The notes: a model not told the origin generated them from the sequence alone. 64,000 nt of DNA from a bacterium (GCA_965207065.1 OZ242260.1:448001-512000), one strand, 5' to 3'; positions 1-64,000 are shown, counted from the first letter of the stretch. Program-made: numbers and translations.

Positions 1-99
1 GTACTTCGAAAAACCGGACGCGATGAGGGAGGAGATGCTGTATCCCCCGCTCTGCGCGGCAGAACCCCGCCCGCTATCCGCCTTTCCTTCACCGCTCAT
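1..99 (-). CDS. 5' fragment of a probable sugar ABC transporter permease (runs off the window)
   Basis: ATG at 99-97 with GGAGGGGAG RBS, just downstream of the ABC ATPase; frame open to the window edge (MSGEGKADSG...); identity from operon position only. Confidence 0.5.
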   Translation of the reverse strand, partial: MSGEGKADSGRGSAAQSGGYSISSLIASGFSKY

Positions 100-124
100 T
101 GCTCCCCTCCCTTACCGAACCACC

Positions 125-1711
125 TTACGCCGCTATGCCCGTCGCGTAGCGCATGATGGTTTCCGCATCGGCGTCCTCACGAAGCACCTCGCCGGTGATG
201 CGGCCTTCGTTCATCACGATGATCCGGTTGCAGATCGCCGTGACTTCGGGCAACTCCGAGGATATCACGATGATCGCCACCCCGAGCTGCGCCAGTTCTT
301 CAAGAATCCGGTAAATTTCCACCTTGGCGCCCGCGTCGACGCCCTTGGTGGGCTCGTCGAGAATGACGATGCGCGCGCCCGTGGATATGCCCCGCGCGAG
401 GAGCACCTTCTGCTGGTTCCCGCCGCTGAGTTGGGCGATCTGGTCCGTCAAGGAGGCGACCTTGATGCTCAGCCGCTCCACGTAGTCGCGCGAGAGGTCC
501 GTTGCGCCCGATCCGTTGACCCAGCCCAGAAGGCGCGTGAGCTTGCGTGAGCGGCTCTCCCGGCCGAAGTTGAACAGGGTGATCAGCAGGTTCTCCAACA
601 CCGATAAGAGCGGGAACACGCCCTGATTCTTGCGATCCTCAGTCAGAAAGGAAAGCCCGTGGCGGATGGCGTCCCGGGGTTTCCTGATTCTCACCGGCTC
701 GCCGTCGATGAACACCTCGCCGCCATCGGGCCGCTCCAGGCCGAAGAGCGCGCGGAACAAATCCGTACGCCCTGCGCCGACCAAGCCCGCGAAGCCCAGA
801 ATCTCGCCCCCCTTCACCCTGAAACTCACGTCGCTGAACACACCCGTTTGCGTGAAATTCCTGACTTCGAGAACCTCCTCGCCCATCTTGCCCGAAATCC
901 TGGGGTAGCGCTCGCTGAAGGTTCGCCCCGTCATCATGCGGATCAGGGTGTCGATATCGGTGTTCTCGGCGCCGATGGTCCCGACGTGGCGGCCGTCGCG
1001 CAGGACGGAGATGCGATCGCCGATAGCGAGGCAATCCTCCAGCGTGTGGGAGACGTAGACGACCCCGATGCCGCGCTCCGTCAAGCGCTCGATGACGCCA
1101 AAGAGCGCTTCTTTTTCCCCGGGGCCCAGGGAAGAGGTAGGCTCGTCCATCAGGATGACTTTCGCATCGAAGGCGACCGCCTTGGCGATTTCGAGAAACT
1201 GCATGTCCGAGAGGCTCAAATTCAACACCTCGGCGTTCGGGTCGACCTCGATCCCCAGTTCGGTGAAAATCTCCCGGCAGCGCCGCTCCATCGCCGCCTC
1301 ATCGCGCACGCCCAGCCGCCCGAGCAGACGGTTTGCGCTCCTCAAATCGCGGCCCAGGAAGAGATTGCTCTTCACGTCCATCAGCCGCACGAGGCTCAGT
1401 TCCTGGTGGATGACGCTGATGCCGAGCTCCCGCGTGAGCGCAGGCGAGCACCTCTCGATAACGCCGCCTTCGAACACCATCTCGCCGGTATCTTTTTCAA
1501 CGACGCCCGCGATGATCTTGATCATGGTCGACTTGCCGGCCCCGTTCTCGCCCAGAAGCACGTGGACCTCGCCGGGGCGGACGCCAAAATCCACACCGTC
1601 GAGCGCCACGACGCCCGGAAAACGCTTGCCGATACCGCGCATGTCGAGAATGAGGCGCTCCGCCGCGCCCTCAGGGGGAGATTCGGGTGGATTGGAGGGG
1701 GATGACGTCAT
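125..1711 (-). CDS. Sugar (RbsA/MglA-type) ABC transporter ATP-binding protein with two ABC domains
   Basis: Walker A GENGAGKST, ILMDEPT, second domain LSGGNQQK and ILDEPTKGVD. Confidence 0.95.
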   Translation of the reverse strand: MTSSPSNPPESPPEGAAERLILDMRGIGKRFPGVVALDGVDFGVRPGEVHVLLGENGAGKSTMIKIIAGVVEKDTGEMVFEGGVIERCSPALTRELGISVIHQELSLVRLMDVKSNLFLGRDLRSANRLLGRLGVRDEAAMERRCREIFTELGIEVDPNAEVLNLSLSDMQFLEIAKAVAFDAKVILMDEPTSSLGPGEKEALFGVIERLTERGIGVVYVSHTLEDCLAIGDRISVLRDGRHVGTIGAENTDIDTLIRMMTGRTFSERYPRISGKMGEEVLEVRNFTQTGVFSDVSFRVKGGEILGFAGLVGAGRTDLFRALFGLERPDGGEVFIDGEPVRIRKPRDAIRHGLSFLTEDRKNQGVFPLLSVLENLLITLFNFGRESRSRKLTRLLGWVNGSGATDLSRDYVERLSIKVASLTDQIAQLSGGNQQKVLLARGISTGARIVILDEPTKGVDAGAKVEIYRILEELAQLGVAIIVISSELPEVTAICNRIIVMNEGRITGEVLREDADAETIMRYATGIAA

Positions 1712-1843
1712 GGGCGAGTCTTCCAGTTGGGAAATCGGGCGGCGCAGACGTGCACCACGTTCGCCTCCGGGGGTTGTTGAAAAACCCTTGTTCTTGTAAT
1801 TCGGCGTTTACAGCCGACTAGAGAGGGAATTCGACTCCGATTT

Positions 1844-1976
1844 GTAGGGGTCGCATACATGCGACCCATGCGGATGAACCAAAACCACGCTCATCGGCAA
1901 TCCCCTCGCCCGAATCGCGCCAATGACCCAAAAGGGGCGAATATCAAATCTTGGGTCGCATGTATGCGACCCCTAC
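1844..1976. repeat. GTAG-type REP doublet (REPIN-like)
   Basis: GTAGGGGTCGCATACATGCGACCC (1844-1867) and its exact reverse complement (1953-1976), each internally palindromic, 85-bp spacer. Confidence 0.85.
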
Positions 1977-2087
1977 ACTCCTCCCTCGTTCTTTCCGGCC
2001 AATCGGGCGACTGCGGGGGCCGGACAGACCCCGTGCCTGTCCGACGTCGTTCATTCATCAATCGTGTTTGATCCTCCGCGCGCGCCG

Positions 2088-3293
2088 CTATATCTCCAGC
2101 GGCTCTCTCGGGAAAGACGTAAAGGAGACGCCGCCTTCTTTCGTGACGTGCACCATGTCCTCGTTGCCGAACAGATAGGTGTTGTCGACGGCGATGCGCG
2201 GCTCGACGGCGAGCACCATGTTCTCCTCGAGAGGGAGTGTCTCGATTCCCATGTCGGGGCGCTCGTGGATGTCCCATCCCAGGCCGTGGCCCAGGAACCT
2301 GTCCCACAAATCGAACCCGGCGTCGCGGGCCATCGCCTCGGCCGTGTCGACGAGCCCGCTCGCTAAGACGCCCGGCTTCGCCTCCTCGATGACCGTCCGC
2401 TGAATTTCCAGAATCGTCTCATAAGCGCGGCGGTGGGCCTCCGTCACCGGCCCCATGGCGCGCGTGCGCGAGGAGTCGACCGGGTAGCCCTCGAACCGCA
2501 TGCAGATATCCCAGTGCACGACGTTGCCGCGCTCGATGGCCTTGCCCGGATTCGGCATGTGCAAAAGCGCGCCCGCCACCGGATAGCCGCTGCAGATGAG
2601 GCTCGGCGAAGAACTGCACGAATCCTCGTAAATCGGGTCGGCGGAACGCATCGCGTGATCGGCGGCGCGGATGAGTTCAAGCTCCGTCGTGCCGACGCCC
2701 TCCGTGCTCAGGATGGCGGCGACGGTCTCATGGCCCAAGTCCGCGACCCGGCCCGCCTTGCGCATCATCTCCAGGTCGAAATCGCTCTTCACCATCCGGA
2801 GTTCTTCGACGATGGTCGAGCGCACGATTTCGAGGTCCGGGAACGTCTCCCGCATCCCGGCGTAGAGGGGCGCGGGGAATTTGTCGAACGTCTCGATTCC
2901 GACGCGCTTCACGTCGCCGGTGTCGCGGATGAGCATCTCCAGGTTCTCGACGGAGAGGCCGTCTCCTTTTTTCGCCGAGAACCCCTCCCCCGCCACGATG
3001 CGCGGGACGCACACCTCGCGCGTCGGCATGAGGCCCGGATCGACCATGAGCGCGGGGTCGTCGGTTTGCGTGATGAAGGCCGCGCCCCCGTCGACGATGG
3101 CGGTCTCCGTGGTCGTCAAGCTGATCCACCCCGCCCGGTCGGGAAAGTAGTCGGTGAGATAGCGCAGGCTGCCGGAGAGCTTGTTGTTGCCGTAGACGAT
3201 CAGGGCGTCGTATTCGCGCTCCGCCATCAGCCGCCGGGTGTTCGCCAGTCGCCTGTCGATTTCGGCCTGGAGCACGTCGCGTGGAATGGGCAT
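2088..3293 (-). CDS. M24-family (Xaa-Pro/creatinase-like) metallopeptidase
   Basis: Pita-bread metal ligands: WD...YPVDSSRT, GHGLGWDIHE, AVEP, NED; creatinase-like N-terminal domain. Confidence 0.9.
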   Translation of the reverse strand: MPIPRDVLQAEIDRRLANTRRLMAEREYDALIVYGNNKLSGSLRYLTDYFPDRAGWISLTTTETAIVDGGAAFITQTDDPALMVDPGLMPTREVCVPRIVAGEGFSAKKGDGLSVENLEMLIRDTGDVKRVGIETFDKFPAPLYAGMRETFPDLEIVRSTIVEELRMVKSDFDLEMMRKAGRVADLGHETVAAILSTEGVGTTELELIRAADHAMRSADPIYEDSCSSSPSLICSGYPVAGALLHMPNPGKAIERGNVVHWDICMRFEGYPVDSSRTRAMGPVTEAHRRAYETILEIQRTVIEEAKPGVLASGLVDTAEAMARDAGFDLWDRFLGHGLGWDIHERPDMGIETLPLEENMVLAVEPRIAVDNTYLFGNEDMVHVTKEGGVSFTSFPREPLEI

Positions 3294-3376
3294 GAAAATC
3301 CCCCTGGGCGAGCGGACGCGCGCAGAGACGGGGCGTTAAAGCCCTGCCTCCGCCGCGCGGCCTCGCGTTTGTACTC

Positions 3377-4327
3377 TTACTTGATGCCGGCTTTCAGATT
3401 CTTTCCGACCGCCTGAAGCAGCCTCGTGTCGAGCGGAATCGTGCCGGTGTCGATCGTGTACTTGGACTTGTCGTCCTTATCCATCGCCACGTCGACGCCC
3501 GTGCGAACGAGCTGCTTGCCGACGGAGTCGCAAAAAGTCAGCACTGTCGCCAGCATGTTGCCGCGATAGACTTCCTGCATCGCCTCTTCGACGCCGTTGA
3601 AGCCAGTGACGATGATCTTGCCGAGCTTGCCGCGCGCCTTGACGGCCTGGAGCGCGCCGAGGGCCATGTCGTCGTTCACGGCGACGATGGCCGAGATGTC
3701 GGGATGCGCCGTCAGGATGTCCTCGGCCTTCTTGAGCCCCTGCGCGCGGTCCCAGTTGGCCGCCCAGACGCCGACCACCTTGATGCCCTTGTACTTGGCC
3801 AGCGTGTCCCTGGCGCCCCTTTTCCGCAGGATGCTGGACATGTTGCCCGGCACGCCCTCCATGAGCGCGACCTTGCCCTTGCCGCCCAGTTCCTCGGCGA
3901 CGGCCTTGGCGACTGCCGACTGCCCGTAGTACTGGTCCGGCCCGACGAAATGCCGCGCCACCTGCTTGGCCAGGTCGTCGGAATGGATGAGCACACGGAT
4001 GCCGCTTTTCTGCACCTTCTTGACAGTCTGCACCATCGCGTTCGGGTCGATGGCGCTGAAAGCGAGGACGTGCACGCGCTTCTGGATCATGTCGTCGATC
4101 ATCTTGGTCACGCCGATCAAATCGGTGCCCAGGGCGCCGCTCAACACCGTGAGCTTGACGTTGGGATGGTTCTTGGCTTCCGCCTCGGCGGAACGCTTGA
4201 GACACGCGAAGTAGGGGTTCCCCAGCGTTTCCACCACGATGCCTATCTTGATGTCCTTCGCGAACGCGGGCGACGTAAACCCGGCGAACGCCAGTGCCAC
4301 GATAACGATGCCGATCATGCGCTTCAT
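3377..4327 (-). CDS. Sugar ABC transporter substrate-binding protein (RbsB-like)
   Basis: Signal peptide MKRMIGIVIVALAFAGFTSPAFA after GGAGG RBS; NPYF, ANWDR, NDDMALGA motifs. Confidence 0.9.
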   Translation of the reverse strand: MKRMIGIVIVALAFAGFTSPAFAKDIKIGIVVETLGNPYFACLKRSAEAEAKNHPNVKLTVLSGALGTDLIGVTKMIDDMIQKRVHVLAFSAIDPNAMVQTVKKVQKSGIRVLIHSDDLAKQVARHFVGPDQYYGQSAVAKAVAEELGGKGKVALMEGVPGNMSSILRKRGARDTLAKYKGIKVVGVWAANWDRAQGLKKAEDILTAHPDISAIVAVNDDMALGALQAVKARGKLGKIIVTGFNGVEEAMQEVYRGNMLATVLTFCDSVGKQLVRTGVDVAMDKDDKSKYTIDTGTIPLDTRLLQAVGKNLKAGIK

Positions 4328-4486
4328 AGACTTTCCTCCCCGGTTAGATCTATGGCCCAGTGTGCAATCGCATTCTTTGAAATGTGGTGATGGGAAAATC
4401 ATCACACACAAGGCTTCGGCGCGTCAAGAAAGAAGACCGGCGGCGATGGGCCGAAGAAACGCGTCCGCGGTGAGTACTTCCTGCTT

Positions 4487-4772
4487 GGGATTCTTGAAAA
4501 AGCCCTAAAGATTAGCAGCCTTCTAAATACCTTTGTCGATAAGAAATCACTCCCCCTTTGAGGGTCGGTCTATCCTCCTCGGGTAGACCGACGAAGAGGC
4601 CGAGCCCTTGGGCGAAGGCCGATTCGGTGGGGGGACATGCCACAGAAAAGCTCCCCCCACCGACTCGCTTGCGGGCTTACGCCCTTATCTCGTCGACTCC
4701 CCCTCAAGGGGGAGTGAACTTCAAAAGCGTGCGCACAATCTAAATTCGCTTCCCAGGCTTTATCAACATCCC
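4487..4772. mobile_element. MITE-like cassette with imperfect terminal inverted repeats enclosing a palindromic repeat (4547-4717)
   Basis: Left end GGGATTCTTGAAAAAGCC, right end GGCTTTATCAACATCCC; the internal TCACTCCCCC...CTCAAGGGGGAGTGA element recurs inverted at 41938-42102. Confidence 0.65.
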
Positions 4773-4797
4773 GGCCCCCGCCGCCGGTGGAATCTCC

Positions 4798-6543
4798 CTA
4801 CTTGGGCGGGATAATCGGCAGGAGCACGTGGGAGGGATGATCGGGGCCGGTATGGATCGTCACCTCGCCGCCGAAGACCTCGGGCGGCCTGTCCACCGGG
4901 TCGTTATGCCGGAACGGCCCCACGCCCGAGAAGACGGCGGGCATGTTCGGAAGCCCCTGGGTGATTCCGCCCGGGTAGACGTAGTCGCAACCCCGGACGC
5001 TCAAGGCGATGCGATGGCCCTTTGGAACCACGATGGAGGTCGGCCAGATCTCGACGTCGAGTTCATATATCCCGCCTGGCGTCAGCGGCTGCACCTCGTC
5101 ATGCGCGTGGTAGGGCCGGTAGGGCAGCGTGAGTGATTCATCGAGCTTCCGGTGCGAGGCCCTGAGCCAGCCCTGGGCCACCGGGGTTTTGGGGTCGAGC
5201 GCGCCCTGGAAAGTGACTTCCCTGAAATCGGGCGTGAAAACACGAAGGACGAGGAACAGATCGGCGTCCTGGGTTTCAGATGACACCCACAGCTTGGACG
5301 CCAGGGGGCCCGTGAGCTCGGTTTCGCGCTTCAAGGGGGGCGAGACGAACGTCACCCCGTCGCTCAAGCCGGCGTAAGTGGCCGAACCCGCCTCCTCTGG
5401 CGCGGCCTCGCCGAGCAGGTGGCCTTCGGTGTGGAGGTAGAGCTTCGTCCAGTTCGTACGCGCGATGGGCCACTCGTTCTCCGCGCGCTCCACGAACTTC
5501 TCGCCGGGGTGGCGCACCTGGAGCAGGACCCTCGGCTGATCCTGCCAGCCGGTGTCCTCGCCCTTGAGGTAATGGCCGAAGAATTTCTTCTGCAGCGCCA
5601 CGCCGTAATCGGTGTAAAACTCCGTCCAGTGCTCGATGCCGTGGCTCTCCAGCCATTTCTCCTCAGACGCCGCGCGCATGAAGGCCTCGCAGTTGCCCCT
5701 CGGGTGAAGCCCCTGCCCGCCCCAGTTGTTGGAGGAGAGAAAGGGCACCTCAACCAGGGACCAGTCCGGCGTTTTCGCCTGCCAGTATTCATCATCCAAG
5801 GGATGCGCGCGCATCTCCGCACCCAGGCGGCAGCGGTTCGCCCCGAGTTCTTCTTCGCTCAGCGTGTCCGGCCCGGATACCCAATCGCCCGTCACCCGGC
5901 TCTTGTAGCCGCGCTCGCCCAGGCCGTGCTGCTTGGAACGCCCCCTGTTCTGATACCAGTTCTCCGTGAAGGTGCAGTAGATGCCGCCGTGGTAGTTCAT
6001 GTCGCGGTAGAAATCCGCCGCCCCCTCCCAGGCGCACATGGCGACGAGATGAGGCGGCTTCAGGCAGGCGACCTGCCACTGGTTGATGGCGTAATAGGAG
6101 ATGCCGTTGATCCCCACCTTCCCGTTGCTCCAGGGCTGAGCGCCCGCCCACTCGATGCACTCGTAGAAATCGCGCGTTTCGCGATCCGAAAACGGGTCCA
6201 TATACCCCGGCGATCGGCCCGCGCCCCTCGAATCCACCCGCAGGCAGACGTAGCCGTCCGGCACCCATTTCTCGGGGTCCACCACCTCCCAGTTCTGGTA
6301 TTTGTTCGAGGAACCCGCGGCGACGTCGGGGTGTTGCTCCACCATGCGCCGCCACTGTTCGGGATAGCCGTCCTCGAAATGGAGCCACTTCCCGTAAATC
6401 CCGTAGGTGATAATCACGGGATAGCGGCCCTCATCTATGGGCCGGTAGACGTCGCAGCGAAGCACGAGTCCATCGTCCATCTCGACCGGTACCTCCCAGT
6501 CGATCCGCATGCCGTCGGCTATTTCGGATTTACGCCCTCTCAT
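4798..6543 (-). CDS. CocE/NonD family serine hydrolase (peptidase S15), paralog 1
   Basis: LRCDVYRP, VDSRGAGRSPG, nucleophile GISYY, C-terminal PepX-type jelly-roll region. Confidence 0.92.
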   Translation of the reverse strand: MRGRKSEIADGMRIDWEVPVEMDDGLVLRCDVYRPIDEGRYPVIITYGIYGKWLHFEDGYPEQWRRMVEQHPDVAAGSSNKYQNWEVVDPEKWVPDGYVCLRVDSRGAGRSPGYMDPFSDRETRDFYECIEWAGAQPWSNGKVGINGISYYAINQWQVACLKPPHLVAMCAWEGAADFYRDMNYHGGIYCTFTENWYQNRGRSKQHGLGERGYKSRVTGDWVSGPDTLSEEELGANRCRLGAEMRAHPLDDEYWQAKTPDWSLVEVPFLSSNNWGGQGLHPRGNCEAFMRAASEEKWLESHGIEHWTEFYTDYGVALQKKFFGHYLKGEDTGWQDQPRVLLQVRHPGEKFVERAENEWPIARTNWTKLYLHTEGHLLGEAAPEEAGSATYAGLSDGVTFVSPPLKRETELTGPLASKLWVSSETQDADLFLVLRVFTPDFREVTFQGALDPKTPVAQGWLRASHRKLDESLTLPYRPYHAHDEVQPLTPGGIYELDVEIWPTSIVVPKGHRIALSVRGCDYVYPGGITQGLPNMPAVFSGVGPFRHNDPVDRPPEVFGGEVTIHTGPDHPSHVLLPIIPPK

Positions 6544-6570
6544 CGCGCACCTCTCGTGTTTTGTCGGGAA

Positions 6571-8319
6571 TCATCCTTTCTGTGGAATCACAGGCAGCAA
6601 CACGTGGGACGGACACGACGGGCCGGTGTGAAGCGTCACCTTCCCGCCGAAGAGTTCCGTCGGCCTGTCTTCTTTCAGGTCGTGCTTGAAGGGCCCGACG
6701 CCGTAATAGACGCGGCCCGATATCTTGGGCGCGGACGGTTCATAACCCGGCCAGACGTAATCGCGCCCCCGGACGCTGATCGCCAGGCGGTATTCCTTCG
6801 GAATGACGATGGAGGTGGGCCAGATTTCCACATCCAGTTCGTATATCTCGCCCGGCGTCAAAGGCTGAATCTCATCGTGCGTGTGGTAAGGCCGGTAGGG
6901 CAGCGTGAGTGATTCGTCGAGCTTTCGGTGCGAGGCCCTCAGCCAGCCGATGGCCACGGGCGTGTGCGGGTCGTTCGCGCCCCGGTAGACGATCTCGGTC
7001 ATGTCCGGCGTAAAGACGCGCAGGGTGAGGAACAAATCGGCGTCCGCCGTATCCGATGAGACGAATAGCTTGGCCGCCACGGGGCCGGTGATCTCGGTTT
7101 CCTCGGCAAAGGGCGGCGAGATGTAGATTAAGCCGTCGCCCAGGGCATCATAGGTCTTCGTCCGTTCGTTGGTCTGGGGTTCCGCCCGGAAGGTGCCGGA
7201 GCCGGAATGGAGATAATACTTCGTCCACTCCGTGCGCGCGATGGGCCACTCGCTCTCGGCGCGCGGCACGAATTTCTCGCCGGGATGCCGCACCAGAAGC
7301 TGGACTTTCGGCTGCTCCGCCCAACCGGTGTCCTCGCCCTTCAGGAAATGCCCAAAGAATTTCTTCTGAAGCGCGACGCCGTAATCGGTATAAAACTCCG
7401 TGAAGTGTTCCAGCCCGTGCATCTCCAGCCATTTCTGGTCGGTGGCCGATTGCACGAAGCCCTCCGTGTTGCCCCTGGGGTGCAGACCAACACCGCCCCA
7501 GTTGCCCGAGGATAAGAGCGGCACGTTGATTTTCGAGTAATCGGGCATGCGCGCGCGCCAGTAATCATCCACGAGGGGATGATCGATGATGTCCTGTCCG
7601 AAATCGCTACGGTTGGAAGCCAGTTCCTCTTCGCTCAGGTTGGCGGGGCCGGAAATCCAGTCGCCGTTGATGCGGCTCTTGATGCCTCGGTTTCCCTTTC
7701 CGTGCTGACGGGGGACGACGGCCTGGCGGTACCAGGTGTCCGAGAAGCGGCAGGCGATGCCGCCGTGGTGGGCGAGATCGCGGTAGAAATCGGCCGCCCC
7801 CTCCCAGACGCACATGGCGGCCAGGTGCGGCGGCTGGAGCGAGGCCACCTGCCACTGGTTCATCCCGTAGTAGGAGATGCCGTTCAGACCCACCTTCCCG
7901 TTGCTCCAGGACTGCACGCCCGCCCACTCGATGCAGTCGTAAAAATCCCTGGTCTCGCGCGGCGACCACACTTCCAGATAGCCCGGCGAGCGGCCGGCGC
8001 CCCGTGAGTCCACACGCACGCAGGCGTAGCCGTCGGGCACCCATTTCTCGGGGTCCACGAGCTCCCAGTTCTGGTATTTGTTGGTGGTGCCCATGACGGT
8101 CTCGGGATAGTCGTTCACCATCAGGCTCCACTGGTGGGGATAGCCGTCCTGCAGATGCAGCCATTTGCAGTAGGGGCCGTAGCTCATGATGACGGGGTAT
8201 TCGCCGTCGTCGTCGGGCCGGTAGACGTCGCAGCGCAGCACCACGCCGTCGTCCATCTCGATAGGCACGTCCCAGTCGATGCGCATTCCGTCTCTTGCCT
8301 CGCTCCTGTACTCGCTCAT
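6571..8319 (-). CDS. CocE/NonD family serine hydrolase, paralog 2
   Basis: Same motifs (GISYYG); colinear and similar to 4798-6543. Confidence 0.92.
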   Translation of the reverse strand: MSEYRSEARDGMRIDWDVPIEMDDGVVLRCDVYRPDDDGEYPVIMSYGPYCKWLHLQDGYPHQWSLMVNDYPETVMGTTNKYQNWELVDPEKWVPDGYACVRVDSRGAGRSPGYLEVWSPRETRDFYDCIEWAGVQSWSNGKVGLNGISYYGMNQWQVASLQPPHLAAMCVWEGAADFYRDLAHHGGIACRFSDTWYRQAVVPRQHGKGNRGIKSRINGDWISGPANLSEEELASNRSDFGQDIIDHPLVDDYWRARMPDYSKINVPLLSSGNWGGVGLHPRGNTEGFVQSATDQKWLEMHGLEHFTEFYTDYGVALQKKFFGHFLKGEDTGWAEQPKVQLLVRHPGEKFVPRAESEWPIARTEWTKYYLHSGSGTFRAEPQTNERTKTYDALGDGLIYISPPFAEETEITGPVAAKLFVSSDTADADLFLTLRVFTPDMTEIVYRGANDPHTPVAIGWLRASHRKLDESLTLPYRPYHTHDEIQPLTPGEIYELDVEIWPTSIVIPKEYRLAISVRGRDYVWPGYEPSAPKISGRVYYGVGPFKHDLKEDRPTELFGGKVTLHTGPSCPSHVLLPVIPQKG

Positions 8320-8466
8320 GTTTCGCCTTTCCGTGAAAAAGGTGGATCACCGTCGGTGATGTATTTGGGATTGGGGGAATATAACCGAGGGGGACTTAGG
8401 CGTCCAGATGGGGGGTATAAAAACTACAAATCAGGAGAATCAGCGGCGAAGGGATGAGACGCTGGT

Positions 8467-8706
8467 CTAATTCTCATCAAAAAATCCTTCTCGCAGACCA
8501 AATATGCGGATGATGTCCTTTTGATAACCTGGGAATATGGGAGTCTTCCCGCCATGATACGGAAGTGGGAAATGACGCTCCATACCGTCAATATCTGGAT
8601 GGTAAAGCATCCGATGACTACCCTTGCCGCGTCTTGAATAGACATTGAATCTGGGGTCAAAATCTCGCAGCAGCTTCAATAACTTCCTGTACTCAATCGT
8701 TCGCAA
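8467..8706 (-). CDS. hicA: HicA-family type II toxin (mRNA interferase)
   Basis: 79 aa, basic, GKGSH catalytic motif and P-x-H motif; TTG start 3 bp after the antitoxin stop. Confidence 0.75.
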   Translation of the reverse strand: MRTIEYRKLLKLLRDFDPRFNVYSRRGKGSHRMLYHPDIDGMERHFPLPYHGGKTPIFPGYQKDIIRIFGLREGFFDEN

Positions 8707-8709
8707 AGG

Positions 8710-9054
8710 CTATACCTCTGCGAATTTTTGCGGATCCACCCGGGGCAAGGGGACATCACAAGAAATGATGTCCGGGAGGCTTTGCGGGGGCTTCGATTTC
8801 AGGTGTCGCTTCACGCTATCACGTTTAACCGACTCATAGAGCGCATGATAGGAAGGCTCGGCGGGCACGAAAATCTCATCCAGGGTGTCGTGCTGCACGG
8901 CGAAAGATATCTGTGCCTCGACCGCTTCGGTGAGACTTTCCACCGCCTGATCTTGCGTTTCCCCATAGCCCCTGAGGCTCATATCCAGCGCGATCGCGCA
9001 CCACATCCCGTCTTCACGTACGACCAGAACACGGAGGGTATGGTTGAAATTCAT
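8710..9054 (-). CDS. hicB: HicB-like antitoxin (partial RNase H fold)
   Basis: EDGMWCAIALDMSLRGYGETQDQAVESLTEA matches the HicB N-terminal pattern; GAGGAG RBS. Confidence 0.7.
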   Translation of the reverse strand: MNFNHTLRVLVVREDGMWCAIALDMSLRGYGETQDQAVESLTEAVEAQISFAVQHDTLDEIFVPAEPSYHALYESVKRDSVKRHLKSKPPQSLPDIISCDVPLPRVDPQKFAEV

Positions 9055-9189
9055 TCGTGCGTGAACTCCTCAATTTTGTTCGTTGATCGTTTGTAGAAAC
9101 CGCCAATACCATTGCGGCTCATACAGGCGCATAGCTTACATGGTTTTATGAAGGTTCGCACCCGTCGCAATTTTGGCCCTCCCCCCCCA

Positions 9190-9762
9190 TCACTCCACCT
9201 GCTCCTCGAGCTTCCGGGTCGCCTCCTCGACGATTTCGCATACCTTGTCCATAATCTCGGGGTGCTCGCGGAACGACTCGCGCACCTCTTTCACGATCGC
9301 CAGCTTGGCGGCGGCGAAACCGTCCTCGTACTGGAGCCTCAGCTTCTCGGCCGATATACGGCTGCGCTCGAGCCCGTTCACCATCCGGGCGAGTTTCTCC
9401 GGCGTCAGGCGCTCGAAGGATTCCTTCCCCATCTGCGAGACGGCCTCGACCGCCTGCGTCATCAGCATCCGCCGCGCGGCCGCGGCCACCTTCTCTCCCG
9501 GGTCCCTGCCCTCGCCATCGTACGCCATGACTTCCTCGATCAGCTCATCCACCATGGCTTCCACCCGCCTGGTCTTGCGGATACCCTCTAGCAGGCGATT
9601 GTTGCGCGTCCCGATGGAGCCGAGCGTTATCTTCTCCCCGGTCTCCTTCTCGAAAGCCTCGGCCACTTCCTGGTAGGTCTTCCCCTCAGCGAGCATGGTA
9701 TCGACGATTTTCTCCGCGCCATATTCCACTACTTTCGATCTGCGCCCCCGCCTCCTCTCCAT
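9190..9762 (-). CDS. Mu gp27-like (DUF3486) protein, putative small terminase subunit
   Basis: N-terminal GRRSKV...TYQEVAEAF...ITLGSIG pattern of Phage_Mu_Gp27; translationally coupled to the gp26-like gene. Confidence 0.75.
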   Translation of the reverse strand: MERRRGRRSKVVEYGAEKIVDTMLAEGKTYQEVAEAFEKETGEKITLGSIGTRNNRLLEGIRKTRRVEAMVDELIEEVMAYDGEGRDPGEKVAAAARRMLMTQAVEAVSQMGKESFERLTPEKLARMVNGLERSRISAEKLRLQYEDGFAAAKLAIVKEVRESFREHPEIMDKVCEIVEEATRKLEEQVE

Positions 9763-10094
9763 TACAGATCCCCCACGAGGATGTCCGGCGAGGCGGATAC
9801 GGCGCCTTCGAGCAGGCCGCGCCCCTTGCGGGTCAGGTGCGCCTCGTAATCCGTCAGCAGGCGGCCGAACCCGCCCGGGGTGCGCTTTTCCACCAAACCC
9901 CGCCCGGCCAGATCGTCCACGAAGGCCTCGAGCGTCTCGCGGCCGAGGGGCGCGCCGTCCTCATGGTGGCCCGCCTCGCGCAGCGCGCTCCAAAGGAGAA
10001 GGCTCCCCACACTCGATTTCTCCTGAAATGCATTCTGGTAATAAAGCGTCTTCAAAATGTCGCCGCGCAGGACGCGGGCCGCCAGTTCGTTCAC
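9762..10094 (-). CDS. Mu gp26-like winged-helix protein
   Basis: R-x-x-IL-x-x-L...L-x-x-x-GLV...LT-x-x-G-x-x-x-x-EG pattern; directly upstream of gp27-like as in Mu-like phages; GAGGAGG RBS. Confidence 0.65.
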   Translation of the reverse strand: MNELAARVLRGDILKTLYYQNAFQEKSSVGSLLLWSALREAGHHEDGAPLGRETLEAFVDDLAGRGLVEKRTPGGFGRLLTDYEAHLTRKGRGLLEGAVSASPDILVGDL

Positions 10095-10239
10095 GATAAG
10101 ACACCTCCTCGATAACTTTCATTCCGGCGCGCCGGACGCCATCCGCCGTAAGCCAGGCCTCTTCCACCCACTGAAACATCTCCTCGATGACTTTCACCCT
10201 GAAATGCCAAACATCCCCCCGTGCGCGGGGACATCCGGC

Positions 10240-10290
10240 AGTATAGAAGGCGGCGCGGGTTCGGGGGGTGCGGCAAATGCGGGCAAATGC
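10240..10290 (-). promoter_or_regulatory. Putative activator-dependent ('late') promoter of the gp26-gp27 operon
   Basis: Minus strand GCATTTGCCC-GCATTTGCCG, 25-bp spacer, TATACT; no -35 box. Confidence 0.65.
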
Positions 10291-10352
10291 AGGGCCTTTG
10301 CATTGAGAAAAAGACTTGCGGGTTGCACAATGCCGCCCGAGGAGGACGTACG

Positions 10353-10757
10353 ATGCGCTCCAGCGCGCCGACAACCGCCGCACTCGCCATACTCGCGCTA
10401 TGGTCCCTGGGACTTTCAGTCGCGCCGGCCTTCGGCCACGGGGAGGAGGAAATCCTCCTGTTCGCCTATCTGGCGGAAGAACGCAACCTGCTCAGGATCT
10501 CGACCGCCATCGTGGGCGGCATCATCCTGTCGATGGGCGCCTTCATCATCCAGCAATCACGCGCCGAGGCGAGGGAGAGCGACCGGGCCGAATTCACGGG
10601 CTTCCGGGTGATATTGCCGGGGCTGCTCGTCACCTGCCTGGGCGTCGGCGTGCTGTTCACGGCCGCCTTCATCCTGCCCGAGCAGATCAAGATCGTGCAC
10701 GACCATCCCCTGGAGCACGTCGAGACGAAAACCACGAAAAAAAGAAGCGGCCCGTGA
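10353..10757 (+). CDS. Hypothetical exported/membrane protein (signal peptide plus two hydrophobic helices)
   Basis: GAGGAGG RBS before ATG 10353; APAFG cleavage-like site; upstream TTGAGA-17-CACAAT. Confidence 0.6.
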   Translation: MRSSAPTTAALAILALWSLGLSVAPAFGHGEEEILLFAYLAEERNLLRISTAIVGGIILSMGAFIIQQSRAEARESDRAEFTGFRVILPGLLVTCLGVGVLFTAAFILPEQIKIVHDHPLEHVETKTTKKRSGP

Positions 10758-10826
10758 GGGTCGGGCATCCCCAGGGGAATGCCCGATGAAAGGGGCCTCT
10801 TTATTAGGGGTGGAGGGGACGCCCCT

Positions 10827-10971
10827 CTCTGCTGAAAAAAGCAACCCCCCCTACCCCCCCTTAACAGGGGGGTAAAGGCGATACCCCCCCGACGAGGGGG
10901 GTGGAAGAAAAGCCCCCCTGACAAGGGGGGTTGGGGGGTTACTCCTTTGACAAAGACTTTTCAACAACCCC
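10827..10971. mobile_element. MITE-like cassette with poly-C/poly-G hairpins
   Basis: Ends CTCTGCTGAAAAAAG and GACTTTTCAACAACCCC; internal CCCCCC-N-GGGGGG stems. Confidence 0.55.
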
Positions 10972-10996
10972 CAGGCCCTCCCCGCGCAAGCGTTTC

Positions 10997-11422
10997 TCAC
11001 CGCGTCTTTCCCGTGAGTTTCTCGACGGTGCGAAACGCGCCCAGACCCAGCATCCCCAGGGTGAGTTCGAGAAGTCCCTCCGCCGAGACGGGATAGGGCG
11101 CGAGCTCGCCGCTCATCAGCACCTGCCGCGTCCAGAGCCAGGCGCCCAGGGCGTACTGGGGGATGAAATAAAACGCGAGCGATACCCCGCAGGTCCACAG
11201 GATGAACGGCCTGCCGCCTGCGACGAACACGCTGCGGTGGGCGGCTTCGATTTTATTGATCTCGTTCTGGGCCTCTAAGGGCCGCATCATCAGCTTTTGC
11301 TTGATCGCCTCGGCCGCGCGCCGCTCATCGGGCGTTTCGACGAACCTGTCGATGACGTTGGCGACGCCCTCCGCCGCCGTGACGACGCCGCCGCCGATGA
11401 GCTTTTCCAAAAAGGCCATCAC
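10997..11422 (-). CDS. 3TM-type holin (GTA_holin_3TM / DUF3154-like)
   Basis: IDRFVETPDE, INKIEAAHRSVFVAG-x-RPFI-x-W, LGMLGLGAFRTVEK signature; overlaps the endolysin stop. Confidence 0.85.
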   Translation of the reverse strand: MMAFLEKLIGGGVVTAAEGVANVIDRFVETPDERRAAEAIKQKLMMRPLEAQNEINKIEAAHRSVFVAGGRPFILWTCGVSLAFYFIPQYALGAWLWTRQVLMSGELAPYPVSAEGLLELTLGMLGLGAFRTVEKLTGKTR

Positions 11423-11832
11423 GCGCTCCTCATGCTATCGGCGACCCTTCCCGCCCGCGCGGGGAGGTCCCTCGCGTAAACCGAATCGAGCGCCTCCGAT
11501 GCCGCGCGCGCATAATCCCCCTCCGCGAGCGCGGCCCACATCTTCCTGAACCCCAGGAGGTTCGGCACGCCCATGTTGTAGGCCATGTTCAAGACGGCGC
11601 GCCGTGCTCCGGGCCTCAGATTCTCGTACACCTCCCCCACACGCGAGTTTTCGAGTTCGCGCCCCATCAGAGACAGCCGATGCCGGAGGAGCAGTTCGGC
11701 TTCGGCTTCCGATATCCCGTCTTCGAGCAGCGTTCCGTAGCCGATGGTCTTCTTGCTCCTGGCGTCGAGATACACCACCGGCACGAAACCCTCCTCGCGC
11801 TTGATCTCCTCTACGAGCACGTCGGTGAGCAT
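11419..11832 (-). CDS. Phage endolysin, T4-lysozyme-like (GH24)
   Basis: EEG...YLD...TIGYG catalytic E/D/T pattern; NMAYNMG, FRKM, ALDS, RA-x-R. Confidence 0.9.
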   Translation of the reverse strand: MLTDVLVEEIKREEGFVPVVYLDARSKKTIGYGTLLEDGISEAEAELLLRHRLSLMGRELENSRVGEVYENLRPGARRAVLNMAYNMGVPNLLGFRKMWAALAEGDYARAASEALDSVYARDLPARAGRVADSMRSA

Positions 11833-12050
11833 GATTTCTCCTCATTCACAAGCGAATCCCCGGCTTTGGCCACCTGTTGCAGGACGCGCAGGAGCGCCGC
11901 CGCGCCCTTGCGCGCGCCCGAGCGTTGCGCATAAGCCTGACTCGAGGCCAGGACCCGTCCGTTCCTCGCACGAACGCGGAAGCGATGCCGACCGGATCTG
12001 TCCCGGAAAATCTCGACGGGGCGATGCTTCGCGTTCTTTACGGCCGCCAT
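11811..12050 (-). CDS. YegP/DUF1508 family protein
   Basis: EIFRDRSGRHRFRVRARNGRVLASSQAY...A-x-KG pattern. Confidence 0.75.
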   Translation of the reverse strand: MAAVKNAKHRPVEIFRDRSGRHRFRVRARNGRVLASSQAYAQRSGARKGAAALLRVLQQVAKAGDSLVNEEKSCSPTCS

Positions 12051-12187
12051 ACATAACCCCCCAGGAAAAAGCCCAGGCTCACGAGAAATGCGCCCACGGC
12101 GATGAGGCGCAGGACGGTATGTTTCTCCTTCGCCCAGCGCCACAGGAAGGCGTCCGTTCTTTTTTCGATTTCATTTTTCTCTGACAT
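12038..12187 (-). CDS. 49-aa single-pass membrane protein, first gene of the lysis operon (below the ORF-track cutoff)
   Basis: GAGGAG RBS, ATG 12187; MSEKNEIEKRTDAFLWRWAKEKHTVLRLIAVGAFLVSLGFFLGGYVWRP*; overlaps the next start. Confidence 0.7.
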   Translation of the reverse strand: MSEKNEIEKRTDAFLWRWAKEKHTVLRLIAVGAFLVSLGFFLGGYVWRP

Positions 12188-12253
12188 GACTCTCCTCTCT
12201 CAGATAGCGAAATCCCGCGCGCCGCCCGTGGGCGATGCGTCTCGACGTGAGAG

Positions 12254-12304
12254 ATTCTAGGCCTTGATCCCGCCGGGCCGATGACGGAAAATGCGGGCAA
12301 CTGC
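12254..12304 (-). promoter_or_regulatory. Putative activator-dependent ('late') promoter of the lysis operon
   Basis: Minus strand GCAGTTGCCC-GCATTTTCCG, 25-bp spacer, TAGAAT; same geometry as 10240-10290. Confidence 0.65.
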
Positions 12305-12465
12305 GGGGTGATGCGCGTTCGCCCGCCCGCGACAGGAAAAGAACGCGTCCCCCCGCGCCGGATGCGCCTCTCGACACCTTCATTCGTGACGCGCGAGGGA
12401 CGTTTGAACCCGTTAAGAAGACGATGCGCCAAGCAGCGCATGCCGCCAAGCACAGGAGATGAACC

Positions 12466-12954
12466 ATGAAAAAACTGACCGCCATCGCCCTCATCGCCGT
12501 ATTCAGCCTGGGACTCGCCGGGTGCCGCACCGATGGAAGCATGGACAAACAGACCGGCGGAGCGATTCTCGGCGGAATCGCGGGCGGTCTGATCGGCTCG
12601 AAGGTCGGCAAGGGCCGGGGCCGCAAGGCGGCAACCTTCGCAGGCGCGGTTCTCGGCGCCCTCGTGGGCAGCTCCATCGGAGCGCAACTCGACGAGCGCG
12701 ACCGCCTGCTGATGGGGCGCAACACGCAAAAAACCCTCGATCGCGGCAAGACGAACGTGGCCGGCGCATGGGTGAACCCCGACACGGGCAACCGGGGAAC
12801 CATTACGCCCAAGCGCACCTACCGGGTGCAGAGGGGCTCGACCACCCGCTATTGCCGCGAGTTCCAGCAGACCATCACGGTGGGCGGCAAGACCGAGCGC
12901 GCCTATGGCCGCGCCTGCCGGCAGCCCGACGGAAGCTGGAAAATCGTCAACTAG
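12466..12954 (+). CDS. Glycine-zipper lipoprotein, 17-kDa surface antigen (RT0821/Lpp0805) family
   Basis: Lipobox LAGC, glycine zipper, WVNPDTG, CREFQQTI, GRACRQPDGSW. Confidence 0.9.
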   Translation: MKKLTAIALIAVFSLGLAGCRTDGSMDKQTGGAILGGIAGGLIGSKVGKGRGRKAATFAGAVLGALVGSSIGAQLDERDRLLMGRNTQKTLDRGKTNVAGAWVNPDTGNRGTITPKRTYRVQRGSTTRYCREFQQTITVGGKTERAYGRACRQPDGSWKIVN

Positions 12955-13005
12955 GCCCGCGCCGCTCAAGGAATTACATTCGGTTTCGCCGGTGAGGTGC
13001 GTCTC

Positions 13006-13404
13006 ATGAAGAAGCGTATCTGCGCGAGCGTGGCGTTCATGTTCTTCGTATCCGGTTGCGCGGGTTCGGGGCCCAACCCGGTGGCGCGCTACACGCCTGC
13101 CGATGAGAAGCGAAACTGCGCCTCGCTCAAGTCGGAAATCAAGGCCATCAAGAAGGACATCGCGAAAAAGACGACCGAGCGAGAGAACAAGACGTTCCAG
13201 AACCTCACCCTGGGCGCTGCAGGCGTATTCCTGGTCGTTCCGTGGTTCTTCATGGATCTGAAGGGCAAGGAAGCGGGCGAGGCCGAAGCGCTCGAACACC
13301 GAAACGCCGCACTACGCCGGGTCGCCTTCGTCAAGGGTTGCAACGAGCCGCTTCCGGTCGTCACGCATCAGAGAAAGCCCAAAACGGAAGGAAAAGCGAA
13401 ATAG
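13006..13404 (+). CDS. Hypothetical lipoprotein
   Basis: Lipobox VSGC; D-x-x-x-x-C-x-x-L-x-x-E and PWFFMD segments; C-terminal KGC. Confidence 0.7.
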   Translation: MKKRICASVAFMFFVSGCAGSGPNPVARYTPADEKRNCASLKSEIKAIKKDIAKKTTERENKTFQNLTLGAAGVFLVVPWFFMDLKGKEAGEAEALEHRNAALRRVAFVKGCNEPLPVVTHQRKPKTEGKAK

Positions 13405-13487
13405 ACGCAAGCGCGGTTCGAGCCCCCTTTTCTGCTTTGCCTTATACCCTAGAAACATATTCGCCGCCGTACTACAGGGGTCACGTC

Positions 13488-14339
13488 ATGCCCAGAAACA
13501 ACTCAAAAAATCTTTTCATCAAGTCAATTTTCATCGCCGCCTTGATGCTCAGTTCAGTAAGTATCCCTCGCGCGGACGCCAGAGAATGCACCTATGGCCC
13601 CTACACGGGGCGCTGCCGCGACATCGGGCTCATGCGCTCGGTCAAGCGCGACGCGGAAAAACGCGTCTCCGCACGCTCCATCCTCTGGGTGGAGGCGGGC
13701 TATCTCTCGGCTGACGAGGCGAGCGATCTGCACCAAAGAATCGACGCAGGGATAGTGGCCGTCGAGAAGTTTCTGGGATTCAAGTTCTCACGCGAGGCCT
13801 ACGGGCAGGAGAAAATCGAGTTCTTCGTCCACAGCCGGCGCGCGCCCTCCCACACCATCACGGCCTACAGTCCGCGAAAATACATGCACCCCGTGGTGTT
13901 TCTCTCCTACGCCAAAGGAAAGAGAACGCCCTATCTCCACGAGACGGTCCACATCATCGCCTGGGACTGGAACACGCTCTGGTTGAAAGAAGGCCTGGCG
14001 GTTCACCTGAACGACCGCCTGGGCGGCTACGCCGCCTTCCCCAACTTCGGCGAGTCCGTGGATGTATTCGCGGGCCGGGTGCTCGCGCGCGAGTTTCCGC
14101 CCGCTACGAACGCGCTCGACCTGGTGGGCGAGAACGGAATTCCAAAATTCGGGGACCGGCGCGTGCGCCGCATGTTCTACATTCTCTCGGGCTCTTATGT
14201 GGCCTATCTCCTGCGCGAGTGGGGGGTGAGTAAGTTCATGCGCGTCTACGCCGCCAAGGACGCGGAGGCCGCGATCCTCAAAGAGACGGGAAAACCCGCG
14301 TGGCAGTGGAAGGAGGCGTGGCTGGGCGGGGTGAAGTAG
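13488..14339 (+). CDS. Secreted zinc metallopeptidase-like protein (clan MA)
   Basis: Signal peptide; HETVH followed by WLKEGLA (HEXXH plus downstream E). Confidence 0.65.
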   Translation: MPRNNSKNLFIKSIFIAALMLSSVSIPRADARECTYGPYTGRCRDIGLMRSVKRDAEKRVSARSILWVEAGYLSADEASDLHQRIDAGIVAVEKFLGFKFSREAYGQEKIEFFVHSRRAPSHTITAYSPRKYMHPVVFLSYAKGKRTPYLHETVHIIAWDWNTLWLKEGLAVHLNDRLGGYAAFPNFGESVDVFAGRVLAREFPPATNALDLVGENGIPKFGDRRVRRMFYILSGSYVAYLLREWGVSKFMRVYAAKDAEAAILKETGKPAWQWKEAWLGGVK

Positions 14340-14400
14340 GTCAATCCCGACCGGGGAGGGATTGTGAGTATCGAGAGAGGAATTGCGAATTCACCAAAAG

Positions 14401-14430
14401 AAAAGCCCCCCGGATTTCCCGAGGGGCTTT
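14401..14430. terminator. Bidirectional rho-independent terminator
   Basis: AAAAGCCCC...GGGGCTTT stem between convergent genes. Confidence 0.6.
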
Positions 14431-15169
14431 ATTTCATATCGGTCTTCTCTGCTAGAAGCCGGGGTCCTCGTCGTGTGTGTGGAGCATCGCTTGGTCTCCT
14501 TTCAGCGGCCAGGTAATTACAAAACCACCTAAGTGGTTGAAGTATTCCACTTCCGAGATAAATTTCAAGACCTTTGTAGAGACGGTTGCCCCTTCGGTTT
14601 CTCAGGTCTGCAATCCATGGCTCGAATACGTCATAATAGCGTAAGACATTTGTCTGAAACAGTTCGCGGATGATGGCTTCATTGACAAAGCCTTTATCGA
14701 CCAACACCGCCAAGTCTTCGAGATAATTCAAAACATTCGTTATGTTCAATTCGAGAATTTCATCATCCTTGATTTTCTCCTGTATTATTCTCAGCCTCTC
14801 CTCTCTCGGCTTGGCCGCTATGGGTTTGATCAGCCCGATGACGGCTTTTTTCGAGTCGAAAAAACTTGCGGTGTTCCATTCAGAGGTAAGGGACATCGTG
14901 CGGGTCATTTGCTCGGATTCCACATTCGCATAAACGCTTTGGGCAATATAAAAGGCGCTGACAATCGCGGCTGCGGCGCCGACGGCAATGGCGATAAACG
15001 TCGCCAACTCCTTATGAGCAGGCAAGAAGAAATAGACACCTACAATCACACCGACGAAGATAAAGGCAACCACGCCAATATGAACCGTGAACCTGCGCTC
15101 GAATTTAAGATTGAAATCGAATGCCTTGGAAACTTCTCTCGCCAATTGCGGACCCTCACACGGACACAA
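14429..15169 (-). CDS. DUF4760-like membrane protein, probably frameshifted near the C-terminus
   Basis: Two N-terminal TM helices, VLNYLEDLA...G-x-x-NE, FEPWI-x-x-x-R; visibly more AT-rich than flanks; start uncertain. Confidence 0.65.
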   Translation of the reverse strand: MCPCEGPQLAREVSKAFDFNLKFERRFTVHIGVVAFIFVGVIVGVYFFLPAHKELATFIAIAVGAAAAIVSAFYIAQSVYANVESEQMTRTMSLTSEWNTASFFDSKKAVIGLIKPIAAKPREERLRIIQEKIKDDEILELNITNVLNYLEDLAVLVDKGFVNEAIIRELFQTNVLRYYDVFEPWIADLRNRRGNRLYKGLEIYLGSGILQPLRWFCNYLAAERRPSDAPHTRRGPRLLAEKTDMK

Positions 15170-15344
15170 CCATCCGCCAACTAATTCGGGTCCTCTGGCA
15201 ACTCGTTTGAGTGGTTAATCGTGCGTCAACTATACCTTTTCGTCCGAAATCTCAACCTCACCCTGCATTGCTCCTGCCCAATAGCGATGGAATGGATTGT
15301 TGCTCCCTATCCATCAGCCACAACTCCACCTTGAGCAGTTGCAG

Positions 15345-15407
15345 CCCCTCCCTCATCAGCCGCAATCCCTCCCTGATCAGTCGCAACCCCTCCCTGATCA
15401 GTCGGGA
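15345..15407. repeat. Three imperfect 21-bp tandem repeats
   Basis: CCCCTCCCTCATCAGCCGCAA / TCCCTCCCTGATCAGTCGCAA / CCCCTCCCTGATCAGTCGGGA. Confidence 0.8.
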
Positions 15408-15411
15408 TTGA

Positions 15412-15801
15412 CTACTCCCGCATGCCGCCGAACTTCCATTCCAGATCGAGCGGGAAATCCTCCGTCATCTTCTCGACGTAGGCGAGCACGTCCTCGCGGC
15501 GGAAGCGCGCGCTTTTGAAGGAGGGGTGGTTCCCGGGCTGCCGGACGCCCGCGCGCGGTGGCGGGCGGCGCAGGTAGACGGGCCGGAGGCAGGGCGCGTC
15601 GCTCGCGCAGTCCTCGGCGATGATGGCGTCGAGCGTGCGGTAGCTCTTATAACCGAGCACCCTGGCGAGCATGGGCTTGGTGAGAAACGCCTCTTCCTCG
15701 AGAATGCGGCGCGGGGTTCTCGGATCGAGCGGGGCGTGTTTCGTTCGCCTCTTGCGCCGCTTGCCCGCAGTCGTCTTGTCGCGGGGCTTTCCGGGCGGCA
15801 T
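15412..15801 (-). CDS. Excisionase/MerR-type (HTH_17-like) DNA-binding protein, candidate activator
   Basis: FLTKPMLARVLGYKSYRTL helix-turn-helix and ARFRREDVLAYVE wing motif; basic N-terminus. Confidence 0.6.
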   Translation of the reverse strand: MPPGKPRDKTTAGKRRKRRTKHAPLDPRTPRRILEEEAFLTKPMLARVLGYKSYRTLDAIIAEDCASDAPCLRPVYLRRPPPRAGVRQPGNHPSFKSARFRREDVLAYVEKMTEDFPLDLEWKFGGMRE

Positions 15802-16046
15802 CAGCAGAGCGCCTCTGTGAGCGGCGTGAGAGATACGTCGCGGCGGCGGGTTCTCCTGGCCCTGATGAGGGCGTCGGCGCGGGCGCGGGCGGATTCTACG
15901 TTCGGGAAGATGAGGCTTACGCTTCTCTCGCGTGCGAGGTCGCGGTAGACGAGAAGCGCCGCCTCTTCGGGGACGCCGAAGCCCTCGTCCACCAGATCGG
16001 CCGGCGTGCGCTCATGGGTTCCGATGAAGGAGACGGCCTCGTTCAT
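15801..16046 (-). CDS. Small phage-like hypothetical protein
   Basis: GGAGG RBS; TGATG coupling to the HTH gene. Confidence 0.55.
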   Translation of the reverse strand: MNEAVSFIGTHERTPADLVDEGFGVPEEAALLVYRDLARERSVSLIFPNVESARARADALIRARRTRRRDVSLTPLTEALC

Positions 16047-16288
16047 GAAGACGCCCCTCCCGGGAACAGATGTGGCGCACTGCCGATGCGGCGCAATAAA
16101 AACCCGGATGACCCGCGCGGTCTTGAAGTTGCGATGGTTTCGGAGGGGGGCGCCTCGCGGGCGGTTCGAGACGCCGCGTTCGGTGGGGAAGAAGGTGGGG
16201 TATTGCGGGACGGATCATCCGGGCGAAGCGAAATTCCGAAAATATCGATAAATTTAGATAAATTGGCGGGGTTTTTCGATATATTCAC
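16043..16288 (-). CDS. Possible small leader protein (low complexity; may be non-coding)
   Basis: AAGGAG RBS before GTG and ATGA overlap with the next gene, but Pro/Ser-rich and overlapping a DNA motif. Confidence 0.3.
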   Translation of the reverse strand: MNISKNPANLSKFIDIFGISLRPDDPSRNTPPSSPPNAASRTAREAPPSETIATSRPRGSSGFLLRRIGSAPHLFPGGASS

Positions 16289-16385
16289 GTGATCTCCTTA
16301 ATTCCTTATAAGTAGCTCATAATAAAAGAGATAACCTGTTCATCCGCCTGTTCGCGATATTCTTATTCACATATCAGGCATCGGC

Positions 16386-16414
16386 AATATATCTATATAT
16401 AACTATAATGTCAA
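16386..16414 (-). promoter_or_regulatory. Near-consensus sigma70 promoter for the HTH operon
   Basis: TTGACA-17 bp-TATATT; overlapped by the inverted repeat ATATAT-CT-ATATAT. Confidence 0.7.
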
Positions 16415-16494
16415 CAAAATTATTCAGAAATAATTATTCGAGGAGTACGAACGGATAAATCATTGATCAGAAAGGAGATATGGAGGGAGTGGGG

Positions 16495-17379
16495 TTAGTC
16501 GAGTTCCCTGCCCAGAAGATCGATGAAGCGCCTCACGCCGCCGTGGAGGGGCTTGTCGCGCCTGTGGACGAGGCCCAAAGGCCGGATGATGCGCTCCCCC
16601 TCGAAGGGCAGCACCGCCAGCGTGTTCATGGCCCGCTCATTATGAACCGCCGAACCGGGCAGAATGCTCACCCAGGTGTCGATGAAGAGCGCTTCCTTGA
16701 TGCTCTCCACGTTGTCGAACTCCATCACGACTTCCACGCCCACACCCGCCTTGCGCAAGACCCTGTCAATCGCGTTTCGTATAGCGAGATCGGCATCGAA
16801 CGCCACGAAGGGCTCGCCCGCGAGGTCGGAAACCCTTACTGCGTGGCGAAATGCGAGCTGGTGCCCCGGATGCGAGACGAAGAACATGGGCTCCTCCTTG
16901 AAGGGCACGACCCGGAGCGCCTTGTCCCGCGGGGGGTAAGAGAGGATTCCGATGTCCGCCGTATCGTCCAGAACGGATTGCACCACCTTCTCGGGGTGGA
17001 GGCATTCAAGGCGAACACGCGCCTGGGGATACAGGGATCGGAACCGCTGCATGTAGGCGCCCATCTGGTGAAGCCCCACCGAGTAAATGGCAGCGACGTG
17101 CACATGGCCGTGCACCTCGCCGATGCCGTGTGATATTTCCGCGCAGACCTGGTCGAATTCCCCCAGCATCTTTCGGCACGCCTCGTAGAAGCGCGCGCCT
17201 TCTTCGGTGATGCCGAAGGGCCGCTTGCTCCTGTCGAGCAACACGACGCTCAAATCCCCCTCGAGCTGGCGAAGCGCCTGACTCGCTGCGGACTGGGTTA
17301 CGCCGCTTTGAGCGGCTCCCTTGGAAAAGCTTCTCTCCTGGATGATGCGACAATAAAGCCTCAAGGTTTCGGTATTCAT
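16495..17379 (-). CDS. LysR-family transcriptional regulator, divergent from gltBD
   Basis: SFSKGAAQSGVTQSAASQALRQLE HTH plus LysR substrate-binding domain. Confidence 0.93.
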   Translation of the reverse strand: MNTETLRLYCRIIQERSFSKGAAQSGVTQSAASQALRQLEGDLSVVLLDRSKRPFGITEEGARFYEACRKMLGEFDQVCAEISHGIGEVHGHVHVAAIYSVGLHQMGAYMQRFRSLYPQARVRLECLHPEKVVQSVLDDTADIGILSYPPRDKALRVVPFKEEPMFFVSHPGHQLAFRHAVRVSDLAGEPFVAFDADLAIRNAIDRVLRKAGVGVEVVMEFDNVESIKEALFIDTWVSILPGSAVHNERAMNTLAVLPFEGERIIRPLGLVHRRDKPLHGGVRRFIDLLGRELD

Positions 17380-17564
17380 GAAAAAAGACTACAGTATAAA
17401 TAAATCTAATGCAATATATTAAAAATTTTAGTTTGTCTTATTATTTAATGCGTGTTATACTCAAAGTCCGTTTCATGGAAATCATCATGCGAGGTCCATA
17501 AGACGCTCTCAGGAGTTCCCCGGAGAATGGGCAAACGGGGAGTTTTCCTGAAATTTCTCTCAGA

Positions 17565-22131
<4,567 letters not shown>

Positions 22132-22139
<8 letters not shown>

Positions 22140-23583
22140 GCCGACGGGATTTGTGGAATTCGGCAGGGAAGCGCCCAAGACGAGGCCCGTGGAAGAGCGC
22201 GTCCACGACTGGGACGTCGTCTATCTCCCAACGCCGCACGAGACGCTCCAGCGCCAGGGCGCGAGGTGCATGGACTGCGGCATTCCCTTCTGCCATGAGG
22301 GATGCCCGCTGGGAAACCTGATTCCCGACTGGAACGATTTGGTCTACCGCGATTTATGGAAAGACGCCATCGATCGGCTCCATGCGACGAACAATTTCCC
22401 CGAGTTCACCGGCTGGCTTTGCCCTGCTCCGTGCGAGGATTCCTGCGTTCTCACGATCAACGACTCTCCGGTAACAATCAAGGAGATCGAAAAATCCGTC
22501 ATCGAGCACGCCTTCGAACAAGGCTGGGTGAAGGCAACCCCGCCTGCAGTGCGCACCGGCAAGAAAGTCGCCGTCGTGGGGTCGGGGCCTGCGGGACTGG
22601 CCGCCGCTCAGCAACTCAACTGGGCGGGGCACCATGTGACCGTATTCGAGCGCGACGATAAGCTCGGCGGCCTCATGCGCTACGGCATACCGGATTTCAA
22701 GATGGACAAGACCTACATCGACCGCCGTACACAGCAGATGGAAGAAGAGGGCGTAGCGTTCCGCGTAAACGCGAACGTGGGCGTCGATCCCAAGGTCTCC
22801 GAATTACAGGAGGAATTCGACGCAATCGTGCTGGCGGCTGGCGCTCTGCAGCACAGGGATCTGCAGATTCCGGGCCGTGAACTGGATGGCATCCACTTCG
22901 GCATGCGCTACCTCACCATACAGAACCGAAGGCTCGCGGGCGAGGATATACCGGAGGAGGAGTTTATTACCGCGAAGGACAAGCATGTGGTCGTCATCGG
23001 AGGCGGTGATACGGGGGCGGACTGCGTGGGCACCGCGCACAGGCAGGGGGCGAAATCCGTCCGGCAGTTCCAGTATCACCCGCGTCCGCCCGACAAACGA
23101 GACCCGCTGAGCGACCCCTGGCCGAACTACGCCAACATTTTCCGCACCGCGCCCATATATGAAGAGGGCGGGGAGCGCATCTTCCAGATTCAAACCCGCC
23201 AGTTCCTGGGCGAAAACGGCCGCGTCAAGAAAATCGATACTGTAAAGGTGAACGAATCCCATGGCGAAAACGGAAGAGTCGTCTTCACCGAGATTCCAGG
23301 CACGGAAGAAGAAATCGATGCGGACCTCGTTCTCCTGGCAATCGGCTTCCATGGTCCCGACTGCCATCCCCTGCTAAATGAACTGGCGCTCGAGCGCACG
23401 GGACGCGGCGCGGTGAGCCGCGATGAGCAATGGATGACGAGCGCGTCCGGCGTCTTCGTTGCGGGCGACATGATGCGTGGCGCATCCCTGGTGGTGTGGG
23501 CAATAGCGGATGGACGCTCCTGCGCCCGCGCCGTGGACGAATACCTGATGGGAGAATCCTACCTGCCCGCCCCGCTGGATTAG
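22132..23583 (+). CDS. gltD: Glutamate synthase small subunit
   Basis: [22 protein letters not shown]; overlaps the gltB stop. Confidence 0.98.
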
Positions 23584-23756
23584 GACACACGGACGCTAGC
23601 CGAATTCCAACAAAATCCCCTCTCGTAACAGCGCCTCCAAGGTGAGCAAAAGGCTTATTTGAACGAACAGATAATATAGTTGACACATCTGGTATTTCAG
23701 TTTATTGTTGGCGTAATGCGAATGCAATACGAATATTGCGCGAACGGAGTGTAATC

Positions 23757-24074
23757 ATGACTCAAGAAATCCTCACCGCAATCGCCAACCTCGAAGAAAA
23801 AACAACTACAGCCATTGCCAAGCTCGACGAAAGAACAACCAATGCATTTTCGGAAGTAAGGAGCGAGGTTGCTGCTTTCAGGAAAGAAAACAACCGGAGA
23901 TTCGAGTCTATAGACCAGCAATTCGAGTCTATTGAACAACGGCTCGAGGTGGTGGAACAGCGGCTCGACAAACTCGAAACGGAGATGGGAGAAGGCTTCG
24001 AACTTCTCGATGGGCGCTTGGTGAGTCTGGAGGCGAAAGTTGAAGCCCTCAGAGAAAACAAGGAGTGGGAGTAA
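23757..24074 (+). CDS. Small heptad-repeat coiled-coil protein
   Basis: RFESIDQQFESIEQRLEVVEQRLDKLE repeats; GGAG RBS. Confidence 0.65.
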   Translation: MTQEILTAIANLEEKTTTAIAKLDERTTNAFSEVRSEVAAFRKENNRRFESIDQQFESIEQRLEVVEQRLDKLETEMGEGFELLDGRLVSLEAKVEALRENKEWE

Positions 24075-24345
24075 GAAAATCGTCAAGAAATCCTGTCCGG
24101 AATACAGCGCACACATAAGGAGCCTTATACCCGCATCTCTCGATGCGTAGGCCAGGTCCTTCACCCATCAAGCTGCACGGGAACCGAAAGGGGAGCCCAT
24201 AGACTCTCCTCTTTTTTTATCGCTTCCGATTCAGACCATCATGCAGATAGCAATTTCAAGACAAAACCCGGCGAAATTGTGCTCCGCCGGGCATAGTATT
24301 TAATCTCTTTTCTGTTGCGGAACTGCCTGAAAAAACCATAACGCC

Positions 24346-25341
24346 CTAATTCGCCAGCGCCTTGTTCTTGATGGGCTGGATGTCGAAAACCGCAGGCTTC
24401 ACGGTGTCCACCGTTACCTTGACGGCGTGCATCTGCTTGGCGCCGAAGACCTGAAGTGCAAGCACGTTCGGCGCTTTTTTCGAGAGCGGGCGCGTAATCT
24501 GGTACTTGTGGCTGTCGCCATAGATCAGAAGGATCGGCTTTTTGAACGCGGCGGCCTTTTTGAGCAGCGCATCGCCGAACCGCTTGAAGCCCGACGCGCC
24601 CGAGAACGCCTCTTTTTTCTTGGAGAAAAAGCCGGGCTTGAAGATATTGGCGTGAATCGCGAGTACGAGCGCCTTGGCCTTTGCGGCGACGGCCTTATCG
24701 AATCCCGCGTTCAGCCAGGCGACGTTCGCCGCATCGCGCGCGAAGAACTCCGCGATGGCGCGCCTGTCGCGTACCTCGAAGTTGTTGTTCGAACCCACGA
24801 CGTGCGCCGCCACGAAATGGACGCCCTCTTTCACAAAACGCGCGTTCTCGGGATATGCGGCATATTCCTTCATCAGGTCCGACTGGCGTTCGATCTTCAT
24901 GGGAACCTTACCGAGCGAGCGCGGGCCGTGAGAGAAATAGTGCTTCCGCACGAAAGCGAGCCTCTCAATCGGATCGAAGCGGCCGGCCTTTTTGCGGTGA
25001 CAGTCGGTCCATTCGTTGTCGCCGGGCGTATAGACGAGCGGGGCGTCGAAGGTGTTCATGAAATTGAGTTGGTCCAGCAGCATCTTGTCCGAGCACGGAG
25101 TGGAGCCTGATTTCGTGTCCCCGATATGGATCGTGAAGGCGGGGTTCAGCGCGTTCACCTGACCGATCAACGCCTTGAAGGGTGCATAAACCTTCGCGGG
25201 CTCGCCGTATGGCATATCGCCGAGCGCCACGAACGTGAAGGCCGAGGCGGCGCCTGCCGTCAGCGCGAGCAGCGTCGTCGCGCTGAGCAACGCGCTAAGG
25301 CATCTCTTCAAATTTGAAGCGGTATTTTTCATCGAGCCCAT
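24346..25341 (-). CDS. Secreted calcineurin-like metallophosphoesterase
   Basis: Signal peptide; GDMPY, HIGD, PGDNEW, GDSH motifs. Confidence 0.85.
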   Translation of the reverse strand: MGSMKNTASNLKRCLSALLSATTLLALTAGAASAFTFVALGDMPYGEPAKVYAPFKALIGQVNALNPAFTIHIGDTKSGSTPCSDKMLLDQLNFMNTFDAPLVYTPGDNEWTDCHRKKAGRFDPIERLAFVRKHYFSHGPRSLGKVPMKIERQSDLMKEYAAYPENARFVKEGVHFVAAHVVGSNNNFEVRDRRAIAEFFARDAANVAWLNAGFDKAVAAKAKALVLAIHANIFKPGFFSKKKEAFSGASGFKRFGDALLKKAAAFKKPILLIYGDSHKYQITRPLSKKAPNVLALQVFGAKQMHAVKVTVDTVKPAVFDIQPIKNKALAN

Positions 25342-25576
25342 CCCATCCGTCTCCTATGGATTACAAGTAAAGAATAGCATCTCCCAAGGCTCAAGAAGAC
25401 GCCTGCCAATAGCTGGAGCACGCACTCCATTCGGAAGCCTGATTTTGCACTCACACTCGTGGTTCGCGACGAGATGGAATATAGAGAAAATATCTTCGGG
25501 AGGTGTTACAAAAAGGTGGCGATTCTATGTTTTTTCGATAAAACGAGGGTGGATGGTCGCGTCCCTGCGCCAAAAC

Positions 25577-26467
25577 CTACCTGCGCCAGCCCAGCCTGTC
25601 CGCGATGCGCAGGACGATATCCGAACGGTTGAGGGCGTAGACGTGGAAATGACTAACGCCCAGTTCCATCAACTCCCAAATCTGGAACGCCGCCAGGTCG
25701 GCCGCGCTTTCCTGAAAGGCCTCGGGGTCATTCTCGTAGGGAGCCAACGCATCGACGACGCTTCTCGGTACGCTCGCCCCGCATTTTTTTGCAAATCGCT
25801 GTACCTGGCCCAGGTCGCGCACGGGCAGAATGCCGGGCGACAGGGGAATCCCCACGCTCCGCATCGCCATCTGCTCCCTGAACCGCTCCCAGACGTGCGC
25901 TTCAAAGAAAAACTGCGAAACCGCGTAGTTGGCCCCTTCATCGACCTTGCGGACGAAGTGATCCATGTCTTTGGCTTTATCGGGCGTTTCGGGGTGGCCC
26001 TCGGGATAACACGCCACGCCGATGGAGTGGAGTCCGTCGAATTTACAGAGCCAGCGCACGAGATCCGCGGCGTAGCGGAATCCGCCGGCCACGGCCTCTT
26101 CGCGCGTCATGCCCTCGGGGATGTCTCCACGAAGCGCGAGGATGTCGCGCACCCGGTTATCCTGGTACTCCTCCATCAGGCGCGAGATTTCCGCCTTGTT
26201 CGCGCCCACGCAGGTGAGGTGCGCCACCACGCGGCGCGGATAGCGGCGGGCCAACTCCAGCACGAGTTCGAGCGTGCCCTCCTGCGTGGAGCCGCCCGCT
26301 CCGTATGTCACCGAGATGAAGGCGACGTCCATCGCGTCATGTATGGCCGCCACCTCGCGCAGGGTACGCTCCACCGCCTTGCGCCCCTTGGGCGGATAGA
26401 GCTCGATGGATACGCTAACTGGATCTGAGACGATGCCATCAATGACGGCTGACAACCCGTTCACCAC
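25577..26467 (-). CDS. metF: 5,10-methylenetetrahydrofolate reductase
   Basis: S-x-E-x-x-PPK, SVTYGAGG, AHLTCVG, LALRGD, YPEGHPE. Confidence 0.93.
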   Translation of the reverse strand: MVNGLSAVIDGIVSDPVSVSIELYPPKGRKAVERTLREVAAIHDAMDVAFISVTYGAGGSTQEGTLELVLELARRYPRRVVAHLTCVGANKAEISRLMEEYQDNRVRDILALRGDIPEGMTREEAVAGGFRYAADLVRWLCKFDGLHSIGVACYPEGHPETPDKAKDMDHFVRKVDEGANYAVSQFFFEAHVWERFREQMAMRSVGIPLSPGILPVRDLGQVQRFAKKCGASVPRSVVDALAPYENDPEAFQESAADLAAFQIWELMELGVSHFHVYALNRSDIVLRIADRLGWRR

Positions 26468-26509
26468 TTCCCTGCTCCCTCAGGTGGACGCCGGCAGTAT
26501 GCGAGACGT

Positions 26510-26545
26510 AAAAAAACGGGCGCGGGGCATGTCCACCCCGCGCCC
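26510..26545 (-). terminator. Rho-independent terminator of the sod-prx operon
   Basis: GGGCGCGGGG-loop-CCCCGCGCCC followed by a T7 run on the minus strand. Confidence 0.8.
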
Positions 26546-26569
26546 AGAAACACGAACTCCAAAACAGGC

Positions 26570-27034
26570 CTAGCCCAGACCCTCGACCGCCGCGAAGAGC
26601 TTATCGTCGTCCGGCTTCTCGGGAGGAGCGGCTGTCACTTCCATATAGGCGACGTTCCCGTCCTTGTTGACGAGAACCACCGCGCGGTTGCTGAACCCCT
26701 TGTCGTTCAGAAAACCGTAGGCCGCGCACGTTCCCTTGCCGAAAAAATCGCTCAGCAACGGGAATTCGATGCCGTATTTCTCGGCCCAGGCGGCGTGCGC
26801 GAACGGGCTGTCCACGCTGATGCCGATGACCTCGCAGTCGGCGGCATCGAACTTCGCCTTCTCCGCCTGATAGGCGGGCAGCTGCTCGCTGCACACGGAG
26901 GAAAAATCGAACGGATAGAAGCAGAGCAGAACGTTTTTCTTTCCGCGAAAATCGCTCAGCTTGACCGTATCGCCCTCGGCGAGGGTTCTCGGCAATTCAA
27001 AATCTGGCGCTGCATCACCAACGCTCAAAGCCAT
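26570..27034 (-). CDS. Peroxiredoxin (AhpE/BCP-like)
   Basis: [10 protein letters not shown] peroxidatic motif, GISVDS, FPLLSDF. Confidence 0.9.
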
Positions 27035-27046
27035 GATATCGCCCCC

Positions 27047-27634
<588 letters not shown>

Positions 27635-27887
27635 TTCGTTTTCTCCTTGATGGGAATGGAATGTTCCGATTCAGGTGGTCAAAATCAAACTACCGGGGCA
27701 GCGGCCCCGAAAATCATTAAAATCAGGCCTGCTCGCATGGAAGGCGACGAACGAGACCTTGCCGGAAAACTTTACATTTTTGCGCAAACTTAAAGATTTT
27801 GGCCCTGGTTCACAAGCGCACGTATTCTACTTTCAGGGATCGGCCCCCGTCAAATCTCATCCTGAGCGGCATCCACTCGAGTATCGC

Positions 27888-28787
27888 CTATTCGGGCGCG
27901 TCCATCTTCTGGATCTGGTCGAAATCGCGGTAGAGAAGCGTCAGGTCCTCCTCTATCATCCCGCGATCTACGGCCTTTCTCAAAAACGAGAGCGTATGCT
28001 CGGCGAGCTCGATGTCCGCGCCGCGTTTTCGCCCGATCCCGACGGCGAGGCCGACGTCTTTTTGCAGGTTGTAGATGCGCGCCTGGCCGTTCCACGTGCC
28101 CGAGAGGATGTTGTTCGGAAAACGATGCCGGGTCGCGTAGCTGTACGCCGTCGATGCGTTGAAGATGTCGATCATGTCCTCGACGCGCATCCCGAGGCGC
28201 TCGACGAGGCGCGCCCCCTCGCAAGTGGCCAGGAACGTCGTGTGGAGCACCATGTTGTGGATGAGCTTCATCGTGTGGCCCGAACCCAGCGCGCCCAGAT
28301 GGAAGGTGTGATCCACGAAGGGTTTGAGATAGCGCCTCGTGCGCTTTAAGAGTTTCTCGTCTCCTCCGATCATGAGCGTCAGCTTACCTTCCAGGATGTT
28401 GCCGGGGCCGCCGCTCATGCCGGCGTCGAGATAGCCCAGTCCCGCGCGCTCGGCGCGCTTGGCGAGGCGCTTGGTCTTCGCCGGGTCCGAAGTCGTAAGG
28501 TCGTAGACCACGAGACCTTTCTTCGGATTATTGAGCAGTCCGTCTTTTCCCTTGAAGCACGCCGCTATCTCACTTGAGGAGGGAACGACGAAGAAGACGA
28601 CAGCGCAGGATTCGCCTATCTCGCGGGGCGTGGCGACCGTGACGCCCTCTGTTTCCTCGAACGGTTTCCGCCTTTCCTCTGAAACGTCCCAGAGCATCAA
28701 GGGCATCTTCGCCCCGATGAACCGCTGCGCCACGGGATTCCCCATGCGTCCCAGGCCGATGACGCCCACGCTGTTTCGTTTCGCCAT
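27888..28787 (-). CDS. NAD(P)-dependent beta-hydroxyacid dehydrogenase family protein
   Basis: GVIGLGRMG, LDAGMSGG, catalytic KLIHN. Confidence 0.9.
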   Translation of the reverse strand: MAKRNSVGVIGLGRMGNPVAQRFIGAKMPLMLWDVSEERRKPFEETEGVTVATPREIGESCAVVFFVVPSSSEIAACFKGKDGLLNNPKKGLVVYDLTTSDPAKTKRLAKRAERAGLGYLDAGMSGGPGNILEGKLTLMIGGDEKLLKRTRRYLKPFVDHTFHLGALGSGHTMKLIHNMVLHTTFLATCEGARLVERLGMRVEDMIDIFNASTAYSYATRHRFPNNILSGTWNGQARIYNLQKDVGLAVGIGRKRGADIELAEHTLSFLRKAVDRGMIEEDLTLLYRDFDQIQKMDAPE

Positions 28788-28824
28788 GAAACACCTCGGA
28801 TGGAGTAACCGGAAAAAAATTTGA

Positions 28825-28901
28825 TGGAGCCGACGACCGGACTTGAACCGGTGACCTGCTGATTACGAATCAGCTGCTCTACCTGTCTGAGCTACGTCGG
28901 C
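28825..28901 (-). tRNA. tRNA-Thr(CGT)
   Basis: Cloverleaf GCCGACG...CTGAT-TCGTA-ATCAG...GGTTCAAGTCC...TCCA. Confidence 0.95.
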
Positions 28902-29086
28902 AAGAAGGAGCATGCAACCCTGGTGAGGTTCCGCGTTCCTCATGAGGGTGGTATTGAACACACCGCCCCCGCCTTCGTCAAGCGTAAAGAAGACCGGGCG
29001 GCCCGAACCCGGGATTCCGCCGCTGTCTCGATCTGGTTTGTAGGCTTGACTTACGAGCCGACGCATCGTAAACCTCTTTTCTCCTT

Positions 29087-29159
<73 letters not shown>

Positions 29160-29334
29160 CTACAATCCACCCCGAATCCGTTCGGGTTTCATAGTGTTTC
29201 TCACAGGAACGCCCGGTCGATAGCATTTGAAGCCGGGCGTTTTTGCGGGCAAGGAGCCCGCCGGCAGACGGGGGAGGCCGGTTCGAGCGCCTGAAGGCCA
29301 GCCCGCTCCCGCATCACCACGATGGAGACCGAAC

Positions 29335-29718
29335 ATGGACGACGCCGAGAAGAAGGCCCTGATCGAGAAGACCGTCGCCGATCGCGGCTGGGTGCTGCCC
29401 GAGCAGGAGTTCTACATCAACAAAGACCCCGAATACCATGTGCGCCAAAGCGCGCTCTATAACCACGTCATCAAGCGCGAGGGCGCGCTGTCTGAAAAGA
29501 TGCGGGAACTCATCATCATCACCGCCCTTTGCGTGCGCCTGCCGGGCACGGAAGTGGAGACCTACGTCAAAAACCACATCCATCGCGCGCTGGACCTGGG
29601 CGCGAGCGAAGATGAGATATTCGAGGCCGTGCAATGCCTGATCTTTCCAGCCGGTGGCCCCTCGCTGATGATGGGCATCAAATGCCTCCGCGCCGTCCTT
29701 GAGGAGCGGAAGGCTTAA
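29335..29718 (+). CDS. Carboxymuconolactone decarboxylase (CMD) family protein
   Basis: LSEKMRELI, HIHRALDLGASEDEIFEA, GGP. Confidence 0.85.
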   Translation: MDDAEKKALIEKTVADRGWVLPEQEFYINKDPEYHVRQSALYNHVIKREGALSEKMRELIIITALCVRLPGTEVETYVKNHIHRALDLGASEDEIFEAVQCLIFPAGGPSLMMGIKCLRAVLEERKA

Positions 29719-29751
29719 GCTTTTTTTCGATTCTCCTGGGGGACACAACAC

Positions 29752-30489
29752 ATGGACAGAAGCATCTGGGCGACCTGGTACGATCTGCCGAAAGAAGACG
29801 AGGCGGAATACAACAACTGGCTGCACCACACCCACATCAAGGACGCGCTCAAGCGCCCCGGCTACATGTGGGCGGCCCATTATGAACTCGTGGACAGGGA
29901 ATCGCCCAAATCCAAGAAAAAAGAACACCTGGCCTACACGGATGACCCCTCGATCCCGAATGGCACCGAGTTTTTGCTCTTATTCGGAGGAACGAGCGCG
30001 GAGGTGTTCCTGAGTCCCAACCCTGCGCAGCTTGCGGAAACCTATTCCGATGAGACGAAGGCGATGATCGCCAAGCGAATCGGCGAGCGCACGGGCATAT
30101 TTACCGAAGTCGACCGGGTGAACGGCCCCGCCGCCTCGACGCGCGCCGTGGGCGGCGTGCCCGCGCCGATAGTCCAGATGGGCACGTTCAACTGCTTTAC
30201 GCCCGAGGATGATTTCGACCTGAGTTCGTGGTACGCGCAGGACCGCCTGCCCGCGATGAAGTACATGCGCGGCTGCGTGGGAACGCGCAAGCTGGTCTCT
30301 GTGGCGGGATGGGCGAAGCACAGCATTTTTTATGAGTTCGCCTCGCTGGAAAAAGTCCTCGAGCATTTCCCGCGCGCGGACAAGCTCTTCCCGGGTGAGA
30401 ACGACTGGTCGTACCACGTATGCCAGCGCCTGCTCCACACGCCCGGCTCGCCGACGCGCGGCAAGCGCATCTGGCCGCCGGTAGAATGA
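29752..30489 (+). CDS. Tandem dimeric alpha+beta barrel (EthD/DUF4286-like) protein
   Basis: Two repeats of (E/D)-x-N/S-x-W-(Y/L)...H/R...G...Y. Confidence 0.55.
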   Translation: MDRSIWATWYDLPKEDEAEYNNWLHHTHIKDALKRPGYMWAAHYELVDRESPKSKKKEHLAYTDDPSIPNGTEFLLLFGGTSAEVFLSPNPAQLAETYSDETKAMIAKRIGERTGIFTEVDRVNGPAASTRAVGGVPAPIVQMGTFNCFTPEDDFDLSSWYAQDRLPAMKYMRGCVGTRKLVSVAGWAKHSIFYEFASLEKVLEHFPRADKLFPGENDWSYHVCQRLLHTPGSPTRGKRIWPPVE

Positions 30490-30505
30490 GCAAGGGGGCG
30501 CAAGA

Positions 30506-31183
30506 ATGAGTTATATGAAACCTATCCAGGTCGAGGAAGCCGAAGGCGAGGCCGCGAAACTATTCGAAGGCGTGACGAAGATGCTCGGCCGCGTGGCGAA
30601 CTCCTTCGCCGTCATGGCCTACCAGCCTCACGTCGCCAAGGTCATCCTGCCGCTCACCGTCACCCTCATGCGTGAGGGGCTGGGTACGGTGCTGTCCACA
30701 AAGATCAAGGAAATCGCCGTCATCAAGACGAGCCACCTGAACGGGTGCGACTACTGACTCGGGCACAATACGGCGCTCGGTCGAGACGCCGGAGTCACCG
30801 AGGAGCAGGTGCAGGAAATCTGCTCGGACGCCTATATGGATTCGGTGACGATGAACGCACGCGAGAAGGCAGCCGTCCTGTGGGCGGAGCACGTGACGAA
30901 GAACACCGCCAAGACGCGCGACGATGTTTTCGAGGAGGTGCGGCGTCACTTCGATGACCAAGAATTCGTGGAACTCACCATGGTCATCACCTATTTCAAC
31001 ATGAGAAACCGCTTCCAGGACGCCCTGCGCATTCCGCTCGATGAACCGAAAACGATATCGGGCATCACCATCGGACGCAGGCAGGACCCCGAGAATCTCA
31101 AGAACTACCTCGCCGATGTCGTGGCGGGGTGGCCCGAGAGTTTCCCGGGGCCAGAGAAGGGCGAGAAAGGGGAGCATGTTTGA
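30506..31183 (+). CDS. AhpD/CMD-family selenoprotein (CxxU, Sec at codon 84, 225 aa)
   Basis: ORFs 30506-30757 and 30809-31183 share a frame; TGA 30755-30757 falls in NGCDY-U-LGH, the AhpD CxxC position; hairpin follows the TGA. Confidence 0.85.
30755..30797 (+). promoter_or_regulatory. Bacterial SECIS-like stem-loop
   Basis: TGACTC pairs with GAGTCA; CGGCG/CGCCG and CTC/GAG upper stem with a GGTC apical loop. Confidence 0.7.
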
Positions 31184-31626
31184 TGAGCGAAAAACCCGAT
31201 TTCGTCTGGGAGAATTTGGAAGTCGGCATGACTATCGGCGAGCGCAGCGTCTTGGTGACGCAGGAGATGGTGGACACGCACTGCGACGCCGTGGGCGCTA
31301 AGCGGGAATGGTACCAGGGTGATTCCCCCGCGGGCGGTCCCATCGCGCCGCCGATGATCTTCATCAACGACCTGCTCGCCATTTATGATGAGAACTACAA
31401 GCGATTCGGCACCATCCACGCCAAGCTCGGCTACCGCTTCCACAGGCCCGTGCGGGTCGGCGAGACGGTGAACCAGAAGGTCACGGTGAAGAACCTGTAC
31501 GTAAAGCGAGAGAAGGGCTGGATCGTGAGCGAGCTCGCCGTCACGAACGAGACGGGAGAGTTGCTGCTCACTTCTTCGCACACATCCGTATTGAGCCTCA
31601 CGAGAAAGCACGGGAAAGATGGCTAA
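31183..31626 (+). CDS. MaoC/hotdog-fold dehydratase-like protein
   Basis: GGPIAPP, IHAK...F-x-RPVRVGE; TGATG coupling. Confidence 0.8.
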   Translation: MSEKPDFVWENLEVGMTIGERSVLVTQEMVDTHCDAVGAKREWYQGDSPAGGPIAPPMIFINDLLAIYDENYKRFGTIHAKLGYRFHRPVRVGETVNQKVTVKNLYVKREKGWIVSELAVTNETGELLLTSSHTSVLSLTRKHGKDG

Positions 31627-32056
31627 TACACGCGCAGAAATCGAAAATATGAATATCGGCGACACTCTGCCCGAGCGGACGCACAAGGTGGATTGGGAGG
31701 ACATCCTCAAATTCAACCGCTACGTCACCGGCGGCGTGGATACGAAGAACATCCACACGGACGATGAGGTGGCCAGAAAGGCGGGTCTCCCCCGCGCGTT
31801 GGCGACGGGCCGCCACCCGGTGTCGTTCATCACCGAACTCATGGTCGATTACCTGGGGATGGGCTTCATCGCGAGTGGAGAGATCGATGTTTCCTTCGTG
31901 AAACCCATCTTCCCGGGCGACGTTCTGACGCTTATGGCTGTGCTCAGGGAGAAATCGCCTGATGAGGGCGCGATGCGCTATCTCTTCGACGTTTCGCTTG
32001 TAAACCAGGACGGCGCAGCCGTTACGATCGGGATTGCAGGCGGCCGCCTGGCCTGA
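31619..32056 (+). CDS. MaoC-family dehydratase
   Basis: NIHTDDEVARKAGL, FVKPIFPGD. Confidence 0.85.
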   Translation: MANTRAEIENMNIGDTLPERTHKVDWEDILKFNRYVTGGVDTKNIHTDDEVARKAGLPRALATGRHPVSFITELMVDYLGMGFIASGEIDVSFVKPIFPGDVLTLMAVLREKSPDEGAMRYLFDVSLVNQDGAAVTIGIAGGRLA

Positions 32057-32066
32057 TCATCACCAG

Positions 32067-34172
32067 ATGAGCACGCGCGAATCCCTTACGAGCCTGTTCC
32101 ACCCGAAATCCTTTGCGGTGGTGGGCGCGGCTTCCGACTTGAACCGCCTGGGCGGCATTCCCTTGCGGTTGACCATGCAATATGGCTTTCCCGGCCCCAT
32201 CTACCCCATCAACCCGAGGCGGGACGTGATCGCGGGGCTTAAGTGCTACCCCGATGTCGCCTCCCTGCCCGAAGCGCCCGAGTTCGCTCTCATCTGCACC
32301 CCGAGAGAGGACGTGCTCCCCGCCCTCACACAATGCGCGGGACGAGGCGTCAAGGCCGCCGCCGTCATTACGTCCGGCTTCGCCGAAGCTGGCACTGAAG
32401 GCGTGGCGCTACAGGAGAAAATCCTGGAGTTGCGCGACGAATCGGGAATGCGCGTCTTAGGACCCAACTGCATGGGCGTAGTGCACGTGCGCTCGAAGCT
32501 CATGGCCACGTTCACGATATCCATCCGCGATGAGGACCCGCTCATTCCGGGGGCGGTGGCCATCGTCACCCAGAGCGGGGCGATGGGGGCGTGCATGCTC
32601 ACGGGCTTTCAGGAGAGCGGCTCGGGCATCAGCAGCCTCGTCAGCCTCGGCAACGAGGTGGACGTGGATTTCGCGGAATGCGTGGATTACTTCCTCGACG
32701 ACCCGCACACGCGCGTCATTTGCGGGTATCTGGAATCGGTGCGCAACGGCAAGCGGCTCAAGAAAGTCGCCCGGCGCGCGCTCGAGATTGGAAAACCCAT
32801 CGTCCTGCTCAAGGGCGGCAAGACCGAAGAGGGCGCGCGCGCCGCGCGCAGCCATACCGCCGCCATCACGACTTCGAGCGATGTCTTCGACGCCTTCGCC
32901 GCGCAATACGGGATTCAGGTGCTGGACTCCATGGACGAGTTCATCGAGATTGCGGATTTCCTCGCGCGCAGCAGGCCGATCCAGGGAAACGGCGTGGGGA
33001 TCTTAAGCTTCTCGGGCGGGCTGGGCTCGCTCGCGGCGGACCTTGCGACCGATGCGGACCTTACGCTCCCCATCCTCGCAGGAGAAACACAGGAAAAACT
33101 CGCAGGCGTCCTGCCCGACTACGCGCCCAAGGACAATCCGGTGGACCTCGTATCCCTGATGGTCAGCCAACCGGAGAGTCAACCGCTCAAGACGGCGGGA
33201 GTAGCGGTGGCATCCGATGAGAATGTGGACGCGCTGCTATTCCTCATGGGCGTCTACCACCACGTGGGGGGACAGATAGTGGCGGAGGTGAAGGCGCTGT
33301 TTGAAACCTCACCCGTGCCCGTCGCCTTCGCCTGGCTCACGGGACCGCGCGATCAGATAGAAGCACTCAGAAAAGCCTCCGTACCCGTATTCGGCGATTA
33401 CTCGCGGGCGATTCGCGGCCTGGAATCCCTATTGTCGCTTAAAAACGCGCGCGAGTCCGCTTCTTCCCAGCCCCTACTCAAAAACCGTACACGGAAGGAG
33501 GCGGCCAGGCGAAGCATCAGGCGTTCTCCCCCATCCGCCGATGGTTTTCTGCCGCCTGAAATCTGCGCCGAAATCATGGACCTCTACGGTATTCCGAGAC
33601 CAAGGGAAATTCTGGTCGATACGGCGGAAGAAGCACGCAAGGCGTGGGAGGCGTATCAAACCCCCGTCGCGCTCAAGGTCGTATCGGAGAGCCTCGCACA
33701 CAAGACCGAGGCGGGCGGCGTCATCCTGGGACTCGATACAGCCGAGGAAGTGCTGACCGGTGCCGAGCGGCTGCTCGCACTCGCGGACGATGCGCGCCTT
33801 CTGGTGCAGGAGATGATTGAAGGCGGCCTGGAGCTACTGGTCGGCATCTCGCGGGATGAGACGTTCGGCCCGTGCGTGACGGCGGGGCTGGGCGGCGTGT
33901 ACGTGGAAGCACTCAACGACGTGGCCCGGCTTCTGCCTCCTTTCCACGCAAAAGAAGCCGAAAGCACGCTCTCAGGCCTTCGCTCGCGCGCCATCTTCGA
34001 TGGTTTCCGGGGCGGGCCCAAAGTTCAAATTCCGCACATATCCGATATAATGGCCAAAATTTCGAGACTGGCGCTGGAGTTGAGACACGATATCGCCGAG
34101 ATGGATATCAACCCGCTCATCGCCACGGCGGAGGGCTGCATCGCCGTGGACGTTCGGATCAAGACAACCTGA
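32067..34172 (+). CDS. Acetate/acyl-CoA ligase (ADP-forming) family, fused alpha-beta
   Basis: AVVGAS, GPNCMG, QSGA, SLGNE, phospho-His SHTA, HKTEAGGV, DINPL. Confidence 0.92.
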   Translation: MSTRESLTSLFHPKSFAVVGAASDLNRLGGIPLRLTMQYGFPGPIYPINPRRDVIAGLKCYPDVASLPEAPEFALICTPREDVLPALTQCAGRGVKAAAVITSGFAEAGTEGVALQEKILELRDESGMRVLGPNCMGVVHVRSKLMATFTISIRDEDPLIPGAVAIVTQSGAMGACMLTGFQESGSGISSLVSLGNEVDVDFAECVDYFLDDPHTRVICGYLESVRNGKRLKKVARRALEIGKPIVLLKGGKTEEGARAARSHTAAITTSSDVFDAFAAQYGIQVLDSMDEFIEIADFLARSRPIQGNGVGILSFSGGLGSLAADLATDADLTLPILAGETQEKLAGVLPDYAPKDNPVDLVSLMVSQPESQPLKTAGVAVASDENVDALLFLMGVYHHVGGQIVAEVKALFETSPVPVAFAWLTGPRDQIEALRKASVPVFGDYSRAIRGLESLLSLKNARESASSQPLLKNRTRKEAARRSIRRSPPSADGFLPPEICAEIMDLYGIPRPREILVDTAEEARKAWEAYQTPVALKVVSESLAHKTEAGGVILGLDTAEEVLTGAERLLALADDARLLVQEMIEGGLELLVGISRDETFGPCVTAGLGGVYVEALNDVARLLPPFHAKEAESTLSGLRSRAIFDGFRGGPKVQIPHISDIMAKISRLALELRHDIAEMDINPLIATAEGCIAVDVRIKTT

Positions 34173-34185
34173 CGAGAGGACCCGC

Positions 34186-34620
34186 ATGAGCAAGAGAATC
34201 ACGCCCGAAATACGCGCCCTGGTGGGACGAAAGCACGGCCCCTATCGCGTGAGGGTAGAGCAAGGGGCGATTGAGAAATTCGCGGACGCTATCGGCGACG
34301 AGAACCCCGCCTACCGGGGAGTCGACGCGGTTGCGCCGCCCACTTTCCCCACCACCTTCAGGGCAAAGGACGCCTATCCCGATCTGCCGCCTGGTTTCGG
34401 CGACGTGGGGCTTCACGCCTCACAGGTCTATGAGGTCGAGCGGCCCATCCGCGCGGGCGATGAGCTGGACGTTTCCTTCACCATCGTGGACATCACCGAA
34501 AAATCGGGCCGCACGGGCGACCTCGTCTTCGTCGAGCGTGAATACGAGTTTACCGACGCGCGCGACGGCTCCCGCGTGGGCGGGGGCAAGTGGGTGTCGC
34601 TCCGGCGATTCAGGAACTGA
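34186..34620 (+). CDS. MaoC N-terminal (FAS1-like) dehydratase subunit
   Basis: VEQGAIEKFADAIGDENP, APPTF, LH-x-x-Q. Confidence 0.85.
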   Translation: MSKRITPEIRALVGRKHGPYRVRVEQGAIEKFADAIGDENPAYRGVDAVAPPTFPTTFRAKDAYPDLPPGFGDVGLHASQVYEVERPIRAGDELDVSFTIVDITEKSGRTGDLVFVEREYEFTDARDGSRVGGGKWVSLRRFRN

Positions 34621-34630
34621 AGGAGAGACG

Positions 34631-35032
34631 ATGAGCTACCAAAAGGGTGACGCGCTCCCCGAACTCGTGAAAGAACCCGTCTCGCGGACACAGCTCGTGA
34701 AATACGCGGGCGCAAGCGGGGATTACAATTCGATCCACTATGACGACGAGGCGGCGCGCGCAGGCGGCCTGGACGGCGTTATCGCCCACGGGATGCTCTC
34801 GATGGGCTTTCTCGGGCAATTCGTCGAGAACACATTCGGCGCGGGCAGCTACAAGCGGCTGGAAGTTCGCTTTCAGGGCATGGTGAAGCTCGGCGAGGTC
34901 ATCACCTGCCGGGGCGTGATTACCGATATCACGGAAGAGCAGAGCCGATCTTACGCCACCTGCGAGATCGAAGCGGTCGACTCCAGCGGCCGTGTCGTCA
35001 CCACGGGTGAGGCGCAGGCCTGGCTGGACTGA
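34631..35032 (+). CDS. MaoC-family (R)-enoyl-CoA hydratase subunit
   Basis: YAGASGDYNSIHYD, VIAHGM. Confidence 0.9.
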   Translation: MSYQKGDALPELVKEPVSRTQLVKYAGASGDYNSIHYDDEAARAGGLDGVIAHGMLSMGFLGQFVENTFGAGSYKRLEVRFQGMVKLGEVITCRGVITDITEEQSRSYATCEIEAVDSSGRVVTTGEAQAWLD

Positions 35033-35056
35033 ATCCACAAGAAAGAGAGGAATTCC

Positions 35057-35800
35057 ATGAGACTGAAAGACAAGAACGCCCTCGTCACGGGCGCGGCGCA
35101 GGGCATCGGACGCTCGGTGTGCCAGCGCTTCGCCGAGGAGGGCGCGAAGGTGCTCGTCGTCGACATGAACGAGGAGGGCGGCGAGGAGACGGCGCGCCTG
35201 ATAAGAGAGGCAGGCGGCGAGGCGCTCTTCCACAAGGCCGACGTGAGCAAGCTTGATGAGGTCGAGGGCGCTCTCGACGCGTCTGAGGCGGCGCACGGGC
35301 CCATCAACGTCATGGTGAACAACGCAGGCATCGTGCGCGCGGCCATGCTCCACAAGATGAGCGAAGAGCAGTGGGACTCCGTGATCGCAGTCCACTTAAA
35401 GGGCACCTGGACGGGAATCCACGCGGCGGCCAAGCGCATGATCCCCCGGAAGGAAGGCCGCATCATCAACGTGACCTCCGGCGCGGGGCTCCGCGGCACC
35501 ATCGGCCAGATCAACTACTCCTCGGCCAAGATGGGCATCGTCGGCGCGACGCAGAGCGCGGCCCGCGAGCTGGGACGACACAACATCACCGTGAACTGCG
35601 TCTCGCCCGCGGCCATCACCCCCATGACGGAGACGATCCGCACGGACGAGCGCTTTGAATCCAAGTATCTCGAGCGCATCTGCCTCGGCCGGTGGGGAGA
35701 ACCCGAGGAGATGGCGGCGGGGTTCGTCTTCCTGGCGTCGGACGAGGCGAGCTACGTGACCGGCATCGTGCTCCGCATCGACGGCGGGCTGGGGATGTAG
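35057..35800 (+). CDS. SDR oxidoreductase (FabG-like)
   Basis: TGAAQGIG, NNAG, YSSAK. Confidence 0.92.
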   Translation: MRLKDKNALVTGAAQGIGRSVCQRFAEEGAKVLVVDMNEEGGEETARLIREAGGEALFHKADVSKLDEVEGALDASEAAHGPINVMVNNAGIVRAAMLHKMSEEQWDSVIAVHLKGTWTGIHAAAKRMIPRKEGRIINVTSGAGLRGTIGQINYSSAKMGIVGATQSAARELGRHNITVNCVSPAAITPMTETIRTDERFESKYLERICLGRWGEPEEMAAGFVFLASDEASYVTGIVLRIDGGLGM

Positions 35801-35815
35801 GGACATTATAGAATT

Positions 35816-35889
35816 GTAGGGACAACCCCCTGTGGTTGTCCCTCTTCGAAGTGGATACGACCAGGACAGGCACGGGGGCCTTTCCCTAC
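35816..35889. repeat. GTAG-type REP doublet
   Basis: GTAGGGACAACC...GGTTGTCCCT and GGACAGGC...GCCTTTCCCTAC; relatives at 38599-38648, 42242-42391 and near 47013-47036. Confidence 0.75.
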
Positions 35890-36076
35890 GGGATGCAAAC
35901 CCTTCGCCATATGATAATCGCCTCCTTGAGGGTCGGGCATCTTTTCTTCCCTGGATTCCGGCATCCCGCTGGAATGACGAGCAAGGGAAAGAACCCCCCA
36001 TCTGGCATCCCCTTGGCGGGCCTGCTAGAATCGCCGCGAGATCGACCCAAAAACCGACGAAACGGAGGAACCGCCC

Positions 36077-37105
36077 ATGAAGGCCATGATCCTCAAGCAA
36101 TTCGGCCAGCCCCTCGCCTATGAGGAAGCGCCCGAACCCAAGATCGGCCCCCGCCAGGTGCTCGTGGAATCAAAGGCGAACGGCCTGTGCGCGACAGACT
36201 TGAAGATAGTGGACGGAAACGTCAAATCGGCCCCCACGCCCCTGATGCTCGGCCATGAGAATTCAGGCGTCGTGCTCGAAGTGGGCGCAGAAGTCGATTC
36301 CGTCGCCCCTGGCGATCGCGTGGTCGTCGTGAGCAAGCAGACCTGCGGGCGCTGCCGCATGTGCCGCCTGGGCCATGAGGAGATGTGCCTGAACTCGCCC
36401 GGACGCTTAGGGATCGAGATAGACGGCGGCTTCGGCCAACTCGTCGCGGCTTCTGAGCGGAATCTCGTGAAAATCGGCGATAACGTATCCCTGGCGGCGG
36501 CCTCCCTCATCGGCGGGACACTCGGCTCCCCGCTGCACGCCATCCGCATGGCCCGGCCCGAACTCGGCGAGTGCGCCGTCATCTTCGGGGTCGGGGGCCT
36601 CGGGCTGCACGCCCTGCAACTCCTCCGCCACCTGGGGGTGAACATCATCGCCGTGGACGTGAAGGAGGAGAAACTCGCCAAGGCGCGCGAACTCGGCGCG
36701 TTCGAGACGGTGAACGCGATGGAGACCGACCCGGTCAAGGCCGTGATGGACATCACGGACGGTTTCGGTGCGGATATCGCGCTTGAGATCGTCGGCGGGG
36801 CCGCCGTGCCGCCCGTGCTGCAGCAGTGTCTCGACCTGCTCCGGCCCGGCGGACGCCTCATCGTCCTGGGCTACGTCTTCGGCCAGAAAATGGAGATCGA
36901 ACCCGCGCAGCTCATCACCAAGTGGATCCAGATCATCGCGTCGCACAACCACACGGTGCGCGACGTGAGCGACGCCGCGAGCCTGGTGAACGATGGCCGC
37001 GTGCGCGCCGTCATCACGGAGGAAGCCCCGATGCCGAACGCCAACGACGCGCTGGCCGCCCTGCGCGCGGGCGACCCGGTGGGCCGCATCGTGCTTACGT
37101 GGTGA
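36077..37105 (+). CDS. Zinc-dependent alcohol dehydrogenase (MDR family)
   Basis: LCATD, GHE, CGRCRMC...C, GVGGLG. Confidence 0.93.
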
Positions 37106-37199
37106 GGCGCGTCCCGGAAATCACCTAACACGAAACGGCGAAAACGCCGATGAGACCACAGAACCCCAATACATTTACAACGCATCCGCAGGAGGCAGC

Positions 37200-38591
37200 A
37201 TGTCGTACCGAATCGAAACCGACAGCATGGGCGAGATTGAGGTGCCCGAGGACAAATACTACGGCGCGCAGACGGCGCGTTCGCTCGTTCACTTCAAAAT
37301 CGGCGGCGACCGCTTCCCGAGGGAGATCATCCGCGCTCTGGGGATTCTGAAAAAAGCCGCCGCGGTGACGAACGAGGAACTGGGAATCCTGGAGCCGGAG
37401 AAGACCGCGCTCATCACCCAGGCGGCGGATGAGGTGATCGCGGGCGCTCTGGACGAGCATTTCCCCCTCGTCGTCTGGCAGACCGGCAGCGGGACGCAGA
37501 CGAACATGAACGCGAATGAGGTAATCGCCAACCGCGCCATCGAAATCACGGGCGGCGAGATGGGTTCCAAGGACCCGATCCACCCCAACGACGACGTGAA
37601 CAAGGCGCAGTCCTCGAACGACACCTTTCCAACGGCGATGCACATCGCAGCGGGCGAGCAGATGACGAAGAAGCTCATCCCCGCCGTGGAAGCGCTTAAA
37701 ACTACGCTCGCGGCGAAAGCCGAAGCGTTCGATTCGATCATCAAGATCGGCCGCACGCACCTGATGGACGCCGTTCCCCTGACGCTTGGCCAGGAATTCT
37801 CGGGCTACGCGCAGCAACTCGAAAACGGCCTCGCGCGCGTAAAGATGTCGCTGGACGGGATTTATGAACTGGCGCTCGGCGGTACGGCGGTGGGAACGGG
37901 CCTGAACACGCATCCCGACTTCGCGGACAAGGCCGCCGCCAGAATCGCCGAAATGACAGGGCTTCCCTTCAGAAGCGCGCCCAACAAGTTCGAAGCCCTT
38001 GCCGCGCACGATGCGGTCGTATTCGCGAGCGGGGCGGTGAAGACCCTGGCGGCGTCGTTGATGAAAATCGCGAACGACATCCGTATGCTGGCGTCCGGCC
38101 CCCGGTGCGGCGTGGGCGAGCTTCTCATCCCCGAGAATGAACCCGGAAGCTCCATCATGCCCGGCAAGGTGAACCCCACCCAGAGCGAGGCGATGACGAT
38201 GGTGTGCGCCCAGGTGATGGGCAACGACGTGGCGGTGAACGTGGGCGGCGCGACGGGGCATTTCGAGCTCAACGTGTTCAAGCCCGTGATGATCTTCAAC
38301 CTCCTGAACTCAGTTAGGCTGCTGGCCGATGCGAGCGTATCGTTCAACGAGCATTGCGCTGTGGGAATCGAGCCCAACCGGCCCGCGATAGAGTCTTATC
38401 TCCAGAACTCGCTCATGCTGGTGACGGCGCTGAACCCCGTAATCGGATACGACAACGCGGCCAAGGTGGCGAAAAAGGCCTTCTCGGACGGCGGCACGCT
38501 GCGCGACGCGGCGATTGCACTGGACCTCCTCACCGGCGAGGAATTCGATGCGGCCGTAAAACCCGAGAACATGATCGGGCCGAGAGCGTGA
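37200..38591 (+). CDS. fumC: Class II fumarate hydratase
   Basis: [36 protein letters not shown]. Confidence 0.97.
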
Positions 38592-38720
38592 GCGTACTGG
38601 ACAGGCATAGGGGCTTGTGGGACAGCCCCGAGGAGGGGCTGTCACTACGGTTACGCCTCCTCATTCGGCAAACCCGCCTTCCCCGGGCAAGCAGCCCCTC
38701 CTTCATCAGTCGGGCCTGAC

Positions 38721-39764
38721 CTACCTCTCCGCGTAGCCCGTAAACGCCACGGGTATCGTCTGGATGTCCTGTATCAGATCGGGCGGCAGGTCCCTGTCCG
38801 CCGTGGGGAGCATTCCCGCGTAGAGGGTATCGACGCCGTTCGCAAAGCGCGCCTCGATCGCATCTTTGACCTCCGCATGTACGCCCACGGCGGCGAAAAG
38901 GTGGACAAGGTCGTCCGGAATCTCATCGGCAAGCTCGCCCCATTTGCCCTCGCGTGTCATCTGTCTCAATTTTCGGCCCAGATCGCCGTAGCCGTGCATC
39001 TCGAGCACAGGCCAGTAATCGGGCGTCGATCCGTAAAAGCCGAGACGCACCTTTACCTCATCCATCCCGCGCCTCAAGGCTTCCTCATCCGCTCCGGTGA
39101 CGATGTAGCCCCCGCCCGTGATCTCGAAATTCTCGCGCGTAATCCCGTTCTCCCCGAACCCTTCCGTGAGCTTCGGCAGGCAGAATTCCTCGAAATACCT
39201 GCTCGAGCAGAAAGGATGCAGACGTACACCGTCACAGCGGCTTCCCGCCACTTTCAGCATGCCCGGCCCTACCGCCGCGATGGTGACGGGCGCCATGGGC
39301 TGGCCCCCGGAGGGCGGCGTGAAGGCGGGCGTCATGAGGCTGAACTGGTAGTGCTCACCCTGATAATCGAGTTTTTCCCCGCTCCGCCAGACGCGCCATA
39401 TCGCGCGGAGCGATTCCACGTATTCGCGCATTCTCGCTGCGGGTTTCGTCCAGGGCACGCTGAAACGCCGCACGTTGTGCGCACGGATCTGGGGCCCGAG
39501 TCCCAGGACGAAGCGCCCGTTCGAGGCGACTTGTAAATCCCAGCTTGCGTTCGCGCACACCATCGGACTTCTCGGGAAGGCGATGGCCACGGCGGTCAAA
39601 AGCTCCACGCGCTCAGTTTCCACCGCCGCCACCGCCAGGGGCAGGAACGGGTGGTGCGCGTTTTCCATGCTCATCACGCCGTCATAGCCGGCCGCTTCCA
39701 GCGCCCGGGCGGCTGCGCCCGCTTTTTTCAGATCGTCCATCGGTAGTGTGGTCACGATACGCAT
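38721..39764 (-). CDS. Luciferase-like monooxygenase-class oxidoreductase (TIGR03617-like, putatively F420-dependent)
   Basis: AIAFPRSPM, GRFVLGLG-x-Q-x-x-AH, FYGSTP-x-Y. Confidence 0.85.
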   Translation of the reverse strand: MRIVTTLPMDDLKKAGAAARALEAAGYDGVMSMENAHHPFLPLAVAAVETERVELLTAVAIAFPRSPMVCANASWDLQVASNGRFVLGLGPQIRAHNVRRFSVPWTKPAARMREYVESLRAIWRVWRSGEKLDYQGEHYQFSLMTPAFTPPSGGQPMAPVTIAAVGPGMLKVAGSRCDGVRLHPFCSSRYFEEFCLPKLTEGFGENGITRENFEITGGGYIVTGADEEALRRGMDEVKVRLGFYGSTPDYWPVLEMHGYGDLGRKLRQMTREGKWGELADEIPDDLVHLFAAVGVHAEVKDAIEARFANGVDTLYAGMLPTADRDLPPDLIQDIQTIPVAFTGYAER

Positions 39765-39904
39765 TTCGAAACTCCTGTCACAGAAATAGAAGACGCCGCC
39801 GGGCGGCGGAGCGGCGCCATGATACACGATCACGAGTCCCGACACATCGTGATATGATGGGCGCATCGAACAATGCCAAACGCGCATCGAATGGAGAAGA
39901 CTCC

Positions 39905-40654
39905 ATGTCCCAGCCGTGCCGTCTCGAATACCGGGGCTTTCATCAGCTCGAACTCGTGCGCCACGGCGGCGGGGAAATACGTATCGGCGGGCGGCGGCGA
40001 ACCCTGCAAGAAACTCCGCCCAACGTGGCCTCGCGGCCTCCCGTCGATACGGTGCAGTACGTCTATGCGAGGTGGGATGAGCGAAGGGAACGCGTGAAGC
40101 TGGTCGCCTCGACGACGGGGCATGAAACCGCAGGCGATGAGGAAGTGATGCGCGGCGACCCCTCCGCCCTTCTCGTCGGCATGGGAAGACCCTACGAGAG
40201 CAGGCCCAAACACTACCACTGGGCGGACAGGCCGGAGCACAGGACGCTCATCCTGAGCCATCACAACAGAAAGCCCCTCGTATGGCGGCAGAGGCTGCGC
40301 GCGGATGCGGTGATTTCACCAGGCGGGTGGCGAGAAGTGTCATCCGATATGAGCGTCTCTTTCCTCGTATGGGGCGGGGAGGAGGCGCATCTCGAAATCG
40401 AGGGCCGCGTGAGGAGCCAGGGGGCCGCCTCGCCGCTTCTTTTGGGAATAGGCTTGGACGGCGCGCCTCCTGAATCGGCCGAATTGGAACTCACGCCGAG
40501 CGAGGCGTCGCAGGTCTTCAGGCTCGATGTCGAGAGGCGCTTCTCCCGCGATGAGGAAGGCTTTCATACCCTTTCCCTGTACGGAATGACGGATGACGAC
40601 GCCTCCTGGAACGTCCTCGGAGGCGCAACGCTGCAGTATTCCACCTTTGGCTAA
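39905..40654 (+). CDS. Hypothetical protein resembling a phage tail-fibre-associated beta domain
   Basis: GGAG RBS; CRL...YVYA...L-x-ASTTGH...GD-x-x-x-x-LVGM...S-x-x-NR pattern recalled from phage tail-fibre proteins. Confidence 0.5.
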   Translation: MSQPCRLEYRGFHQLELVRHGGGEIRIGGRRRTLQETPPNVASRPPVDTVQYVYARWDERRERVKLVASTTGHETAGDEEVMRGDPSALLVGMGRPYESRPKHYHWADRPEHRTLILSHHNRKPLVWRQRLRADAVISPGGWREVSSDMSVSFLVWGGEEAHLEIEGRVRSQGAASPLLLGIGLDGAPPESAELELTPSEASQVFRLDVERRFSRDEEGFHTLSLYGMTDDDASWNVLGGATLQYSTFG

Positions 40655-40665
40655 GGAGCAAGACG

Positions 40666-41799
40666 ATTAACGAATCCGCGCAAAACCCAAAATTCCTGGA
40701 TGACCTCGGAATCCGCCGCGTCATCAGCGCGCGCACCCGCCAGACAGTCTTCGGCGGCTCGGGACTGAGGCCCGAGGTATGGGCCGCCATGCAGGAGGCG
40801 AACGCCGCCCAGGTGGACATGAACGAACTCCACGCGAAGGCGGGCGCGCGGGTCGCCGGGATGACGCAAAACGAAGCTGCCTACGTCACGAGCGGTTCCG
40901 CCGCAGGCCTCGTGCTGTGCGCGGCCGCCTGCATCACGGGCGGAAGCCCGGCCTTGATGGACAAGCTCCCCTTCACCGACGGCTTAAAGAACGAAATCGT
41001 GATCCACCGCTTCCAGAGAAACCACTACGACATCAATATCCGCCAGGCGGGGGCGAGGCTCGTGGAGATCGGCTCGCACCGCCAGACCCATCCCTGGGAG
41101 CTCGAAGAGGCCATCGGGGAGAATACGGCGGGCGTCTTCTATTTCCCGGGCCGGTATGCGGGTAAAAACATCCTGAAGCTCGAAACCATCATCGAGATCG
41201 CGCACGAAAGGAACGTGCCCGTAATCGTGGACGCCGCGGCGCAGCTTCCCCCCTCCTCCAACCTTTGGCGATACACAAAGGAGATGGGGGCCGACGCCGC
41301 CATCTTCAGCGGGGGGAAGAGCATTGGCGGGCCTCAGAATACGGGCATCATCCTGGGTAAAGAGGAAATCATCGAAGCCTGCGCCATGATGGGAAGCCCA
41401 AGGTATTCGGTCGGCAGACCCATGAAGGCGGGGCGCGACGATATCGTGGGCCTGCTCGCGGCGTTTGAGCATTACCTGGACGGCGGCGAGGCGGAGCAAT
41501 ACGCCCACAACGAGAAATGGTGCGAGTTCTTCATGGAGCGCACAGCCGGGATGAGGGGACTCTCGCCCCGCATCAGGCGCCCCAACTCTCTGGGGCAGGA
41601 TTTGCCGGAAGTCGTGATCGAAATCGACGAGGAAGCAACCGGAAATTCACGCGATGCGATTGTCGATGCGCTGTGGGCGTGCGAGGTGCGTGTGCAGGTC
41701 GGGATATCCGGCGAATCGGGAATCTTCATCTCGCCCGATCCGCTCACCGATCAAGACGCGGAATACCTCTGGGGGAGGTTCGTGGAGGTTGTTTCGTGA
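40666..41799 (+). CDS. SelA-like PLP-dependent enzyme (DgaE-type); apparent ATT start
   Basis: IVDAAAQ, FSGGKSIGGPQ-x-TG, GRPMK; family-like N-terminus LGIRRVISA...FGGS...PEV lies upstream of the first ATG (40789). Confidence 0.8.
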   Translation: MNESAQNPKFLDDLGIRRVISARTRQTVFGGSGLRPEVWAAMQEANAAQVDMNELHAKAGARVAGMTQNEAAYVTSGSAAGLVLCAAACITGGSPALMDKLPFTDGLKNEIVIHRFQRNHYDINIRQAGARLVEIGSHRQTHPWELEEAIGENTAGVFYFPGRYAGKNILKLETIIEIAHERNVPVIVDAAAQLPPSSNLWRYTKEMGADAAIFSGGKSIGGPQNTGIILGKEEIIEACAMMGSPRYSVGRPMKAGRDDIVGLLAAFEHYLDGGEAEQYAHNEKWCEFFMERTAGMRGLSPRIRRPNSLGQDLPEVVIEIDEEATGNSRDAIVDALWACEVRVQVGISGESGIFISPDPLTDQDAEYLWGRFVEVVS

Positions 41800-41820
41800 G
41801 GGGTCAAACGCGAGTGAGGA

Positions 41821-42212
41821 GGGGCTGTTGAGAAAGCCCTTGCTGGGAAGAATTCCTCCTTCTTCAGTCAGAATTCACCCCCCACCCCCCTTTGTCAGGC
41901 CTGTCGATAAATTCCCACAGAGGGAGCGCGCTGAATTTCACTCCCCCCTTGAGGGGGAGTCAGTGAACTGAGGGCGTAAGCCCGAAAGTGAACTGGTGGG
42001 GGGTATAACTCGGAGTGGCGATAAAACGCGATTCACCCCCCACCGAATCGGCCTTCGCATAAACCGCTCGGCCTCTTCGACTCCCCCTCAAGGGGGGAGT
42101 GATTTTCCCTTCTCCTTGGGTAGTAATGATTCTCAAGGGGGGGAGTGATTTTCTCTCTTGTCGGTCGGTTACATACGACAAATTTAGAAACCAGGACTTT
42201 TCCTACAACCCC
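41821..42212. mobile_element. MITE-like cassette with a nested palindromic repeat (41938-42102)
   Basis: Ends GGGGCTGTTGAGAAAGCCC and GGACTTTTCCTACAACCCC; inner element is an inverted relative of 4547-4717. Confidence 0.65.
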
Positions 42213-42448
42213 CTCAAGTGGGGAGTGTTCTTATCGCATCTGTAGTGACAGCCCCTCCTAGGGCTGTCCCACAGGTCGCGAACTGTCCCTACGAATCGGA
42301 TGACAATTCCGTAGCGTAGGGACAACTCTTTTGGATTGTCCTGCTCCCGTGGTTGTCCTTCGTCAGGACAGGCACGGAGGCCTGTCCCTACAAAACCGAC
42401 GAAACAATTTCAAAAAAGCGGACAACCCAAATAGGGTCATCCCCTCCC

Positions 42449-45157
<2,709 letters not shown>

Positions 45158-45396
45158 CTTTCACCTCTCTCGGACGGGGTTTCCGCCTCCCGCAAAAAAC
45201 ATCGGGAAAACGTCCCCCACCCCGTCAAGCGCTCGTTGCGTCCGAAACCGCCCGTCGCAGGCGGTTTCGCGCAAAAGCTATAATCAATTGAATCATATTG
45301 GGTTACGGAATTATCGACTTCCAACTTGTGGAGATAATACCACAGACGAACTAAAAGGACGAGAGGGATTCAGAGTCCGCGTCCTGAATGCTATTA

Positions 45397-45822
45397 CTAC
45401 GCCTCTTTCACGACCATATAGGTGGCCGAGGCGAAGCAGACGAGTTTTTCCGCATCATCCACGATGCGCATCTCCCACACCGAGGTCTTTCGGCCCAGAT
45501 GCAGCGCCTTCGCCTCGCCGATGAGAGTTCCCTCCTTCACCGGACGCACGAAGTTGATCTTCATCTCCACCGTCACCACTTCCGTTCCGACCGGATAGCT
45601 CACGTAGCTGCCCACGCCGCCCACGGTGTCGGCCAGTGACGCCAGCGCGCCGCCGTGGATGATCCCGAAAGGCTGGTGGAGCTTCGGCTCCACGGGCATC
45701 GCGACGCGGGCGAAACCCTCTTCCGCTTCCAGTACCTCGAAACCCAGGAGGTCGTTGAAATTCCCCTGCCAGCGGGCCTGGAACACCCGCTCGACTTCCT
45801 CCCTCGTCCATGAACGCGCCAT
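45397..45822 (-). CDS. PaaI-family thioesterase
   Basis: QPFGIIHGGALASLAD. Confidence 0.9.
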   Translation of the reverse strand: MARSWTREEVERVFQARWQGNFNDLLGFEVLEAEEGFARVAMPVEPKLHQPFGIIHGGALASLADTVGGVGSYVSYPVGTEVVTVEMKINFVRPVKEGTLIGEAKALHLGRKTSVWEMRIVDDAEKLVCFASATYMVVKEA

Positions 45823-45955
45823 CTTCACCCTTTCAATCAGCGTGCCGCCCCGCGTGGGGGATGCGCGTGACATACGCCTGAGAATTCACCGGAAAACCGA
45901 CGAGGAAACGGAACCATTTCAGAAAGGCTGTAAAGCCTTCACGAAACTCCGCAAC

Positions 45956-46267
45956 TTACGCTGATCTTTTGAGCAGGACAGCCAGGGCTTCGGTTGATTT
46001 CCCCAGGGCTTCGTTCGATTTATCCAGACCCTCGTTTGTTTTATCCAGGCCTTCTAATGTTTTCTCAAAACCCTCAAGGGTTTTATCCAAGCTTTCCATT
46101 GTTTTCCGTAATGCTTCGCTACCTTCCCGGCCCTGGGCGATGATTTCATCGAGCGCCTTGTCCCTTTGCCTTGTTCCGGCGCGCATGGTGTAGAGTCCAT
46201 ACCAGATCAAAATACACTGCGCGATGCCTATGAGGTCTCCCGTGTTGATCGGCTGCAAATCCATCAT
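45956..46267 (-). CDS. Small membrane-anchored heptad-repeat protein
   Basis: N-terminal hydrophobic segment then (E-x-L-x-K-T/S-x) 7-aa repeats, visible as 21-bp DNA repeats. Confidence 0.6.
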   Translation of the reverse strand: MMDLQPINTGDLIGIAQCILIWYGLYTMRAGTRQRDKALDEIIAQGREGSEALRKTMESLDKTLEGFEKTLEGLDKTNEGLDKSNEALGKSTEALAVLLKRSA

Positions 46268-46491
46268 CTTTCCGCATCCTCTCTTTCCGGGTCCTCAGTC
46301 AGGTTATCTCAAGGTTATCTCGTGAACATTATAGAACCAAAACGCGGGATGAGCACAATTGCCCGGCTCCCTCATTATGAAACCACACAAACAGATGAAC
46401 ACTCAAACAGGGTTACGGCCCTGTCCCCGCCACCGTATGCCCGGCGGCCATCTCCACGATACAGGCGGGAACGATGTCCTCGAAATACCGA

Positions 46492-46806
46492 TCAGCCGAA
46501 GATCTGCGTCGGCACGCGCCCCCATTCGGCGGGGTCGGTGACGATGTCGCCGCCCTCGCCCTCGTAGGAGAAGAAGAGGAGTTCGGTCTCGGTCTTTCTG
46601 CCCTTTTTCTCGAGACGCCGCACGGTGATGGTCGGCACGTGGGTGCCGAGTTCGAAGTTTTTGGCGTGGCTGACCGAGACGCTCGCCCCGAACTTGGCGG
46701 CGCAGCTCTCGAGTTGTTCCCTCGTCGTCTTCACCCGGCCGTCCGCGATGATTTCCCCGCCGAAGTTCTCCGTGAGGTCGACCACAAAAATTTCAGGCTC
46801 CAGCAT
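46492..46806 (-). CDS. Hypothetical protein
   Basis: GGGAG RBS, host-like codon usage; no family recognised. Confidence 0.6.
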   Translation of the reverse strand: MLEPEIFVVDLTENFGGEIIADGRVKTTREQLESCAAKFGASVSVSHAKNFELGTHVPTITVRRLEKKGRKTETELLFFSYEGEGGDIVTDPAEWGRVPTQIFG

Positions 46807-47202
46807 GATGGCGCATTCTCCCTTGAAACGTGATGAACGAAAAGATGAGACGCCCCGTCCGGGGCGCTTGAAAGCGCGGAGTCTAGCAGAAAGGTGGTGA
46901 GGTGAGAAAGGGGGCGGCGGTTCGCCCGATGGAAAACACGTTATATCGCTATCCGGGAATGGAGTGTTCGGGTCGTTTCACTTGCAACCACCTGGTTTCT
47001 CCGTTTCCGCAAGGACAGGTCGCGACCTGTCCCTACCAAAAGCTCAAACTGCCGTCTTGCATGCGTAGATGAGCCGCACTCCGTCCGCAATGGGCCGAGG
47101 ACAAGTAAAACATCATATATGAGATTGCATGTAATATCTGAATTCTTGCAACCGGCTAAATCTCAGATGAAATGTATCCCATCGAAAAATCGTCCAAGCC
47201 CC

Positions 47203-47967
47203 CTACCAGTCCCAAAAGAGCGTATACGCGCGTCCTGTGAAGGGCCCGGTTTCGCGCCACTCCAGGCGGGTCTGGCCGGTTTCGTTCATATGGCGGGGAT
47301 AGACGCGGCGCTTGTTGAAGCTGTTCGAAGCTCCCTGGGACTCCTCGCGCCGCGCGCCCACCAGTTGGCGTCCGGAGGGGATGAGCACTTCGAGGTGAAA
47401 CTCGTCGGTGGGGTATTCGACCACGAGCGTGACCCATTCGTTCCGCGTCGTGAACGCATCGCGCAGAACGAGTTCGTGGCGAATTTCGAAGAGCGCGCCC
47501 GCGCGGATAGGCTCGGACAGGGGCAGGTGCGCGGAATAATCCGCACCCGCGCCCTTCTCGATCCGGTATTCCAGGGACTCCCAGGGGACCTCGGCTTCTT
47601 CGCCTTCCAGGAGCCGGTAGGAATAGGCCACCTCCCTGTCGCCGCTGCCCGTGTGGTAGCGCGTCTTCACCCGGGGCAGCTCCCGCCGGGCCAGGCAGCG
47701 CCGCACGCTCTCCATGCGCGCGACGCGCCCATCGACGTCTTCTATCGTGTAGGTGCGGGTGTGGAGCAGTACGCGGTAGTCGTACTCCTCATACGCGCCA
47801 TCCTCCCGCTGGTGAGCGCCGGCGGCGAGGGCTTCCTCGATATGGCGGACGCGCGCTTCGAGCGCATCGAGTTTCCCGGCGGATTCTTCCTGGCGCTTTC
47901 GAATCGAAGAAATGCCGCTGGAGAGTTCTTTGATGAGGTCTGCCGTTTCCGGAGTTTCATCCGCCAT
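47203..47967 (-). CDS. Hypothetical protein: N-terminal coiled coil plus beta-rich C-terminal domain ending YTLFWDW
   Basis: Host-like codon usage from ATG 47967; heptad pattern LSSGISSIRKRQEESAGKLDALEARV. Confidence 0.65.
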   Translation of the reverse strand: MADETPETADLIKELSSGISSIRKRQEESAGKLDALEARVRHIEEALAAGAHQREDGAYEEYDYRVLLHTRTYTIEDVDGRVARMESVRRCLARRELPRVKTRYHTGSGDREVAYSYRLLEGEEAEVPWESLEYRIEKGAGADYSAHLPLSEPIRAGALFEIRHELVLRDAFTTRNEWVTLVVEYPTDEFHLEVLIPSGRQLVGARREESQGASNSFNKRRVYPRHMNETGQTRLEWRETGPFTGRAYTLFWDW

Positions 47968-48181
47968 TTGGGTGCATCCACCATGCTGCATCGTGTCGCG
48001 CATTTTCCCGCAATTGCCGCGCCCGTGTCTCCCTGGCAAGAGGTATACCAACATACCGGGCGCACGGGCAAGGAGCGTCTCGGGCATCCCGTTTTTCCAT
48101 CAGGCAAATCTGAAAAATAAGATAAATTTCGATAAATTCACGAGGTTTCTCGATAAATTAAGGAAATTATAACATATTGTA

Positions 48182-49324
48182 TTATATAGGGTTGAGTAGT
48201 TTCAAGGCATCCCGGGACTGCAGGCGGCGGGCATCGGCCAACTGCCCGCACGCCGCCAGGATATCGACTCCCTTGGCAGTTCGCGTGGTGGCCACCAGGC
48301 CCGCGGCAAGGAGTATGCGGCGGAATTCCTCGACACGCTCATCATCTGGCCGCTCGAACGCGACTCCGGGAAAGGGATTCCAGGGGATGAGGTTCACCTT
48401 GCATTTCAGCCCCTCCAGGAGCCGCGAGAGAGCCTTCGCGTCCCCTCTGGAGTCGTTCACACCCCGCAGCATAACGTATTCAAAGGTGATGCGGCGGCGT
48501 TCGCTAATCGGCAACTCCCGGCATTCAGCGAGAAGCGCACTCAAGTTCCACTTGCGGTTCACCGGCACCAGATTTTCTCTGGTTTCATCATCCGCCGCAT
48601 GCAGCGAAACGGCCAGACCCACCCCCGGCACGGAGGAGACGAAATCCTTCAATCTCGAAACAATCCCCACAGTCGAAACGGTAAGCCTCCTCGCGCTGAC
48701 GCCGTTCGCCTGCGGGTGTGTGAGAATCCGCACGGCCTTTACAGTGGCGTCGAAATTATCGAGCGGCTCCCCCATTCCCATGAACACGACGTTGTGAAAA
48801 CGTTCCCCGGGGGCAAGGAGGCTTCTCGCGGCGAGGAATTGACCGACGATTTCACCGGCGCTCAACTGCCTGACGAAACCCATCTTCGCCGTCAGGCAAA
48901 ACGCGCATCCCATCGCGCATCCGACCTGCGTGGAAACGCAAAGAGACCACCGCATGACGCCGTTTACGTTTCTCATGGGTATTCGGACGCTCTCGACCCG
49001 CGCGCCGTCACACAGCCGCCACACATATTTTTCCGTGCCGTCCGCACTTTTATTCTCCCGGTCGAGTTCGAGAGTCTGCAGACGTGCCGCTTCTCCGAGC
49101 TTTGCTCCAAAACCCTTGGGAATGTTGGTCATCTGCGAGAATTCGCTTACGCCGTGGGCGTAGAGCCACGAGAATAACTGCCGGCCTCTGTAGGGGGGTT
49201 CCCCCATCTCCTCGCATAAGGAAACGAGTTCCTCCTCATCCATGCCGACAAGATCGACTAGCCCAGGGGAGAGCACTTGTTTTACCCGATCTGCCGCGAA
49301 TTTCGTTGTCGAGTCATTTTTCAT
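48182..49324 (-). CDS. rlmN: Dual-specificity RNA methyltransferase (radical SAM)
   Basis: CVSTQVGCAMGCAFC, MGMGEP, AACGQL; start could be 49369. Confidence 0.95.
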   Translation of the reverse strand: MKNDSTTKFAADRVKQVLSPGLVDLVGMDEEELVSLCEEMGEPPYRGRQLFSWLYAHGVSEFSQMTNIPKGFGAKLGEAARLQTLELDRENKSADGTEKYVWRLCDGARVESVRIPMRNVNGVMRWSLCVSTQVGCAMGCAFCLTAKMGFVRQLSAGEIVGQFLAARSLLAPGERFHNVVFMGMGEPLDNFDATVKAVRILTHPQANGVSARRLTVSTVGIVSRLKDFVSSVPGVGLAVSLHAADDETRENLVPVNRKWNLSALLAECRELPISERRRITFEYVMLRGVNDSRGDAKALSRLLEGLKCKVNLIPWNPFPGVAFERPDDERVEEFRRILLAAGLVATTRTAKGVDILAACGQLADARRLQSRDALKLLNPI

Positions 49325-49412
49325 AGACAGGCCTATGGTGTTATGGTTTGCTCGTTTTGCTTCCGGCATGAATCATATCATGATTGTACCTAAGGAATTG
49401 GAAAGCTATTAG

Positions 49413-50048
49413 ATGGCCATACGCGCGATTCTTTTAGACCATGACGGCACGCTTGTCGACAGCTACGATGGCATCGCAAAGTGCATGCGCCTCATGTGCC
49501 GTGACCTGGGCGTGCCCGAAATGAGCGATGCGGAGATTCTCGCATCCATCGGCCCCACGCTCGAGGAAAGATTCACCCAACTGTGGGGAGAAGACATGGC
49601 CAACCAGGCAGTGCGCATCTACCGCTCCCATTACAAGGTTCATAATGTCGCGGGCACCCATATCATTCCCGGGGTGAAAAAAACGCTCGAAACCCTCGCC
49701 CAACGGGGCATTCAGATGGCTTGCGTTTCGAACAAGGCATGGTTCTTCTGCAAGGAGCAGTTAGAGCACGTCGGGCTCTTGCCCTACATTCGAGCAGTAT
49801 TCGGTCACCGCCAGGGATATGCGCCGAAACCGGCCCCTGAGATGCTGTTCGCCGCTATCAAATCGCTTGAAGCGAAACCAGAAGAAGTCGTCATGGTCGG
49901 GGATACAACAACGGATTTGCTGGCCGCCAGAAACGCATCGATCCCTGCATGGATCATCAAGGGGAAATACTCTCAGCATGATAATATAATGAAATTAAAC
50001 CCGGATAGATATTTGGAAAAATTAGAGGACATCCTGGATTTGATATAA
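49413..50048 (+). CDS. HAD-family hydrolase (phosphoglycolate phosphatase-like)
   Basis: DHDGTLVDS, SNK, KPAP, MVGD-x-x-x-D. Confidence 0.9.
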   Translation: MAIRAILLDHDGTLVDSYDGIAKCMRLMCRDLGVPEMSDAEILASIGPTLEERFTQLWGEDMANQAVRIYRSHYKVHNVAGTHIIPGVKKTLETLAQRGIQMACVSNKAWFFCKEQLEHVGLLPYIRAVFGHRQGYAPKPAPEMLFAAIKSLEAKPEEVVMVGDTTTDLLAARNASIPAWIIKGKYSQHDNIMKLNPDRYLEKLEDILDLI

Positions 50049-50236
50049 TTCACCAACTGCCGCTTGCGCACTCAATGTCGGTTCTCTATCTTTTATTTCG
50101 TGAAGGAAACAGCAGAGCGCAATTGCACCAACCCAAGTTCGCGCAAGAGACTTTTCTTGCTCTTTCATCTCGCAGCTATATTTGAGTCGAAACGGGAAGG
50201 TACTCAGCCCAAACCAATTCAAATACTTTCCTCGGA

Positions 50237-51013
50237 ATGAATCTCATGAGCATAATCTTCAGCGCCCTGATCACGATTTACATTTTATTTCTCATCCTCG
50301 AACTAACAGACTTCCGACTCGGGCGCAGTAAATACATGTGGGCGCTTACGAGACTCCTGCTCGCCGGATTTGCCCTTGCCGCTGTATGGATGCCCTTTCA
50401 GCATCCTATCCCGTCCATAACGAAATTGATGCAGTTAAAGAAAATCCCGTTTCTCGCCCAAAAAACTCATCCCGATGAACATATGAAGACACCGGCAAAC
50501 GGAAATTTCCCGATCGAAAAACCCGGAATCTTCTGGCACATACATCATTACTCCAGGCTCTACGAGATCGATCCCCTGTTGGTGCGCGCCGTCATCGAGG
50601 TGGAAAGCAACTTTAATCCACAGGCCGTTTCTCATGATGGAGCCAAAGGACTAATGCAAATCAACCCGATTACTGCAAAACATCTGGGCCTCAACGATGT
50701 TTTCGACATCGGTGAAAACATCGAGGGCGGCGTGCGTTATCTACGATATTTACTTGAGTCATATGGCTGGAATTTACACATGGCACTGGCCTCATATAAT
50801 GCAGGGCCCGCCAACATCCGGCGCTATAATGGGATTCCTCCCTTTAAAGAAACGCGCCGGTACATCGCAAAGGTCATAGAAGTATACGAACGCCTCAAAA
50901 GAACGAATAAAGTATTCAACGACACCTCCCGACTTTCAGCTTTGCTCCGTCCGTCACTCAACACGGAAGTAAAAACGGATGAAACTCTTCAGCGGCCAAT
51001 AACGCCACAGTGA
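50237..51013 (+). CDS. Membrane-anchored SLT-domain lytic transglycosylase
   Basis: VES-x-FNP-x-AVS, GA-x-GLMQ, ASYNAG, ETRRY; two N-terminal TM helices. Confidence 0.9.
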   Translation: MNLMSIIFSALITIYILFLILELTDFRLGRSKYMWALTRLLLAGFALAAVWMPFQHPIPSITKLMQLKKIPFLAQKTHPDEHMKTPANGNFPIEKPGIFWHIHHYSRLYEIDPLLVRAVIEVESNFNPQAVSHDGAKGLMQINPITAKHLGLNDVFDIGENIEGGVRYLRYLLESYGWNLHMALASYNAGPANIRRYNGIPPFKETRRYIAKVIEVYERLKRTNKVFNDTSRLSALLRPSLNTEVKTDETLQRPITPQ

Positions 51014-51192
51014 GCTGAAACGCAAAAGGATTTGTTTCCATTCGGGAAAGTGCAGGTAATTCGCATCAAAAGATGGCAATGATGCGTCATTCGGAAATCA
51101 CATTGCCAAACCATGCCTCAGATCTATAATTTGCAATGTAAAGAAATTATTCGCCCCTGAATCAATATTCATACATCGCACCAGGACATAGC

Positions 51193-51933
51193 ATGCCAAT
51201 CAGCGTTTCCTCACCAACCACCCGAAAACGAAAAATTCTGAAAATCACGGACAGATTGTTGCACCGCTTCGGGAAGCCAAAGCGCATAAAGCAAAGCAGT
51301 CTACTGGATGCTCTCGTTGAAACACTTCTTTCACAGAGTACAACCGACCATAATCGCGATTTGGCGTTTAATTCCCTGAAAAAAAGTTTCAGCAACTGGG
51401 ATGAAATCGCTGACGCCCCTCAAGCGGCTCTTGCCAGAGCAATCCGTTCGGCCGGGTTGGGGAATCAGAAAGCCGGGAGAATCCGGGATTTTCTGAGATG
51501 GCTTCGTAAGGATCGAGAACAACTCTGCCTGGAATTCCTGCACCATGAAACAGATGATTTCGCCGTACAATATCTTACCCGGCACAAAGGCATCGGCGTC
51601 AAAACCGCGTATGTCACCTTGATGCTGGCTTCAAACCGGGATTTGTTCCCCATCGATGTTCACATTCACCGGATCATGATTCGACTGGGCATCATTCCTG
51701 AGAAAACGACGCCTGAAAAATCTCACCCGGTCCTTGCCCCACTCATTCCCAAAGGCCGCGCCCATGAATTACACATGAACATGCTGAGCTTTGGCCGAAC
51801 CATTTGCACCGCCCGCAATCCCAAATGCGCTGACTGTGATATGCGGCGCATGTGCTCCTACTATAAAGACCGGAACCCGGGAAAATCCAAAGGCGGAGAA
51901 ATTCACCTTACGCAAAAGCAAACCAGCCCATGA
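51193..51933 (+). CDS. nth: Endonuclease III-family (HhH-GPD) DNA glycosylase
   Basis: LLSQST, GIGVKTA, IDVH, C-x6-C-x2-C-x5-C FeS motif. Confidence 0.8.
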   Translation: MPISVSSPTTRKRKILKITDRLLHRFGKPKRIKQSSLLDALVETLLSQSTTDHNRDLAFNSLKKSFSNWDEIADAPQAALARAIRSAGLGNQKAGRIRDFLRWLRKDREQLCLEFLHHETDDFAVQYLTRHKGIGVKTAYVTLMLASNRDLFPIDVHIHRIMIRLGIIPEKTTPEKSHPVLAPLIPKGRAHELHMNMLSFGRTICTARNPKCADCDMRRMCSYYKDRNPGKSKGGEIHLTQKQTSP

Positions 51934-52826
51934 ACTGGATTCAACTTGTTGGTCTTGGTGAACTACTGGCAATCGGATCCTCCATCACATTCTCCGTAGC
52001 GCAGACTTTTCTCAGACAAGGAATGAGAAGCGTATCTCCATTGGCCGCCGCTTTGATAGTCAATGGAATCGTAAGCCTGGGCGGCCTCATCATATCTCTT
52101 GTAAACGGCACGCTTTTTACTTCCAAGGCAGAAGCCATCTTCTGGTACGCCGCCGTGGGCGTCGCGGGTCCCACCATCGGTAGGTATAGCTACCTGGTGG
52201 GAGTCTCCCGTATTGGACTCAGCCGCAGCGTGCCCATATCTTCAGCGGCCCCTATTTGGGGAACTTTTTTCGCAATGCTAGTCTTGGGCGAGGACCCGAC
52301 GACCATGGTCATACTCGGAACCCTGGGTATCGTCATCGGGGTATCCATTCTCGGGATACAAGACGATAAATCGCAATCTTTCAAAAGCTGGTTTCAAGGA
52401 GCGCTCATATTTCCGCTCGTCGCTTCACTGGCGTACGCAATAGCGCCTATCTTCGCCAAGCTCGCTTACACCCATCAAATGACACCAAGCGTCGGCATGT
52501 TCATTTCTTTCGCAACAGCCAATTGTATTCTTCTGCTCACAAAGCCAATCCTGCCCGGCCAAAATGATATTCGCGGTAAAAAAAGAGGTCTCATCTGGGT
52601 GGGAGGCGCGGGGCTCATTGGTATTTGCAGCTCGTTTATGCTCTGGACGGCCTTTACGATGGCGAGCGTGTCCACCGCTCTGCCCCTGAGCCGAATCGCG
52701 CCAATCTGGGTGTTGATCCTGAGCTATTTCTTTCTGGGAAAACTCGAAACAATAAACCGCAAAACAGTTCTGGCCACGATTTGCGTCGTCGCGGGCGGAG
52801 TGATGATCACCGCCTTCAGAAACTAA
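51930..52826 (+). CDS. EamA/DMT family transporter
   Basis: About ten hydrophobic helices in two repeats. Confidence 0.85.
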   Translation: MNWIQLVGLGELLAIGSSITFSVAQTFLRQGMRSVSPLAAALIVNGIVSLGGLIISLVNGTLFTSKAEAIFWYAAVGVAGPTIGRYSYLVGVSRIGLSRSVPISSAAPIWGTFFAMLVLGEDPTTMVILGTLGIVIGVSILGIQDDKSQSFKSWFQGALIFPLVASLAYAIAPIFAKLAYTHQMTPSVGMFISFATANCILLLTKPILPGQNDIRGKKRGLIWVGGAGLIGICSSFMLWTAFTMASVSTALPLSRIAPIWVLILSYFFLGKLETINRKTVLATICVVAGGVMITAFRN

Positions 52827-52886
52827 CCCTCAAACAGCGCGCGAAGCACCGAATTCCCCGGCCGGATTTTCCCCGCCAGCGAAGCC

Positions 52887-54134
52887 CTACCTGCCCGCCG
52901 CCGCCTCTGCGACACGAGGGGAATAAATGAGATCATCCACCTGGGGCGGGTCTTCGAGAAAACCGGCCGCTTTGAGCGTCAAGACATCGTTCGTGCCGTC
53001 TGAATGCAGGAAGCTCAGGGCATCGCGCATGAGTTTCTCAATCGGGTTTTTCCGCATGTACCCCGCCGCGCCCCAAAGCTCCATCGCCTCCTGACACACC
53101 TGTACGGCGGACTCGGATGCGAATACCTTGCTCAGCATCGCATTTTTCCGGTCCATCTCCTCAAGCTGGGTGGACCACGCCGTGCGCCACAAATATGAGC
53201 GAGAGGCTTCTATTTTCATCGCCATCCGCGCAAGCCTGATTTGCTGAAGCTGGTGATCGAGCAAAGGCACGCTTCCCTGGATTCGGGCATGCGCATACTG
53301 CAAAGAGAGATCATACGCACGTTGCGCCACCCCCAGGACGGTGGCGCCCGCCTGGATGTTGCTCCCGTGTCTTATGAACAAATTGGCCAGAGCGGGCAGA
53401 GCTTGCCCCACTTCCCCGATCTGGTCTTGCGCCGGGACTTCCACGTCGTGAAACTCCAGCGTTCCATTCTGAACACATCGCTGGCCTAGTTTGTCCCATA
53501 CTTCCGTAACCTCAAATCCCTTGGCGTCAGAGGGCACCAGAAAGGCCGTGAGACTGTTCATCATTGGATTGCTTTTATCTGTCCGAGCGGCGATTTGATA
53601 AACTTTGGCGAGACCCCCGTTAGAGATATACCGCTTCGCGCCGTTCAATACCCAGCGATCTCCTTTTTTTTCCGCATACGTCTGTATTCCGGCGCCTGGA
53701 TTCTGATTGGGCCAGACGTTGTCGCTACCCGCCATGGGCTCCGTCCAGGCAGTCGCCAGAATGCACTCGTCATCATCCATGATTTGGGGGAGCCAGCGTT
53801 TTTGCTGCTCTTCGTTCGCCATGTTGGCAATCGACGTCATGATCTTCCACGTCTGATCAAAGGCGACGGCCAGTCCCAGATCCCCATACGCCAGCGTTTC
53901 CCCCACAATGGCGCAGGAAAGAACGTCGGCGCCTTCACCTCCAAATTCTTTCGGGACGGTCAGCGTCCTGAGGCCCCGCTTCGAACCTTCTCTGATGACT
54001 TCCCAGTTAAAGGATGCTTCGGGATCTTCGATGCGGTCCGCGACCTCCGCGGCGGGGATCATCACTTCGGTGGCGAATCTTTTCGCAATATTTCTGAGTT
54101 CCATCTGCCGGGCGGTGAGCTGGAAATCGACCAT
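52887..54134 (-). CDS. Acyl-CoA dehydrogenase family protein
   Basis: TEP-x-AGSD, LNGAK-x-x-ISNG, KLG-x-R, GAAGY, DGT. Confidence 0.92.
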   Translation of the reverse strand: MVDFQLTARQMELRNIAKRFATEVMIPAAEVADRIEDPEASFNWEVIREGSKRGLRTLTVPKEFGGEGADVLSCAIVGETLAYGDLGLAVAFDQTWKIMTSIANMANEEQQKRWLPQIMDDDECILATAWTEPMAGSDNVWPNQNPGAGIQTYAEKKGDRWVLNGAKRYISNGGLAKVYQIAARTDKSNPMMNSLTAFLVPSDAKGFEVTEVWDKLGQRCVQNGTLEFHDVEVPAQDQIGEVGQALPALANLFIRHGSNIQAGATVLGVAQRAYDLSLQYAHARIQGSVPLLDHQLQQIRLARMAMKIEASRSYLWRTAWSTQLEEMDRKNAMLSKVFASESAVQVCQEAMELWGAAGYMRKNPIEKLMRDALSFLHSDGTNDVLTLKAAGFLEDPPQVDDLIYSPRVAEAAAGR

Positions 54135-54262
54135 CGGTTGAATCCTCCAAGTGAAAAATCGTCATGCTAATTCAGGCGCGATGCAATAGTTGCGAATCAT
54201 CTTTCCAAGAAAACCCGCTTATGCGCCTCCGCTTATCTCAGTTCTCAAAATGTGAGCGCAGT

Positions 54263-54661
54263 TTAATGAGCCGACGGGTTCTCGCACAACTCGATGCGGA
54301 TATTTCCTGGTCCCCTGACATAGGCGATCATGCGTCCGCCAATGCCTCGGCGCACGGGCTCCACCATAATCTCCGCCCCTTTGTCTCTCAGCCACTCCAC
54401 GGCGGCTTCCACATCGGAAACGCCGAACCCGAAATGATCCAGACCCTGAACCAGTTCCGGCCCTACGGAATCCGGCGTCTCTTCAGGCCTGATGCCGCGC
54501 GCGAATATCATCAGGCGGCCGACCTGGATCGCCGCATTGGGCGAGCCCTTGAAGTCCTCGTCGTAGCGGACGATTTCCGCGTCGAACACGTTTTGAAAAT
54601 ACTCGGCAAACGCCTTCACATCCCCACAAACGTAGTGAATATGATCAAAACCGAATTCCAT
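54263..54661 (-). CDS. VOC/glyoxalase family protein
   Basis: FDHIH, LDHFGF-x-V-x-D, GP-x-x-x-RIEL. Confidence 0.88.
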   Translation of the reverse strand: MEFGFDHIHYVCGDVKAFAEYFQNVFDAEIVRYDEDFKGSPNAAIQVGRLMIFARGIRPEETPDSVGPELVQGLDHFGFGVSDVEAAVEWLRDKGAEIMVEPVRRGIGGRMIAYVRGPGNIRIELCENPSAH

Positions 54662-54681
54662 CGAATTCTCCTGGATTGAGA

Positions 54682-56391
54682 TTACGGCGTAATGATGATC
54701 GGTGAATCTTCCGGGCCCGTACTTCCTGAAACACCTTTTTCCTCAAGATTCTCTTCTTGTATTTCTCCTTCTTCACCCTGGGATTCGCGAACCTGGCGGA
54801 TAACCCGTTCAAGCATCACATTGATGGAATACTGAACCATTTCGACGAATAACGGCGTGGGTTCATCCGTAGCCATCTGTACTTCATCAGAGAGCGTCAC
54901 ACATTCACGGGCCATAGGTTCATCACCCGCTTGATGGAAAATGTATCCATTGTCTTCCAACTGTCCCGCGATTCGTTCCCGCAATGTCTTGTCCTGAAAA
55001 ATTTCTTTCGCCCCATTTTCCACTATCTGCTGAAGACGCTCTTTTTTCTGATTGTCATCCAGCGCCACCTGACTTTCCATCGCCTCTATAAACTCCTGAA
55101 AATACGGCGCCACATGATCTTCATCCATCACCCAACTCCAGAAAGGCCGATGGGCGAATAACGTGCGTGCTTCCATTCGCTTCTCGTGCTCCGCAATCGA
55201 ATTCACGATCGCTCGGACAGGGTGCGACCCCTCCAGGGGAAACACATCGGCCTCCGCCAATGGATCCAGCATGAGCTTTGCATGCGTGAAGCCACGGGGC
55301 AGCGGCACTTCTCCCGCTTCGTTTTCGCGTTGACCGCGCTCCAGGAGCCAAATGGCATACCCGACCGGCACTTCCTGTGACGCTAAAGTGGGCATATCTG
55401 AAATTTGGTGAAAAACATTGCGCAACTCTTTCGCACTCATTTCCGCATCCGTGAACTCGACAATGCCTTGCCCCCGATGCAACCGCGCCTGCACAAGATA
55501 TCTCCCGCGCGGGACCCTCGAACGGGCAAGCCACAACAGCATCTGCCCGCGCCCGTCTACGGCGCTGACTACGGCATGAACATAATCAGGATAAGTGGAC
55601 CTCTGCGCAGTGTGAATACCCGCATCAGACGATTTTTCAATTTCCACGCCCTTGTTTTTCAAACGAAACAACGCTTTGCGAATACGCGACAACGTATCCT
55701 TGTCATTCGTAGATTCCGAGAGCTTCTGAAGCGCAATCGCAGCATCCTGCGTAGCCATCTCCGCAAGAATATGAATGAAATATGCCGGCGGCGATGATCC
55801 TTCCCGGACCATCGCTTCAGCCAGCACGAGCGAATTTTTTTCCGAGACCTCACCCGTATTATCCAGGCCGTCACGCAAGACTACTTCCTGCAGAAAAGAA
55901 GGCAGGTTATTTAATGACGATACGATAGACTTCGCGGAATCAACCGTGAGGGACTCATTTTGACTTAATCGATCAGAAACCTCCTGGGCATGACGTAAAC
56001 TTTCCGGATTCAAACCATTCGGCAATTCCACATCCGGGTCCAACGTACGGAGAGTATCGAGGAGCGCGGTGAATCCTGGAATCGACCACCGCATCGTCCG
56101 GATTAGAGAGACAAGCTTTTGCACGACGGAAGGCTCGTCCAATTCGCGCAGCGCGAGAAGCGTTGGAATCCGGCCCTCCGGAGTAGTGGAGGAGAGGTGG
56201 TTCAATACTCCGGCGATACCAACCTCCCCCATTTCCCTGATTTCGTCCAGAAGTGGCGCAGGCGCCATGGCGCCCGGCGGAGCCGGCACGGTAAACGACG
56301 CTTCAAGTCCAGCCGCTACGGCGGCGGCCCTGCTTAAATCTTCTTTGGAAAAAGTTTTTTTCGAGGCTTTCACCCTCGCTTTCTTCGCCAA
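54682..56391 (-). CDS. Hypothetical alpha-helical (HEAT-like) protein
   Basis: AGGAG RBS before TTG 56391; RKALFRLK-x-x-G and S-x-VDG-x-G segments. Confidence 0.65.
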   Translation of the reverse strand: MAKKARVKASKKTFSKEDLSRAAAVAAGLEASFTVPAPPGAMAPAPLLDEIREMGEVGIAGVLNHLSSTTPEGRIPTLLALRELDEPSVVQKLVSLIRTMRWSIPGFTALLDTLRTLDPDVELPNGLNPESLRHAQEVSDRLSQNESLTVDSAKSIVSSLNNLPSFLQEVVLRDGLDNTGEVSEKNSLVLAEAMVREGSSPPAYFIHILAEMATQDAAIALQKLSESTNDKDTLSRIRKALFRLKNKGVEIEKSSDAGIHTAQRSTYPDYVHAVVSAVDGRGQMLLWLARSRVPRGRYLVQARLHRGQGIVEFTDAEMSAKELRNVFHQISDMPTLASQEVPVGYAIWLLERGQRENEAGEVPLPRGFTHAKLMLDPLAEADVFPLEGSHPVRAIVNSIAEHEKRMEARTLFAHRPFWSWVMDEDHVAPYFQEFIEAMESQVALDDNQKKERLQQIVENGAKEIFQDKTLRERIAGQLEDNGYIFHQAGDEPMARECVTLSDEVQMATDEPTPLFVEMVQYSINVMLERVIRQVRESQGEEGEIQEENLEEKGVSGSTGPEDSPIIITP

Positions 56392-56551
56392 AACGGTTTC
56401 TCCTGAAAAATATATCCCAAAAGACGAATCATCGGCGGGCGCAATGCCTACTGTCAAGACGATGTGGAAAAGCGCCTTTTTCTCTTGCCGCTTTTGCCAA
56501 CCGCAACGCACACATGCCACAATCGCCGAAATTTCGGCCCTGGGAGATAAA

Positions 56552-57541
56552 GTGACCCTTCGATTCGCCCATTGCGGTGATTTTCATCTCGGCTATGACT
56601 TCGGCTATCTTCCACCTCGCAAAGCAGCGGCGCGGCAAGCCGATCTTCGGGTAGCATTTTTCCGCACTGTTCGCGAAACGCTCAAATGGGGCGCACAAGC
56701 CTTCCTCATTTCGGGGGACCTGTTCGACACCCCACATCCAAGTGATCGTGACGTCGAAATCGTCTCGAAGAATCTGGCCCACTTATCCAAAAAAGGGGTG
56801 CGCTGTTTTGCCATACCCGGCAATCATGACCCGATGCACCCGGAATCCGTCTGGAATCGAGCCGAAATTGCAAGTTGCATCCACCTTTTCCGTGGTGACG
56901 CCGCTACCGAATTGGCGCAAACAAACATCGCCGAACTCAATCTTACGATTGCAGGAATCCCCTGGGATACCAAAGACGCCTTCAAACCGCCTTTGCAGGA
57001 AATCCTCACGCGGAAACTACATTTGAGCGACCGCTCCATCCTGCTGCTCCACGGCTCGGAAGCGGCTCTCGCCTCAGAACATCCGGCATTCAAGGAGCAT
57101 CCATTCGAGGCCGATGATTTGAAGCGTCTGCCCTTCGGGTATGTGGCCATAGGCCATTACCACAAGCCGATGGACGTCGCCCGGTGGAGCGGCGGCGGCG
57201 CCTGCTACAGCGGATCACCTGAAGGATTGCGCTTCAGCGATCACAACCTGGGGGAGCGCTCTATCGTTTTGGGAGAAATGGACGAGAGAGGCTCCCTGAT
57301 TCAACTCAATCGAAAACCCATCAATGCGCGAACCATGAAAACGCTTTCATACTCCGCCGGCGACGGGACTACGGCGGACGACTGGTTTCGGGCAATCGAC
57401 GACATGAGAGACCCGGATACCCTTTTGAGGGTACACGTCCCGAAACTATCAGGCGATCAACAAAGACGGGCGGAAGTTCTCTTATCCGCGCTAAGTCATG
57501 ATTTTTTCTACCTGGACATCGTTTGGGAATCGCCCTTGTGA
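56552..57541 (+). CDS. SbcD/Mre11-like metallophosphoesterase (DNA repair exonuclease)
   Basis: H-x-x-DFHLG, SGDLFD, PGNHD, LLHG, YVAIGHYH, YSGSPE. Confidence 0.85.
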   Translation: MTLRFAHCGDFHLGYDFGYLPPRKAAARQADLRVAFFRTVRETLKWGAQAFLISGDLFDTPHPSDRDVEIVSKNLAHLSKKGVRCFAIPGNHDPMHPESVWNRAEIASCIHLFRGDAATELAQTNIAELNLTIAGIPWDTKDAFKPPLQEILTRKLHLSDRSILLLHGSEAALASEHPAFKEHPFEADDLKRLPFGYVAIGHYHKPMDVARWSGGGACYSGSPEGLRFSDHNLGERSIVLGEMDERGSLIQLNRKPINARTMKTLSYSAGDGTTADDWFRAIDDMRDPDTLLRVHVPKLSGDQQRRAEVLLSALSHDFFYLDIVWESPL

Positions 57542-58326
57542 GCAAGAACACCTGGTGCGACGTCGCGTTTTCCCACCCGGAAATCCCCATCAGACTCATA
57601 GATGCGCACCGGGCGCACGGAGAAAAAACACGAAACATCGTGTGCGTCGTAATAGATATATTAAGAGCCACGACGAACATCGCCGCCATCCTGGAGAATG
57701 GATGCCCCGCGATACATCCGTGCGCCTCTCCAGAAACGGCGCTTGAACTGGCGGAAAAGCTGCGGCTTCTGCACGGCGCCGAAAATATCATTCTGGGCGG
57801 AGAGCAGGACGGCGAGCCCATTGAAGGATTTGACGGGGGGAATTCCCCTCTCGAATACACACGCCGGAGAATCGGCGGGAAAACCCTGATACTCTCAACA
57901 AGCAACGGCACCAAAACACTCTCGGCCGTACAGAGTTGCGGAGAAATTTTCACCGCCGCTTTCGTGAACATCACCGCTACTGCCGAACGGATAGCGTCTA
58001 TTCTTGATGAAAACCCGGATCAATCCCTCTTGATCGCCTGTTCGGGCCGCGAAGGCGCCTATTGTGAAGAAGATGCAGTAGGGGCGGGGATGCTTCTGGA
58101 TATCCTGTCCGAACAATTTAAGGAGATCGAACTGTCCGACACCGCCCGAGCAGCTATGCATGTCGCCCATGGAGCAGAAAAAAACCTGGAGAAGATGCTA
58201 TTTCACAGCTGGTGGGGGAAACACTTGTCGTCTCTGGGACTCGATGAGGACATATCTTTTTGCGCGCAGAAGGACATTATGGACATTGCTCCCAAACTGG
58301 ATGGCGGGATAATCAGGATTTCTTAA
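57538..58326 (+). CDS. comB: 2-phosphosulfolactate phosphatase family protein
   Basis: VVIDILRATT, GGE-x-x-G-x-x-IEGFD-x-GNSP, STSNGT, ED-x-x-x-AG. Confidence 0.85.
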   Translation: MSKNTWCDVAFSHPEIPIRLIDAHRAHGEKTRNIVCVVIDILRATTNIAAILENGCPAIHPCASPETALELAEKLRLLHGAENIILGGEQDGEPIEGFDGGNSPLEYTRRRIGGKTLILSTSNGTKTLSAVQSCGEIFTAAFVNITATAERIASILDENPDQSLLIACSGREGAYCEEDAVGAGMLLDILSEQFKEIELSDTARAAMHVAHGAEKNLEKMLFHSWWGKHLSSLGLDEDISFCAQKDIMDIAPKLDGGIIRIS

Positions 58327-59135
58327 GTTTCAAAGTCCTTCGCCAAGACTTTTTCAACCACATCTTGCGACTTCGGAGAATTCGCTCCGGGTTTCAAATA
58401 CATAAAGAATTCCCGGTTTCCTTTCGCGCCCGTAATCGCGCTCAAGGAAATACCCTGGGGAGCCAATTTCATCCGAAGCGTTTCATCCCAGATACGGAGG
58501 AGCACTTCACGGTGATGCTCGGGGTCGCGAATAATTCCTCCCTTGCCGACACGCCCTTTCCCCACTTCGAACTGTGGTTTGATGAGAACGAGCATCTCCC
58601 CACCATCGTCGAGCAAGTCATGAATCGGCCCCACCAACTTCATGACGGAGATGAACGAAACATCTACGACGCATAAACCGGGACGTTCTTCGCCCGCCAA
58701 CGCTTGAAATATTTCCGGCGTCAGATGCCTGGCGTTCACCCCTTCCAGAAGAGTGACCCTCGGGTCATTCCTCAATTTCCAGTCAATCAAACCCTTGCCC
58801 ACATCCACCGATGCAACGCGGCGCGCTCCACGGGTGAGCAGCACATCGGTGAATCCGCCTGTCGATGCGCCGACATCCATACAATATTTCTCGAAAGGAT
58901 CAACACCAAAGACATCCAGCGCACCTGCGAGCTTCAGGCCTCCACGGCTCACATAGGGACAAGGATTTTCTTTTAGGGTAATGGATGAATCTTCCGGAAA
59001 TGCAGAACCCGCTTTGGTAGCGGGTTGGCCGTCAACACTCACAAGACCGGCTAAAATCAGGCTGCGCGCACGCTCCCGGCTCGGAGCCAGCGCACGTTCA
59101 ACGACTAACTTATCGAGCCTCTGTTTTTTTGCCAT
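58323..59135 (-). CDS. tlyA: TlyA rRNA methyltransferase
   Basis: S4 domain, YVSRGGLKL, DVGASTGGFT, KPQFE. Confidence 0.95.
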   Translation of the reverse strand: MAKKQRLDKLVVERALAPSRERARSLILAGLVSVDGQPATKAGSAFPEDSSITLKENPCPYVSRGGLKLAGALDVFGVDPFEKYCMDVGASTGGFTDVLLTRGARRVASVDVGKGLIDWKLRNDPRVTLLEGVNARHLTPEIFQALAGEERPGLCVVDVSFISVMKLVGPIHDLLDDGGEMLVLIKPQFEVGKGRVGKGGIIRDPEHHREVLLRIWDETLRMKLAPQGISLSAITGAKGNREFFMYLKPGANSPKSQDVVEKVLAKDFET

Positions 59136-61047
59136 GCGCCGCCAGATCGGCAGAATCAGCTTCATTATTCAGCAGATCACGAGCCGCCTGGGTAATATCC
59201 CCTGGTGTAAGCCCACAATCCTCGCGCTGGAGTTGAGGCGCTCCGTGTTCAATGAACCGATCGGGAATGCCCAAAACCGTGGCGGAAACGTCTCGGATGC
59301 CGTGCTCCGCCAAAAACTCCAAAACGCCGGCGCCCATTCCCCCGATGCGCGTTCCCTCCTCAATCGTCACGACGTGCTTGCACCGCCCCACGAGTTCCAG
59401 AATCTTCTCTTCATCCATCGGCTTCACAAAGCGGAGGTTCAAGACAGACGCCTCGATTCCAAGTTCCGCAAGTTGTCCGGCAGACTCCATCGCGAGACCC
59501 ACCATGGGGCCCAAGGCGATGAGAGCGACGTCATCGCCATCGCGAAGCAGTTCCGCCTCCCCAACGGGAATCGTCTCGATCTTCTCATCCATCGGCACCC
59601 CTTCACCGGAGCCACGTGCGAAGCGGACCGCCGCAGGACCTGGATATTCAATCGCGGTCAAGACCATTTTCTGGAGTTCATTTTCGTCTTTGGGCGACAT
59701 GATGACCATGTTCGGCAGACACCGAAGGTAGGCCAGGTCATAGGCCCCCTGGTGGGTGGGGCCGTCATCGCCCACGAGACCGGCCCGGTCCAGGGCAAAG
59801 GTAACGGGCACGTTCGTGAGGCAGACATCGTGGATGATTTGATCGTAGGCGCGCTGTAAAAATGTGCTGTAAATGGCGGCGACCGGCTTCATGCCCTCAA
59901 GCGCCAGTCCTGCGGCGAAAGTTACCGCATGCTGCTCACACATCCCTACGTCGAAGCAGCGATCCGGCAAGACTTTCTGATAGTTCACCAGAGCCGTGCC
60001 CTCGAGCATGGCCGCCGAGATGGCGACTATCTTTTCATCCTTCTGGCTGAGCTTGATCATCGTATCGGTGAAAACTTTCGAATACCCGGGAGGCCCAGGC
60101 GCTTTCTTGTGGAATTCACCGGATTCAGGATCGAATTTCGTCACGCCGTGATAGGTGATGGGTTCCGCCTCGCTATAGGGGTACCCATAACCCTTACGGG
60201 TAACGACATGAACCAGGTTGGGGCCATCCAGATTTTTCACGTTTCTCAGAGTGGGAATCAGCAAATCCAGCCTGTGTCCGTCCACCGGACCGATGTAGCG
60301 AAAACCCAGTTCCTCAAACAGAATACCCGGCACGATGATATTTTTCAGAGACTCTTCCACCCTGTCCATGAGGGTGACGGCATGACTGCCCACCAGGGGA
60401 AGATGGCTGAGTATTTTCTGGACTTCTCCGCGCACCTTGCGGACCCGGTTCGACCATTCACCCGTCATGATTCGCGCCAGATATGAGCACATTGCGCCCA
60501 CGTTATGCGAAATCCCCATTTTATTGTCATTGAGGATGACGGTGAGGTTTCTCTTCGAATCGCCGGCGTTGTTGAGACCTTCCATCGCCATGCCGGCGGT
60601 CAAGCTGCCGTCTCCGATGATGGCGACGACCTGGAAGTCCTCGCCCGAGAGGTCTCGCGCCGTGGCCATGCCCAGCGCCGCCGATATGGACGTGCCTCCA
60701 TGCGCCACATTCAGATGATCATATTCACTCTCGCGCCTGTCCGGGAATCCGGCAATTCCCTCCCACTGCCTTAACGTATCGAACCGGTCCCGGCGACCTG
60801 TCAGGATCTTGTGCGTATAGGCCTGATGTCCAACATCCCAAATCAGCTTGTCCTTCGGCGTATCGTAGAGATAGTGAAGCGCTACAATGAGTTCCGCCGC
60901 TCCCAGAGAAGCGCCCAGGTGCCCACCCGTATTGGACGTTACCTGAATGACCTTGTCACGGAGCTCATCCACGACTTGAGATAGTTCCTCTTCCGATAAC
61001 TGTCTCAAATCCGCCGGGCTATCAATACGTTCAAGCAACTCGCCCAT
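59110..61047 (-). CDS. dxs: 1-deoxy-D-xylulose-5-phosphate synthase
   Basis: GGHLG, WDVGHQ, GDG...NDN, YSTFLQRAYDQ, DRAG. Confidence 0.97.
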   Translation of the reverse strand: MGELLERIDSPADLRQLSEEELSQVVDELRDKVIQVTSNTGGHLGASLGAAELIVALHYLYDTPKDKLIWDVGHQAYTHKILTGRRDRFDTLRQWEGIAGFPDRRESEYDHLNVAHGGTSISAALGMATARDLSGEDFQVVAIIGDGSLTAGMAMEGLNNAGDSKRNLTVILNDNKMGISHNVGAMCSYLARIMTGEWSNRVRKVRGEVQKILSHLPLVGSHAVTLMDRVEESLKNIIVPGILFEELGFRYIGPVDGHRLDLLIPTLRNVKNLDGPNLVHVVTRKGYGYPYSEAEPITYHGVTKFDPESGEFHKKAPGPPGYSKVFTDTMIKLSQKDEKIVAISAAMLEGTALVNYQKVLPDRCFDVGMCEQHAVTFAAGLALEGMKPVAAIYSTFLQRAYDQIIHDVCLTNVPVTFALDRAGLVGDDGPTHQGAYDLAYLRCLPNMVIMSPKDENELQKMVLTAIEYPGPAAVRFARGSGEGVPMDEKIETIPVGEAELLRDGDDVALIALGPMVGLAMESAGQLAELGIEASVLNLRFVKPMDEEKILELVGRCKHVVTIEEGTRIGGMGAGVLEFLAEHGIRDVSATVLGIPDRFIEHGAPQLQREDCGLTPGDITQAARDLLNNEADSADLAAHGKKTEAR

Positions 61048-61164
61048 ATCATTTACCCCCCACGGGAACTCAGTCTATCCAGAATTTTCTTTCATCCAAG
61101 GAATGTCTCCGACTCCGTCATTCCTCGACCGTTCAATGATTTACCAATGAATAATAAGCAATCA

Positions 61165-62079
61165 TCAGAACCGACGCAAGATAATAAATTGCGCCAAAGA
61201 TTCGAGTTCCGGCGCATTTTTCGGGAAAATTTCGAGCGCTTGCAAAGCTTCCTCGCAAGTGGAGCGCGCCAGTTTTTTCGACGTCTCCATGCCGTACAAG
61301 GCGGGATAGGTTGCCTTGTTCAATCCCTCATCCGAGCCCGTAGGTTTTCCCATGAGGGCTTCATCGCCTTCCACATCCAGAATATCGTCCACGATCTGAA
61401 ACGCCAGGCCAATCTTCTCCCCATACAGGTGCAGCGCTTCCAGCTGCGCTTCATCACCACCACCGAGGAGCCCCCCCAGACAAACAGAAACCCTCAACAA
61501 CGCGCCCGTCTTTCTCCTGTGGATTTCCTCCAAATGCGCCACATCACTCACAAGGCCATCGGCCCGGATGTCCAAAAGCTGTCCCCCCACCATGCCCGTT
61601 GCGCCCGCCGCATCGGCGACCATTCGAATCGCTTTCACATGACGCCCGGGCGATATTTTCTCGCTCATTTTTTCATTCGCCATCAACTCGAAGGCCAGGG
61701 CCTGCAACCCATCCCCCGCGAGAATCGCCGCCGCCTCCCCATATACCTTATGACTCGTCGGCATCCCCCGTCTTAAGTCATCATCGTCCATGGCGGGCAG
61801 ATCATCATGGATCAAAGAATAAGAATGAATGCACTCGAGGGCGCATGCGGCAGGCAGGATCAATTCAGGGTTTCCACCTACGGCTTCGCATCCAGCCACG
61901 CAAAGCACGGGGCGCAGGCGCTTTCCGCCGGCGAAAAGGCTGTAGCGCATGATCTCAAAAATTTCGGGCGGCTCGGAGGATTCCGGCACAAGGCGATCGA
62001 GTTCTTCTTCCACACATTTCGCCCATCGGTCCAGGTAAGCCGCTGCGTCGATACGTACAGGGAGTTCGGCTTCACTCAT
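61165..62079 (-). CDS. ispA: Farnesyl/geranylgeranyl diphosphate synthase
   Basis: GGKRLRP, HDDLPAMDDDDLRRG, FQIVDDILD. Confidence 0.95.
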   Translation of the reverse strand: MSEAELPVRIDAAAYLDRWAKCVEEELDRLVPESSEPPEIFEIMRYSLFAGGKRLRPVLCVAGCEAVGGNPELILPAACALECIHSYSLIHDDLPAMDDDDLRRGMPTSHKVYGEAAAILAGDGLQALAFELMANEKMSEKISPGRHVKAIRMVADAAGATGMVGGQLLDIRADGLVSDVAHLEEIHRRKTGALLRVSVCLGGLLGGGDEAQLEALHLYGEKIGLAFQIVDDILDVEGDEALMGKPTGSDEGLNKATYPALYGMETSKKLARSTCEEALQALEIFPKNAPELESLAQFIILRRF

Positions 62080-62341
62080 CATCTTCACCGTCTTCGAACG
62101 ATTGCAGCGAAAATGTCTCCTCCGATTCCCCCACGAGTTCTTCCACCTTCTTTTGCGCCGCGTTCAACTGCTCCCGGCTATAGCGAAAGAGCTTTACGCC
62201 CTCTTCATACAGCAAAACGGCCTTCTCCAGGGAAGGCTCGCCCTCTTCGAGTTCTTCCACAATGGCTTCCAGGCGCTTCAGCGCTTCTTCGAAACTTTTT
62301 GGTTCCGCGTCAGGGTACGCGGATTCATTTGCAGTACTCAT
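62072..62341 (-). CDS. xseB: Exodeoxyribonuclease VII small subunit
   Basis: SFEEAL-x-RLE-x-IV-x-x-LE...YEEG. Confidence 0.95.
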   Translation of the reverse strand: MSTANESAYPDAEPKSFEEALKRLEAIVEELEEGEPSLEKAVLLYEEGVKLFRYSREQLNAAQKKVEELVGESEETFSLQSFEDGEDDE

Positions 62342-63738
62342 GGGCCCTCTCCCTCGGGAAAGACTTCTTCTACGCGGCACATCAAACCGCCTTCCGGTAA
62401 ACGAATCCGCACGGATTCATCTACACGCACATCTTCAGCCTTTTTCACCAAGGCGCCATCCGGCTCCTTGTACACCAGGCTGTACCCCCTCGCCAAAACG
62501 GCCAGCGGCGAGACCAACTCGAGACGCCCGGCGGCGCTCTTGAGGACATCCGCCCTGTTCTTCAAAAACAATCCATGCGCTGCGCGCAGGCGCTTCAAAT
62601 TATCTTCAAGTCTCGATATGGACACAACAATTTTTTCTTTGGGTGAGAGTACCCGCAGCCTCGGAGCCATTCCGGCCAAATTCGCCCGTCTCATTTCCTG
62701 TTGATGACTGGCCTCTCTGCTCATTCGCTCATAGAGCGCATCCAGGCGCTGCGCCAACGATTCGAGCGGGGCTTCCGGCCTTCTGAATGCGGCTTCCCGG
62801 AGCAACCGAGACAACCTCTCGTCAAGAGAGGCGATGTGAGTCGCCACTGCCCGGCGCGCATCATGGATCAGGTTGGCAATGTCCCGGGCGACACTCTGCC
62901 AGCCCCTGGCCACACGTTCGGCCGCCGCCGTAGGCGTATGCGCCGATTCGTCGGCGGCCAGATCACTGAGCGAGGTATCGACCTCATGCCCCACCGCCGA
63001 TATGAGAGGCGTCGCGCATCCGGCGATTGCCCGCACTACTTCCTCTTCGTTAAACGCCCATAAATCCTCCCGGCTTCCGCCGCCGCGGCCCGTGATGATG
63101 AGATCCACGGGGCGATCGATGTTTGCAAGGCCCTCGTCCACCCTTCGGATCGCCGCCGCGATGGAAGATGCGGCGCTTTCTCCCTGCACCAAAGTGTGGA
63201 CTACGACGAGCTCGACAACCGGGGCGCGCTCCCTGAATACCCGCAACATATCCTGCAAGGCGGCGCCTTCGCGGCTGGTCACCAACGCCACGCGACGGGG
63301 GCGCTCGGGAATCTCCTTTTTTCGCCCAGAATCGAACAAACCTTCCTTTTCCAATCGCTCGTGCAACTGGCGAAAAGCGACCTCCAGCGCGCCTTCTCCC
63401 AACGGCTCCATGGACAGCGCAGAGACCTGGAAGCGCCCGTCTTTCTCATAAAGCGTCACCCGGCAACGGATCATCACGCGCATGCCGACTTCCGGCTCGA
63501 AGCGCAAAAACCGTCTGCGGCCCGAAAACATCACGGCGCTCACCCTGGATGCGGCGTCTTTTAAGTCAAAATAGGAGTGTCCCGATGGATAGGTGCGCCA
63601 GGAGGAGATTTCCCCCTCGACCAATACCTCGCCGAATTCATCTTCGAGCAATTCTTTCACGCGCGCGTTGAGTTGTGAGACGGTGAGCACCGCAGGCGTT
63701 GCGCGAGGCGTATCGTCACCCAGAAGGTCTACATTCAT
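62338..63738 (-). CDS. xseA: Exodeoxyribonuclease VII large subunit
   Basis: SGH-x-YF-x-LKD, RGGGS-x-EDL, SAVGHE-x-D, TPTAAA, L-x-RGY. Confidence 0.96.
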   Translation of the reverse strand: MNVDLLGDDTPRATPAVLTVSQLNARVKELLEDEFGEVLVEGEISSWRTYPSGHSYFDLKDAASRVSAVMFSGRRRFLRFEPEVGMRVMIRCRVTLYEKDGRFQVSALSMEPLGEGALEVAFRQLHERLEKEGLFDSGRKKEIPERPRRVALVTSREGAALQDMLRVFRERAPVVELVVVHTLVQGESAASSIAAAIRRVDEGLANIDRPVDLIITGRGGGSREDLWAFNEEEVVRAIAGCATPLISAVGHEVDTSLSDLAADESAHTPTAAAERVARGWQSVARDIANLIHDARRAVATHIASLDERLSRLLREAAFRRPEAPLESLAQRLDALYERMSREASHQQEMRRANLAGMAPRLRVLSPKEKIVVSISRLEDNLKRLRAAHGLFLKNRADVLKSAAGRLELVSPLAVLARGYSLVYKEPDGALVKKAEDVRVDESVRIRLPEGGLMCRVEEVFPEGEGP

Positions 63739-63757
63739 TCGAGAACCTTTATATGCC

Positions 63758-64000
63758 CTATCCCCTCGATTCCTGCGACTGGAGAGAGTAAGCGCGAACC
63801 GTATTCGCCATCAGCATGGCGACCGTCATGGGCCCCACCCCGCCCGGCACCGGCGTGATGGCGGAAACCTTTTCGAGCAAAGGTTCAAAATCACAATCGC
63901 CGACCAACTCCCCATCCACCCGGTTGATGCCGACGTCGACCACGACCGCTCCTTCCCGAACCATGTCGGCGGTCAGGAATTTCGGCCTCCCCATGGCGGC
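63758..64000 (-). CDS. folD: 3' part of methylenetetrahydrofolate dehydrogenase/cyclohydrolase
   Basis: [25 protein letters not shown]. Confidence 0.95.

Follow-up and report, generated by a model that had tools for sequence, protein, structure and literature searches.

The window under study is a stretch of 64,000 nucleotides of bacterial DNA (GCA_965207065.1 OZ242260.1:448001-512000). A sequence-only reading of it had described three minus-strand mini-operons between positions 9,190 and 16,414, and examination of the open reading frames (ORFs) found all three in place and intact. The ribosome-binding sites and overlapping stop and start codons reported for these units are present, as are the plus-strand genes between them, a MITE-like repeat and an AT-rich gene, which encodes a DUF4760 protein (GC3 0.53). 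The features are given below in window coordinates, with dN/dS values that are pairwise NG86 medians among related, non-independent genomes.

16386..16414, minus strand: sigma-70-type promoter of the regulator operon, TTGACA-17-TATATT, matching 11/12 consensus positions
16230..16285, no strand assigned: AT-rich near-palindromic repeat element of 55 nt in the regulator-operon leader
16043..16288, minus strand: leader ORF of 81 aa with an AAGGAG ribosome-binding site
15801..16046, minus strand: p81, small and without a known family, the first unambiguous gene of the regulator operon (dN/dS 0.31)
15412..15801, minus strand: hth129, the gene after p81 in the regulator operon (dN/dS 0.19)
12254..12304, minus strand: lysis-operon promoter of the shared type, GCAGTTGCC-C-GCATTTTCC, 26 nt, TAGAAT, as read from the sequence
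12038..12187, minus strand: TM49, the first lysis-operon gene, 49 aa, one hydrophobic/transmembrane segment (dN/dS 0.39)
11811..12050, minus strand: YegP-like protein (DUF1508, Pfam 6.9e-9)
11419..11832, minus strand: endolysin (Pfam Phage_lysozyme 9.5e-11, phrog_7 5.2e-18; dN/dS 0.22)
10997..11422, minus strand: holin of the 3TM family (Pfam GTA_holin_3TM 3.1e-11, phrog_3427 3.3e-24)
10760-10996: MITE-like repeat (186 genome matches by blastn)
10240..10290, minus strand: gp26-gp27 promoter of the shared type, GCATTTGCC-C-GCATTTGCC, 26 nt, TATACT, likewise read
9762..10094, minus strand: "gp26", a predicted lineage-restricted winged-helix DNA-binding protein (model pLDDT 92.5; dN/dS 0.16)
9190..9762, minus strand: gp27-like protein (DUF3486), small-terminase-like (phrog_426 8e-11; dN/dS 0.25)

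The first unit had been described as a helix-turn-helix operon behind TTGACA-17-TATATT. The promoter is well supported and is kept in the alignment of related loci, but the helix-turn-helix part of the description remains unproven: HTH_17, excisionase and Cox appeared as sub-threshold leads only, and the p81/hth129 operon had no matches in Pfam, PHROGs or NCBIfam. Modelling of hth129 gave a poor fold (pLDDT 64) without structure matches at E up to 0.001. We regard it as a candidate transcription activator, possibly, on those sub-threshold leads alone, with an excisionase/AlpA/Cox-type winged helix. p81 occurs in 14 of 15 related loci, and an ATGA overlap couples its start to the leader ORF, which has neither a Pfam family nor an Rfam match and whose nature, coding or an RNA/DNA element, is unresolved.

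The second unit was borne out as a series of a 49-aa transmembrane protein, a YegP-like protein, an endolysin and a 3TM holin, the start of the holin overlapping the endolysin stop. The YegP-like ORF is open up to 12143, 12050 being the likelier start, and it is under the weakest constraint among the window genes. TM49 and YegP were not found at three related loci (G001, G007, G020), and at the G016 locus no lysis genes were found, TM49 included.

In the third unit, gp27 passed the family cut-off only narrowly (Phage_Mu_Gp27, 30.2 vs 28 bits); the matching PHROGs family is annotated as "terminase small subunit", and the protein shares 30% identity with a Bacillus phage BalMu-1 protein. Its N-terminal stretch resembles a helix-turn-helix and is conserved in the gp27 alignment, an observation that comes from reading the sequence, without a structure or domain call. 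Homology of the neighbouring gene to Mu gp26 was rejected, since the protein falls in no family and, when 1.84 billion proteins were searched by profile, only 12 representative ones matched, none obviously from phage; the label "gp26-like" rests on position alone. The gp26 model resembles PadR/MarR/TubR-like folds (E about 1e-3). The gene is present in 19 of 22 genus genomes, and one of those lacking it (G001) does so although the remainder of the system is kept. One RNA-library contig of 159 nt spans the gp26/gp27 junction without differences, which does not show transcription.

Around these units, an Rfam search of 8300-17600 gave no match. A reading of the locus as a defence system was tried and rejected, as PADLOC returned no significant match. 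Contigs of the RNA library cover only 8 of 30 bins of 8000-17600, and transcription is not shown thereby; a run labelled as viral metagenome covers all 30 bins, without a cellular-DNA control, and is the sole and loose hint of packaged host DNA. Known genes aside, no structural genes were found in the window by tblastn, a search made only with proteins of the system itself and of Microcystis phage Mae-JY22 (PP438414.1).

The promoters of the lysis and gp26-gp27 units belong to one type, a direct repeat GCATTTGCC-C-GCATTTGCC followed by 26 nt and a -10 hexamer. The claim of matching promoters thus holds for these two operons and fails for the regulator operon, where the motif was found upstream of p81 in 0/14 related loci. 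By tracing this motif through the genome, we located virion genes outside the window, so that the description "without a virion" is correct for the window only and the terminase, portal, capsid and tail genes that had been expected elsewhere in the genome do exist (positions on contig C1 of genome G000):

439504-440562: terminase ATPase ORF (phrog_675 7.3e-50, Pfam GpA_ATPase 2.6e-15)
438866-439507: terminase nuclease-like ORF (nearest Atlas clusters viral, one named GpA endonuclease, score 0.94)
437514-438863: portal (phrog_10963 3e-46)
425956-428034: protease-capsid fusion (phrog_29592 3.5e-131, Phage_capsid_4 7.4e-47)
After the capsid, down to 422101: neck proteins (phrog_5 8e-13) and tail tube (Phage_tube_2 3.3e-14)
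2480133-2486844: distal-tail operon, 2.03 Mb away

The large terminase is split into two coupled ORFs and lies with the portal 17 kb from the window units, and the capsid-neck-tube unit lies 29 kb away. All units are on one contig, at 422-464 kb and 2.48 Mb, with conserved host genes in between. The set comprises terminase, portal, capsid-protease, neck, tube and tape-measure-like proteins (the last phrog_1535 9.4e-8). Five distal-tail proteins, two capsid-operon proteins and p144 match no family, and completeness of the tail is therefore not shown. Neither terminase half matched a solved structure, and a long ORF over the terminase gap had no match in the phage search. The Mu-like_gpT profile scored 20.3 on the capsid against a cut-off of 20.1, with no single stretch passing. 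Searches of the genome with the Pfam families Portal_Mu (whose controls were also silent), Terminase_6N, Phage_sheath_1, TerL_ATPase and Phage_Mu_F were empty; these families simply miss the proteins of the system. A head module at 3.88 Mb with Phage_capsid and Phage_portal matches, the only place in the genome matched by PF05065 (HK97 family), was considered as the source of the missing virion genes and rejected because its relatives, at 30-60% identity, occur in only 3/22 genus genomes.

The motif heads the terminase-portal, capsid and distal-tail units as well as the two window units. At related loci it is found about 101 nt upstream of TM49 in 11/11, upstream of gp26 in 10/14, of the terminase in 11/12, of the capsid in 12/12 and of the distal tail in 8/8. 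It could still be argued that the window genes and the distant operons are unrelated and have a widespread host promoter type in common by chance, the window units serving host programmed lysis or regulation only. About 90 other motif sites and the clearly unrelated second head module would suit such an explanation. Against it, the 98 motif sites in 4.48 Mb predict about 0.005 sites in the 420 nt upstream of any given gene, and a site was observed there for 5/5 units. Lysis, gp27, terminase, portal, capsid, neck and tube genes also follow one another on one strand in an order colinear with phage genomes, units up to 2 Mb apart have an identical pattern of presence in 20 of 22 genomes, and the 3.88 Mb module, as noted, is confined to three. 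We consider a chance association highly improbable, both for the promoters and for a window limited to host lysis or regulation.

To examine co-occurrence, we searched seven proteins in 22 species genomes of one Nitrospinota genus, all of them metagenome-assembled. gp27, hth129, the capsid, the terminase and two distal-tail proteins were each present in 20/22, and all seven proteins were absent from the same two genomes, G009 and G010. Where synteny places the system, G009 is devoid of phage genes and G010 retains only fragments of them, and the intervening host genes remain in both. A split with 0.998 support separates the two genomes, and each sits beside genomes that hold the system, which indicates two losses. 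The arrangement of the genes, host genes among them included, is preserved at 15 loci, the number at which the window locus is syntenic, and at 12 loci. Homologues of the system also occur in sister genera; no complete prophage was seen at the locus in the sister genomes examined.

Selection across relatives, the other check that had been proposed, proved to be purifying: dN/dS was 0.12-0.57 for window genes and 0.13-0.45 for structural genes, compared with 0.08-0.29 for host genes at the flanks and in between. Among more than 25 genes, none was seen to be broken at the loci inspected (12 and 8). The phage-derived genes have GC3 values (0.72-0.88) like those of host genes, which points to long residence, and the inserted toxin-antitoxin and DUF4760 genes have 0.47-0.53. 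These data bear on the possibility that the genes are a fixed prophage remnant in slow decay, without a joint function and with at most single genes co-opted, such as endolysin/holin or DNA-binding proteins. Such a remnant would be compatible with the finding of no integrase, replication or transposition genes adjoining the units, with the 54 of 61 Mae-JY22 proteins that have no match in the genome (tblastn), with the dN/dS of 0.57 for YegP, and with a sister-genus genome (G023) in which the portal, terminase-nuclease and distal-tail genes are broken. It is hard to reconcile with so many intact genes whose dN/dS resembles that of host genes, with loss of all units together, twice independently, and with a promoter motif conserved across species. 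We give this explanation very little credence, and the earlier preference for a host-maintained dispersed system over a decaying prophage is supported, none of the conditions named as refuting it having been fulfilled.

Taken together, we think it probable, though well short of certain, that the three window units belong to a phage-derived, GTA-like system of six or more units that was fixed before this Nitrospinota genus diversified; transfer is untested. With genes as much as 2 Mb from one another among host genes, particles could not carry their own gene set, and from this layout we infer that the element cannot propagate itself and works like a gene transfer agent (GTA). Of the three options raised earlier, a GTA-like particle, a tailocin-like particle or programmed lysis, the first is favoured by the conservation of terminase and portal. 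We therefore read the system as a GTA-like element of Mu-like ancestry, whose particle production and gene transfer are untested. We infer that a product of the regulator operon, for which hth129 fits best, would activate the motif promoters together; capsids and tails would then assemble, gp27, terminase and portal would load the heads with DNA, and holin and endolysin would lyse the cell. The promoter type of the structural units also precedes the holin and endolysin genes; the activator has not been identified.

The same dispersed particle system might instead be retained for a purpose unconnected with gene transfer, with DNA packaging as a by-product. Possible uses are PBSX-like killing of competitors or a regulated lysis by which a subpopulation sets free DNA or cell contents within the host sponge. 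The evidence from conservation, co-loss and promoters fits this equally well, few parts are as constrained as the lysis cassette (holin dN/dS 0.12), and PBSX and similar defective phages package DNA and still serve as bacteriocins. Purifying selection on the small-terminase-like protein, both terminase halves and the portal (0.13-0.25) is easier to understand if filled heads matter, and no receptor-binding or toxin-like part was recognised, though distal-tail proteins lack any family. We judge another use unlikely, while keeping it in view, and retain the GTA-like reading.

The further motif sites, about 90 in number, fall in a repeat family of 170 nt, so that the "regulon" far exceeds the phage genes. 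Of the 55-nt leader element, blastn gave 46 matches in its own genome, self-match included, and many copies sit 100-150 nt downstream of motif promoters. With up to 2 mismatches allowed, in six genomes only, the motif occurred 59, 65 and 31 times in three genomes with the system and 1, 2 and 0 times in three where it is lost or decayed; a reversed-pattern control gave 0. It is a speculation to which we attach low probability that the motif-bearing repeats of about 170 nt (30-65 per genome, vanishing with the system) are part of the machine and seed chromosome-wide packaging. They may be dispersed initiation sites recognised by gp27 with its apparent helix-turn-helix, or they may be sites of the system's regulator spread by particles. 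If so, packaging would under either option begin at many defined chromosomal places, and this would be a GTA that reaches the whole genome from seeded, sequence-specific sites and not by means of a non-specific terminase.

Few independent GTA lineages are known to us. A full-text literature search found no report, by title or abstract, of a GTA in Nitrospina or Nitrospinota, and the candidate would be a new lineage in a phylum with none reported. According to a review, GTAs are hard to recognise, as they resemble phage remnants, are split over loci and have several origins (PMC11841831). Here, membership of the system can be read from three genomic signals, namely the promoter motif, the presence/absence pattern and two natural losses. 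Tracing of promoter motifs is a practical route to scattered GTA loci, and the system offers a clean case for how a host dismantles and rewires a prophage.

With Mu-like phages, the system has in common the minus-strand order of lysis, gp26, gp27, terminase, portal, head and tail genes, with host genes interspersed, and differs in that its genes are spread over 2 Mb among host genes. One example is Mae-JY22, in which portal (40% identical), capsid (34%), three neck proteins and tube are colinear with those of the system and DUF3486 and Gam genes adjoin; its terminase is unrelated to that of the system at E up to 0.01. In two more distant Nitrospinota (G032, G027), homologues of the portal, capsid, neck and distal-tail genes lie together, colinear, in a single cluster. 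The Mu-like organisation claimed earlier is only partly met: the late-region order stands, as in Mae-JY22, but neither early genes, in searches with Mae-JY22 proteins, nor Mu F were found. Mae-JY22 early proteins, including transposase and Gam, had no match in the genome except for a ubiquitous HU-like protein, and neither Portal_Mu nor a DDE_2 (PF02914) transposase was found, with controls silent in both searches. Like PBSX-type particles and tailocins, the system consists of phage structural and lysis genes under host retention and control. Genes for those particles form contiguous clusters. We know of no tailocin with capsid, portal or terminase, all of which are conserved here.

Among GTAs (RcGTA of Rhodobacter, BaGTA, VSH-1, Dd1 and VTA), the same review describes head, tail and packaging genes of phage origin unaccompanied by genes for replication or integration, several far-apart loci with lysis genes and regulators placed separately, vertical inheritance within a clade and release through cell lysis (PMC11841831). 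The system resembles them in each respect, lysis being inferred and vertical inheritance lacking a formal test of gene trees against the species tree. With RcGTA it has one family in common, the Pfam family to which the RcGTA holin gave its name. There are no functional data for the system, and it differs from known GTAs in its phylum and in an independent origin: its capsid is of the Phage_capsid_4 type, with a marginal Mu gpT-like match, not HK97 PF05065, its terminase is GpA-type and split in two ORFs, and the head, tube and distal-tail genes themselves lie at separate places. Finally, the review states that no DNA-binding domain is present in the small terminases of known GTAs (PMC11841831), whereas gp27 of this system appears, on its sequence only, to retain a DNA-binding helix-turn-helix.

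The genome that holds the window (GCA_965207065.1) is a single contig of 4.48 Mb, and runs labelled sponge metagenome contain roughly half of the words sampled from the stretch. In addition, a run labelled viral metagenome (X19) contained a close relative's version of window 8000-17600 in all 30 bins at a depth of about 10-20; in the absence of a cellular-DNA control, this coverage is only a lead towards packaged host DNA. The sequence-only reading had proposed three minus-strand phage-like units here, and both the ORF listing and family scans bore this out; the ribosome-binding sites and stop/start codon overlaps that it described were also found. The lysis unit encodes a 49-aa membrane protein (TM49), a DUF1508/YegP-like protein, a phage lysozyme and a GTA_holin_3TM holin. 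The packaging-start unit encodes 'gp26' (110 aa) and a gp27/DUF3486 protein, which is a small terminase according to PHROGs. The regulator unit and the elements near the units are as follows.

Regulator unit and neighbouring elements (window coordinates)
16414-16386, minus strand: promoter TTGACA-17-TATATT before p81-hth129
15801-16046, minus strand: p81
15412-15801, minus strand: hth129
14340-15412: AT-rich DUF4760 gene with its flanking inverted repeats
10760-10996: C/G-run hairpin repeat between convergent membrane-protein and holin genes
8467-9054: HicAB toxin-antitoxin cassette at the 3' end of the gp27 unit

Two of the earlier assignments proved weaker than claimed. For the helix-turn-helix label of hth129, neither family nor fold searches gave significant support, and the sole leads, towards excisionase, Cox and HTH_17 proteins, are sub-threshold. 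No family supports the 'gp26-like' label; the confident structural model of the protein (pLDDT 92.5) shows a winged helix resembling PadR, MarR or TubR, and the protein family is restricted to a few Nitrospinota-like sequences. A related genome carries two hth129 copies about 1.7 kb apart (G022:C1:4188432-4190544, locus L016).

Direct Pfam searches of the genome did not find the system's virion genes; they gave nothing or pointed to an unrelated head module at 3.88 Mb. Scattered terminase, portal, capsid and tail genes, which the sequence-only reading suggested looking for genome-wide, were found through a shared promoter motif. The regions upstream of TM49 and gp26 have in common GCATTTGCC-C-GCATTTGCC and, 26 nt further on, a -10-like hexamer (predicted at window 12254-12259 and 10240-10245). 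The motif 19-mer occurs in 59 genomic copies at no more than 2 mismatches, compared with 0 for the reversed-sequence control, and its spacing to the -10-like hexamer is always identical. ORFs were listed behind all 98 motif sites of this genome (at most 3 mismatches), revealing three more units: terminase-portal, capsid and distal-tail. Two ORFs outside the window (G000:C1:438866-440562, L062:10866-12562) make up the large terminase: an ATPase ORF of 352 aa, matching phrog_675 and GpA_ATPase, and a nuclease-like ORF of 213 aa coupled to it by an ATGA overlap, with the portal 3' of the latter. The closest Atlas clusters of the 213-aa ORF are viral, one being named GpA endonuclease, and both halves are kept in 12/12 loci with dN/dS of about 0.2. 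The capsid unit begins with a 692-aa protease-capsid fusion, followed by six genes including a neck protein and the tail tube; the distal-tail unit is a six-gene operon 2.03 Mb away, whose last gene is tape-measure-like. Eight structural proteins of the system have no family name so far.

A separate head-only phage-like module lies outside the window at 3.88 Mb (G000:C1:3877896-3884851, L052:11896-18851). It encodes a large terminase, HK97-type capsid, prohead protease, adaptor, head protein, portal, HNH endonuclease and neck terminator, adjoins a host aminotransferase and has relatives in only 3 of the 22 genus genomes. Being unrelated and sporadic among relatives, it was ruled out as the missing virion genes; possible identities are a capsid-forming island and a prophage remnant.

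The motif recurs upstream of the same genes in related loci and is absent upstream of p81.

Loci with the motif upstream of each gene
gp26: 10/14
TM49: 11/11
terminase: 11/12
capsid: 12/12
distal tail: 8/8
p81: 0/14

Nearly all motif sites (94/98) lie within a repeat family of about 170 nt, each copy of which contains, besides the motif and the -10 hexamer, some 100 additional nt. A near-palindromic element of 55 nt lies downstream of many of these sites and is also present in the regulator-operon leader. Motifs were counted in this genome and 5 others, not in all 22 genus genomes: three system-bearing genomes have 59, 65 and 31, versus 1, 2 and 0 in G009, G010 and G023, the last a sister-genus genome in which several system genes are broken. 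These counts indicate that the repeats live and die with the system. An extra copy in the window (48000-48018), with 2 mismatches, is followed by a poor -10 hexamer and by no convincing gene. Two ORFs of about 392 aa downstream of motif sites (G000:C1:1556448-1557626 and 2370065-2371246) look like P4-type integrases, as read from their N-terminal sequence without a family scan.

All genomes are metagenome assemblies; several of them, this one included, consist of a single contig and share this layout. Of the 22 other species genomes in the genus, 20 carry a single gp27, in most cases at 85-92% identity, and gp26-gp27 and p81-hth129 are found in sister genera too. The order in the 15 fetched loci is gltB, lysR, p81, hth129, [variable], lipoproteins, TM49, YegP, endolysin, holin, membrane protein, gp26, gp27, [variable], cocE. 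The structural genes likewise keep their synteny, intervening host genes included, in 12 and 8 loci, with dN/dS of 0.13-0.45; apparent stops in two of them fall 5' of the true start codon.

dN/dS of window genes (pairwise medians, not tree-based)
holin: 0.12
gp26: 0.16
hth129: 0.19
endolysin: 0.22
gp27: 0.25
p81: 0.31
TM49: 0.39
YegP: 0.57
flanking host genes: 0.08-0.10

The capsid, terminase ATPase, two distal-tail proteins and hth129 are each present in 20/22 genus genomes. G009 and G010 lack all of these together with gp27 and the holin, and gp26 occurs in 19/22, being missing from G001 as well. At the syntenic site the phage genes are cleanly absent from G009, and G010 retains fragments of gp27, YegP and TM49. 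In a tree of three flanking host proteins, the two genomes are separated by a split with 0.998 support and each neighbours system-bearing genomes, a pattern read here as two losses of the system.

The plus-strand genes among the window units are host genes (a glycine-zipper lipoprotein, a second lipoprotein and a membrane protein), and they persist in genomes without the phage genes. HicAB and the DUF4760 gene have low GC3 (0.47-0.53) and are carried by only some relatives, indicating that they are later insertions. The DUF4760 gene is bracketed by 22-nt inverted repeats (14340-14361 and 15391-15412), one adjoined by 21-nt tandem repeats (15312-15395); since a match covering at least half of the protein was present in only 5/15 related loci, it looks like a mobile cassette. 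A HigBA-like toxin-antitoxin pair follows the portal at the 3' end of the terminase-portal unit (G000:C1:436774-437353), and partial copies of the gp27 3' end lie downstream of gp27 in three relatives (G005, G015 and G017). Together with HicAB, these suggest that the 3' ends of the two units are an insertion hotspot. The hairpin repeat has 186 blastn matches in the genome and is thus a REP- or MITE-like element, which may serve as a two-way terminator.

The genes present, their conservation, their joint loss and the shared promoter architecture are observed directly, and the working that we propose for them is inferred. A product of the separately promoted regulator operon would activate the five motif promoters; the best candidate is hth129, as its distribution coincides exactly with that of the system. 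Assembly of heads and tails would follow, gp27 and the two-part terminase would fill the heads via the portal, and holin and endolysin would release the particles. The gene set extends over 2 Mb and therefore cannot be carried by the particles, the logic by which the review PMC11841831 defines a gene transfer agent (GTA). Random packaging of DNA and its transfer are hypothetical, and it is not ruled out that the system serves as killer particles or in regulated lysis.

The GTA-like gene set can also be compared with known phages. Homologues of the portal, capsid, neck and distal tail form one colinear cluster in more distant Nitrospinota. The nearest sequenced phage for the capsid is Microcystis phage Mae-JY22, in which no early protein has a counterpart in this genome, except for a ubiquitous HU-like protein that matches several sites. 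In Mae-JY22 the order of portal, capsid, three neck proteins and tube is that of the system, and a DUF3486 gene and a Gam gene are present as well. The colinear cluster, this shared order and the missing early genes point to a Mu-like tailed phage as the probable ancestor, with its late region retained and pulled apart.
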